Assembly (NCBI RefSeq): GCF_041956535.1
Contig: NW_027192223.1
Span: 157,952-221,951 of the forward strand
Length of the DNA: 64,000 bases
Direction of reading: 5' to 3'
Source: Calcarisporiella thermophila CBS 279.70
Lineage: Eukaryota; Fungi; Calcarisporiellomycota
Part shown: positions 1 through 64,000 of the stretch, in pieces
How the letters are laid out: every line of letters begins with the position of its first letter
Position numbering within the stretch: position 1 is the stretch's first letter
Program-made: the position numbers and the translations under genes
Notes under the pieces: generated by a model
Told to the model about the DNA's origin: nothing
The model's input: only the letters and a program-made list of their open reading frames with translations
The model's database searches: none

Positions 1-3000
1 GCGCACGCTCCGCACCTGTGGTTGCTGTTGGATGCGGGCTTCTTTACTTTACTCTATATTCTTCAGATTCCCTGGTTAAATCTCAAGGCTTGGAGTACAA
101 TGCTTATGATTACAGTGTTCTGCGTTTCGGATGTGGTAATATTCTCAGGGTCCAAGGTAACTTCTTTTCTCTAGGTTGAATGGTTCGACTCTCCATTAAT
201 GTCTTTTTTATTGTCTATTGTTGCAGCCTCTTCAGCATTTACCCGCCTTAATGATGTCTCTTCCTGGATTGTTTGGTAATGAACATTCTCCGTTTTGTCT
301 AAAGCATTTCTATCTAAGTGTTATTATTGTTTGACCGATAGCCGACTATGCACTTGGATATGCGGGATATCGGCCTGCGCTGTCCCAACGCGAGGTAAAA
401 ATCCAAGGTAGGTTGTCAATTATTCTGTTATGGAGAGAAATATATTAATATTATAGCATATATTAGATGTCTTATACAACGCTTCCCATATCCTCGGAAA
501 ACATACTGTACAGTTTCTCCCCTACAGGTATGAGCCTATGTTCCCACAGTAAATTCTCAACACTAGATTTAACCACATGTTTCTAATGGCATCAATAGTA
601 CTGCTAAACTTAATCCGGAAAATCGGTGCTTCTGTCTCGAGCGCACCCCACCCAAAAAACGAAAGAATGTTCTGCTTCCAATTCTATTCAACGGCACTTC
701 CCCTACATACCTGCAATACTCGCATATAGATCTAGTGACCGGCATGCGCCAGCTGGTCAACCTCACCAAACGAGACATTATCCGTTTTCGGCCCTCCGAC
801 CACTTCCAACAACAACAGCAACTTCAGAAAGATTTAGAATTATACTACATTGCAGTGCGGGAGCCTGGATTCTACAAGATCGAGCGTGCTCTGGATCGTA
901 ATCAAACTGATATCATGCTTTATAGGCGGGAGGCCTTGGTTGTTTTATGTCCAGAAACAGATTTCGGAAGGGATAAGGCGGTATCCGGATGGAGAAAGAA
1001 GGCACCCACTCAGGTAGTTTTACCACAGCCACAACACCGTTGTAAGGGCGATGATGAAGAAAGCATCCCACTTTGGCTGCGTGGTCTTCCTCCTTATCGG
1101 GTGGAATATGTGCGGCGGGTGAATGGTGAGAAGTTAGTGGTGACGATGGAGGATGTGAAGCCAGAAGATGGAGAAAGCATCCCAGCCGTTTATGCAGATG
1201 GAGGTGCTGTGATGCCCTCTCACTCCCTCGGACCGGTGGGGTGGGCAAGAGATAAAGAGATGACTTTGCCACTGAATATTACGTTTGATGCACCGGGCGA
1301 AGTAGACTTGGAGATCCTTAGCGTGAAAGATGGGTGTGGCAATACACAAACTTATCTCTCTCCCACTGAACAGCTCTCGGCGGAGGAAGAGGCAGAGACC
1401 AGCTTGGAACGAGGCGATTCGCGCCGCTTCACCATCCATCCACGGCCCGTTGGAAAGCTATTGTGTGATCCGAATAAGCCTATGAAGCTATTACACGGCG
1501 GAGAGCCTTTAGAAATCCCATTGCAAATTGTCGCCGAAGAGGGAAACGAATGGACCGCTGAGATTGGATTCTATCCTCCGCTTGCCGAGGAGGTGGAAGA
1601 AAAAGCGATGAGGCTGCCGAATGAGATAAAAAATATTACAGTGCGGACAAAGCGGTCTCTCTTTAAAGTCCATGCTCCTGGTACCTACACGCTAGCATCG
1701 GTAATGGATGCTCATTGTCGTGGGGAGGTGCTCTTGCCCGCATCGTGTCGCGTGCAGGAAGTCGCACCCCCAACGGTGGAGATTTCAACCACCCCAATCA
1801 AATCCAAATGCATTGGAGAAATAGGAATATCGGCTGCTCTCACTCTGACGGGTGAACCGCCGTTCAACGTCTATTACAAGTATGTTTCCTAAAAACACTC
1901 TTTCAGTCTGAACCATATTAACGCTTCTCCCCTCTCTTGCTATATTCTCCCATTAGAGTGTTCAAGGATAAGGTTCAATTACCAGAAATGCCGCCCAAGT
2001 CTATTGATAAGACTCGCCATACACTCTCCCTTATTCCAGACGTAACGGGATCCTATGAATATGTGTTCTATCGCATAGACGATGCCAACTACGAGAAGAT
2101 TCCCATTCAAAACACGGTAATACGACAAGTTGTGCACCCACAGCCCAGGGCGGAATTCCTCCAAAAGCCGGTCCAAGGTCCAATCAAGAGCTGTGTAGGG
2201 GGTCGCACTGCTCTCGCTATTCGTATGAGTGGTATCGGGCCCTGGAAGCTACATTACGAAATCATCCACAAGAGCCATCGGCACACTTACTCGGCCAATG
2301 TGAACGATTTCTATCATACAATTGAGACCCCTCCACTTGAAGCTGGCGGCTTGTACACGGTTTCGTTGCTACGTATTGAGGATGCCAACGGTTGTGTCCA
2401 AGACTTGGATACTAGCGACCTCACCATTGACGTACGACCTTTCCGGCCCTCAGCCGCATTCCACTCTCCCTCGACACCAGAGCATCCGGCTTTCTTCCTC
2501 GAAAATCACACCGCCCAGCTACCGCTTGAACTTACGGGCAATAAGCCATGGACAGTTACCTACAAAGCCGTTGGCGAGACAAATTCTCAGCAGGCCATTT
2601 TAATGGATCCTAATGGCTCATTAGAGGTGATGCGGCCCGGACTGTATGAGATAGTGCAGGTGCGTGACGCTTATTGCGCCGGTAAAGTTGTTCCGGATGC
2701 AAGCAGATATGCAGTCGCCTGGCATCCTCGTCCGTCTGTGATGTTCGATATGGAGCAGGTGCAGAGAAAACAAGACACAAAGGGTACTACTTACTATGAG
2801 CGACAGAAGGTTTGCCAGGGAGACTTGGATGCCGTTGACTTACACCTGAGCGGGAGGGCCCCTTGGCTTGTGACATACGAGCGATATTTCAAACCGCTTG
2901 GGGCGGCCGAGTTCCAGCGCCCTGATCGCCTGGATCTTTCCGCCAGCTTCCCGAAGACCAAGCTCCATCTCCAAACTACTGAGGCAGGCACTTACACATA

Positions 3001-3955
3001 CCGAATCGGGGACATTGCGGATGACATGTACGTGAAATCAGTTCCTCTCGCCAAGCAGCTAGTACTCGAGCAAAAAGTCTACCATAAGCCAAGTGCTCAG
3101 TTCATTAAGCCCACCGCCGTGCGGGTAGCCTGTGTTGGACAGAGCGGGGTCATCGGAGCGGAGAAACCACTTGTGCTCGAGTTCAAGGGGCTGCCTCCCT
3201 TCAATGCTAAGATACGGGTGCGACACGAAAATACCCCGCTCGAGAGTGAGTCCGAGCACGAGATGGTCCAGCTCTCCAATATCACAGAGTCACGACATAC
3301 TCTCTCGCTCCCAACACGCTTCGATCGCATTGGCACTTATATCATCACCCTTGAGGAGGTGAGCGATGCTTCTGGGTGTGGCCAATCTATTCCGGTCCAC
3401 TCCGAAATGGCTGTCAAGATCCAAGTGTTGGATACTGCTTCTATCACTCCCCTCTCTAACAATCAAGTCTATTGTGTTGGTGATGAGGTACGTTTCTCGC
3501 TGCAGGGAGTGGCACCGTGGACCGTGTCGTACGCCTTTGATCAGAAACGCGACACTGTTTCGGTTTCGAATGTGGACTTTGTAAGGTTTGCTGATCGCCC
3601 AGGTGAATTGCGGATTGAAAAAGTCTGCCACCTCCGTAATCAGTGCTGCACCGAGCCAAATCATGGGGTGATTGTGAAAGATATACCCGGGGCCCGAGTA
3701 AGTGGCGGGCGAGAAATAATCGAAACGTTGCGCGAGGGCGACAAAACCGAGATCAACATTGAGCTCATCGGCGAGCCGCCATTCACGTTCACATATACTC
3801 GGTCTGCGCCAGGGGGAATTCTTGAGAAGCACACGGTGCGTGACGTGCAGGACAACAAGTACACGCTCTACACTAGTCAGGAGGGAACATTCGAGGTGGT
3901 GTTTGTTGCAGACCGATGGTGCCAATATCCCCATAATAGAGCTACCCATACATAG
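1..3955 (+). CDS. POM152: Nuclear pore membrane protein Pom152 (5' end lies before the window; multi-exon)
   Basis: 5' TM exon with a 'WLLLDAGFFTLLYILQIPWL' motif and several short GT-AG introns. Large exons 735-1879 and ~1957-3955 encode repeated Ig-like units with 'L.G.PPF...Y' and 'G.Y.L..V.D..C' motifs. Confidence 0.9.
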
Positions 3956-4386
3956 TGAAAGAACAGAAAACAGAACTGCATTTTCGCTCTATCCTTTTAT
4001 TATTATTTTATTTTACCTTATTATTTCTTTCTTTCTCTCTCTTGTGTAAATAATGCAAATGGAAATGCTTAGAAAAATAAAACCATGCTTCTGAATCATG
4101 GTTGCAGCCTAGTTTTTGGTTCACTACTAGATCTTGGGTGTTTACCACGTCAAGAGATCTGACAGGATAGCCTCTCGACCGCCCATGTAACCCTAAACTA
4201 TAGCCTGCTTTCTGGGAACCCATCTTCAAGGACATTTTTACCCTCTGTCTTGTCTTTTACAATCCTATATTTTAAACCTTACATTAAAATCTTGAAAACA
4301 GGGGGAAATTGGGATAGGAATGAAGGATTATGCTAAGTAATCCAGATTCGGATAATATACACAAAAAAGAAACGACATAAACGCCT

Positions 4387-7085
4387 CTACACACAGATGC
4401 TCTCCTCCTCATCATCTCCAATATTTAGATAGCGTCTCAGCATTCGAAGTACTTGAGCTGCGAGCCCGAGGACCGTCATCCCGTTCTCCTCGGATGTCAT
4501 CCGGACCTGAATCCCACTTGCGTCCTGGTGTCTCTCGAGCTCCACCACATCCGCCTGCAACGTGGCGTTGCCCTCATTCGTCACCAGGTGCTCGGGCACC
4601 ACTATCTTCAAGCTTCCACCCCACCGCTTGTCCGCATCCAATGCTCTAGCATGCTTCTTTTTGCACTGATTTCCTCCAAAGATACTGCGCGCACGACACA
4701 CCACCTTTCGCGCACACTTGATCAGATTCTTCTCGCACTTTTTGGGAAAGCGCACGGCAGAATTTCGCGTCGCGAGGCGGGTGTAGCGGTCGAGGAGGGG
4801 GTCCATTTGAAGCTTGTCCGCGGAGATCAAGCGTTCGGTCAGCTCTACCACAAGCAAACAATATGGGTCAGATAAGACTCCATATACTTAGCAGGTGAAC
4901 GTCAATTTACCATGCCAAGAGTGAGCGCTAAGATCCTCTAAATCATATGTACTCTTAGCGTCATAGAGCAGGCTCCAGTTCGGTTCCTCCTCTGGGTTTT
5001 TATTGGCCGCATCAAGGTCAAAGGAGTATGTGTAGTGGTTGAGAATGCGATACGTTTTCTTCGAGAGCTTATAGACTCTAAATTTGGATGAATATTTTAG
5101 AACTATTACGTGTGCTAGGATGAATTATGGAATCTAGAGATTTTACCGAAACGCAGGGTTCAAGTCTTTGTAGGGAGTCACACTGGGGGCAACGTAAGCC
5201 ACGTTGACGGGTTGAAGATCGTCGGATTGCGGATCATAAAACACATGGAACTCATCATAGTGGGAGTGTCCTGTTTCCAAGAATGAGAGCACAAAGATCG
5301 AGTCAATCCTGCACAAATGCTATCTAAGGAAAGCTTACCGTAAAATTGGCTCACAATAGTGTCGTTAAATCTTGCTACAATCCTCGAAAAAGCGCGGGCC
5401 ATTTCAGGGAAGGCATCCAAGTCAAGAGGGCTCATATGCCCAATGACGATGACCTTCTTCCCCTCCCTCTCGGCATTCCATAGCTCACTGACCAACCAGC
5501 TTAACATGCCCTCAGGGTCTGGCTCGTCGTCAGGGCGCATCAACATCCACCAGTTCAAATTGTAGAAAAAGTTGGTGTTGAGAGAGACGAGTCTCAGAGT
5601 GGGCGTGAGAGAAGCAGAGTAAAAGCCAGCGGTGACAAATGTGGAAGGGGGAATTTGGTTGGCGAACCAGTGCTTCCACAGGGACGAGAGGTGATGGTAG
5701 AGCCAAGAGGCGGAGGGCGCCTCAGGAGTGCGGTGAGTGGGAAAGGAATTGGTAGGGACACCCTCATGGTTTCCTATACATCATACAATAAGAACACACG
5801 ATTCAATATGGTGCAATAAAATTGAAGTTTGGATGTATGGTTGAAGAGAGTACCGATGGTCAGGTAAAGAGGAGTTTCGCCGAATGTGCGCAGGAAATCT
5901 GAGGAGGCAGCGCTCGAAGTGCTCCGTAGGGTAGAAATTGTTTCCGCCCATATATCTATATGAAGAGCTAAGGGTTAGCGTAATCTACGATGAAAATAGG
6001 GCCACAGCCAAACATTCAATCTGCATCACCATGGGGTGGCATATCTCTATTAAGGGTGCAAAGAAAGATGGAATTGAGCCGGGTGCGTTTTGGATGGTTT
6101 GGAGTAGGCCGACTTACCCAGTCATGATCGCAAAGTCTATGCTTGGAACAAGCTTGGGAATCATCTTGATGATATTTTCAACAAGCGCCTTCGGCACATC
6201 GCACTTGTATTCTCCCCAGCGGCCGGCCGGTTTTTTCACGCCCTTGCCATTGGGCGGACGGCAGCAGATAGGATCCCGGCAGTCACCCTCCAATCCCTCC
6301 TAATACCATATTGCATTTTTCAACGGAAGAGTCACCTACAAAATCCGACTCCTTTAACTTGCCTGGTATTCGGGGTCATAGTGCCAGTCCGTGAGTTGGA
6401 CAAGTGTTATGGCATCTTCTTCTTCGTCTCCTCCCGGTGGTATTGTATCGGTTCTATTTGGTGCAGGTGGCGGTGGAGGTAGCGGAATCTCCCAAGCATC
6501 AGAGGGAGAAGGGAGGGGGCACATTCGAAGCTTTCGGCACATGTTGATCGGCTTGAAGAAGGTGTTTCCGAGCACCGTGAGGCCCCACGGGCCAAATTCA
6601 GGGACTATTCCCTTGCACTAGCAGTTCATATTAGTTAGAATGAGGTCGGTATCCAGGGGGGAAAAGACAGGCATTGCGCCATAGAGATGGACTCTACCAC
6701 ATGCTTGGACTGAATTCCCAGCCTTGCGCATATCTCCGAACTAGTGTACAATATTGCCTCGCGCGTAAAATTGAGCTGGACCAATTTTTGAATCTTGCTG
6801 GCCAGGGGCAGGCACACTTCACATGTAAAAGACGCAGGCTATTTCGGCAGCGCGAGTAAGTAAAATTTTGCTCTTTGTGCCGCCTTAAGAGGGCTTTACC
6901 TTGGTATTGCCGCTGGACGTTTTCACCAGCATCTCAACATTCGGCTCCCACTCGACCTCCTCCAGCAGCGTGTTCCATGGCGCCTTGAAGTTGGAGCTGC
7001 CACGGCGGAAGGGTTGCTGGAGAGAGGGCGCGTACGAGGGTGTGAAGAGCAGGAATAATGACACGACAACTACAAGCCGTGTCAT
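4387..7085 (-). CDS. Secreted acid sphingomyelinase-like metallophosphoesterase with saposin-B domain
   Basis: Signal peptide MTRLVVVVSLFLL and a saposin Cys pattern (CEVC...C...C...C). Metallophosphoesterase motifs LTDWHYD, TGD, GNHEG, GHMSP and FYGHSH are spread over about 9 exons. Intron 6300-6362 is GC-AG (CAG|GCAAGT). Confidence 0.88.
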
Positions 7086-8613
7086 GGGATGGGGAGAGAT
7101 GCAAGAGAATGATCAGGAGGCGGGGCAACTTAGAGTGAGCCAAGGTGGAAGAGTTAGAAGAGAGCTAGAAGGACATCAACCCCTGGGATCTGAGAGAAAG
7201 GGCCACATTTTTAATAATCATATACTGGGAAAGGCAGGGCTATCTATCTTTAATAAAATGCCCAACGGTCTCTGCATGCGGAGGCAATTCTATTGGTTGA
7301 TTGGGCAGACTGCGGTTAGGGGAATATTAATCCAAATTTTAGGTTGAAACGTGGAAATCAAGATATTCTGGTATTGGAAGGGATGCGCATCTCCAGTGCT
7401 GACTGTGCTGAGGCTATAGGGACTTGCAAAGGTGTCTGAGCTGGTAAGTGAGCGTGCGGTATAAAGCAAAGCCATTCCTTTTGGCCCTTTCTTTGTAGCC
7501 GTAATACGGCTAGTCCCTCTAGTCATAAACTCGCATACTATTGCAACATAGGGTTAGCTTGTGAACAGTTTAAAGGCCAGGAGTTTTTTGCTAGTTCATC
7601 CATGATATAATACTCCTTTAACTATAGAGTAGGCGTCTGCATCATGAGGACCATATTGATCTTAGTACAACGAATTCTTTATTAAATATAAGCGCTTAAC
7701 ATAATCTCGCGTATTTTTTCGACGTGAAATGCTCCGAGACGGATCGATGTTAAGGTCTTACCCCCCCCCCCCTGTGACTGGAAGCATGAGGTCGAGGGCA
7801 TCTAATAAATAAATAAATAAATATTTCATTACGGGTGATTATTTAGATTTGGCTCCAAACTTCAAATTGAAGAGGCCCTAGATAGTTTATTTCTTCTCTC
7901 ATTAGTTATCCACTTTGAACTCGCCCCGAGTTGCAAATGGACCGCAACTGATCGCTATCTTTTCAGCCTTTTCTTAAACAAAAGGGTCGAGAACAGTTGA
8001 CCCACAAAGAAATCATTGAGAGGCCCAGCCCCCATGGGACAGCGGTGAAAAATAATTGTCCGTTCAGGATTGCAATTTAAGAAATTGGGTGCCTTCAACG
8101 TTTGGCTCCGACTTTTCAATTCTTACAGTACAAAAATAATAAACGAGTGCCTTTTTTATTTTCCTTACTTTCTCCACTCAGCTGCCACAGTGGGAAAATG
8201 ATTATCCTAATGCTAGTACAAAAGAAACAGGAAAGGAGAAAAAGAAAAATATGTATCAGGAGTGTGGCAGTGTAATGCTAACGAACAATATCAACAACTG
8301 GAAAGTGAAATAGAAAAAAAAAGAAGCTACTATTAATAGTTTAAATGTTAAAAGTATAATTTAACATATCGAGACAGTTAAGCAGAGACAGTTTCATGAA
8401 CAGGAGTATAGTTAAAAATAACAAGCACTCACACACATACAAATGATAAAAAATAAAACTAAAAAGGAGCGGGGTGGGGTTTTTCACAAGCCCAACAACA
8501 ATAGAAGCGAGCAAAGAGAAACTAGACATTCCAACTATTATTTCCCGTTCAAATGAATTAGAGGATTTAGTGAACAACAATTAAACTCAACAACCCCTCC
8601 ACATCTGTATTAG

Positions 8614-11600
8614 TTAGAGCTCAAAGGACGGCATCCTCCCATCCATTTCTTCTCCTTCGTCCAGATAGATTATATTAATCGAGCTGGGGGACGGTGGCTC
8701 GCAGAGGAGAGAGCTACGATACTCGAGGTCGATGGGCGTCGAGGGGAGCTCTGGAAGCGGCAGCAAATCAACACTGCTCGTGTGGGGCTCTCTTGGAAGG
8801 GCTGCCGAAGGGGATTTGTCATGCTGTGGCACTTCGATGGGTTGTGAGTCGTGGTAGATCGAAATCTCGATGTTGGGCAGTGCTCCCGGGGCATGGCGGC
8901 TATTGCCGCTGCTTCCGCTCGTGCGATAAGAGTAGGAGCTCTGAGAGTCTAATACGGAGGAGAACTCGATGGCGGAGCCAAATAAGCTCGAGGAGGGCGA
9001 CGTTGCTGAGCCGCCCGATGAGCGTTGATTGGAGCCCAGCGAAAGCAGAGAGAATTGCTCGGTGGGAGTACCCGTCCTACTGGAGTGGCGGCTGACCGAT
9101 GACGATCTCAGCGGGTCGAGGAGGAAGAATGGGTTCGACTGAGCGTTCCGTTGGCGAATATCTTCGAGGACGGCCACGGGCCTGGGGCCCAGGTCCAGAG
9201 AGTTGTGCCTCGAGCGTCTCCAGGAACAAACCGATTCTCGACCGTCCGAATCCGTGTCCCTCACCGGAAGGGCAGCGACCACCCCCCCACTGCTCTCGGA
9301 CACACCGAAGAACGAGTTGCGACATCCAGCTCCATAATCGACACTGAAGGTGCGGCGTCTCCTTGTGAGTGTAAGCTCAAGCTTCAGCTGGGCGCGATAA
9401 GCCTCCATCGCTTGGTGATCGAGGTTGTGAAGGGCATTGATGGACTGTTGGAAGGACTGATTTGCAGCAGGTGGCGTTTTGGGCTGCGCCGAGGATGCTG
9501 CCTGGGAATGGTACGCGGCTTGGGCATGGGCATGGTTCCCAGAGGCAATGGGGCCGGATCCGCTAGTAGGGTAAGGTGCCATATTACCATAGGCGGCAGT
9601 GCTCCCATCGCTCGCATTTGGTATCGGTGAGATATAGGGCTGTTGATAGCTGTTGTGATATGAGCCTATATAGGATGACGGGGCATTGGTCTGTGGGGCC
9701 GCGTACAACTGGGTAAACTGAGCTGCATCCCTAGCCTGCGGTTGAAGAGTTTGCTTGGTAGGAGGCGCCTCAAAATCGGTATTGAAATCGTCGTATGAAC
9801 CTATAAAAATTTACGCAAGGATGAGCTCACATACAAAGGGTAGGTTTGGGGGTCCCCAATGCTTACCACTATCGCGTTTTCGTACGTATGCTCGTGCCTT
9901 CTTCACCAGCATGGACAGTAGCGCGATGCCAACGAGACATGCAAACGCAATACCTGCGTATTTGCCGACCTGCTCGAGCGGAGAGGAGACGCTCTTCATC
10001 ATGCGATCAGTCTCAGCGAGACCCTCTTGGGTACAAACACCGGCGCGACACGAAAGAGTAGGTGAGGCAGTTGCAGGAACATCCGGTGAAAAGGTGGTGG
10101 TGGTTGGGCTTGCCACATCCACGTGCATATTAGCGTCATCGTCTTTGTTATTGTTGTGATCCTTCGGGGAGGGGGACGACTTCGAAGTATCAATAGTAGG
10201 GGTTGGTTTATCCTTGCCATGATCAGGGTTAGCGGCCGTAGTGGTGGCTGTGGCCGTATTGGTGTTGCTGCTGTTATTGGCGCTGGGGGCTTGGGCAGAA
10301 GCACTATTTAGAACGGGAGTTGCCTGAGCAAGTTGAGAGTCAGCGTTACCCGCCGTGCTTTGTGGAGGGGTTGAGTTCTGGTCTGAGTTGCTGGCAGTAT
10401 TGAGTGCGCTTTCGGTAGGGGTGGCTTGCTCATTAGCCGTCGAGGTCTGTGATGGTACGTTTGTGCCGCCCTCTGACAAAGGGTCAATGCTAGAAGTCGC
10501 TAAAGCGGTCGGCATAGAGGTTACCAAAGCATCCCCCGGCTCAATCTGGGTTGAAGGGAATGGAGCTGAAGTGGGGGCCGACTCTGTGGCACTTTCAGTT
10601 GTAGTGAGCTTCGAAGTAGCGTCAGCAGAGGCAAGCAGGTCCGAAAGGGTGAGGGTCGGTTGGATCGAAGCAGGCTCCGCACTTGGTGACGGATTCGTAT
10701 CTTCCGGAGTCACATTTGGTTGGGCTGATGCGGTAGCCAAGGAAGGACCCACGGTGACAGTCGAGGTAGTGAAGACCACGTTGTTGGGTTCGTTCGACGG
10801 AGTAGGAGCCTTTCCCAGCTGTTTTGGCCTCCTTCTCCGGGTGGGAGTTGGGGGAAGAGTCGGCGGATTAGGAGGAGGTGGAGATAGAGGAGACTGAGGC
10901 GCCTGAGGAAGGTCAGCATTAGGCTTACCCTTGGCCTTCTCTTTCTCCCTTTCTTTCTCCTCTTTCTCCCGTTCTTTCTCCTCCTTTTCCCTCTCCTTTT
11001 CCTTCTCTTTCTCCTTCTTCTCTCTTTCTTTTTCCTTTTTCCGGTCTTTATTGCCATCGGCAGGATTCTGGGCATTATCTACGGGCGCACCGTTGATCAA
11101 GATGTTGACCTTACTCTTGTCCTGGTCGGCATTGGGATCGGGCGGGGGAGGAGAGGAAGGTAGAGGGACGGGCGTGGGCTGCTTATTCTCCGCTTCCTCT
11201 TTCTGCTGCTTCTCTTTTTCGTTATCTTTCCCCTTCTGAGGTTTACCTGGAGCCTCTTTAATGGGTGCCAATTCCTTCTCCAGACCTTTTTCCTTCTCCT
11301 TCCCATTTTCGAGCGGCTGTGGAAGCACAGGCTTTGGTCCTGAGGCTTGGTTGGCCGAGTTGTTCTCAAACGGTTTGCCATTGATGCCGTCGAAGATGGC
11401 CTGAATGATCGAAGAGGCCATCTTGGTTCCCATCTCCGCCGGGTTGATAAAGTTGCCTCTATGGAATTGATTGTTTTCCTGGAACTTTTCCAGAACGCCC
11501 TCTCTGCGGCCATTCCCAATACGTCTATTGGCGGCGATGTCATCCTGCCCAGGCGGAAGGGCCCCGGGTTCTCCTGTTGCCCCGCTTGCAGGGTTATTAC

Positions 11601-11754
11601 CTTGGTCCGAAGGGTTGTCACGACGAACCATGACTAAAGTGTGTGAAAGTAGAGTTAGCCAGAGAACAAAGGTAGAGGGATATGGAGAATGGATATATAT
11701 ACTGTTGTTCACATCATTGGATCTTCTATGTGGTGTGGAACTGGAAGGAGCCAT
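8614..11754 (-). CDS. Mucin-like single-pass membrane protein (Pro/Ser/Thr-rich and KE-rich ectodomain, TM, Ser-rich cytoplasmic tail)
   Basis: ORF 9811-11754 (TM: YAGIAFACLVGIALLSMLV then KKAR) joins ORF 8614-9708 in frame through an intron G|GTAAGC (~9867) ... TTTATAG|GT (~9801). The true start codon is uncertain. Confidence 0.65.
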
Positions 11755-12756
11755 GTTGGACAGAGTTACTGAGGAATAGTATGCCTTGGAGAGAGGATAC
11801 CAGGAAGGTGAGGAGAGGTGAAGAGATTAGTTACAGGTCGGGTTAGCACACAACGGCATTCATTCATCAGTGAATGCGGATAGTCACCTCTTCCACCACG
11901 CAAATGCCTTCCTAAAGGAATGAACTAGAATTTGATGGAATGAATGAATGGAAATGAAATGAAGGTAACGAAATGCCGCCGGAGAAAACAGGAATGTAGT
12001 GAGAGAAAGGCATGGTGACAGTTAAAAGTCGAGCATAAAATTAAATTACCGTGTTCTCGTCACACAAATTAGGCGCATCTCCCAGGTGGCCCGTGCTTCA
12101 AAGGTTACGGTGGCAGCAGAAATAAGGAAAATCGGACCAACATGTATACAACGAGAATGGCACAGAGCATTAAAATCGCCGTACAAAACGACTCCGCTTT
12201 TGCGGATTCCATAGTTCCAGCTCTCACCGCCAAAGCATTTGTGCCGGTTGTGATTTAATATCTCTTTATCTTTATATATTCTAAGCCCATCGCCCAGCGC
12301 TCATTAGAGCGCTAGTCTCAATCTTTCCATGTGGATTTCCTCCCTTGGAACTGTGCGAGGTTGTTGCAAACCATAGACAGGACGGCGAGGTCCTCGTTGT
12401 GTCTCGGTCCCCAGCCACTGCTCAATAAATATTGCCTTTATTGAAGCTTTGGATGCTTCGGAGAGTTCGTCATTTTTTACAGTGGGATGCATAAATTATC
12501 ACAAAAAATGTCAAGAGTCGCAGAGAAAATCGGTGCAAAAGAAAGAAAGAAAGAAAAAATTTAGCGACTGCAAATGCGCAAGCATAGGGCTAGAAAAGGT
12601 GGGGAAGGAATGAATAAAAAAAAAATTAAATCAAACCAAACTTAGGATGAAATCATAATTTAATAGTATTAATAATAGTAATAAGTAGGTTACTTATAAC
12701 AATAAACTGGATGATAGGGGAGATGTAAATCAGCGTGTGTTATTCAAAAACGAATT

Positions 12757-15331
12757 TCAAAAGGGATCCTCTTTCCAAGGATCCGTATCCGGTATCTCAT
12801 CTGCATACCCTATAGGCCCACGAACCCTTTCTTTTTCTCTATTTTCCGACCATCCGGCTTCGTCCTCCAATCCACCGGCGCTACTGTGTGACGTCACGAT
12901 TCGATCGGAGAAGAAAGTCTGGCGGAAGCTATTGGGTGGCAACTTGGAAGGCCAATCGGCCTCATGCGACAACTTCCAGCTGTGGGGGGGAATGGAGGTG
13001 GAGGGAATGGAGGTGGAGGGAATGGAGGCGGACGGAGCACCCGACCAGAATTCGCCGGTACCTACTGTGGATGTAGCCAGTGCTGTAGTGGAGATCGAGT
13101 TGGGGGGAGGAGGAGGGACTATAAAGCTCTGTGGAGATAGCTTCTCCGCCTCCTCCTCATCCCCGCGAGGCTCCACCATGTTGTGAGAGCGATCAGAAGC
13201 AAACAAATGAGGCAATTGGCTCGAGGTGGCCTCCGTTAAATTAGGCTTGGCTGTTAAATTATCCTGAGCATGGAGAACTTTCAGTTCTCCCCTCGGTCCA
13301 TTCCGCGTCACGAGGTCCACGCATCCTTCACGAAACGGTGGGTGTTGTGTCCTATGCTCTTCTGCCATCAGTGGCCCCTCTTCTTCTTCAGGTTCCTCGT
13401 CTCCTCGTAAAGCTGAGGTCAGCGCTTTTCCAAGCCACAGCGGTGAGTGTTTACCCTTCCACAGAGTTGAATATTTTGGACCGTGAATATTAAGCCTTCT
13501 CCTTGTCGGCGTTTGTAGCAGAGGTTGGCGGGATGGGTGTCGAGGAGGAGAACAGGGAACCACTGGGAAATTGTAGTCACCAAATACCATCTCTCGACTA
13601 AGAGCGTAGTATTCCTCGATGTCGTCTTCCGGATCCACATCTGGGAATCGCACGCTCTCATCCTCCCATCCAAACGATGGTGAATGGGGCTCATCGGCCC
13701 GGTACTGCGACGTTATCGATAACCCGCCTCGCTTGCCAGGACGATTATAGTATCGTGATGGTGGCCCTACTGGTTCGATCCAGTGTTTTGAAGCGCCCCC
13801 ATCAGTGTAGCGTAACCCCGCTCTGATGCGACTAGTGCGACTGACTCCTTCGGAAGGTAAACCTTCCGCTGGCTCAAAGGTGCGGTAGTTGAAGCGAGAT
13901 CCTCGCCATGTATCGAGGGTATCTTGTATAATATCTTTGACGCCGAGAGCATCTCGGAAAGCAAAATAAACTGGCATACGTGACGCTTCCATGCCTATGT
14001 CAATATAATCTTGGTAGGAGAATGCATAGCTATAAAGAGCGTGAAAAAATCATTAGCTTGGAACAAACATGGGTTGGGTTCCTCAAAGCTTTTCGACGAA
14101 GGCTTACGAATGGGCAATTGCAGCGGCTACCATCTCAAGACAAATTAAGAAATCTTGCACAGCTACGGCCATATTATCAGCAGTGTATTTCCCGGCTGCA
14201 CAAAAAAAATATTGGTATATGTTAATAGTCGTACAATAGTCAAAAGTGTAGTGATACATACTGCTGCGAATAAGGCCAATGGCAACAAGCAGAGATATAA
14301 GAACCCCCTGCCAGAAAGAAAAGAAAACGACAGATTTCACGCAAAGAAACTTGGAGAGGGGCCTAACACAAATAAAAATTATAAAAATAGACGAGTTAAT
14401 GAAATCAGAATTCCCTATTTATTCAATATATAATACATTACCTAAATGGTGCTAGATCCTCTTTTGTCGCAAGAAAGAATACCATCAGACAGTACAGGCT
14501 CAGGCAGACGCTCAAATTATAGAAGAAACTTATCCAGAAATATCCACTGGTCCAGCTTATATAGCCTTCATTGTAAAGGCCAAATATTTTCAAAACCATC
14601 GTCGCTAACGTGAGGATCAGTTTTACATAGATGAATTGCAAGATTCCACGTTTGACGAACAGAAAGCTGTACGGGTCACCAACATATATCTCTTTACGCC
14701 ACCAGTTGACAGGAAAGAGGTGCTGCGTAGGGGGTCTTGAGTGAAGCATGATAAGAAGAGCGCGTTCTCCACCTAGCAGGTATACGAGGAGGTTGAAGAA
14801 GCAATATATTACAAATGCCTGTTTAAATTCAATTTCAGTTAGACACGCACAGAATTCTACCTAAAGTTCTGTGAATTAAATTAGTAAAAATCGCATTACC
14901 TCATACATATCTCTTATAGCATCCATATAAAATGACGCGTTTGTGGACACTAAACTTATCCATGATGATAATGCATATATTGGAACCCTAAAATTAGCGA
15001 AATTAGAGATAATAGAATGGGCGATTGGAGAAGGATTGTTTTAGTCAAAATAAAAGCTTTTTATGAAAAAGATGCCTACATCCATAGAATTCTTACGGTG
15101 AAGCGTTGCAACATCTACATTTGAATAATCCAATGATATGTAGATTAGCAAAATGGATTTCTTTTAGTCATTAAAAGAATTGCCTACAGGCTTCCGATAA
15201 TTCTTTAGATGCATCCAAATGGTATGGAGGGAAATCAAGCTAGCAATGGTGGCGAAGAGACCCGCAAATCCGACCGCAACAGACCCAAGCTTAGAGCCCG
15301 CACCACCTGCGGTATCAAGGGGCAGATCCAT
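12757..15331 (-). CDS. TMEM184/OST-alpha (organic solute transporter) family membrane protein
   Basis: Exons encode 'HLKNYRKP', 'VPIYALSSW', 'RDMYEAFVIYCFF', 'KRGILQF', 'KSVVFFSFWQG' and 'QDFLICLEM'. There are six GT-AG introns and a long low-complexity C-terminal exon. Confidence 0.9.
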
Positions 15332-15663
15332 GTATGACGATTTGCAGGATGCAATTTCGATGTAGACGGAGGGAGGAAGAGTAAAGCTGAAAGGAAAGTC
15401 TGGATATTTTCATCATAGATAATTTAATCTCAAATGGACAGAGCTGCGCCTTCTGGAAGTTCCAAGATAGATCATTAACCTGTCTCGATTTTGGCATGCA
15501 ACCCTATCGAGGCTGGTAAACAGCCTCGCAACAACCCGTATTGCTCTATAAGTGTCTGAATATTTTCCGCCGAATTATCAACAGAAAATGGGATAAAATA
15601 AAAATAGTATAACCATCAGTTTATTTTAAAATAGATATAGATAAAAGGAAGACAATAAAAAAT

Positions 15664-18600
15664 TTAGGCCTTTGTTTTCTTCTTGGACTTTTTAGAATTC
15701 TTTTCCTCAGAAGTATTCTTATCGGAACGCTTTCTTTTCTTCTCCTTCCCATTCTCACCAGCAACGCTGCCGTTCTCCTTTTTGCTCTTTCCTTCCTTTT
15801 TCTCCTCCTCTTGCGATTTTGAAACAGGAGCACTTAACCGCACTCCTATGCCCAATCCATCCAACATCTGCTGGCACAACGACCTAATAGCTGGTGATGC
15901 GCTAAACCTTGCATCCTTCACAATGAGCTCTAAAATGCCCACAAGGCGCTCAACTTCCCAGGTGCTCTTGATTTTGTCCGTGGACACCAGAACCTTGCGT
16001 GTGAACCGCGTTGCAGTACCCGCGAACTTGAGGATATCCTTAAGGCGCTGTGTGTTGAGTTTGTCATCCTCGTTATGAGAGGCAATGAACGCTAAAGTCT
16101 CTAGCATTGCGTCTCGAACGCCGGTCAAAATACTATCCATGGATTTCATTTTCTTAACTTCCCCGCCACCCTGCTGTTGCTGTTGGCGTGTAACAAGGTG
16201 CTCGAGCAGTGATCGTGAAATGTGGAACGCTTGGACTTGACGGTAAGCTTTCACTGCTCCATTCGGCTTAGCATAGGTGAACAGTAAGTCAAGTAAGGGG
16301 GTGGCTGTTTGCGGATATCTTGAAACAAAATCAAGGAAGAATGCAGGCTGTAATCGACTCTGGTGCTTCGTCATGAAGTCCGTCAGCGACTCCTTATAAA
16401 TATCGATTACTCGCGTGCGAGCTTCTTGAATCCTCTTGGCCTCAGAACGCGACAACCCCTCCACCTGGTCGTCTGAATCATGACCAAAGAGTAAGACTTT
16501 GACTACCCACAAGCTCAATTGACTACATTGGGAGACAACCGCGGAGTTAGCGCCTCGCCGTGCGATTTGATGAAGCTGTTGCAACAAATCAAACAAAGAT
16601 GCCTCATCATATTGACGAGGGTATTCTTTGGCTTTTGCAAGCTTGTTTAGTATAGCATTGGCTTTGTTGGCGGCCTGTTGCTGTTCGCCGGCTGTGGATC
16701 GCGCCACGGCAAACAAGGGGAGAATCAAGTCAAAGACGAGGGGATTGGCGGATTGTTTTTTGACGAAAATATCGAGCAGATCTAAGACCTTATTCTTGAA
16801 ATGGACCATGGATTGGACAGCATCTACACGGGGCAAGATTTAGGATTAATGGGGAAAAAAAAATCAGAGGTAAAACAAAATATTAAGGCTCACCTCGTTT
16901 CTGCGACTTTTCCAATTTCTTCTGTTTAAATATCTCTGCCAATTTCTCATCGAAAGCCAGCATTTGATCATCGTTGAGTAGCTCTTCCTCCTCATTGTCC
17001 TCTTTTTCTTTCGCGCTGGCAGCTTCCGCTTCAATTTCGAGCGCTTCAGCAACCTTTCGACGGAGCTCCTCATCAACTTCTTCATCTTCTTCCTCATCTT
17101 CGCTTTCGCTTTCACTCTCCTCCTGCTCTTCATCCTCATCGAGTTCCATCATTTCGCTTAAATTCTCAGATTCAAAGAGTTCATCCTCCTCGTTCTTATT
17201 CTTAATTTCCACCACCTAAAAAGGATCAAGATAAAGATGGGTTAAAATATACTATACAGCTACAAATAGAAAAAATCACCTACCGAAACTAAAAGATCCA
17301 GAGCTGTTTTCGTGATTTGCTCACAGAACACAGTGAAAACTTGCTCTGCTAAGTTACGCAGGAGAACAGATGGCTTCGACAAAAAGCTGAGCAAAATGTC
17401 AACCAAGACTTCGATAGGCTCTGGCTCCTCTTCCATTTCCTCATCCTTGGCTATAATTAATAGGATTAATCACATTAGCTTCTACCGCCTATTTCTTCAC
17501 TCAACGAACTTTTTATACCATTTTTTGCTTTCTTTTTGGGTGTTTTTGCCTTCGTCTTTTTTGATGTTTTCTCTGGGAATACCTTCGGATAACATTTCTC
17601 TAATTCTAACAGAACTCCTGTTGCCTCATCCTCCGCCGTCCATACTTGAAGTAGGACATGAACTAATAAAAGTTCGAATCCGCGGTGCTTTGAATCAGTA
17701 ACCTCCTCATCCTGGGCTCTTTTGCGAATCTTTTCAAGCATAAAAATGGCATTCTGGCGTGTCTCTGTTGCGTCATCGGATAGTTCCACTGTACATTCAA
17801 GCCCTTTCATCCCGCTGAGAGATTCGATCTTCCGGAGAGCAGCGTATGCCCAGAATTCCCCGTCATTCATTGTACCGTTCAACATTCGGCTCAATGGGCC
17901 TGCGCGTTGTTTAGACAAGGGGGGCATTGTCGATAACTCGCCCAATAATCCATAAAATCTCTCGCGGCACACATGTCGAGTCGCAGCTGTTAACTCTGGA
18001 TTAGGCTTTGTAAACTGCTTCGTGGCGGGGGCGGATGATATTTGGAAGAATGCGTGAACAGTAACAAACTCTAGAATAGTGGAAATCCAGGTTTCGTCCT
18101 TTGGAACACGTGGGTTTCTCACCAGAGCAAACATTTGATCGATAGCCCATTGTCGGTGAAGTTCAATCTTGCGCTGGCGACTTTCATTACTTTCCTCGCT
18201 ATATAAAATATATTTTTAGTGTTTAGTAGTTTTATCCATCGACAACTGACATCGTACCTATCGTCCGAGACTTGTTGTGTGAACACGTTCATTAAATATT
18301 TCAAATAGCTCATTACACCCTCCACATCCATGCTCGCTACGATAGTCTCCACTGTCTTTGTTTTGGTGATGCGATCAAAGTTTTGATTGCCGTGTTTACC
18401 GAGAAGTTGTGTCACAAGTATAAATCCGACCTGTTTGTTCTCTTCTGCGACTTTATGGATGATATTCATCTAGATAGAGACATATTAACATATAAGAATA
18501 ATCGTAACATTAGGAATCATAATTTACCGTATGCCGGGCAGCCTTATTCAAGAAGCGATCATCTGAAGACAAATTATTGATAAAGCAGCGCATAAAATTT

Positions 18601-20012
18601 GGGGTAAAGAGCAGAGGCATTTGGTCGTGTGGAAGTCGTGGAAGCAAATACTCGAATAGTTGGAATCCCCAGTATTTACGTTCATGGGACGCATTCGTAT
18701 CAAAGAGAACATCTGTCAGATATAAATAAAGCAATGAGATAAAGTACTAAAAAATTATGTTAATAGCTTACCATCAACGGCAGCTCTCCAAAAGTCCTGT
18801 AGAGAGACTCGTGGCTCCTTAACCTCCAACTTGTTTTTCTTTTTTTGCTCGTCATTTTTGGGCTGGTTAGCCTCCAATATTACAGAAATCACTCGATGCC
18901 AAGCCGAGTGAATTTGTGGCTTCCAAGTCGACGCTACTGGTACATTTTCAGTTGGGGAAGCTTTAAGTACCCGAGCAAGAGAGTTCAAATTGGAAGGATG
19001 AAGGATATCTCCGTGTTTCCAGTTTTGAAGGCATGAATTCCAGTCAATATCCTAAATTCGTCATTAAAATCGCTGTTATGGATTTTTACATCATATTTCG
19101 AATCTCGTTAGACAAGCTACCTTGTAATTTTCTTTTAGAGCCATAGCAACATAGAGTTGATCAGGAGTCTGTACCCCCTTAAGAACCCTCTCAGTCATAA
19201 ATTGTGTAATTTCTTCACCATAGGAAGATTTTTTGAACTGGTTATAGGAAGAGAAAAAAATTAACATATATGTGATAAGTTAGCCATCACAAAAATATTA
19301 ATCGCTTACATGAGGGATTGCAGAGGCGATCACATGATAGCAGGTTTCAGAAAGATAAGACTTGGATTCGGCGCACTCTAATAGACCTTCCACCAAGCAT
19401 TTTGCATCCTCTAGACTTGTGCTAGGTCTTTCTAGTAAACCTGCTTCTACTATACTCATGAATCCGAATATTCGCCCGAAAAGCATATCACGTTCTTCCT
19501 ATAATAGTAAGCCTATTATACAAATGTTTGCAAAGAGAATGTGGTGAATTGCTTATTACATCTCCCTTCATTCCGCCAGAGATTGCGGTGTACTTATACA
19601 GCATATCCAATACGAGTTTAGCTGTCATGAAATCCAGTTGTAGCAACAACTATGTGGAACAGTTAGGTTAGTTTGAAATTATCCTAGAATTAATAGAGCA
19701 TTTAAAACATTAAGCGAAATGAAGGTTCACCTCTGTCAGGGCTAGCGAAAAACCTTGACGAGCACCCAAACGCGAGCTCGGCAGCCCGCGGATAAGACGT
19801 TTTACGGCATAGGACACATCGGTAGCACATAACTCATCCAGCTTTTTTTCCGATAATGTCTCTTTAAGCAGTTCATTATATCGAGCCCCAAGCTCTGCAA
19901 GATGCGCCTTCTGAAATGTGGTTAAGGAACGGATGAGGGATTGGGCAGCCTTTTCTCGTACTTCTTTATTGACCGACGCCAAGTCCCAGAAGAGGGAGAG
20001 GGTCGTAGACAT
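15664..20012 (-). CDS. POL5: Pol5/MYBBP1A (DNA polymerase phi family), rRNA/60S biogenesis factor
   Basis: N-terminal 'LFWDLAS...YAVKRLIRGLPSSRLGARQGFSLALTE' motif, then 'LFGRIFG', 'ERKYWGFQL', an acidic region, 'HFKNKVLDLLDIF' and a Lys-rich tail. About 10 exons. Confidence 0.92.
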
Positions 20013-20140
20013 GGTTGAATGATACGTGAATGATACCCACTAATTGATTAAAATTTACTATGGGAATCAGATTCCCCGAGTTTTGATACGTCTACCGTTA
20101 GATGAATGGTGAGATATGTGGAAAAACTAACTGTGCTTCT

Positions 20141-20193
20141 TGAAAAATTTTTAGGTATTAGAAGTAAACAAAGAGTCACAGTAGGCAGTCACT
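20141..20193. promoter_or_regulatory. RRPE-like (TGAAAAATTTTT) and Homol-D-like (GAGTCACA, CAGTCACT) motifs in the POL5/GLN4 divergent promoter
   Basis: TGAAAAATTTTT at 20141-20152, GAGTCACA at 20173-20180 and CAGTCACT at 20186-20193, all inside a 318-bp divergent intergenic region. Confidence 0.45.
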
Positions 20194-20330
20194 CACCTTT
20201 CCCTGAATTCAAGTTTCAGAACAATATTTGGATGATTTATTTTGACGGATTTTGTTTGCATTTTTGTTATTTAATAGCGGAAACGCGAACAAGTCGTAAA
20301 ACTTATACAATTGATCTTTCATACAACCAA

Positions 20331-22986
20331 ATGGACGATCTTGTTGAGCTTTTCCAAAAAGTAGGTCTCTCTGAGCAGAAAGCGAAGGAGACTGCTAAAA
20401 ACAAGAAGCTTGCTCCGAATCTAAGAGATGCAATTGCAGAGGCAGGATTTACTGAAACCGGATGTGATAAACCAAAAGGGGTGCTATTATATACACTTGC
20501 TTCCACAATTACCAAGGAAGCACTTCCACACCTTGCATATATCGCACGTGCGATCCGAGATGACCGCTTGCAGACTGCTGATCAAGTATCTGGTAATCGT
20601 TTTTCTTGCCATTCGCAACACCAATTTATTATCTATGCTAATCACATCCTATCTCTACTAAAGCCGCTATTAAATTTGCTGCCCAATCCGGTCCTACAAT
20701 CGAAGATGGAAGTTTCGATGAGGCATGTGGTGTCGGAGTTGTAGTATCGCCTGAAGATATCAAACGCGAGATAGCTGCCTTTGTAGAAGCAAACCGCGAA
20801 ACCATTGTTCGTGACCGCTATCGAGTTCAGATGCCACTATTAGGTAAATTGCGTTCAGTCCCTGGATTAAAGTGGGCACCACAGGCCGATGTCCGTGAGG
20901 AGTGGGAAAAGCAATTTTTGGTTATAGTTGGTCCAAAAGACGAACGTGATGCTCCCCAAAAGGTAAATGAAATATTTTCCGAAATTAATTCAATGCAATT
21001 AACACAATCATGAATTCTCTACCGTTATCACTTTAGAAAAAGACCGAAGCAAAACCAAAGAAAGAAGCGGCCCCAGTTAATGAAGAGGAGCCTAATCTGG
21101 CAAACCTTTTCTTCGAGGGCGAGCTTGCCCGTATGCATAAGCCAGGAGAGAACAAACAGATCAAAGCATCACTAATGGAAGAGCATCTAAAAGCAACCGG
21201 TGGTAAGGTTATGACCCGATTCCCACCTGAACCCAATGGTTTTCTTCATATTGGCCACGCTAAGTCAATCAATATCAATTTCGGATATGCCAGGTAATTC
21301 AAATTTCCTACAATTCTCTATGAACTCAATCTAATTCCTATTTCTCTTAGAGCTCATAATGGTCTTTGCTATCTACGTTATGATGACACAAATCCAGAGG
21401 CAGAAGAAGAGCGCTACTTCACTTCTATTCTGGAAACTGTTAGATGGCTAGGATTTGAACCTTTTAAAATTACCTATTCGAGTGACTACTTCCAGAAATT
21501 GTACGAGCTGGCCGTTGATTTAATCAGACGGGACAAAGCCTACATTTGCCACTGTACACCAGAAGAAATTCATGCAAATCGCGGAGGCGAAGAGCGTGGC
21601 CCACGTCGTGCTTGTGTACACCGCACTCGTCCAATCTCGGAGTCCCTTGCTGAATTTGAGAAGATGAAGGAGGGTCGATATAAGGAAGGAGAGGCTGTTC
21701 TCCGAATGAAGATGAACCTTGAAGATGGCAACCCTCAGATGTGGGATCTAATTGCATATCGTGTCAAATTTGCTCCTCATCATCGCACTGGTTCGGACTG
21801 GTGCATTTATCCAACCTACGACTACACTCACTGCTTGTGCGACTCTTTTGAGAATATTACGCATTCTCTGTGTACCCTTGAATTCCGTCAGAGCCGTGAA
21901 TCATACTACTGGTTGTGTGATGCACTTGAAGTCTACAAACCAGTTCAGTGGGAGTTTGGACGCTTAAATGTTACAAATACGGTGCTAAGCAAGAGAAAAG
22001 TTTTGAAATTGGTCAATGAAGGCTACGTAGACGGGTGGGATGATCCACGTCTCTTCACACTTGAGGCATTACGACGTCGTGGAGTTCCTCCGGAAGCAAT
22101 TAATCAGTTCGTGCTAGAGCTTGGTGTCACTACAAGCAATACCACTATAGATGTTGCTAGATTGGATTGGCACACCCGCAATTATTTGGACAAGAATGCT
22201 CCGCGTTTGATGGCAGTACTAGAGCCAATACGTATTACCCTTGAGAACCTGCCCGAGGATCATCTTGAGGAACTGACGGTGCCGAACAAGCCGCGGGATC
22301 CATCGATGGGCGAGCACAAGGTTCCCTTCACACGCAAACTATTTATCGATGCCTCTGATTTTAGAGAAGAAGACTCGGCCGACTACTACCGTCTTGCACC
22401 CGGGAAAACGGTAGGATTGCTCCATGTCCCACACCCTATCACCTGCACTCGTGTCATCAAGGATGATGCAGGCAAAATAGTAGAATTGGTATGCCGCTAT
22501 GAAATGGAAGCAACTAAGAAGCCAAAGACTTACATCCAATGGGTTGCGGATTCGCCCACTCATGGATCTCCAGTTGCACTTGACGAAGTGCGCCTGTATG
22601 AAATATTCTTCATGCATCCAAATCCTCAGGACAAATCAGCAGTTCCTAGAGGTTGGCTCTCGGACATCAATCCTAACTCGCTTCACGTGATCCGCGGTGC
22701 CATTGCTGAGGTAGGCTTGTGGGATCTGCTCAGACGGTGGTTGGATCGCACGGGCGGTATCAACCCTGAGACCTTTGCGTTCCAGATGGTACGCAATGGA
22801 TATTTCTGTCTAGACAAGGACACCGACTTGGGGTTGGACAACATTAAGAATGGAAAGCCTGTGAGCGAATCTGTCAAGAAACTTGTATTAAATCGGACAG
22901 TGACACTTAAAGAGGATGGTGGTAAAGATACAGCGAATGGAAAACCCAGGGCTGGTTTCGAAGATCCTAGAAAGAAAAAGAAATAG
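20331..22986 (+). CDS. GLN4: Glutaminyl-tRNA synthetase
   Basis: Eukaryotic N-terminal domain, '[17 protein letters not shown]' (HIGH motif), 'LRYDDTNP', 'VLSKRK' and an anticodon-binding domain. Three GT-AG introns. Confidence 0.97.
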
Positions 22987-23440
22987 AGGATTATTCTATT
23001 GAAACTTTCTAGCACGAAGTATCTTAATGGGTTTCAATCCATACGATTTTTTTTGTTTGTTTTTTTTTGGTTTATAAAGATGTTTCCCTTTGAACATAGT
23101 ATTTGATGGAATGTCACTTGATAATTAAAGCTTGAGTAATACTACATATCAATTTAAAAGAAAATTTATTTGCAATAGAAATCTTGCAATGTTGAATATT
23201 CATTAATCCATTGGAGGATAACACCATAATATCTCACCAATTCCCCGGCATCATCCCGATTTATCTGCCTCATATATGCACGCTTAAAATTTCAGGTGTT
23301 CGAAATGATTTAGAGGTGAAATCGAAAAATAGGTTGCCAAATCCATATATACGATTAAATAGTGTTTCGTCACGATTTCATATATACGCGTTCAAAATAG
23401 ACAATTTAATTTTCACTTTTTTATAACATTATTTGGAGGA

Positions 23441-26400
23441 ATGGACCAACAAGATAAGAAGCTAAGGAAATGTCCGACTACTCCTCATGCTCTATTATGG
23501 TCTGACGCCGGTCAAGTTGCCGTAATTGCCTCGAGTAGAATTTATATTCTGGTACTTAAATAAATCTCACTCCTTTTTCGTAACCATTTGCTGAATTCTA
23601 TGTCTATTCCAGACTCCAGCTTTTCGAAGCCTGGCGCAAAAAGAATGTAAAGTTACTCAACTCCCAGAATTAAATCAAGTCGCTGGTGAGGAAGTTTCGT
23701 GTAGTGGTAATATAAAAGTTTTTTATCTCGATGATTAAATTATCATTCGAAAAATATTATCGATTACCTATTCCTCGTGATAGAATCAGAGTTGGCCCAA
23801 TATTTCTCTCCTGAGGTTTATCAATGCGCTTCATGGTCACCGCCTGCCGCATTTGATGGATTTGGGTTAGTTCTGAAAAGCATGCTATTCCATTCTTTTC
23901 ATAACACTTGATGAATTCTCTGACTTTTATCACTTTGTTAATCAGTTCTCTGCTGGCAGTTACAACTACCAAGAATCGAGCCTTTATTTACGGTCCACGT
24001 GAGCATCCCCACAATTCCACATGGAACACATTGGTAAGCAATTTTGATCTGAGGTTATCTATATCTTTGAAAACTTGGGAATTCTTATTATTTTTAACAT
24101 TTTGTCCTAGATACATGATTTTGCATCCTCGCTTAAACGAATCCCTGGACACAACTCCTCAGAATCACTTGAGTCAACTGGTATTTTTTTGAATAATTTA
24201 AATAACTAGATATAATTTAATTAATAGCCTGTTTCATGTTGGTAGCTATTGCTTGGTCGAAGCCATGCATTTTCTATCAACGAAGATCACCGATATCTAT
24301 GATTGCGCTTGGAAATAAAAATGGAGGCGTTACGTTATGGAGGTAAGCCATCACTATTCTATTTAATGGTCATTTCAGCTAATAAAATCTCTTCTACTAT
24401 AAAGCTTTTATTATAAAGCAACTTATTCTTGTGAATTTAACACTCAGGTAAATTGTGTCAAAGCACTGGCTTGGTCACCCTGGCGCCCAATTGACCAAAC
24501 CTCATGTAAGTCAATTTTATGAACTCCTTAGTAAAGAGGTATGAAAATTTTCTTTTCTTCCCTAGGTATTTCGTACCTTGCGACTGCAAATTTAGATGGT
24601 ACTGTCAACGTATGGGCTATTGTTGCAAAGCTAGAGCAAGAGCATAAAAATACAATACCTGCAGCGGGAGCGTCGATAACTCTAACTCGGAAACTGTCCA
24701 GTGCAAATGGTCGGTGTCCAACCTTGTTACAATGGCTGCCTGATACACAAGTGAGTCTAATATGTCGCCCACCCATATATTAATATAAAGTTTCATGCTG
24801 CCCTTTGCATATTTCACTTAGAGCAATGAGCCTATTTTACGTCTCGTAGTTGTTACTGGAAACCATATATTTTTATATATTTTAACACTGGAGGAAGACA
24901 AGATTTTAGCCCGGGATGTAGATGTGCGCATATATAACATTCCTCTCTCTATGCCAATATCAGGTGCTTGTAAAATATTATAGTGTAGACATAATTTCCT
25001 AATCATCCATATTTTAGCTATCTCCTGGGACCCGATTAATGAACGACTTGTATTGGTAACGCTTGACGGAAAAATGCGAATATTAACTGTGCTCCCTGAT
25101 CATCAACTGCAGGCGGATGAAACCGAATCGAGCGGAATTTCTCAACTAATTACGTCTCTATGGCAAAATATTAAAATAGAAGACGAGAACTCAGAAAATG
25201 AAGACGATGAAGGCGGCGAAGGGGCTGCAAAATACTCAGCAAATGCTATGCAACTTCGTTTTTGGGGAATAGACACATCTGAAAACGGAGCTTTCATTTC
25301 AGTCGCATACTCGTAAGTGAATTTTTTTGTCCAATTTTAATATCTTTTACTATCACTGCCGTGGAATGTACTTGCCAACTCATGTTTATTGTTTTTTGCA
25401 ACATGAAAGAGTGGCAAACGTAAAAGATATTGAATACAAATCAGACAAGCATTTCATCTTTAATGTCAGTTTCCGAGCATCGACTCAGCTCCAACTTGGA
25501 ACACAACATTGGGAAAAAATGATTAAGAGACTTCGAGATAGGGTTACACATCCAGATCTAGGTATTTTCTGAGTATTGTCATCAGCGTCTACAAATTAGA
25601 TATATGCTTATTTTATATTAATAGCTGTAAGATCATCCTCCATCAACACTCTCTGGGAAATTCTTGAACTCACTCAATCAGAGCCAGGAGCTTTCCTTCA
25701 AATTGCTGAAATGTTGCGCGAAATATATCTTGTGTCGAACTCTGCTTTTTCCGAGCCAATACTGAGTGAAAACGCTGATTTAAATGACCGGTACGCCATT
25801 TGTATACCGATGCCTGAATTCATCTAGAATCTTAGGATATTAAATATCTTAATTTTAGTTTGAAACAAGATTTAATTTTTAAGCAACAGTGGATGGATAT
25901 ATTTTATGGTGATGCAGGCATTTCTGCTATTCAGCTAATGTGCCACTTGAATACGCGGCAAAAGGTATGTAGTGTGAATTAGCATTAATTTTTTAATTCA
26001 AATGCTGAGAAATTTATGTTCTTTCTTTTAGCAAATGTCTGTCCAGGATACAGCACTACTCACAAGCAATAGTACACTTTTGACTGACGCGGCTAAACGC
26101 GATAATGAGCAACTCTTAATTCGTCATCATGTAAAGAGCATTTTGACGCTTGGGAACTGGTGTATCAAAAACGGCATCAATATCACTCATAGTAAGAGTC
26201 ACTTTATATCTATGCCTTTAGATTGTCAGAGTTTTGAAAAAAAAATTTTTTTCATTTAGGCACCGATTTCATGATATTAATTTGCGCGTGTGATTTTGCA
26301 CTGAAATACGGAGACCAAGAGGACCGTAATCTTCAGTTATTGCTCGTCTCAACTCTCGACTATTTAGATAAAATCCCATCCGACCGCAAACTGTTTCAAG

Positions 26401-26944
26401 ATTTAGAACGAGAACGAAAAGCTGCAGAAGAAATGAAAACCAGAGAAAAAGGCGCACCGGTAGAATTACCTTCCCACGAAAACTGCCCTGCTTGTGATAC
26501 AGATATCTTTTTTTTACCTTAACATAATGAATGAAGCATAATAGTCATAATAACATCAAAATTGGCCTTCCCGATATTACCTTAATTTTTTCTTTTTGCC
26601 TTTTCTACGCATAGTCACCAGTTCACCAAAGATCGGGGTTTGTGGTAATGGACACATGTGGGGTAATTAGAGCAATCAGATATTTTAACAAATTATATAT
26701 AGTGCTATTAATCTGCTTATTTCCGTTTACTTTTGTTTTAGAGCGATGTTCAATTACGTTGACATTACTGCTTGAGCGAAATACCCAATTTTGCCTGGGC
26801 TGTCCTCGAAAAGCATGTGCCCCACTCCAAGACGATAAAATCAAAGGAGATACTCAGCCAGTCTTAATGAATGCATTATTAGAAATTTGTAAGCAGTGTC
26901 TATACTGCGGGAGTATGCTTTCGGGAAAGATGCATCATTTATAG
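23441..26944 (+). CDS. RNA Pol III transcription factor TFIIIC delta/Tfc8 (GTF3C4)-like subunit with WD-type N-terminus and C-terminal zinc finger
   Basis: N-terminal 'P..PHALLWSDAGQVAV', WD-like 'IAWS' and 'LAWSPW' motifs. C-terminal 'ENCPAC..x..CGNGHMWERCSIT...CLGC...CLYCG'. About 17 exons, one junction apparently AT-AC. Confidence 0.75.
26503..26608 (+). other. Candidate U12-type AT-AC intron (106 nt)
   Basis: 5' end ATATCTTT, branch-like TTACCTTAAT at 26577-26586, 3' end CTAC. Splicing gives in-frame CPACDT-G-IVTSSPKIGVCGNGHMW and keeps the zinc-finger cysteines. Confidence 0.75.
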
Positions 26945-27237
26945 ATAAATGCTTAAGGTTCTAATAAAGCTACATATAAATTTTTAAATTTATATATGAA
27001 TGATATTTTGAACAAAATGTCTACATCCAAATATAATAAAAAAATCGCCTCCCTTCATTTATTGAGTTCTCTGACTAACTATTTTACAAGTTATCTCAGT
27101 GCAATTACCATATTGAGCCCAAAGAATATAAATGAGAGGGAGGTACCATCATCATTTTAGCATTGGTTAATAGCTGTACAGGTTTAGTGAATAAAAAGAA
27201 AATGACATGATAAATAATCCAGAGTTCTTTGAAGTAA

Positions 27238-28962
27238 CTACGCTTTGCTATGTTGCTTCCCCGCCCAGCAACCAGGACAGTTGTGTAAGACTTCATGCAC
27301 AAATATATCACAATCCACACAAAAGTGTTGTTTGCATTTGCTGCATTGGTATCGCCCACTAGAAGCCGTTTCTTGGGCTATGGATGGAATAGCACCAGGG
27401 CCAGTAGTACGCGTAGTAGGTGGAGGTTTCGACTCAAAGGGTATTTGACAGGAAAAGCAGTGATCAGATACAGCACTATTTAAAATATACCAGCAGAGTA
27501 ATAGGCGTAAGTTCCTCCTGTGATCTAGACTTATAGATTTATCTCAAACTACCTTTTCCATGGCACCTCGATATAATTATTCACAGGAAACAAATGGTGA
27601 TAAGAGCGAGCCAAATGTGGGCTCGACACTAGAGTAAGCCCGCATATGTCGCAATCTGTCGGAATATCGCATACTTTTGCGGAACATCTTGGACATAAAA
27701 ACCCTCCAACCGTTAGCTTCCCGTGACTAAGAGTGTAAAATATTTATCTATATTAAATTAAATAATTCAACCAAATTACTAGTAAAATACGTACCAAACA
27801 CATAAAGAGCTATCGGTTTCAACAAGTCGTTTTGGGAATCCCATCATCACTAGGTTAGAGGAGCTCTTAGCAGTTGTTACAGGTGGGGGGGGAATCATTT
27901 CAAACAGTAGCTCCTTGTAATGAGTTTCATTTAAAACTACTCCCAGTTGCCCTAAGTTAAGATGATACATTACTAATGCAGTTGAAATAACCTCTTAGTT
28001 TCTAGTATACCTCGAGTTTCATGACACAACGTCTTGAGAATTTGCATTTCTGCTGCAAGAGCAACAACGCTTACTCGAATATTTTCCTGCTTTAATGCAT
28101 TAATGGTATCAGTAATATCGCCTGGATCGCAGGTTGTAAGCGAGCCGTATATAATAACAATTTCGCGAGAACCGTGGGAGGGAACATGTCTAATTACAAG
28201 ATATGCATGGCCCAAATTAGTAGCAAGTGGTGTAAATAGGCTTAGTAGTGTAAATAGGCCATTTGAATACATACGATAAGGAATTGCGCGCCATCTCTAG
28301 CGAATTTTGCAAAGAGGGTTCTCCTGATGTATCCTGATTTTTTTTGTCTTTAAGGATCTTAATGTGATCATTTGGATTACCTAGAAAAAACCTGCGTTCA
28401 TTATCCGCTCTGAAAATATAATTCAAATCATATTCCTACATACCACTTAAATCTGATAATTTTTCAGCAATTCCATCTCTAGTCGCAATAATGCCCAACT
28501 GGCTGATTGGATTTTGATCAAAAAATTCTAAAACGAACTGCCTAGCATAATCAAGTGTTAAATCCAGACGCGAGGGACGTAAATCTTTCTCGGCCATGGC
28601 TTCGGACGCATCCAGAACAAGAAAAAGATGTCGGATAATGCCTCGTTGAAGTGTAGCAGTATCGCGAAGTAATCTGGAATGTTTGAATATAAAAAGTCAT
28701 TTAAATGGGCCTAGAGGGCAAGAAAAGAGGGATATCTCCTCCATATGAGAAAGATCATAATGAATTACCTTCGCCTTTTGAGTTGTTGTTGTAAATTAGC
28801 AACGACACTTTGGATACTTCCATGTTCATCCTCTTGGACTATATCCCAACTCCGCTTATATTCTTCTTCCCATGAGTAGCCTACTTGCTGAGTGTTATGC
28901 TGGCTATCATCAATGGTATCATCGACATCGATGTGCTCATCTTCTTCGCGTGATTTTGCCAT
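27238..28962 (-). CDS. SSL1: TFIIH p44 subunit Ssl1
   Basis: '[13 protein letters not shown]', '[10 protein letters not shown]', '[11 protein letters not shown]', 'MMGFP', C4 zinc fingers and C-terminal '[19 protein letters not shown]'. Confidence 0.95.
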
Positions 28963-29119
28963 ACCTTTCGCGACCAAACCTATATGGAACTAAGATTTAG
29001 ATATTCAAATTACTTGTGGCTTGGTTTTATTAATCCTTGCTTAACAACTTTTGTTTTTGATTTTCCCTCTATCGTCCTGGAACTAATAATTGGAAATTTG
29101 AAGATTTGCGGACAAAAGA

Positions 29120-29648
29120 ATGACCATTGCTGCCACGAATCTTGCTGTAACAACAGCTAGCTCTAATTCTCTTGCTCATGCACGCAGGCGCGTGATGCAT
29201 CTCTATCGAGACTGGCAACGTGCGGTAAGTAGAGAAAATAGAGATCATCTTGCAATATTGTAATTTTAACAACCAGTACGTTAACATACGATGAAAACTT
29301 ACTTGCAGGCAACGATCATACCCTCCCTCTATCTTCTCGATATGCCTTCTTCTTCTGTTCGTAACAAAATCCGTGAGGAGTTTGAGAAAAATCGACACGT
29401 GTCTGACATCAAAGTGATCGATGTTCTAATTGCTAAAGGGAGAATGGAATACCAGGAGACAATGAATTTGGTAAAATTTATATGCTTAATGCTAGTTTTT
29501 GCTTTTTTTAGCTTAATAATTTTATTTGCCTATTCTTTTTATTTTCTAGTGGAAGGAGAAGAGTCATATAATGCGTTACTTCAGTCAGGAAGAAGCGCCG
29601 CCAAAGCCAGACACCTTCTTGGAAAAGTTCTATGCAGGAAAGGATTAA
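29120..29648 (+). CDS. NDUFA6: Complex I accessory subunit NDUFA6/B14 (LYRM6)
   Basis: Three exons giving 'ARRRVMHLYRDWQR...KIREEFEKNRHV.D..VIDVLI.KG.MEYQET.N.WK...H.MRYF...FLEKFYAGKD'. Confidence 0.9.
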
Positions 29649-29877
29649 TTCAAGAGAAAAGATTCAATATTCACTGATTCTTTTTATTTCTTTGTATTTT
29701 TGGAAGTGGATAAACGAAATGGTTGTGAATAATCCAATAAATAGAAGATATTTCGTATAGCTCGTATTGTTGGTGATAAAGTTTAACTTTTGAATATTTA
29801 TTAAATAAGATAAGCGAGGGCAGATGTATGGATAGAGGATATGAACCCTCAGTTATATTCTCAAAAAGAGCTTCCGT

Positions 29878-32800
29878 CTATGCATTTCGTACAAACTGCA
29901 ACAAACACAACGTATATGCAAACATATCATCTAACCTCTTGGATCCTTTTCTTGCGTCGATCAACTCTCTCACTAGAGATGCAAATTCTTCATAATTCCG
30001 AGCAATAAGATCACCGTGCACCTTCAAGAACACACTCAAATAGGTCTCAATAAGTTCAAAATCACGATGAGTAGATAACAAGGATGTGATGGCTCTTAGG
30101 AAGAGACGTAATTCCTTCATGTTATCATCAATGCTGAGTGAACGAATCTCAAAATCAACTGCAGAAGGATTGAGGGTTTTAAGGTGCGCAAGGAAAGAAG
30201 CGACTACAATAGAGAATACAAAAATTTAGTCACAGTATTAATTGCTCTCTTATATATTTAAAACCTACAATCGCCCGACTGTTCACCCTCCTTCAACCGC
30301 TTTGCGATTTCCGTTTCAACTTGCAACTCGCTAAAGTTCACTTTTCGCGACTTTTCGCTTTCCACTTTGCTTGTATCTTTCTCCGTTTCCGTCACGAACT
30401 TAGGGTCAACTCCAGGAAGCGTTGGTAAAAAGAATGGTGCTTTCTCAGGAGCTTTAGGAGGCTCTCGTGGCTTATTTCTCTTTTTAATTATCTCGAGATT
30501 GAGCAGTGTTTGCCATTTAGAGCGGGGAAGAAGCGATAGAGTAATCATCTCATCTGAGAGTTGATCAATTGTTTCGGCAGGCAACTGAGCGTTTTCACCC
30601 TCAACTTCTACTCCTCCAACAAGTTCCTCTTCTTCACCCTCAGCCAAGCCAGACGAAGTAGGCATTTCGACGGAGAATGGGTCTTCATCAGAAGAAAGAT
30701 TGCGCAGCGGTACATTAGCAAATTGGGAACGATTGGCCCACAAAAAAATACCAACATGGTCCACATGCGAAGTCGCTAGAAAATCACCAGCAGGAGAAAA
30801 ACTGACACTGGTAGCAACACTTTCGACCCGGAATGCGTCAATCAGGTAGCCGGTCGGGAGATCCCATGTGCGGATAGTTGCGTCCAAAGAGGTCGAAACA
30901 AGCCAACGTCCATCCGGGAAGAATGCCATATCAGTAATTCGGTTGCGATGACCCCAAAATTCACGTACTACACGCCGAGTCTCAATATCCACAATCCTTA
31001 TCCCCAAATCGTCGCCAGCAACAGCCAGCAAATTATTCTCTTTGTTGAGTATGATACTTGCCGCCGGTATCTCTAGAGTCGCCACACAATCGGCAGTTTG
31101 GAAACTCCATACTTTTACCGTGCCATCCAAAGAGCTTGTCACCACATACCGATTGATTGAATCAGCAACAATACCCGTAATCGCTTTAGTATGACCACTA
31201 AAAGTCCGTCGATGTAATCCTGACTGGAGATTGAACATGTCAACTCGGCCGCTGGCTGCCCCGACAAACCCAAAGTTGCCACACGCGCTGATAGCGGTTA
31301 CTTTAAGAGCAGATCCGTCTGATGTTTTTAGAACATGTTTGCCAAGAGCCTTACGTTGAATAGACCAGGTTCGGGCTGCAGTATCATTAAGATGGGTCGT
31401 TAGGACATTATCCCAATCCTTTTGTCTAGTATCACCTATCGACAAAATTCATATGAAAACAATTAATTAAAGAAGTATTTAAAATATATTGTTCTAATCC
31501 ACGTACTTGCTGAGAAATGTAAGATTTGCGGTAGCTTCAGATCATCAATTTTTAAGTTTAGTAGGCGAGACTTTCGGCTAAGATGCCCTTGTGATAACTC
31601 AGTGCTTTGTGCGTCTCTGATGGTAGAAAAAAGGCGGAGTGATCTGTCACGACCCGCACTGAGAATTAAATGTCCGTCAGGCCCATAGTAGCGGATAAAC
31701 GTGGGAGGTGCATGATGGCCGCTTCTCGACTTGAGAAGTCTCGGTAAACCATCCAAACTATCGAAGATCCATTGCTGCAAAAAATTGGGGAATAAGCTCA
31801 TATTCAGAAATAATTATACAAACTACTAGTTACTTTAACAGAATTATCTGCTCCTGAAGAGAGAAGTATAGGCTGGCCATTAAGAAACTGCACTGATGCA
31901 ATAAGTCCGTCATGGGCACCCTTCATGACGTGCACGAGTCGCCGTTTATCAAGGTCCCATAGCGATATATCGCCATATGCATTAGCAGATGCCATGATAT
32001 GTTGGTCATCTATCCAAATATTTAGTTAATTACATTGCAACATTAAATGCAAAGTAAATAGTCTACCTGTCCTGAAAGAGACGCCTGTAACCTTTCCCTC
32101 TTGTTTTATTTTCATGATTGTCTCATCTACGCGAATGTTGTGAATCACTACTGTGCCATCCAGCAAACCCACAGCCACAACATCGACAACGGGTGATTGG
32201 GTGAGAGAAGTAATGGGAGACCCAAATGATTTGAATGAATGGACGAGTTTGCTACAATTGAATAAATAATGTTAAAATTTTCATTATAATCAAGGCTAAA
32301 TAATTTAATTACCCTGTTCGAATATTCCATAGCTGCATAGTCCCCTCCTTGCTACCAATAAGCACTTTGTTAAGGTATGTACTCGGGTGCACGATTGATG
32401 TAACAGTAAACTCATTTTCGAGTTCAAGTTCAGTATATAATTCTATATAACATGTCTATTAGCACATTGCCGGATTTCTATAATATTCAAAAGCAAGTAT
32501 TACCTTTAGTAGCGTGGTCATACATCTTCAAGGAGTTATCATCCGTTACGGCAATGACATGTTGCCCAAACATAAGGAGTGACACTATGCTCCCAGTTAC
32601 ATCAGTCTTAATTCGAGAAATCTAGATTTAATATTTGGTAAATTAGACAATGTCGCAAATATATATTATATCGAGTATAAATACTACCTCTTTTGTTCGC
32701 TTGTATATTATGATATCACTTCCACTTGCGGCAAACGTTAGATCTCCTTGACATGCCATAGCAGTAATTGGATTCTCGGTTTGTGGCCCTGCGTGAAATT

Positions 32801-33136
32801 GAAGTAAAACGAACCAGTTAACTCCAGATAACAAAAATAATTTAAAAAGGCTTTAACTTACCTACGAATAATAAGTTCATTTTTGAGCACTATTTTGTTG
32901 TTTTAAGAATTAATAAACTACAAGAGTATCCATTAAATTGTAGGTTTGAAATTTACGTTGTAAATATGGAAACTTTTGCCGACGCAGGTTGTCAGGAAAT
33001 AATCCTGCCCTCTTGACTGGACTAGAAATGGGATCTCATTGCACACATATCCAACTGCCCGGAAAGGCTGGTATAAGCATGGTGCAGTTTTACGATCTTC
33101 TGTCCGTGGCCGTTTATTAATTTCTAGAGTTGGCAT
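29878..33136 (-). CDS. UTP21: U3 snoRNA-associated WD40 protein Utp21 (WDR36)
   Basis: 'LYQPFRAVG', 'SRSGHHAPP', 'GHRNRITD', 'WQTLLNLEIIKKRNKPREPPKAPEKAPFFLP' and 'RDFELIETYLSVFLKVHG'. Confidence 0.95.
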
Positions 33137-33297
33137 TTTAAAATGATTATAACAGATCGTATGGAGCGGTATAGAGCTGTAAATTCGAAATATATTACTT
33201 CGATATTGTTTACTTCGGACTTTCAAATGTGACTTTTTAATTCTCTTCTCAATTTCTATTAATTTGAATTAAAGATTTACTGAGAAATAATCCTGAG

Positions 33298-35568
<2,271 letters not shown>

Positions 35569-35654
35569 TCTATTTCACTTTTTCTTAATAAAATTCCATA
35601 AGATAAAGAATGGGTTCAATCATTTAAACATGTGTTTATTAAAAAAAAGTAAAT

Positions 35655-37190
35655 CTACTGATTCATCCCTGCACTATGTATCCTTAGTCGGCAATCCTCA
35701 CCACCACTCAGCAACAAATCTCCAGACCATTCTACACAGAATACTTTCTGCTCTTCTTCCTCGCTATCATTTCCATGCAACAGGGTATATATCGGTGCGC
35801 GCCGACTACGTATATCCCAGACACGCACAATACCATCATACGATCCAGTCACGAGATGATGTTCTGAGCTTGGGCTCCATGCTACAGAGGAAACCCAGTT
35901 TCGGTGACCTGGGAGAGATAGTTTTAACATAGAAGCGTCACTGCTGCGGGGATCCCATACTCGCAGAACTCGATCCGCATGGCCAGTGGCAAGCAATCCT
36001 GTAAGTGGAGAAGGGGCGAGAGCATAAATCGTTTTCTCGCAGGAGAGTGTGGTAAGATTAGTGCGTTTATGGATATCCCAGACTCGAATGGAATGATCCC
36101 ATCCACCGCTATAAAGTATGTTTTCGTCCTTCGGATCGAACGCAACACATGAAACAGGGCCGACGTGGGCATCGAGAGTAGTCACGGGGGCTTTTACTAA
36201 CACATTATCACTATTTTTTGTTTTTCGCTTCTTGTTATTTTCATTTTCTGGCCCAGCTAGAAATTCTGACTCGTCCACATCGGGTACAGCGCTCGTATAG
36301 TATTTAATTTCTGCGTCCCAAGATGCAGTAGCAAAATGTTTGCCAGTGGAATCTACGGAGACTGATTCAACGCTACCTTTGTGCCCTTTTGCAACGTAGA
36401 GCGTTTCAAACATGTTATTTGAATCATACTAAAAATACATCAATATAGAGCATATAGGCGATTTATGAGTGAATGAAAATTTACCCTCCATGCGCGCACA
36501 GTATGATCTTGTGATGCAGTCAAAAATGTGTACTCTCCTAATAAAAGCGACTTAGATTAACAAGAAAAAAAAAAGACTGGTGTATTTTGAAATATACCTT
36601 CACTTTTCAGCCATGCCACACTTTTTATAGGCCCTTCATGACCAGTAAAAGTCTGTAAACATTCACCTGATTTGTTCCATATGCGCGCATTATTATCGTA
36701 AGAGCCAGTCAAGAAATACCTTTTCAAGAAGCATAATAATAAGCTTAAAAACCTTCAAAAACATAAAAGTGGAAGTATACCCGTTAGAAGCGCTCACGCA
36801 ATATACCCAATCATCATGTTCAAATGTTGAGAGCGATTTAGGAGGAAGCATTGACTCGATATATTCTAATATCAGCACATTTTCTGCAGAGATGCCTTTT
36901 GATTCCAGGTATTCCTCGAGACTAGTCCGCAGCGTCTCCCCGTCAATTAAAAATGTGAATGGAATAGTTTTCTCTAAAACAAAAATTATACATTTAGATA
37001 CCAATACTCATCATTAACAGCAATAGTCATCATTACCAAAATTTAGCATATGATTCACAATTTCCGAGAGTCCATATCTCTTAAGTCTGGTGGGTACCAG
37101 AATGGCAGTGTCTGGAACGACATACTTGTCATTCTTGGTAACAAACTTCACCTGTACTTTTCTCTCGTCTATTTCCATATTTTCTGCCAT
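35655..37190 (-). CDS. YTM1: Ribosome biogenesis protein Ytm1/WDR12
   Basis: NLE domain ('VQVKFVT...LKRYGLSEIVNHML...FLIDGETLRTSL..ENVLILEYI'), 'HDDWV' and WD40 repeats. Confidence 0.95.
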
Positions 37191-37396
37191 TATATATCGA
37201 TATTCGAGAAACGTGAAAACTACATTAAGCTCTCGAAAATGCAAATAAACGTGACGGCGAAGTGACTGCTGTTGCTGGATACAGGAATATCCCCCTTATC
37301 TCCCAAGAAAAATAAATTTGAAGAGCGAAGGCATCGCGACTGTTTCCTCCTCTTTCACTATTTCTCTATTACTATAAACAAGGGCACATAATAGCA

Positions 37397-38673
37397 ATGG
37401 TAAAGTATCATAGTCTGCTTTTATCCATCCATCCATCCACCCATCCATCCTTTTATTTTACTTTTAAAATCTATGAAATGGATGAGTGGGGTGTCTTGAC
37501 ACTGATGTTGAAATGAATTGTATGAATTTTTGCTCATTCTAATGATTTACCCTGCAGGCCGCTCGTCCCGTCATCAACGTCTTCTCTGAGACCGGTAAGG
37601 AAACCGTGGGCACTGTTCCGCTCCCCGCTGTGTTCAAGGCCCCGATCCGTCCGGATATCGTGAACTTTGTCCACACCAACATGGCAAAGAACAAGCGCCA
37701 GCCTTACGCTGTCTCGGATAAGGCCGGCCATCAGCACTCTGCTGAGTCCTGGGGTACTGGTCGTGCTGTTGCACGTATTCCTCGTGTTTCTGGTGGTGGT
37801 ACCCACCGCGCCGGTCAGGGTGCTTTCGGTAACATGTGCCGTGGCGGTCGTATGTTCGCCCCCACCAAGACCTGGCGCAAGTGGCACGTCAAGACCAACC
37901 AGAACCAGAAGCGCTATGCTACTGCTTCTGCTCTGGCTGCCTCTGCTATTCCTTCCCTCGTGTTGGCCCGTGGTCATCGCATTGAGGAAATTGCTGAGGT
38001 TCCTCTTGTTGTCTCTGATGCCGCTGAATCGCTCGCCAAGACCAAGAGTGCCGTTGCTCTGCTCCAGGCCGTGAACGCCTACCGTGATGTCACCAAGGTC
38101 AGCAACTCTCGCAAACTCCGCGCCGGTAAGGGTAAGCTGCGCAACCGCCGCCACCGTCAGCGTCGTGGTCCCCTCGTTGTTTACTCCGAGGACAAGGGCA
38201 TCGTCAAGGCCTTCCGCAACATCCCTGGTGTTGAGCTCGCCAATGTCCGTCGCCTCAACCTCTTGCAGTTGGCTCCTGGTGGCCACCTTGGTCGCTTCAT
38301 CATCTGGACCCAGGGTGCTTTCGCCCTCCTCGACGAGATCTATGGCACCACCGAGTCTGGCTCTTCCCTCAAGAAGGACTACTCTCTCCCCAACGCCATC
38401 ATGACCAACCCCGATGTCGCCCGTCTCATCAACTCCGATGAGATTCAGAGCGTTGTCCGCCCCGCTGGCCCTAAGACCCAGAAGCGTCCCTTCACTCAGA
38501 AGAAGAACCCGCTCCGCAACGTTGGCGTGATGGTTCGCTTGAACCCCTATGCTCGCACTCTCCGTCGTGCTGAGATCCTTTCCCAGCAGCGCCGTGCCAA
38601 GGAGGACAAGAAGACCAAGGCCCCTAAGAAGGTCTCGAACAAGAAGTTCATCGAGAACTTGCACGCCGAATAA
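37397..38673 (+). CDS. RPL4: 60S ribosomal protein L4 (uL4)
   Basis: ATG-only first exon and intron 37400-37557, then 'AARP...[39 protein letters not shown]'. Strong codon bias. Confidence 0.98.
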
Positions 38674-39028
38674 GCGCCAATTGTTCGCCCAAATATCTAT
38701 AGCTTCCTTTAAGCACGGTTTTTTATTGAAAAATTCGAAATAAAATGAAATTGCTGTGTTTGTTATATCCTCCATAAGAAAACGTCTGCTCAATTGACAT
38801 ATAAAGCTTATATCGCAATGAGTGGGGCTTTTTAGAATATTACACATTTACAAGGTTTATTTTAAATTAAAGGCCATAAAGAGGAAAAAATATATATAAA
38901 GAATATACTTATGTATGATGGTATGAAATAGCGAAGGTTAAAATAAAATAACGATAAATCAAAGGAATAAAAAAAAAAAGAGTATAGTTGTCTGTACAAA
39001 TGCTATGTATATTGAATATGGGTGTGGT

Positions 39029-41056
39029 TTAATACACATTTGCGGACACTAATGACACAGTTCTCGATTGCCTTCGCCAAAGTGGGCTAGTCCCTAACAT
39101 GACTTCATCCTCCGGCTCATCCACGTAATCCCCAAGACACATCTCTAAGAACCGCTCCCTTCCCTTGCGAGAATCCCGTGCTTCTCTCAATGTATCGATC
39201 CGATACGCATAAGCAATGATACGGCGAACTTGTGCGAGAGAGAGTCCGGCACTGTCAAAGCTCGAGCGTCCAAGCCAAAAGAGGATATGTTCGATGGCCT
39301 CAATGGGCAAATCGCATATATGAGTTTTTGAGAATCCTTGGCCAAACTTAAAGGTGGGAGTTTTGGGGGAGAGTGGTGGAGAAGGGTATCCGCGCGAAAT
39401 GCAATATTGATCTATAGCGGCTGGTAAAGAAGGATCGGTTGAAGATGAAGTTGAGGATTTCGCATGATAAGGGATGAAATGTGGCACTAGCATGGGCGTC
39501 ACTGAAGCCGCAAACGTAGGGGGCCATGGGCTTGGGGGTTGTGATAGTGGCCGGAGCGGCATTGCTTGCGAATCCTTTCTTCTACCAAAATGGATAAGCC
39601 TTGCAGCAACAAGTATATGGAATGCGGCAGCGTGTCTTTGGCGCAGTAGCATATGGTTACGCGTGAGACACGTTTGTACAAGGTTATAAGGTTGTTCCCA
39701 GTTTTCAAGCACGTAGTCGAGATGCAGAGTTTTAAGCACGGTGTTATTTTGCAATGTCTGCGCAAGGAGCCAGTGTCCTCTCTGGCCCACCAGTTGGTTG
39801 CCCGCGAGAGAGAGAGATTGTAGTCGTGTATTCTGGCGCAACGCTTTGCAGAGCGCCTCCACTCCCTCGTCACTGATGTGCGAATTAGCTAGCACCAAGC
39901 GAAGTAGATTGTGATTCTCTGCTAGAGCACTGGATATTTCCTCGATTGCACCCGCGAGGTGATTTCCCGTTAGAATCAAAGTGCGAAGTCCCGAATTGTG
40001 TCGGATGAGCATGGCTAAGGCAGCGCCCGCATCATCTCCGGTCCCGGACTGACCGATTCGATTTGATTCAAGATTTAGGGTGCGGAGAGACCTGTTACAT
40101 CCATCAACTATTGTCTGACACAGCAAACGGATACCATGACCGATATTGTTCCCTGCTAGGGACAAATGGGCTAGGCAAGTATTGAACCGGAGCGCATCTG
40201 CGAGGGTTATGCATCCCTCAGCGCTCAACTCGTTGATCGCCAAATTCAAGCTTGAGAGCGTACGATTTGCTTTCAAAGCCTTTGCAAGAACCCGGCCTCC
40301 TTCTATTTGTAGCCCGTTGCTTGCCAGGTTAAGGCGTTGCAACCCTGTGTTTTTGCGCAATAGGTGAGACATCGCAGTAGCACCCATGATTCCAATATTG
40401 TTTCCCTCTAGATTTAAGCACTCTAATGTTCCATTGCGTTCAAGCGCCTTGGCAAGCTTCTGGGCGTCTGTGCCGGTTAGCCCACTGAATGAGAGATTTA
40501 GCTCAACGAGCGACTGATTGAACTGCAGCATTTTACATAGGCATTTCATTCGATCTTTACTACCCAATGTCGCATTGCTGTAACTGATATCAAGTTTCTC
40601 AACCACTGTGCTCAGTTGAATGGATTGGAAAAGGATCTTGGATGCATCGCCATGGAGTTGACATCTTCGCAAAGAAATTCGTCTGACAAAGATTGCACGG
40701 GCTCTCAATAGCTTTGCGATTTTCTGCATATCTTCTGCACTAAGCCGAAGGTTCTCATAGGTCAAATTCTCAAGGCAAGCAGGCGGGGCTTGCTGCCCAT
40801 TATGGTGCTTGATTAGCTCTTCAATGTCGCGGTAATCAACGCGCATTAGGCTGCCCTCTATGAGATTATTAATGGTCGATGTGCGCCGAGCGATGCGGGA
40901 GAGAAGCTCTGCTCCACTGTCAACGGTGAAGAACCGTTCAAGCACGCTCCACCGCGTGGTCGATGAGGACGAAGAGATAGAGGAGATGGAGGAGGAGAAT
41001 ACGTCGGATGTGGAAGCCCTGCGCTTCCATCGGATAAAATCAAATGAGAAAGGCAT
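39029..41056 (-). CDS. RNI-like leucine-rich-repeat protein (NLRC3/CARMIL-type 28-aa LRRs)
   Basis: Intronless 675-aa ORF with repeated 'LA.AL..N..L..LNL..N.IG..G' units. Confidence 0.85.
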   Translation of the reverse strand: MPFSFDFIRWKRRASTSDVFSSSISSISSSSSTTRWSVLERFFTVDSGAELLSRIARRTSTINNLIEGSLMRVDYRDIEELIKHHNGQQAPPACLENLTYENLRLSAEDMQKIAKLLRARAIFVRRISLRRCQLHGDASKILFQSIQLSTVVEKLDISYSNATLGSKDRMKCLCKMLQFNQSLVELNLSFSGLTGTDAQKLAKALERNGTLECLNLEGNNIGIMGATAMSHLLRKNTGLQRLNLASNGLQIEGGRVLAKALKANRTLSSLNLAINELSAEGCITLADALRFNTCLAHLSLAGNNIGHGIRLLCQTIVDGCNRSLRTLNLESNRIGQSGTGDDAGAALAMLIRHNSGLRTLILTGNHLAGAIEEISSALAENHNLLRLVLANSHISDEGVEALCKALRQNTRLQSLSLAGNQLVGQRGHWLLAQTLQNNTVLKTLHLDYVLENWEQPYNLVQTCLTRNHMLLRQRHAAAFHILVAARLIHFGRRKDSQAMPLRPLSQPPSPWPPTFAASVTPMLVPHFIPYHAKSSTSSSTDPSLPAAIDQYCISRGYPSPPLSPKTPTFKFGQGFSKTHICDLPIEAIEHILFWLGRSSFDSAGLSLAQVRRIIAYAYRIDTLREARDSRKGRERFLEMCLGDYVDEPEDEVMLGTSPLWRRQSRTVSLVSANVY

Positions 41057-41845
41057 AAGAATAGGATGCGGATATACAGGGAGAGAGAATGAGAGAGAGA
41101 GTGGAGTGGGAGAAATGGAAAACTAGGAAAACTAGGAAAAAAAACACTGCAGTGTGAAACAATGGAAGGCGCCCCTTTAAGAAAGTGGCAAGCACTCGTG
41201 GACATTATTTCTGCTATTTTTGAAGCTAATTTTCATTAATTCTCTAACCTAACCTATGCACACCGCGAGTTTAATGGCGATAGAAGCTTTTGTCATCACT
41301 GAAGAGTGCCAAGACCAGTACTGCTTTGCTAACCGCTTAGAATTTGCATGCAGCTCTCCTTGGCGACGGCTCGCGATGGCGAGCAAAGGCGTGAAACGCG
41401 AGATTTCTGTACGGTGAAGCTGCAAGGCGATCCATCATCAACCTCTGCTCTCAGAGATGCGAGATCGGAAAGCCGCGCTGCACTTGACCTTTTTGGGCAC
41501 CAACACATTATCACGCACCAAAACATTCACGGTTCTGACCCAGACTCTAAACTTCCACAAATGAGCCAATTCCGCATGGTTTAGACCCCTTGTGGAATCG
41601 AAAGAACATTCGATTTATTATCATTGGTTACACGTAAAACCAACACTATGGGATTACTGGATATTAGTCGATATAAATTGGAAATTACTAGAATGCTTCT
41701 ATTCAGCTGATCAAGCAGATTAGAGGATTAATGAGCTCTTGACGCCCCTAGGAACATGGTTTAAGCCTGGTAGCGCAGACTTAAATAATATACAAGTACC
41801 ACGAATTCGACTGGTACAATGAAAAAGGGAATCGATAAAAGAGAA

Positions 41846-43913
41846 CTACCACACATCCTGCTTATTTTCCTTGCCCAGCTTTGGCTTGTCGGTGAAGGTG
41901 ACGCTCCCGGAGGCGGCCACCCCAAGCTCCTCAAAGAGGATCAGCTCGTTCTCGCCCTTCTTGAGCAGATTCGAGGGCACATACAGGGTGATCTGAGGCC
42001 CCACTGCGGGCCAATATCGCCCCAGATTAAAGCCATTCACCCACGCAACGCCCTTTTTCCAGCCCGTGACGTCAAGGAAAGTGTCTTTCTCGGTGTTTGT
42101 CACGGTGAAAGTCGCACGGTGGAAGGAGGCGCCGTCGACCTTGGATTTGCCCTTGCCTGCACTCTCGCGAATAATTTTGCTGAGCTTCTTTGGATCATCG
42201 AGCGGAAGGAAATAGTTTTGCCACCCATACTGGTACATGCCTCCAATGAGAACTTTTCCGGATGAGAGCCCCTTGATATCGCCCGTATCGGGACCGAAAT
42301 TGATACGGCCCATATTCTCAACAAGAATATCAAGGGTGTGAGAAGCGGCATCAAACGCTAGTGTGCGCGAACTAGGTGCACCGCCGACCATTGGGCGCGA
42401 CACAGTTCCGATGAACTTGGAGTCCAGCCAGATGAGCCCATAGTCGTGTAGATCCCGCGGAGTGAGAGTGTTCCTACCCAAGGGCCCAGTTACGTTTGTG
42501 CGATAGTGCATGAATCCGTATGATTCCATTGGCAGCGGACTTGAAGACTTCTCGACCTTGGTGGCAAGCTTGGAGAAGATGTCCAAATAAGCAACCGATT
42601 GCGCGATCTTTATTTCGCCCAGACTCTGCTTTGGCATCTCTGCTGGAACACTAATGTTGGCGTTGTGGCCATATTTCTTGAACAGAGCCTGCAACTTGAA
42701 GTACTTGTCGGTGAGGTCTCCATTCTCAGCGATAGGAGCGTCGTAGTCGTATGATGTGATGTGCGGCTGGAAAGTGTAGTTGCCGACACGGCCCGCTGTG
42801 TTGGCACCATTCATAAACCCGAAATTCGTGCCGCCGTGTACCATATACAAATTAAAGGAAATGCTTGTGTTCGCCTGTAAAAACTTTTCCACCACATCAA
42901 CCACCCCCTTTTGCGTGGAGACTCCCTGAAATCGCTCGCCCCAGTGAGTGAGCCATCCGTCCCAGTACTCACCGACCAGCACATTGGTTGCATTGTTGGC
43001 CTAAAGACGAATATCCCCATCTTAACAAGAGTATCTCAATGACTTCAATCGCCATTTAGAGACTTACTTTTCGCGCAGCATCCAGTTCGCCCTCCATCCC
43101 ATCAAGCCCTCCAAAATTCGCAGCGCCAAAGTAGTATTTGTGCTTCCCGCTCTTGTCTGGAACCCGCCCACCAAATTTCATGGACGGCAGACCTCCGTCG
43201 GCGGTGAAGATCAGCACATCTATCCCGCCCTTCAAAATAGAGTCTCGAAGACTTGTTTTATACGCCATGTCATTTCCATACGAGCCATACTCGTTTTCAA
43301 TCTGAAAGGCAATGACAGGACCCCCCCTCGTATGCTGTCTCCTTGATATAATGGGGAGGACCTTATCAAAGTATTCTTGGACATGCTTGAGGTATTTTGG
43401 GTCAGACGAACGAATATGCACATCAGGTTGATTAGTGACCCAATAGGGAATACCTCCGTTCTAAGTTAAAAAAAAATATAGGAACATGAAGTACGAGCTT
43501 AATGTGCAAGTGCCACACTGTATCCATTTTACCTCCCACTCAGCGCAAATGTATGGGGAAGCTCTTATAATAGCCTTCATACGATGCTTTCCGATCAGGT
43601 CAATATAAGCTGCCAGGTCTAAATTGTCCTGGAAATTGAATTTTCCCTTTTCGTACTCATGAGAGTTCCAGGGCACATAAGTGTCTATCGCATTGAGGCC
43701 TAGGGCTTTGGCTTTAAGGATGCGGTCCTCCCAGTATTTACGTGGGACCCGGAAATAATGGATTGAGCCAGAGCGCACCTGGTAGGGCTGCCCGTCCAAA
43801 AGGAGATTATTCCCTACCCACTCCACTGATCTCTTCTTATTCTGCCCAATCTCACCAACCGACAGCGCCGCCGAGCAGAGAATGATAAGGATAGGAAGCG
43901 GAGAGAACTTCAT
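41846..43913 (-). CDS. Secreted GH35 beta-galactosidase (~642 aa)
   Basis: Signal peptide, 'SGSIHYFRVP', 'TYVPWN.HE', 'PYICAEW', acid/base 'QIENEYG', nucleophile 'GEYWDGW', 'NLYMVHGGTNFG' and 'TSYDYDAPI'. Introns at 43461-43532 and 43001-43067. Confidence 0.93.
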
Positions 43914-45347
43914 TAAGAAAGGAAAGAATAATGAAATAAATCAGTATATATCAAGAACGCTTAATCTGGTTGCGAAATAAGGAATTGTAGCATCGCTTGG
44001 TCATTTTTATAAAATCCTTATTCGCACTCACTACTAAGGCCTAGCCTTATTGTATCGTGAGAGCGTGTCACCGTGTGAGAAGAGAAATTTTGGGGGAAAT
44101 TGGTGATGAACTAATGATGACCGTAATATGTAAGAGGTTTCATAGAGTTTGTTTAACTTTTATCCTTGGTGACACAGTAAAGCTATAAGGGACCAGGCAT
44201 GACCCATGATGGTTACCTTCACACTGCAGGCACATTCTTTAGTATTTTTTTTACCTTGCGGGGCGTACATGTGTATATTCTCTCTTCTGCGTCTGAGTTA
44301 AATTACATGTGCTTTAGATCATGAACTAAAAGAGGAGATGGCTTTGGGTTTGGGATCGCTTTATGTAAAAATAAAATAGGGAGGAAAAAAAGGAAATATT
44401 GACAAGCTTCTAGCTATGTATCCTCCCTTTTTTTTTCATTCTCATCTATGGGAATATATTGAAAGTATAATTATTATATTCTGAAGCTGAAGCTAACCCC
44501 ATTTTCGCGTTATCAAATAGAAGTCTTTCCACTATACCTTAGGTTAAAGAGATTAACCGTAGTGGAACGGTGATGTGTCCTGAAAAATTGATTTACTCAT
44601 CCACCTACAGTAAAATCACCTCTTAAAATCAATTGCAGAGCTTAACCTGATGGGTTTAATGTATTAAAACTCAATATAAATTGCTATGTATTGTTCTGTG
44701 CACGTGTTCTTTGTTTTACAACATCACAACCTCTAATGCATCCCTAATAGGCAAATTCAGAGTAAAACATATTCTAGTGACATTAGAAATGGAATCGGAT
44801 TTCACCAAATCAAACGGTTGATTCTATTGGCATCAGTCTAATCGTCGCAAAATCAATATTGACTAGTTGATATCCTGCATCTCACGACGGTAACACCATA
44901 TTATTTACTGGCGAAATTTCCCATTAGAACAAAAAAGATAAAGTTGCAGATGACAATTTTATATATGGCTTAGTTCATATGAAGTGAATAGATCGCATCT
45001 TGAATCTCTATGGAGTTTTCAAGTACTATTTGGAAATAAAGTAAAGCTGGTGATATACTCTGAGGGAGAATATCCTATAAATATGCAAGGAGAAAGATGC
45101 CTTTATAGGCATTTCCGGCCTACATAATTCATTTTTGAGTATCTGATTTTTGAAAATTTGGATATCTTGATTGATTAACTGCATATCTTTCCGGTTTGAT
45201 TTTCCAAATTTCTCTGGGTATATGCACTGCACCGAGTCCTAGAATTGTTCCTCTAATAGTTTGCAAAGAAAGTAAAGGTTATATTATTATATATTTGTAA
45301 AAGGGAAAAAAATGTACATTAAAATAAAACAAAAAAATTTTGCGACA

Positions 45348-47888
45348 TCACTGCCATAACCATTTGCCTGCTGAAGACACGAGATGTTTGATTTGGTCCC
45401 GTTTCCTCACATGTGCATGTGAGGGTCCCTCAATAGCTGTTGACGCATTCTCCTCGCTTAACCACCATCCTTCTTCATTCATCTCCGCCAATGGTACCGA
45501 TGACGCCGGCCGGCCAATTAGCTTATCTACGGCCCAACTAGTTATCGATGATGGTGTCTTCGGTTTAAGTGCCTCTTCCGCCTCCAGAGCTTTCAACCGC
45601 TCCCAGTATTGCAAAAGCTCTGCCATATTTTCTTTCGGGCAGAGTGAAATGGCATGACCTGCAAGAATAGTTCTCTCAGCGGCTGGTGCCTCTTCCAATT
45701 TTGCAGCTTCAAAACAAACTCTCCATGTAATATCCGTAGCCTCCTCTGCAATCCTAGCCAAATCCTCGCCTTTTTCTTTTTTTCCGACCAGCTGACGCTT
45801 CGACTGCTTGCGCGTGCGCCATACAAGTTCAACGAGTTGTGTACACAGTCTCTTCGCCGTCTCAAAATCTCCCTCATTTAACGCGGCATCGGCTAGCATG
45901 GCAATTACCCTAACTTCCGCCATCCGATCTCCTTGAAACCCAAGTTTTCTCGTTATTTGAAGAATTTTGGTGGGTTGACGGTAGGCTCCTGTATTGGTAG
46001 CTAGCAGACGCGCAATTAAATCTAGACGATTCGACGACATTCGTACTTGGATCGGCAGGATTGCGAGTCCAGGCTTAAAAAATATTTTATAGTCTGTTGT
46101 GAGAGTATGGGTTGCCTCGATAAGCTCGAGCTCTGCGCGAATAGCCGGCGTAGTGGGAACGACATGCAAACTGTTGTAGAAGAAGATTATTTCAGATCCA
46201 AATTAGGAAAAATGCCGCCTTGCTTTATGATAATAATAAAAATTACCAATCATAGGCCATCTTCATGTTGCCATTCAACATGTTTCCGGAGGTAGAATTA
46301 TCAAAAAACTCTCGAGCAGTATCGATCACCAGTTGTTCGGCTACAGCTGGTTCCAATGGACGCATCTTATTTCCAGAGGTTGGGAAGAGAATCTCTCTCG
46401 CAAGTGAGAACCCTAAATAAATGGTTCGGGTATGATGAGAAGTGCATTATATCAAATCACCTCAGTTTAATTGTGTACGTTACCACCACTGCCCAATAAA
46501 GCCTTCAAAAATTCAGTATAAACCTCTTCAATCTTCAACTCCCCTAAGACGCCACGACCTTGGTCCTGTAAATTTAACAAGTCCTCCAATAGGCGCATCC
46601 ACTTTTCATCAGTGGCATATTCGCTCACTCCTCGACGTGCCATCCGTAAGCACAGTTGTTTTTGCATATCATGGTTCCTGCTACTTTCGAGGAACCATCT
46701 CAAAGGAACAGCTGTGCGCTGTCGGTGCATCACCTCAGCCGATAAAAGATGCACTTCGAGTTGATCGATTGCAGAGCGAAGAGCAAGGATATTCCAACCT
46801 TCGAGTTGTGCGTAGATATCGTGTGGTGTGGCAATACGCTTGGTATCAATTCGCTGTATATGCTCATTTTTCTTATTTTGCTCCTCATGGTTTTCCTTAT
46901 TGCTTCCAAGATCATGTGGGATACTTTCAAATAGGCGACTCATAATTGGCCAGGAATGTGTTGCTGAGCTGCCGTAAGTGCACGAAAGTACGAGTCGCAT
47001 TAGAACTTCATCCTTTAAAACTAACTGGTCGTCTGAAGAGGTTTTTAACTCCTCAAGTATGACACAGCAATCTCCTAGGCGATCTTGAGCTAAATCTAAT
47101 AGATAGTTACATAACACACTCATTGGGTTTTCATGTTCACGATTATTCTGCAACCACCGAGATTGAAGTACCCGAAGATATGGCATCACAAAATGTCTTA
47201 CATCATTTGCTATGCGATCCGACGTTGTCTCACAAAGTAGAGTCGCGATGACTTCCTTCGGTGATAGTGTCTCGAAACTAGCGAAATCTAGATCTAGATT
47301 AGCGCGTGACGTAGGGCAACAATCGTAGACTACGTGTGATAGCATATTTAAGTCTTGAGAAAGATGCTCTAAGCCGTGTACACCCTTGGAAATTGCAAGT
47401 TGTACAAATCGTAATGCGTATTCAACGTTCCCAGACCAGCGTTCGATCTCATGAGCGCGCTCAACATACCATTGCGACATGAATTCTGTAGATGCAGGAA
47501 ATTCGATCTCGGGGACTGTGGAAACTCCTGAAATTGCGGGTATTATTGAACAATCTATTCCGACTGCCATATCTCTTTCTCCTTCCCCTTCTAAGAAAGT
47601 TTCTTTTATCTGGTCCAAGAGTTCCATCAAGGCTGATTTGCCTTCCCAATCAGGTTCCATGCTTGGATCCTTGTGATCTTTCCACCATTGCACTTCTAAA
47701 TTATCGGGACCAATTCCAGGTAGAAGGTAAGCAAAAGAATCAGGATTTGAAGTTTCCGGGATTTGTTCAAGAATTGCAAATCGATAAGGGAGAATATCTG
47801 AAGAGTGATGGATGAAAAGAAATTGCACTGCCTCGAAGATTTCTTCTCGGGCATATACTGCCGCGAGACGTGCAAGATAATGTTGCAT
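45348..47888 (-). CDS. SEC39: Sec39/NBAS-family ER tether (Dsl1 complex) protein
   Basis: 'A..YA.E...A...LF..H...ILPYRFAILEQIPET', 'WYVERAHEIERWSG', 'AREFFDNS..GN', 'I.AELELIEATH.L' and 'LPIQVR'. Two introns. Confidence 0.85.
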
Positions 47889-49035
47889 TTCTTTAACTAT
47901 TCTCTTAAATTAGATATCAATCTAATCTCACCCCAATATATCTCTTTTAGAACGCGAAAATTATTTGGCTGTCTCTTATGTGACTGTTTTCTCTCCAGTT
48001 TTTAACAAAAATCATACGTCTCTAAAGTCAAAAATAACATTTTGAACATTTTCTTCGTGTGCATTCAATTAACAATAAATTGAAAAGTAATATTCATAAC
48101 ATTTCAAGGTATAGTTAATCTGATTAATCTCTTATAAAATAAAAAAAATACTCGACGTGTATATAGCTATCTGAAATGTATTTGGCTTGGCAAATTTTAA
48201 AGAATAATTTGGAGAGCAGGAGCGTTCTTTACAATTTTCTTTGCAGGTATCACTACCTGACTGCAAAACCACGATTGCAATTTCTATTTTCATTTATCGC
48301 TTCATTCACAAGTCTATTTATCAGAACCTCCTTGCCCAGTATTCAAAATATCCTTCTCCCGAGCAAAATTCACTTATTAAAGATATTGATATATCTGGAA
48401 ATACTCAGCCAACGCTTAGGATACTTTCATCAGCCCGATTTGCGGCAGACGACGTTGAATACTAATTTGTGTTGCTTGATAATAAGACGAACACAATCAT
48501 TAGCGCTTAATCATACTCGTCAAAACCACTATGGTGCCTATCCAAGAATCACCAGTTGGAATGGGAACGCGAAACTTACGGGCCTTTCGCAAATCCCCAT
48601 ATTCATTAGCCCACCCACTCAAGTAATTATTCATTGGTCCTAGACAAGCCAGGATATACTTGAGGATTTTTATACGAAGATTATTTTCGGCGTACGAGTC
48701 TAGTTAAATATTCTAGCAAGCTTTTTAGTGGCCAATAGATATTCGATCAATCTCTAAGAGTAGACAATCCTTTCGTTTAGCTTACAGCGGAAGAAAATTA
48801 CATAAACATATGTTCGATCCAAGTTCAGTTTTTACGTTGTCTTTTGAGGTCGTCGATACCTCTAAGTTTTGAAACGAATTTATATTGCCCAATTATTTCG
48901 CTATAGGTATGATACTGGTTATGCAATGAAATAGTAGTCACAAGTGACTGTTTCTAGCATTAGTTGTTTATATTCAAATCCTGAATAGGCAATTAACCAA
49001 TCCATAGTTCTAGAGATTTGCTAATTCATATAGAG

Positions 49036-51158
49036 ATGACTAAAAGTAATATTCAGTGATTAGCGGATCGGTACAAACACCCATTAATCTAAACGTTTTT
49101 TATATATAGAAGCGTCAAAGCGACAGGCGCATTTGAAGCGAAGAGATCAGCAAACACACAGTAAGCTCCATGCCCTGAATTCTCTTCGAGCTCGACTTAT
49201 AACTTAATATTGGAACTCATTCTAATTAGAATTAAAGAAGGATCCAGGGGTTCCCGACTTAAAAGCTTTCAAGGATAGGCTCGCCTCCACCGCAAAAAGC
49301 AAGAAAATTGGTGAAGAACGCGACCGTCAAAGAGAAGCTCGAAGCTCTATCCAGAATCAAGGTCGATCGCTATCCATCGCAACATCTGCGTCCCTCAATG
49401 GCATGCTTAAAGAAGCCGCGAATCGGGCGAATTCCTTTGTTGCTCATTCATCTGATGACAATATGTTTGGTTCAGCAATAGAAGAAGCAGCTGCAACTGG
49501 CAAGAAAGATAATTCAAGAAAAGCCTATTTTAGAGAGTTCAAAAAAGTTCTCGAAGGAGCAGATGTAATATTGGAAATACTTGACGCAAGAGATCCTCTT
49601 GGTACAAGAACCAAGCAGGTTGAAAGAATGATAATGGATAGTGGAGTGAGTAAACGAATCATATTGGTGCTGAATAAAATCGGTAGCTATTTTCAAGCAT
49701 AGGTAGAGGTTTATACTTTTGGCTTATTATTTTTTAATTTAGATCTAGTCCCCCGCGAGAATGTGGAGCAATGGCTTAAATACCTTCGTAATGAATACCC
49801 TACAGTTGCTTTCAAGGCATCTACTCAAACTCAGCGATACAACCTTGGGCAACGTAGTGGTTCCGCCCTCGCACCCACTGCAGCACTCAATAGTAGCGAA
49901 TCTCTCGGTGCCGATGCACTTATTCAACTCCTCAAAAATTATAGTCGCAGTGCCAATATGAAGAGCTCTATTTCAGTTGGTGTGCTTGGATTTCCAAATG
50001 TGGGAAAGAGCTCAGTGATCAACTCATTAAAACGAGCAAGAGTATGTGGTGTTGGAGCTACGCCTGGATTTACTAAAGTGGCCCAAGAAGTGCACCTAGA
50101 TAGAAATATTAAACTACTGGACTGCCCAGGTATAGTCTTCAGCACAGGGGAGGACGGAGAGACAGCTGCGGAGGTATTATTGCGAAATTGTGTTAAAGTG
50201 GAGTTATTAGAAGACCCAATTGCCCCTGGTAAGTGTGCGCCTATATCTAGATATATTCGTTAAGATTTGGGGAAACGTGGGCTAACTAAGTTTTATTATT
50301 TTTTTACAGTCGGCGTAATACTCTCCCGTTGCAACAAGGAACAGCTAAAGTTAATGTATAAGGTGCCTGATTTCGATACAACTGAACAATTTCTTGCATT
50401 ACTCGCACAACGCCGCGGCAAACTTAAGCCTGGTGGAATTCCCGATTTGACATTGGCAGGTCGTCAAGTGCTAAATGACTGGAACTCTGGGCGCATTAAA
50501 TATTACACTATCCCCCCTGCTGTAAAGGGCCATATTGGAGCTGAAGTAGTGCAGGCATGGAGTACAGAATTCGAGCTCTCTGAAGCTGATCGTATTTTGG
50601 AAGGAGTTAAGAGCCAAAAGGAATTCGACGAGTTAATGATGGTAAGGCAGTTGATAAGCATTTTCAAGTAAAATGTGCTAACTCCCTATTGCAGGCAGAT
50701 GATGAGTTTGCAGATGGTATGGCCGACGATGAAATTGCTGCAGAACAAGTGTATGTTGATAGTTTGATTCAAATTAAATCCATTGAAACTGTCTGATATA
50801 TTTTTCTCTAACCGATAGTATGGATATGGACGGAGACTCCATCTCAGCACATAATAATACTTCTGACAGGTCTATTCCTGTGGTCGACCTCCAGCCCATA
50901 GTCAAATCCACCATTGCTGCCAAGCCGCAACGTCTTTTCACTGATGCCGAGAAAGAGCTAAACCAACAGTCAAACAAACAGCTTCGAAAGAAACAAAAGC
51001 AAGATAAGAAAAGAGCAAGAAAGATGGCTGCTCTCTATGGAGAGCCAGGGGAGGAGGAGATGGAGGAGGACGATGAGCCTGTCAACTTTGGAGAGTTTAG
51101 TTTTTCACAATTGCCACAAGATGAGCTACCTCATTCAGATGAAGACGAAGAATTATAA
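49036..51158 (+). CDS. NUG1: Nucleolar GTPase Nug1/GNL3 (circularly permuted YlqF/YawG family)
   Basis: N-terminal 'KKDPGVP', '[12 protein letters not shown]', NKID, 'GFPNVGKSS' and 'LLDCPG'. About 7 exons. Confidence 0.93.
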
Positions 51159-51439
51159 CCATTCCATTATATCTCAATCTACTTTATTAATAAAAGTGTA
51201 TTTATTATCCATCCTTGAGCGATTGGAAGGGAATTTTTTATTCTTAACCGCTAATTTTGCAAGCATAAATAAGGATTCTCTAGGATTCATTTTATAATTA
51301 TCCTAAAGATAATACAGCGCGAGACATTATTAACTGAAGGAGAGATGAATTTATGAAGTATTGGCATGCTACATAATTAATGAGGGGAATTGGAAAGTGG
51401 AAAATATATGCTTAATAGCTATATGATGAACTTTATAAT

Positions 51440-52279
51440 TTAGATTCCACCACTCAATCTCCCGAGAAGACCACCGCCGAGTCTTCCGAGAAGACCACCA
51501 CGCGCAGTAGAGCCATCGGAGCCGCTCGCAGAAGCTCCTCCAGATGGTCCAACGGCACCATTCAATGGGTTAAGATTCACTGGCTGCAATACATTTCCGA
51601 CGCGTTCATTACCAGATGGAGAGCTTGCATCCGCCACAGCGCGGGAGAGTCCTTGTGCGGTATTGACGATTTGGCCAAGTGGGTCACGGATCGTATCGAG
51701 GATGGTGTCACGGAGACCAATGGGGTCCAAAAAATCCCTTTGACGCTTCTCAAGATGACGCTTCTTTTTCTCGGAATCATCACTATCACCGCCGCCTCCT
51801 CCACTAACCTTGATCCAAGTGCAGCTTGCAAAACCGGTCGGGCTTTGTACTCGCAGCAAGCATGCCCCATTCGGGCCTTGACAGTTTACTTGGGGCATCT
51901 GCAATGCAATCTGATAAGTTCCTCTGGCTCCAATTCCCAGTGCACCTGGTGCACTCCTTGTTACTTGAACCGGGGTACTAAAGCTCGACCCGGTGCCGGA
52001 AGTGTCAAGGAAAGCCCTGAGAGGGCCTCCACCATCGATGTTCGCAACACGCCAAGTCATGCCAGCGTTCTGTCCGGCGGCGAAAGAGGGGATATCACCA
52101 GATGGCTGAGGGATCTGAACTCCAGTACCGCAAGGCTGCGCAGAAGTAAAACGCACGCAGTCAATGGTGCTGTCTGGAACACGGACGTTGAATCCTCTAG
52201 GGTCAAGGAGTTTGCCATGGCCCAGGGCAGTTCCAACCAAAGTGGCGAGAAGAGAAAGTTGTATAAAGGTATTAACCAT
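51440..52279 (-). CDS. Secreted Egh16/GAS1 (DUF3129)-like protein with N-terminal His and a Kex2-type cleavable C-terminal extension
   Basis: Signal peptide ends ALG|H. Motifs 'MT.RVAN.DGGGP..A.LD..GTG..F' and 'C.G...ACLLR..S..GF.SC'. KKKRHLEKR is followed by a Gly/Leu-rich tail. Confidence 0.65.
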   Translation of the reverse strand: MVNTFIQLSLLATLVGTALGHGKLLDPRGFNVRVPDSTIDCVRFTSAQPCGTGVQIPQPSGDIPSFAAGQNAGMTWRVANIDGGGPLRAFLDTSGTGSSFSTPVQVTRSAPGALGIGARGTYQIALQMPQVNCQGPNGACLLRVQSPTGFASCTWIKVSGGGGGDSDDSEKKKRHLEKRQRDFLDPIGLRDTILDTIRDPLGQIVNTAQGLSRAVADASSPSGNERVGNVLQPVNLNPLNGAVGPSGGASASGSDGSTARGGLLGRLGGGLLGRLSGGI

Positions 52280-52892
52280 CGTTATAGAAGATGCTTAATG
52301 ATGCAGGATGCAAAAAGGATGAAAAGAGGGAAAATGTGAATGCAAATGCGGATGTTAGGAGTTGCGTTGCCAGATTTATGTGATTTCTTTCCTCCCCTTC
52401 CTCCCTCTTGCCGCCTGTTAATATACCACCAAGAATCGTCGCACATATTCTATCCATGTCCCACACACCCAGTGCTTTAAATTAGTTCCAACCAAGACGT
52501 TGCTGTGGAAAAATATTAATAGATTTGAGATTTTTTTAGATGCGATATTTTTAATCTTTTAAAGGAATGGGTTTTCTATTTTATTTAAGTTTTCCTTAAC
52601 ACAAATGTCCGTGCGCTGCTAAAAGGGTCTGTTCGGAAATGCGTTTTCCAACTTTGTCTTTCTCTCAGCTCGAATTATTGACGAAGATACGTTTCCGGCG
52701 ATGGGTCAGCGAGTCCTTTTTTTTTATTCTGTCCTGGGTTAAACAGTAGAGGGTTTGTGCTCGTGCCCGAGAAATTCTCGGTGAATAATCGTCTAAAATT
52801 AAAACCAATGAGAAGAAAATGGCTTGGCGGCAGTCACAAATGTATTCATCGAGGCTGCTATATTTGCGTTTATTACCTAAATCAGTAAATCC

Positions 52893-54058
52893 ATGGATCC
52901 TACATCTAGTGTCATTTATGATAGTGATGAAAGTACAGACTTGTATGATGGGCGAAATGAAGATACAGGAGAGTCCGAAAGTGATTCTTCGATAAATTCA
53001 GATCCAATCATCCTTGTAAGTGACAGCGAAGAGGAAAGCATACCTTTGAGCCCATCCCTTTCAACTGAACCTACAGCATCTCCATTGCAAGCAGCCGCAC
53101 TCCAAGATAAACGCCGACGCCCTAGCCTCACATCACCTAGTGATACAGACTCTGATCATGAAGAGAAAGAAATAATCCATGCGACCGAAATCCCATCCCG
53201 CGTGTTTGCATTATATACTAAATCTCGTCGAGTTCCATGCCATCGCTGTATTCTCCTTGGCCTCCCATGCGATCGGTATAGAAGAACTCGAAAGAATAAT
53301 AAATTTCATACATGTACTCACTGTGTGCGATCAGGACGACCCTGCCGGAGGGGCCGTGTTCAGCCTTGCAGAAACTGTAGAGAAAAAGGCTATGTTTGTG
53401 ATCAACGCTTTCCACAATGTAGTTCTTGCCAAAGATTGGACGAAAAATGCCGCTTTGGAAGAGTAAGAGCATTTCCAAATGGGTTCGAGGTGATTGAAAC
53501 GGTTGCGCGCTCTCACCTGGAGCGTATTACAATGTTACATGACGATCCAGCGAAGACAAAGCGTAACCGGCTGGCAAGTAGGTATCAGAGTAGAATGCGG
53601 CAAATTGAGTTAGGCGCAAGTGAAATGCCAGCGACTTACTCGCGACGGCATCAAGTTGATCTCTTTAGTGGTCCTGAAATCCCAACAAGTCAAGATATGA
53701 GAAATACATTCATTGATAATGTAAAGACTATCATTATTTCTATAATTTCTAATTGTGCCCAACGAGGAGCGTAATATCTTAATATTGTTAATAGGATTTA
53801 TTAGAAAGTATTGAGCGCTATGCAATGGATTATTTTCATCGAATTGATTGTTCTCATCCGGATATGTATGGCAGTATGGATGGATCGGCTGTATTAGCAA
53901 GTGGTTTGTTAATTTTTTTTCTTGCATCGGAAGCATGGCAACAATTTAATATGATTCTACGTTATTTAGCATTTCTCTTGAAAGAATATGCAAAATTTCT
54001 CGTGGCCGATATCTTTTCCAAAGATACACAAGGTATTGAATTTTATTTGTTCTACTAA
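52893..54058 (+). CDS. Protein with tandem Zn(II)2Cys6-like clusters and a C-terminal Rrn10(UAF)-like motif; 3' end uncertain
   Basis: Two CxxC-x6-C-xn-CxxC-x6-C clusters. The spliced C-terminus reads 'DNDLLESIERYAMDYF...MYGSMDGSAVLASAFLLKEY'. Confidence 0.6.
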
Positions 54059-54737
54059 TCAGGTATAAAGATTTTAAATGTTTCCAAAATTAATAGCTAC
54101 ATTTTCCAATTGCGAACTTTCTAATCTTGAAGTTTGTGTGGAGTGACTGTATAAATATTGCATATATTCTTTAATTTTGAAATAGCAAATGTATAATGAT
54201 TCTTTTTCATCGACTCTCTTGTATTCCCTAACCCTTGCCGTCGCGATGCGACTGCATACCATTGACCAAATTATTTTTATGAAATGAATGAAATTATTAT
54301 CAAAGCAATTGCTAATCTTTACACCTATGCTTCTGCCTCGAGGTTGAATCAAATTAAGCATATTGGGATTTACCTCCGCGACATGTTTTCCGTTTCGGAA
54401 CCCGAAATTAACAATGCATCTTCGAGTTGTAGCAGGTTTTCACAGCCGCTTCTTTCTTTTTCATTTCGCCTCTGTAAGATGCGAGGAAAAAACAAGTTTT
54501 TAGAAGAGGGGTTTTGTGGAGTTTTCGTGATATTGTTGGCTCACTGTAACACTCAATACATGTTCTTTTAATATTCACTTCCTTTTGTTTTCACGCACTT
54601 GCACCGACTCTCTAACTACTTTCTTTTGTTTCCACCTTATTGCACTATATCATTCTCTTTTTTTTTTTTGTTTTCACTCATTTACCCTTATTTATTTATT
54701 CTTTTGTACACTACCCTTCTTTAACACCAATATCGCA

Positions 54738-57700
54738 ATGGCTTTGAAGAGAGATTTCTTGTCCCGCTCCGAATCAAATGAACACGATAGAAAATATCTA
54801 TCCCAGCGAGCCACCTTTTCTGGTGGCTCCGGTAAAATGGCATCCAGGTGTACCGGAAATGAGACCAAGATTATGAATGTTAGCGAGAAGCGTCCCGAGA
54901 TTCTTGCGTGTGCAGAACAAAGATGTCCTGAAGTAGAAGAGCTGCCTATGGGTATCGAAAGTAGTATATGAATTGCCACTGATCGTAGCGCTTGGCAATT
55001 ATAATTAATTATCTATTACCTAAAAAATATCTAGGTGTAGCACGGCACTCTTCTAAATATCGGGAGCAAAATCAATACTATCAAGTCTATTCTACCCCGA
55101 CTAACGCTGCTGGCCCTGCAACTCAAAAGCATGATCAGAACGAGCCACGGCGCTTCTCAGATGGCTATTATTTTGCAGCTGTAGATCCACGCACCACTAC
55201 TTCTGATTATCATTCTCTCAAGGCGGACGAGGCTCTTGCTTACATGAAGCATCTTGCTAGGGAGACTAGTCTAGCAAATGAATGGAAAAGAGTTTTAAAA
55301 ATAAAGAGTGGCCTCGAGGTATGCATGTATAGGCCAACTGGTGGCAGTAAGCGTGAAAAGGAGCCACCAGTTTTTCGGGGAGAAGCAATCATTAAGGACT
55401 TCACTCCTCAGGCCATTTTTTATGTCATTGGGAATAGACAGTTGTGGGATGAGTGGTAAACACATTAATGGAACTTTTGTTAGTTTGTGAACTTAGTGGT
55501 TGGTTTATCTCAATACATTCATATATATCTAGGTATGAAGATGGCCACTTATTAGAGAATCTTAATGAAAGAACATCTTTAACCTACGAAGCACTTAAAG
55601 GATCAGCACTTTTAAGGTGAGAGCCAACGAATCAATTTTATTCCATCACAACGCTGATGGATTCTCCTGGTAACTAGGCCCAGAGATGTTGCGCTTGTGG
55701 AGACAGTCGAGTACACGCAGCAAGGCGGCATCTATTTTGCTTCGACCTCAGTCGAGACGCCTAAAGCTCCTCGTCGAAACGGACATATTCGGGCACGCGT
55801 ACGCCTCGCAGGCTGGGTCCTGGAACCAAACTCCGATGATCCTATTGCAACAAAAGTTACTTATTTTTTACAAGAGGAGATTAAAGGATGGATCCCAAAG
55901 TTTGCAGCGAAAAGATTTCTTGCCCGCAGAGCCCTTGTAATTGAAGCGATTAATAGTTTCCTTGTCACCAAGGGTGCTGTTCTACGTGCTTCCCGTCAAC
56001 CTCAAATCAGACCTAATAGCTATCATCTAGGGGGATCTACTGAGCCTCCTGCTCTTACCCTTACCACTGAACATGTTCCTTCAACCCAAATAGAAAAAAA
56101 TGCTGAAACTAGTAGTAAAAGTGATCAAGGTAGGCGAATACGCCGAAGCCTTTCAATGTCTAGCTTGGGCCATCCATCATCGTCGAAGCGTTCGATTGCC
56201 TCCAAGACGGCTACTGCAAGAGCTGTCCGCCCTTCCACTGCTGAGAAAAAACAGTCTGCCCACCAGTCAACGACAAAGGCGTCTGGATCTTCAGCTTCGC
56301 AACGTCATCGCCACTCCAATATTGCGTCAAAAGCTATGGAAGCACTTAAATCTTACTCCTTGGGACATGACGATTGGATATTTCAAAGAGACTGCGGAGG
56401 TGTCCGGCTCTATACACGAGAGAGTGACAACTTAGTGCGAGGGGAGAGTATAGTGCAAGGTAGTTGGACTGCAGAACAAGTTGCTGCTACAATATTTTCA
56501 GCTGGTGCAAGAAAGATTTGTAAGTAATTGCCTTAGACTTATCGTTTCATTTATGTTTCTATGTAGTCCTTATCGGCTATTCCTATGTATAATATTCATT
56601 ATAGGGGATCGATGCTTCGTAGATGGTGTAGTAATTGAGCATTTTGGGTCTAAAGAGCTATTATTCTTGCAAAAGATGAAGAACCTGGTTCCGAATGGGT
56701 AAGTATCCATGGAATGCTTTTCATCTTGGTAACCTGGGGCTAAAATCATTTATCAGAGTAAATAAGGTGTTGACGATAGTATCGTTTGAGAGAGATACCT
56801 CAACTGGTACCATTTATATAGCCTCCAGCAGTGTGAATGACGAATCTGTCGCGATTTCTCCCAGTATACACATTGAGTTGGATGGCTGGATTATTCGACC
56901 CTCAACCGCTGAAAAAGGTTTATCCACAAGCATTGAGATTACACGTATAGTGAAATGGGCACTCCCTGCTGATCACTACACACTTTCGGTGGATTACCCT
57001 GCTAACTGCGCTGGGAAAGTTGCTGATTTCTTACGATGTCACGGCTATCCACCATATGCGCGCCGAGTTGCTGGTCGAGTGCTCTCAGAGATATATCGTG
57101 TTTCCTCTGCATATGAATTTGTATATACTGTGAGATATGCTCCTCTCTTTAAGGGGACCGGTTGGTACACTGAGCTTAGGCTTGCGGGCGCTTTCCCCCA
57201 TGGATATGATGCCCAAATTACTCCCGATCCGCGTGAGGGAGGCCTAAGAGTTGAGCTTTCTCCAGATTCATGTGGTTTACGCATATTTGTTGCAGATGAA
57301 TCTCTGGATGGAAGACAGGTATTTGTGAGAGTTAAACCTTCAACGCAGGAGAAAAAGTGTATCAATGGTATAGCCCTAGTGGCACCCGCAGATGCAAGAA
57401 GAGTCTCTTCAACCTCGTCCAATGCAGCTAATAATCACCGCTCTCCACCTGAAACACCATCAGAACAAATTGTGAGTGTCCCGTCTAGAGCCAAACGCGA
57501 GGTGTCGGAAGAGGAAGCAAAACGTAACACTTCAATTGGTAACGCAGGTGTAAATAAAGATGCTGGGAATCAATCTTGGAAGAGATTGCGGGTTTTGACT
57601 TCAGATACGCTAGTTGGGTCAGAGCAAGAAGAGCCAGTAAAGGAAAAGTTGCTGGATAAGCTGCCTTTTGGTATTGTCCCATCCGATCCTCCACTTCCTC

Positions 57701-58194
57701 AGATAGCGGCTGCTGAGCAGTCGACTGGATATAAGCCAGAGTCGGTTGCAGTTGACTCAATCCGAAACCCATTCCTGAAAACACCCTCGTACGGCAAAAA
57801 GGTACTGAAATTGAAATAAAAACTATAATACTGGTTACTACATAATATTTAACTGTATTACATCTTCTATTGTAGCGTCGAATTAACGCCACTTTAATAC
57901 TTGGAGAGGATCTCACACTTAATGCCAAAGAACTTCTTCTATTTCTCTTTGGGATGCTGGTATGCTATTATATGGGGAAGATTTCATGTCAGACCACCTG
58001 AGACTACTGTTTATGTAGCCGCTTCTAACTTTGATTCAGTTCTGATATCCTTTAACGTTATTTTTTCCAAGTTATTTTTACGCTGAGTATTGTATCTCAA
58101 TAGGGTTCATTTTATTATTTTTGTTTAGGCCGTTATTTTTTTCATTCTTTCATTTCATGCCATTAAGAATTGTCGAAATAAATATTGTGGTTGA
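54738..58194 (+). CDS. Multi-START (StAR-related lipid transfer) domain protein with C-terminal membrane anchor
   Basis: START motifs 'W......G..V......PVFRGE.II', 'RQLWDEWY', 'ASTSV..P.......RA....GWVLEP', and a second START-like unit. Hydrophobic C-terminus; final exon boundary approximate. Confidence 0.75.
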
Positions 58195-58597
58195 ATTGAT
58201 ATCGATTAGTTTTTATAAAATTTTGGTAAAATATTATATTAACAAAATCTAGATTCTATCCTTTTTGTCGCGATATGCATATCGATTTTGCACACTGTCT
58301 CCATATAAACATATCAATTGGTATACAGCATATTGAATTTCCTAAGGATAATTTAATTGATGTTAGAACGCGCCAATTTTTGAAATTGTGGTATACACAA
58401 TAACCCTTTTATTTTTATTTGTGTCCTTCAGTCTATGAGCTTCATATTTATTTTGCTCACGTCAAACATCCTGATATCAATTTAAATCACGAACTCAATA
58501 GTTAAATAAAAAAATTTTTAAATAATATTACTTTAAACTCCAAGCCAGAGTTATATTATTAAAAGCAGGGGGGGGGGTTAACACAAAATAAAAATAA

Positions 58598-58669
58598 AGG
58601 AGAACTCGGGATTTGAACCCGAAACCTTAAGATCTGCAGTCTCACGCTCTACCGTTGAGCTAGCTCTCC
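58598..58669 (-). tRNA. tRNA-Cys(GCA)
   Basis: Cloverleaf GGAGAGC-TA-GCTC/GAGC-TGAGA-CT GCA GA-TCTTA-AGGTT-TCGGG TTCAAAT CCCGA-GTTCTCC-T. U73 discriminator, intronless, followed by T-runs (Pol III terminator). Confidence 0.93.
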
Positions 58670-58752
58670 AAATTCGGGATAGCTGTTGGAATCGTATCGA
58701 GATATCTGTAGTAGGACAACCAAGCCAAGCCACGTAATCCCTCAAGCCCTGC

Positions 58753-59089
58753 GGGGGAGGGTTAGTGTAGTTGACTATCCCTGGGATGCCGATGAGAACG
58801 GCGTGGGTTCGAATCCCACTTCCCCCACCAGCACTTACTCTTAGTTTGTGACTGCTATCCACTTGATCAGAAGCTGAGTCTTGATTATTGAAAAGATCGC
58901 CCTTACGATAAGTACAACGATTACATTGGTTTCACGTACATGCTATTCACGTCAACTACGATACACGCATATCGATTGAACGTCTATCGATCAAGGACCT
59001 ATATCTCGTTATGTTAAGTCCATTGACATTAACTTCATGTAATATATGGAAATTAAATAAAAGTTTCCATTGATTGATCAAAAAAAAAA
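58753..59089 (+). mobile_element. tRNA-derived SINE, copy 1 (3' A-tail runs into the gap)
   Basis: Head at 58753-58830 has an A-box-like TAGTGTAGTTG, B box GGTTCGAATCC and encoded ACCA. It is followed by a ~250-nt body and the tail AATAAAAGTTTCCATTGATTGATC-A10. Near-identical to 63436-63766. Confidence 0.88.
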
Positions 59090-59903
59090 NNNNNNNNNNN
59101 NNNNNNNNNNNNNNNNNNNNNNNNNNNNNNNNNNNNNNNNNNNNNNNNNNNNNNNNNNNNNNNNNNNNNNNNNNNNNNNNNNNNNNNNNNNNNNNNNNNN
59201 NNNNNNNNNNNNNNNNNNNNNNNNNNNNNNNNNNNNNNNNNNNNNNNNNNNNNNNNNNNNNNNNNNNNNNNNNNNNNNNNNNNNNNNNNNNNNNNNNNNN
59301 NNNNNNNNNNNNNNNNNNNNNNNNNNNNNNNNNNNNNNNNNNNNNNNNNNNNNNNNNNNNNNNNNNNNNNNNNNNNNNNNNNNNNNNNNNNNNNNNNNNN
59401 NNNNNNNNNNNNNNNNNNNNNNNNNNNNNNNNNNNNNNNNNNNNNNNNNNNNNNNNNNNNNNNNNNNNNNNNNNNNNNNNNNNNNNNNNNNNNNNNNNNN
59501 NNNNNNNNNNNNNNNNNNNNNNNNNNNNNNNNNNNNNNNNNNNNNNNNNNNNNNNNNNNNNNNNNNNNNNNNNNNNNNNNNNNNNNNNNNNNNNNNNNNN
59601 NNNNNNNNNNNNNNNNNNNNNNNNNNNNNNNNNNNNNNNNNNNNNNNNNNNNNNNNNNNNNNNNNNNNNNNNNNNNNNNNNNNNNNNNNNNNNNNNNNNN
59701 NNNNNNNNNNNNNNNNNNNNNNNNNNNNNNNNNNNNNNNNNNNNNNNNNNNNNNNNNNNNNNNNNNNNNNNNNNNNNNNNNNNNNNNNNNNNNNNNNNNN
59801 NNNNNNNNNNNNNNNNNNNNNNNNNNNNNNNNNNNNNNNNNNNNNNNNNNNNNNNNNNNNNNNNNNNNNNNNNNNNNNNNNNNNNNNNNNNNNNNNNNNN
59901 NNN
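59090..59903. other. Assembly gap (N run)
   Basis: Run of n characters. Confidence 1.
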
Positions 59904-59933
59904 AAAAGTTGGAAATTCACATGTAATTTATGG

Positions 59934-60158
59934 CAGGGAGCGGAAATAGAAAGTTCGGATAGAGCAAGACTAAAACTGGAGTGACGAAGCAACCCTTCCT
60001 CTCTCCCAATCCGCTCTTTCCCTCCTCCCCTCCTCTTTACTTCATATCTTTCATATATTCTCACCTCTTTATTCCCCTCTTTCTTATTTCATTGTAATCA
60101 TTAAACTCTTGTAAGCTACGGAAACTAATAAAAGTCTCCGTTGATTGATCAAAAAAAA
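59934..60158 (+). mobile_element. 5'-truncated non-LTR element end (LINE-c) sharing the SINE 3' tail, flanked by a 17-bp TSD
   Basis: Perfect direct repeat TCACATGTAATTTATGG at 59917-59933 and 60159-60175. The insert has a short ORF end (..GAEIESSDRARLKLE*), a pyrimidine-rich UTR and the tail ACGGAAACTAATAAAAGTCTCCGTTGATTGATC-A8. Confidence 0.75.
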
Positions 60159-60215
60159 TCACATGTAATTTATGGAAAATAATAAAAGTTTCCATCGATT
60201 GATCAAAACAAAAAA
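60159..60215 (+). mobile_element. 3' tail of a further SINE/LINE-family copy (interrupted by LINE-c; its body probably lies in the gap)
   Basis: CATGTAATTTATGGAAAATAATAAAAGTTTCCATCGATTGATC followed by an A-rich run; matches the SINE tail. Confidence 0.7.
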
Positions 60216-60227
60216 GATGGGATACAT

Positions 60228-60520
60228 AGGTAAGGAATGGGTGTAGTGGCCTAGCTCGGGAATGTTGAAGGTATCGGTGTGGGTTCAAATCTCATTTCCC
60301 CTACCAGCACTCGCTCCTAGTTTTTGACTGCTGTTCACTTGATTAATTTTTGATTCTTTATTATTGGGTCCATCACTCCTAGTGGAATACACTGATTTTA
60401 TTTATTTGACCTACACACCATTCACGACAAAGATGCACGCTTCCGATTTCTCTCAAAGTTAAATCTGTTAGAATTAACTTAATGTAGTATTTAGAAATAT
60501 TAATGCTAATAATGTTTCTG
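60228..60520 (+). mobile_element. Diverged (older) SINE copy 3
   Basis: GTGTAGTGG A box, GGTTCAAAT B-box remnant and CCCCTACCA. Body CCAGCACTCGCTCCTAGTTTTTGACTGCTGTTCACTTGAT and ATTCACGACAA align with copies 1 and 2. End approximate. Confidence 0.7.
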
Positions 60521-60645
60521 TAACAGGACCAAGCCACCATCTCTCTATCCTGATTCAATATTTCCTTTTATATGCTCATTGGTTCCCACGCTGATTAAGG
60601 TTTATCTTGTTTACTATTTAAGCCTCGATCTTTGTTTATTATTCC

Positions 60646-60704
60646 TTGCCCATTGTTTGCCCATTCTTTGGCCCACCTTTGTCCATTTGTCCATTTTGTT
60701 CATT
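60646..60704. repeat. Degenerate short tandem repeat (TTTGYCCA-like units)
   Basis: ttgcccattg tttgcccattc tttggcccacc tttgtcca tttgtcca ttttgttcatt. Confidence 0.5.
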
Positions 60705-61482
60705 ATTCTAATTGAATTAAGACCACATTTCATATATATTCAATAAGGATCCGAATCATTAACAGTCTCAGAACTGTTACAGTTTCAGTTAATTGATAAA
60801 ATAAACTTTTTTTGGGCCATGGAAGAATAGCACCAGAAAATTTTTCAAGCTCTTCCAAATCCTCAACCTCCCATTCAACACCAAGAATATCTTTCCTGGA
60901 AAGCCCAAGTTTGATAAAAAAGTACAACCGAGGAAGAATAAAGCAAAATGTGGAACCCTCACTGATCTAGGCCATCTAACATAGTGAATAGTGCTCGACC
61001 AACCGAAATCTCTCAAAGGAGCAGAAAAGGGTACAATAAAGGTTATAGTTCTCTTGAAACCCACCTATTCTGCTAAACATTTATAGTGGTATTAATTTTT
61101 CCTGCAACAAATTAATTCACGAAGCACTATTTTAAAATAATTGTAGTTATCTAAACATATGTAATTTTGTTGTTTAATTAGTCATTCGTATTAGACATAA
61201 TATGTGCAAACATATGGGTGTAAATCTTCTAGAAGAATTAGTCCCGTTAGCGAGGGTCAAAATCCATAAAATGGCGGTTTGGGTCAGAAATTGATACAAC
61301 TCAACGTGATGGCAATGGAGAGATATTTTTTCAGGTTGAGATAAAATTCGGGACTATTTTGAAGCTCAGTTTCAATAATAAATAACTGCCGAAGGGAATG
61401 CAATAGTTGGTACAAGCAAGTTAAATATCCCTTTGAAAAACTTTTTACCCTCCTTTTTTTTGCTACTGAATGAGCGCTAAGC

Positions 61483-62444
61483 TTTTTCAATATCTTTATA
61501 TTATTATTTAAGGGTTATATGCTCGAAAATTGACTTTTTTGGTCTTTTTACACTGGAGTTGCATGTTAGATTTTGTTGGGGCATTAATACAACTCTTTAT
61601 TAATCCAAACAAACGTAGCAAAATAACTATCTAAAAATAATAATTGCTAATGGTTCAACAGAGGTCGACTCAAAAAGAGGTTGTCATAGTAATAGCAAAA
61701 GTGATTAAGGGTAATATAAAACTGATTAAAAATAAGTCGAATAAGAACTTGAGAATGTACGCATGTATTTAAACACCAACAGTTATTGGTAGTCCAGTGC
61801 TTCACCACGAATTCCTTCCACATCGAGTTGATGGTAATATCTTGCAAATATGATTGTTCGATTCCTACAGCCTCCTCAATATCCATTTTGGCCCGGCTGA
61901 CGATAGTTTCGGATGAGGCTGGGGTACTTTTAAAACGAAAGGCAATACGATCCCGATGAATTTTCCATAGTACCGAGTCAAAGGTGATTTGAGCCACGTG
62001 CTTTGCTGTTCGAGAGGATTCAGATAGATCCCCTAATATGAGGTTGCGAGCACTCATCACCTGAAAATTCTGGGGGCCTGTGATGGTGGTAATACACCTC
62101 TTCGTCCACTGCCACACTGATGTAAATTCTGGACATTCGAAAGAGGTATGACGAATTGTGTTCCTCGAAGCGTTACAGCGGGTACACATTAGATCGTGAC
62201 CAGGGAGTGTCAAGTTAGCGGTAACTCGTTCTACAAGAATTTGCCAACGTAGCGCACGATGTTTTGGGAGGGCGGGTACTCTGTGGACGGAGGTCCGGAT
62301 CTTCTCCTAATCCTTGGGTGTAGATCCAACCTCGGATCAGGATCGAAGCACCAGAGTATTCGGCACTAGAGATCCGCTGCGCTGGGAATGACGTCCAGCG
62401 AAGGGTTCTATGCTTGGGTTCTGACGGACGACTTTTCCACCTGG
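61483..62444 (-). mobile_element. 5'-truncated L1/Tx1-like LINE (LINE-b), ORF2 zf-RVT and C-terminal relic
   Basis: Frame reads D*EKIRTSVHRVPALPKHRALRWQIL...CTRCNASRNTIRHTSFECPEFTSVW...LWKIHRDRIAFRF, i.e. a CxxC..H..C zf-RVT with one in-frame stop. The 5' end abuts the target repeat at 62445; the 3' end is tentative (A5 + GCTTAGC at 61476-61487). Confidence 0.8.
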
Positions 62445-62460
62445 CGTCACAAAAGCTAAG

Positions 62461-62981
62461 TTTTTTTTCCTCTAAGGACGCGGGAACTTGCGTCCTGTGG
62501 TTTATTTAATATATATTACAAATGTGAGATGTGCTTTCGGACAGACTTATTAAGTACTAGAAGAACATGGGATATAATTTAAAGAGTTCCGTGCTTGGAA
62601 ATGTCGGATTAAGTGTTCTTGGCTTCCTCGAAATCGAATGCTACTTCTTGGCTGTCATCGGTCCGGATTAGCGAGCTCTTTCCCCATTTTTGCTTGAACC
62701 CTTCTTCGTCTTTTTTCCTCTGTGCCTGTATCCATTGTCCTTTGATTGCTATGATAAGATCTGACAAAAAGATACACTTGAATGCGATGTCCTCGTGTTC
62801 TTGGTTATCCATTACAATTGCAATCCTGGTCTTATGTATATTCCACACCATGATATCGTGTAACAACATGAAGACTTGTCGATCTTTGCCCTGTGTCTCC
62901 TCGTGGAATCCGAAGAGTTTCTCGTACTTATGCATGCTTGTCCAGGGCTTATCGAGGATCTTTTGATGGAGCCTGTTAAAC
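62461..62981 (-). mobile_element. 5'-truncated L1/Tx1-like LINE (LINE-a) with poly(A) and perfect 16-bp TSD
   Basis: CGTCACAAAAGCTAAG at 62445-62460 and 62982-62997; T8 at 62461-62468. ORF2 C-terminus '..LFG...MVWNIHKTR...FKQKW'. 3' hairpin AGGACGC/GCGTCCT after AATAAA. Confidence 0.85.
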
Positions 62982-63110
62982 CGTCACAAAAGCTAAGCCT
63001 CCATCCTCTATTACTGCGCCATTGATCCATTTAGTTCCAAATTTCCTCACATCTGTTGCGTCGAATATATGTCTAATAAGGTTTATCTTGACAATCATCT
63101 AGCTATCCCC
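62982..63110 (-). repeat. Target repeat copy A (end of a degenerate ORF: ..VRKFGTKWINGAVIEDGGLAFV)
   Basis: About 66-70 bp align without gaps to 63767-63836. Confidence 0.7.
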
Positions 63111-63435
63111 AAGCTCTTGATTGTCCTTCCTTCAACACTTCAGAAGACTAATAAACAACACAAAGTGGATTGTAAATTAATCCGGTTCTATCTCAATACA
63201 AAATAGCACGTCTTTTATAGTAAATGAAATATCGGTCTTTTTATACTGTTGTTAACGTATCACATAGGGAAAAAATAAATAATAAAAGTAATAAAATGGC
63301 ATCATATCAATATAATAAAGTTATCATAAAATAAGGTTGGCGTAATAAACTACCGTATAATATTAAATATTCTCACAAAAGGGCTCAGTTAAAGAAATAA
63401 AGATAATAAAGCGATCAAGTCACAAAAGCTAAGCC

Positions 63436-63766
63436 TTTTTTTTGATCAATCAATGGAAACTTTTATTTAATTTCCATATATTACATGAAGCTAATGTCAA
63501 TGGACTTAACGAGATATAGGTCCCTGATCGATAGACTTTCAATCGATATGCGTGTATCGTAGTTGTCGTGAATAGCATGTACGTGAAACCGATGTAATCT
63601 TTTGTACTTATCGTAAGGGCGATCTTTTCAATAATCAAGACTCAGCTTCTGATCAAGTGGATAGCAGTCACAAACTAAGAGTAAGTGCTGGTGGGGGAGG
63701 TGGGATTCGAACCCACGCCGTTCTCATCGGCATCCCAGGGATAGTCCACTACACTAACCCTCCCCC
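63436..63766 (-). mobile_element. tRNA-derived SINE, copy 2, full length with 16-bp TSD
   Basis: Reverse complement of copy 1 (about ten differences by eye) with A box TAGTGTAGTGG, B box and an A8 tail. TSD TCACA(A/T)AAGCTAAGCC at 63420-63435 and 63767-63782. Confidence 0.92.
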
Positions 63767-63836
63767 TCACATAAGCTAAGCCTCCATTCTCTACTACTGC
63801 GCCATAAATCCATATTGTGCCAAATTTCCTCACAAC
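63767..63836 (-). repeat. Target repeat copy B (..VRKFGTIWIYGAVVENGGLA[SINE]FVT*)
   Basis: Homologous to copy A. After removing the SINE and one TSD, the frame ends GGC TTA GCT TTT GTG ACT TGA. Confidence 0.7.
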
Positions 63837-64000
63837 TAGGGTTGTAAAAACACAGGATAAAACACAGTATTTTTTGTTTTTTATGCGTGTGGGATATTTT
63901 GTATGATAAAACACATATCCGACAAAAAACACGGTTTTAGGGTCTCAGTAATATGATTGGATTGCCGTCACGTGGATTAAGCCACAGTAAAAATGTATAT
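63837..64000. mobile_element. Possible hAT-like DNA transposon/MITE terminus
   Basis: Homology to target copy A stops abruptly at TAGGGTTGTAAAA, which resembles the Ac terminus. It is followed by four AAAACAC repeats. The other end is not in the window. Confidence 0.3.

Follow-up and report, generated by a model that had tools for sequence, protein, structure and literature searches.

Background

Integration beside Pol III genes is a classic survival route of retroelements in compact genomes. Among LTR elements, Ty3 of S. cerevisiae, Tj1 of S. japonicus, Tyl3/Ylt1/Tyl6 of Yarrowia, and DGLT-A of Dictyostelium are found at the Pol III start site. Nearly all copies of Tx1, R1/R2, and Utopia reside in their own targets (Tx1D, 28S rDNA, and U2 snRNA genes, respectively). 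The poly(A) non-LTR elements TRE5-A, TRE5-B, and TRE5-C of Dictyostelium discoideum, a host with a compact genome, insert upstream of tRNA genes within a tightly limited interval, oriented opposite to the gene and irrespective of the target sequence (PMC5911963; PMC5006619). Two independent non-LTR lineages, NLTR-B of Polysphondylium pallidum and NLTR-A of D. purpureum, likewise keep a set distance on the upstream side of tRNA genes, namely 39-64 bp in the former and 2-6 bp in the latter (PMC5911963). In the reviews consulted, targeting of tRNA-upstream positions by non-LTR elements is documented for dictyostelids only (PMC5911963, PMC5006619), and a full-text literature search yielded no fungal case of tRNA-targeted non-LTR elements.

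Here, a stretch of 64,000 nucleotides from the fungus Calcarisporiella thermophila CBS 279.70 (henceforth called the window) was analyzed, in which a SINE and a LINE fragment interrupt copies of one repeat at a recurring junction. Its nearest Atlas clusters belong to Mucoromycota and fungal families, a weak indication of the taxon. A sequence-only reading of the window had proposed that the interrupted motif, GGCTTAGCTTTTGTGAC on the minus strand, is a sequence-specific target shared by two LINEs and the SINE. The recurring junction is instead very probably the overlap of two tRNA-landmarked, position-specific integration systems.

Nested elements in the window

Unless otherwise stated, all features are on the minus strand. 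The right end of the window (63837-64000) is the left end of a hAT-like DNA transposon (transposon Z), which is inserted inside nt 2-9 of LTR copy 2 and extends to about C33:228248. All five genomic copies of transposon Z begin at the same base and have unrelated flanks, the termini are TAGGGTTGTAAAAA and TAGTGTTGTGAA, and the 8-bp TSD (GTTGTGAG) is found at window positions 63829-63836 and at L078:~1250-1257. The far end was placed by alignment ends together with this TSD, and derivatives of 0.5 kb and 2.7 kb were inferred from the spacing of matches. That this flank belongs to an LTR element with direct repeats was considered and rejected, as the match spacing in the shorter copies and the 8-bp TSD point to a TIR transposon.

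LTR copy 2 is split into two segments. The 5' segment (nt 2-72; 63766-63836) matches the LTR family at its 5' end, with nt 1-9 located beyond transposon Z and outside the window; the 3' segment (nt 73-443; 63054-63418) ends with ...CGACGCAACA at 63054 in the alignment with 10 intact copies and matches C33:221005-221387. A 4-bp TSD (GATG) is present at 63050-63053, its partner being located beside nt 1 of the same LTR past transposon Z (L078). SINE copy 2 (63436-63765), full length with 330 nt and ending in an A8 tail, is inserted after LTR nt 72 and flanked by a TSD, whose downstream copy (63419-63435) equals LTR nt 56-72 and whose partner is at 63766-63782 (16 bp with one mismatch, or 17 bp with two).

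Of LTR copy 1, the 5' segment to nt 72 was identified (62983-63053; C33:220934-221002, query 4-72). It adjoins LINE-a (62461-62981), the 3' end of a 5'-truncated LINE with a stem-loop followed by an A8 tail and a perfect TSD of 16 bp (62445-62460 and 62982-62997). LINE-b (61852-62444), a 5'-truncated fragment of an L1-like LINE, begins directly past the LINE-a TSD. The proposed end of LINE-b at A5-GCTTAGC (61476-61487) could not be confirmed: the genome search gave no other match for 61488-61851, and LTR nt 73-443 of copy 1 are absent downstream at the locus, so that the 7-nt GCTTAGC match is not readable as a simple TSD. The segment at 61476-61851, without other genomic match and with an open frame running on to 61647, represents either a 3' part private to LINE-b, with A5 and then GCTTAGC at its end, or unique host DNA.

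Read from their junctions, the window copies make up the distal end of a stack of nested insertions on the upstream side of a tRNA-Cys gene, which is located 4.6 kb past the window. When transposon Z (8-bp TSD), LTR-Y (a further solo LTR, 4-bp TSD GGAT), and LTR copy 2 (GATG) are taken out of the stack, this tRNA-Cys gene (C33:228609) is reached, and the distances from it in the collapsed stack are 11 bp for LTR copy 2, 83 bp for SINE copy 2, and about 79 bp for LINE-a. The nesting is read from the visible junctions, and we infer the order of events from these rather than from dating. A second, opposing stack is anchored by a tRNA-Cys gene within the window (58598-58669; ARAGORN; Rfam RF00005, 66.7 bits), 84 bp upstream of which SINE copy 1 (58754-59087, plus strand) is inserted head-to-head.

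Host repeat and recurring junction

Direct reading of the window places GGCTTAGCTTTTGTGAC exactly at 62983-62999 and 63419-63435 and with two mismatches each at 62446-62462 and 63766-63782, all on the minus strand, with no match expected by chance. The observation of two repeat copies interrupted at one spot and in one orientation was borne out, as both are broken at the identical nucleotide, by the SINE in one and by the LINE fragment in the other, each with the TSDs given above, and as the flank past both upstream TSD copies is one repeat (62981-63054 vs 63764-63837, 86% identity). Across the genome, the motif is present in 17 copies at no more than one mismatch, every one of them at nt 56-72 of a single repeat family (family 1).

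This host repeat is probably a solo LTR of ~443 bp. In the alignment of 10 intact copies its termini are TGTTG...CAACA, i.e., TG...CA with a short inverted repeat, and 4-bp TSDs were identified for several copies (TGAA in L002 and L005, CATC in L006, ATTA in L008, GATG in window copy 2, and GGAT in LTR-Y). At eight loci holding family-1 or related LTR copies (L004, L006, L009, L011, L012, L014, L097, and L104), the distance from LTR nt 1 to the mature 5' end of the tRNA is 7-14 bp, on the upstream side; several other LTR families likewise sit just upstream of tRNA genes. The genome search with the LTR gave no LTR pair among the 50 matches listed. A Ty3-type gag-protease ORF adjoins one rearranged LTR copy (L098), and the designation of the family as Ty3-like is taken solely from this ORF. 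Two other interpretations of the target were discarded: the end of a degenerate ORF, since the unit carries LTR termini and TSDs, and homology to the SINE body, since the local alignment score of 21 was reached by 169 of 300 shuffles.

Family-1 LTRs are occupied at nt ~57-73 in at least 12 copies genome-wide, located beside different tRNAs and representing independent events. Within the family, the insertion nucleotide is identical (±1-2) in at least 10 events, with the LTR offset ranging from 8 to 14 bp. Three LTR copies are empty though tRNA-adjacent (L006, L009, L011), and seven family-1 copies away from tRNA genes have no insertion at nt 72 (L001, L002, L003, L005, L007, L008, and L010).

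SINE and LINE insertions relative to tRNA genes

Judged by its head, which was called tRNA-like by ARAGORN and gave a tRNA-clan match in Rfam, the SINE is tRNA-derived. At least 176 candidates were detected in the genome, of which 40 were scored; all of these are full length and 93-100% identical, and SINE copy 2 of the window is 95-98% identical to them. SINE TSDs have a length of 10-20 bp (median 16 bp, n = 34) and are heterogeneous, resembling the motif in two cases and being unrelated to it in the other 32. SINE, LTR, and LINE loci were picked via matches to these repeats and are thus no unbiased genome census; in this sample, 25 of 46 full-length copies (26 when L042 is counted) have their 5' end 77-101 bp away from a head-to-head tRNA gene, with a mode of 82-86 bp (83 ± 3 bp), and a tRNA gene in the other orientation is present at none of the 46. 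The adjacent tRNAs comprise at least 15 different identities, and the distance is constant at 77-89 bp whatever the intervening sequence, LTR-free flanks included. At L020, L041, and L043, the readable flank gives way to N precisely 76-84 nt from the SINE. For one copy (L025), a Pol III gene was not recognizable within 400 nt, and another (L015) has only an unrecognized tRNA-like stretch nearby.

The SINE-tRNA distance varies less (SD 2.9) than the junction in LTR coordinates (SD 4.8), and it shows no correlation with the LTR offset (r = 0.08, n = 17). An LTR offset of 22 bp (L011, L016) leaves the SINE distance at 82 bp. At L021, the LTR is reversed and the SINE points the other way, yet the SINE keeps both the distance of 82 bp and the head-to-head arrangement with the tRNA. 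The order at L106 (tRNA, reversed LTR, 77 bp, SINE) fits an insertion of the SINE first, at -82, and of the LTR afterwards, at -10.

At least 40 copies of LINE-a were detected in the genome; their 5' truncation points vary, and their TSDs are heterogeneous. For LINE-b, no fewer than 40 genomic copies matched at 73-84% identity across query 49-593, and what it shares with other genomic LINE copies is restricted to window positions 61852-62396. The zf-RVT domain (PF13966) was found in longer LINE-a copies and in LINE-b relatives, and the RT N-terminus of a LINE-b-related copy had its best match in human L1 ORF2p (E = 9e-39, vs 7e-16 for R2); by these matches, LINE-b is assigned to the C-terminal ORF2 region of an L1-like LINE. 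In the readable parts of the LINE copies, no APE domain was seen. A head-to-head tRNA is 0.4-2.3 kb off in 10 of 18 LINE-a copies, with other poly(A) elements in between, and LINE 5' junctions are located 77-94 bp upstream of tRNAs at four loci (L014, L086, L094, and L069). At least two L1-like LINE families and the SINE really do share one narrow safe-harbour target that has been hit repeatedly and independently.

Discussion

In the mechanism that we consider most probable, an LTR retrotransposon family, now mostly present as probable solo LTRs of ~443 bp, would integrate 7-14 bp upstream of the mature 5' end of tRNAs, i.e., with Ty3-like positioning. The tRNA-derived SINE and several L1-like LINE families would integrate by target-primed reverse transcription (TPRT) in a narrow tRNA-upstream window, always head-to-head with the tRNA, with the first (bottom-strand) nick at ~66 bp and the second at ~83 bp upstream and a resulting TSD of ~16 bp. 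A solo LTR 7-14 bp upstream of a tRNA has its nt 56-72 coincide with the window at -66 to -83, and an LTR at -10 would thus have GGCTTAGCTTTTGTGAC turned into a TSD. Reuse of the tRNA-proximal TSD copy by later insertions would generate ordered stacks. By analogy with Dictyostelium TRE5-A, the landmark may be read by proteins that tether the elements to TFIIIB or TFIIIC of the Pol III machinery. As the same LTR nucleotide is reused despite offsets of 8-14 bp, a local sequence preference is likely to act as well and may set the exact nick within the permitted window.

The proposal of a safe harbour shared by several retroelements is therefore retained, and the identification of this harbour with the sequence GGCTTAGCTTTTGTGAC is not. 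An endonuclease recognizing the motif with Tx1-, R1-, or R2-type specificity, for which the LTR is a mere carrier, would explain why at least 10 independent insertions into a single LTR family share their nick position and why the junction is constant while the LTR-tRNA offset is not. However, such an endonuclease is improbable and largely refuted already by the heterogeneous TSDs of the SINE and LINE-a, an outcome that the sequence-only reading had itself named as refuting: 32 of 34 SINE TSDs are unlike the motif, and 17 motif copies compare with at least 176 SINE candidates. Furthermore, the tRNA distance is unchanged without any LTR, the seven family-1 copies away from tRNA genes are empty, and the SINE at L021 opposes the LTR orientation while still being head-to-head with the tRNA.

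Random insertion followed by purifying selection, with only copies in a tRNA-upstream 'graveyard' surviving in a compact genome, would be in line with the gene-dense genome of 28 Mb and with the clustering of retroelements around tRNA genes, but a distance kept to ±3 bp, a strict head-to-head orientation, and the reuse of one nucleotide are beyond the reach of selection, which makes this explanation very improbable. Even less credible are RT template-switch chimeras resembling human U6/L1 chimeric pseudogenes, in which reverse transcription would have passed from the LINE or SINE RNA to a small RNA equal to the 72-nt head: only this head followed by a 5'-truncated LINE is present in window copy 1, L004:2072, L013:1946, and L014, but 10 copies are continuous past nt 72 into the 443-nt unit with TG...CA ends and own 4-bp TSDs, TSDs of 16-17 bp flank the SINE and LINE-a insertions with the LTR resuming downstream, and the 72-nt head matched no Rfam family. 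Equally little credence is given to the spread of one LTR-plus-insert composite by segmental duplication or re-transposition, since the occupied copies, two of which share SINE TSD boundaries (window copy 2 and L012), differ in flanking tRNAs (Gly, Gln, Pro, His, Leu, Met, Cys), LTR subfamilies, TSD variants each duplicated around their own insert (AGCTTAGC... in L012), inserts, and 5' truncation points.

With the overlap of two position-specific systems as the preferred reading, it is conceivable, and tentatively proposed here, that this one fungal genome holds a complete guild of tRNA-gene-targeted retroelements, with several Ty3-like LTR families at ~-10 and several L1-like LINE families plus the SINE at ~-66 to -83, the non-LTR part of which would be the first outside dictyostelid amoebae and an independent invention of Pol III-guided TPRT. 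If true, its own offset would suggest a different contact, e.g., the upstream edge of TFIIIB or the first upstream nucleosome. Fungal LINEs and SINEs that keep a sharp offset of 83 bp and use tRNA genes also occupied by Ty3-like LTRs would be a new convergent case and would permit a comparative test of a TPRT machine reading the Pol III complex. For annotation, caution is warranted, as two overlapping position rules can mimic a repeated "target sequence" with perfect TSDs; calling sequence specificity requires that the TSDs of all copies be examined first.

Comparison with known systems

As for Tx1, R1/R2, and Utopia, one position in a multicopy sequence is repeatedly occupied in a fixed orientation, but only a small minority of the copies here is located in the motif, the other TSDs being unrelated. 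The host LTR is positioned like the solo LTRs of Ty3, Tj1, Tyl3/Ylt1/Tyl6, and DGLT-A; its TSD has a length of 4 bp. NLTR-A and NLTR-B demonstrate that tRNA-upstream targeting evolves repeatedly; they differ from the elements described here in their offsets, in having an RNase H domain instead of a zinc finger, and in being restricted to dictyostelids. The SINE and LINEs of this fungus behave like TRE5, with a tRNA-upstream window, an orientation opposite to the tRNA, and independence of the target sequence, and the likeness may extend to the ORF2 layout, in which a zinc-finger region comes after the RT; the part of the RT that is visible here is L1-like. The offset here is ~83 bp for the 5' junction and ~66 bp for the first nick, compared to 40-54 bp for TRE5, and the host is a fungus instead of an amoebozoan. 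Unlike in the case of TRE5, a tRNA-derived SINE and several LINE families are found in one window.

Interrupted repeat copies and their host element

Allowing up to 2 mismatches, the 17-nt motif GGCTTAGCTTTTGTGAC is found four times in the window, against a chance expectation of none. On direct reading, LINE-a, a LINE fragment (62461-62981, minus strand, A8 tail), was flanked on both sides by a perfect 16-bp target site duplication (TSD; 62445-62460 and 62982-62997), and SINE copy 2 (63436-63765, minus strand, A8 tail) by repeats at 63419-63435 and 63766-63782, to be read as a TSD of 16 bp with one mismatch or of 17 bp with two. Beyond the upstream TSD copies of both elements lies one common repeat (86% identity over 74 nt). 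Taken together, the TSDs, the motif matches, and the repeat identity confirm what the sequence-only reading had described, namely two repeat copies interrupted at one spot and in one orientation.

All 17 loci carrying the motif at ≤ 1 mismatch in the 28.2-Mb genome were fetched, and alignment of ten uninterrupted copies defined a unit of ~443 bp (family-1) with sharp ends (5'-TGTTGTGAGG ... CGACGCAACA-3'), whose termini form a TGTTG/CAACA inverted repeat and in which the motif occupies nt 56-72. Copies of the unit are bordered by 4-bp TSDs (TGAA in L002 and L005, CATC in L006, ATTA in L008). By its ends, inverted repeat, and TSDs, family-1 is a probable solo LTR, the term "probable" being kept because 50 genomic hits included no LTR pair around a gag-pol region and internal regions were unreadable (N). 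A rearranged LTR copy, in which ~50 nt of LINE-a tail occupy the hot spot and the upstream TSD copy is missing, adjoins an open frame of the Ty3/gypsy gag-protease type (Retrotrans_gag, zf-CCHC, aspartyl protease; L098:1493-3538).

Family-1 copies were found broken at nt ~57-73 in multiple loci. In the window, LTR copy 1 holds LINE-a and a second LINE fragment, LINE-b, and LTR copy 2 holds the SINE. Elsewhere, the site is occupied by a SINE in L012 (TSD AGCTTAGCTTTTGTGAC), a LINE in L014, a ~20-nt SINE tail in the L004 copy with LTR nt 1 at 2550 (TSD TGGAGGCTTAGC), LINE-a plus another poly(A) element in L065/L082, a SINE head followed by unreadable sequence in L097, and a LINE-a tail in L098; inserts of no assigned family follow nt 72 in the L004 copy with LTR nt 1 at 2072 and nt ~70-72 in L013, and in L099, L100, and L101 the LTR picks up again at nt 58-60. 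Since flanks, tRNA neighbours, LTR subfamilies, and inserts all differ, these occupations are independent events. About 11 family-1 copies run uninterrupted through the site.

SINE insertions and their distance to tRNA genes

The SINE is 330 nt long, with at least 176 candidate copies in the genome; 40 scored copies were 93-100% identical, and 46 full-length copies were read with their flanks. TSDs had a median length of 16 bp (range 10-20). Among 34 clear TSDs, 32 matched the motif at ≤ 10 positions, and only those of L012 and the window copy resembled it. The proposal that GGCTTAGCTTTTGTGAC is a sequence-specific target was thus not borne out: SINE TSDs are heterogeneous genome-wide, which by the sequence-only reading's own reckoning counts against it.

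Instead, ARAGORN located a tRNA gene at 77-101 bp (mode 82-86) from the 5' end of the SINE in 25 of the 46 copies, or 26 once the Rfam-confirmed tRNA of L042 was added, in every case on the opposite strand and head-to-head, and with at least 15 different tRNA identities represented. SINE copy 1 (58754-59087, plus strand), for example, lies 84 bp from the tRNA-Cys in the window (58598-58669, minus strand). In L020, L041, and L043, the readable flank stops (N) at exactly 76-84 nt, counted from the 5' end of the SINE, and the flank of L030 likewise turns to N at the expected place of a tRNA gene. N stretches thus seem to contain some of the tRNA genes, and the counts of tRNA-adjacent SINEs are therefore lower bounds. 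L037 and L045 reach a contig end at the expected distance, and several further copies are placed behind another element's poly(A) tail. A tRNA-like stretch in L015 (GGGGGAGAGGTGGTGCAGTGGTCC...), at the expected distance from the SINE (~85-120 nt from its 5' end) and in the expected orientation, received no call by ARAGORN or Rfam and may be another Pol III-transcribed unit serving as landmark.

Position versus sequence

LTRs also keep a position relative to tRNA genes. Family-1 nt 1 and the mature tRNA 5' end are 7-14 bp apart in L004, L006, L009, L011, L012, L014, L097, and L104, and in the majority of sampled tRNA upstream regions some LTR family ends at 7-22 bp (...GTAACA, ...ACAACA, ...GCAACA). 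Both orientations occur, the 3' end being nearest the tRNA in L105, L106, and L099. For an LTR offset by ~10 bp, adding its first 72 nt gives ~82 bp, the SINE distance, which would explain why the motif recurs.

In 17 tRNA flanks with both an LTR-like end, located by a crude pattern, and a SINE, the SINE-tRNA distance was 83.3 ± 2.9 bp and uncorrelated with LTR offset (r = 0.08), and the junction in LTR coordinates was more variable (SD 4.8). With an LTR offset of 22 bp (L011, L016), the SINE still lies 82 bp from the tRNA. In L021, where the LTR is reversed and has an internal deletion, the SINE still sits at 82 bp, head-to-head with the tRNA; its orientation is therefore opposite to that of the LTR. 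The order in L106 (tRNA, 9 bp, reversed LTR, 77 bp, SINE) fits a SINE that went in at -82 and was then displaced outward by an LTR arriving at -10. A further LTR-like family (TGTTACGAG...GTACGGGGAAGTCAC...CAGTCAC...) occurs at -10 to -23 of many tRNA genes (upstream flanks in L024, L027, L033, L044, L069, L085, and L103); SINE entry points within it vary in internal position at constant tRNA distance.

In family-1, insertions return to one nucleotide despite LTR offsets that range from 8 to 14 bp. A tether seems to set a window of roughly ±5 bp, within which local sequence or DNA shape would then fix the nick. By eye, nick sites had no consensus beyond a T-rich start after an A-run.

LINEs

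Genomic copies of LINE-a are 5'-truncated at various points and have heterogeneous TSDs, and many start directly after another element's poly(A) tail and TSD. With longer flanks, a head-to-head tRNA was found 0.4-2.3 kb to the 5' side in 10 of 18 copies, most of the remaining flanks ending in unreadable sequence. LINEs that come first upstream of a tRNA have their 5' junctions at 77-94 bp (L014, L086, L094, L069). For LINE-b, only 61852-62396 is common to other genomic copies, its first 51 nt are similar to another subfamily, and a genome search returned no second match for 61488-61851. LTR copy 1 is missing nt 73-443, and the A5-GCTTAGC junction may be what is left of the LINE/SINE nick site after a deletion, or chance.

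Relatives of both LINEs contain zf-RVT, and for the RT N-terminus readable in one LINE-b-like copy the best match was human L1 ORF2p residues 372-660 (E = 9e-39, versus 7e-16 for R2); no APE domain was seen within the readable parts, which are all that the domain reading covers. In each poly(A) family, a short stem-loop directly precedes the tail: GGACGC...GCGTCC in LINE-a (62469-62500) and, both in the SINE (63444-63475) and in a second element (60120-60156), GGAAA..TTTCC followed by ATTGATTGATC. Such a stem-loop is typical of LINE/SINE partner recognition.

Nested stacks at the locus

At 63837-64000 lies one end of a low-copy element, whose five genomic copies all begin at this base with unrelated flanks. 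This element, transposon Z (~6.4 kb), has an unreadable (N) interior, continues to C33:~228248 (L078:874-1249) on the window's own contig and is marked as a hAT-like DNA transposon because of its termini (TAGGGTTGTAAAAA and TAGTGTTGTGAA) and 8-bp TSD (GTTGTGAG); hit spacing suggests deletion derivatives in contigs C13 (~0.5 kb) and C3 (~2.7 kb). It inserted at nt 2-9 of LTR copy 2, whose perfect 4-bp TSD (GATG) is found at 63050-63053 and past transposon Z. Beyond it follow LTR copy 2 nt 1-9, one G, the solo LTR LTR-Y (L078:1259-1599, i.e., C33:228258-228598; 341 bp, TGTTAC...GTAACA ends, perfect 4-bp TSD GGAT), 10 bp, and a tRNA-Cys outside the window (C33:228609-228680, plus strand). Members of the LTR-Y family (~341 bp, TGTTACGGG...CACGTAACA) are found at 9-15 bp upstream of tRNA genes and were also seen in L040, L053, L085, L092, and L110. 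TGTT...AACA ends and this position are common to at least four LTR families.

With the layers removed, the distances to the tRNA-Cys at C33:228609 are 11 bp for LTR copy 2 nt 1, 83 bp for SINE copy 2, and about 79 bp for the 5' end of LINE-a, which sits in LTR copy 1. The window's junctions are therefore the far end of a nested stack of ~8.9 kb, built upstream of a tRNA gene that lies 4.6 kb past the window's edge. From the window's own tRNA-Cys (58598-58669), another stack runs in the opposite direction. The proposal that retroelements of this genome target sites upstream of tRNA genes was tested here and holds. Between the left-hand stack (58598-60430), which includes an 814-bp N stretch directly after SINE copy 1 (59090-59903), and the right-hand stack (61852-64000), only some 1.4 kb of unique sequence (60431-61851) remains. 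The two tRNA-Cys genes are transcribed away from each other, and each stack points away from its own tRNA.

Comparison with known tRNA-targeted elements

In a 2018 review of Pol III-directed targeting, the tRNA-targeted non-LTR elements listed are all from dictyostelids (TRE5, TRE3, NLTR-A, and NLTR-B), and the fungal elements listed are LTR elements only (PMC5911963); TRE-like elements were not found outside dictyostelids (PMC5006619). Our literature searches likewise returned no fungal case of tRNA-targeted non-LTR elements. TRE5 integrates 40-54 bp upstream of tRNA genes in opposite orientation, and its ORF1 protein binds TFIIIB (PMC5911963). The SINE/LINE system described here matches TRE5 in the kind of targeting behaviour and differs from it in its offset, in its apparently fungal host, and in the presence of a SINE passenger.
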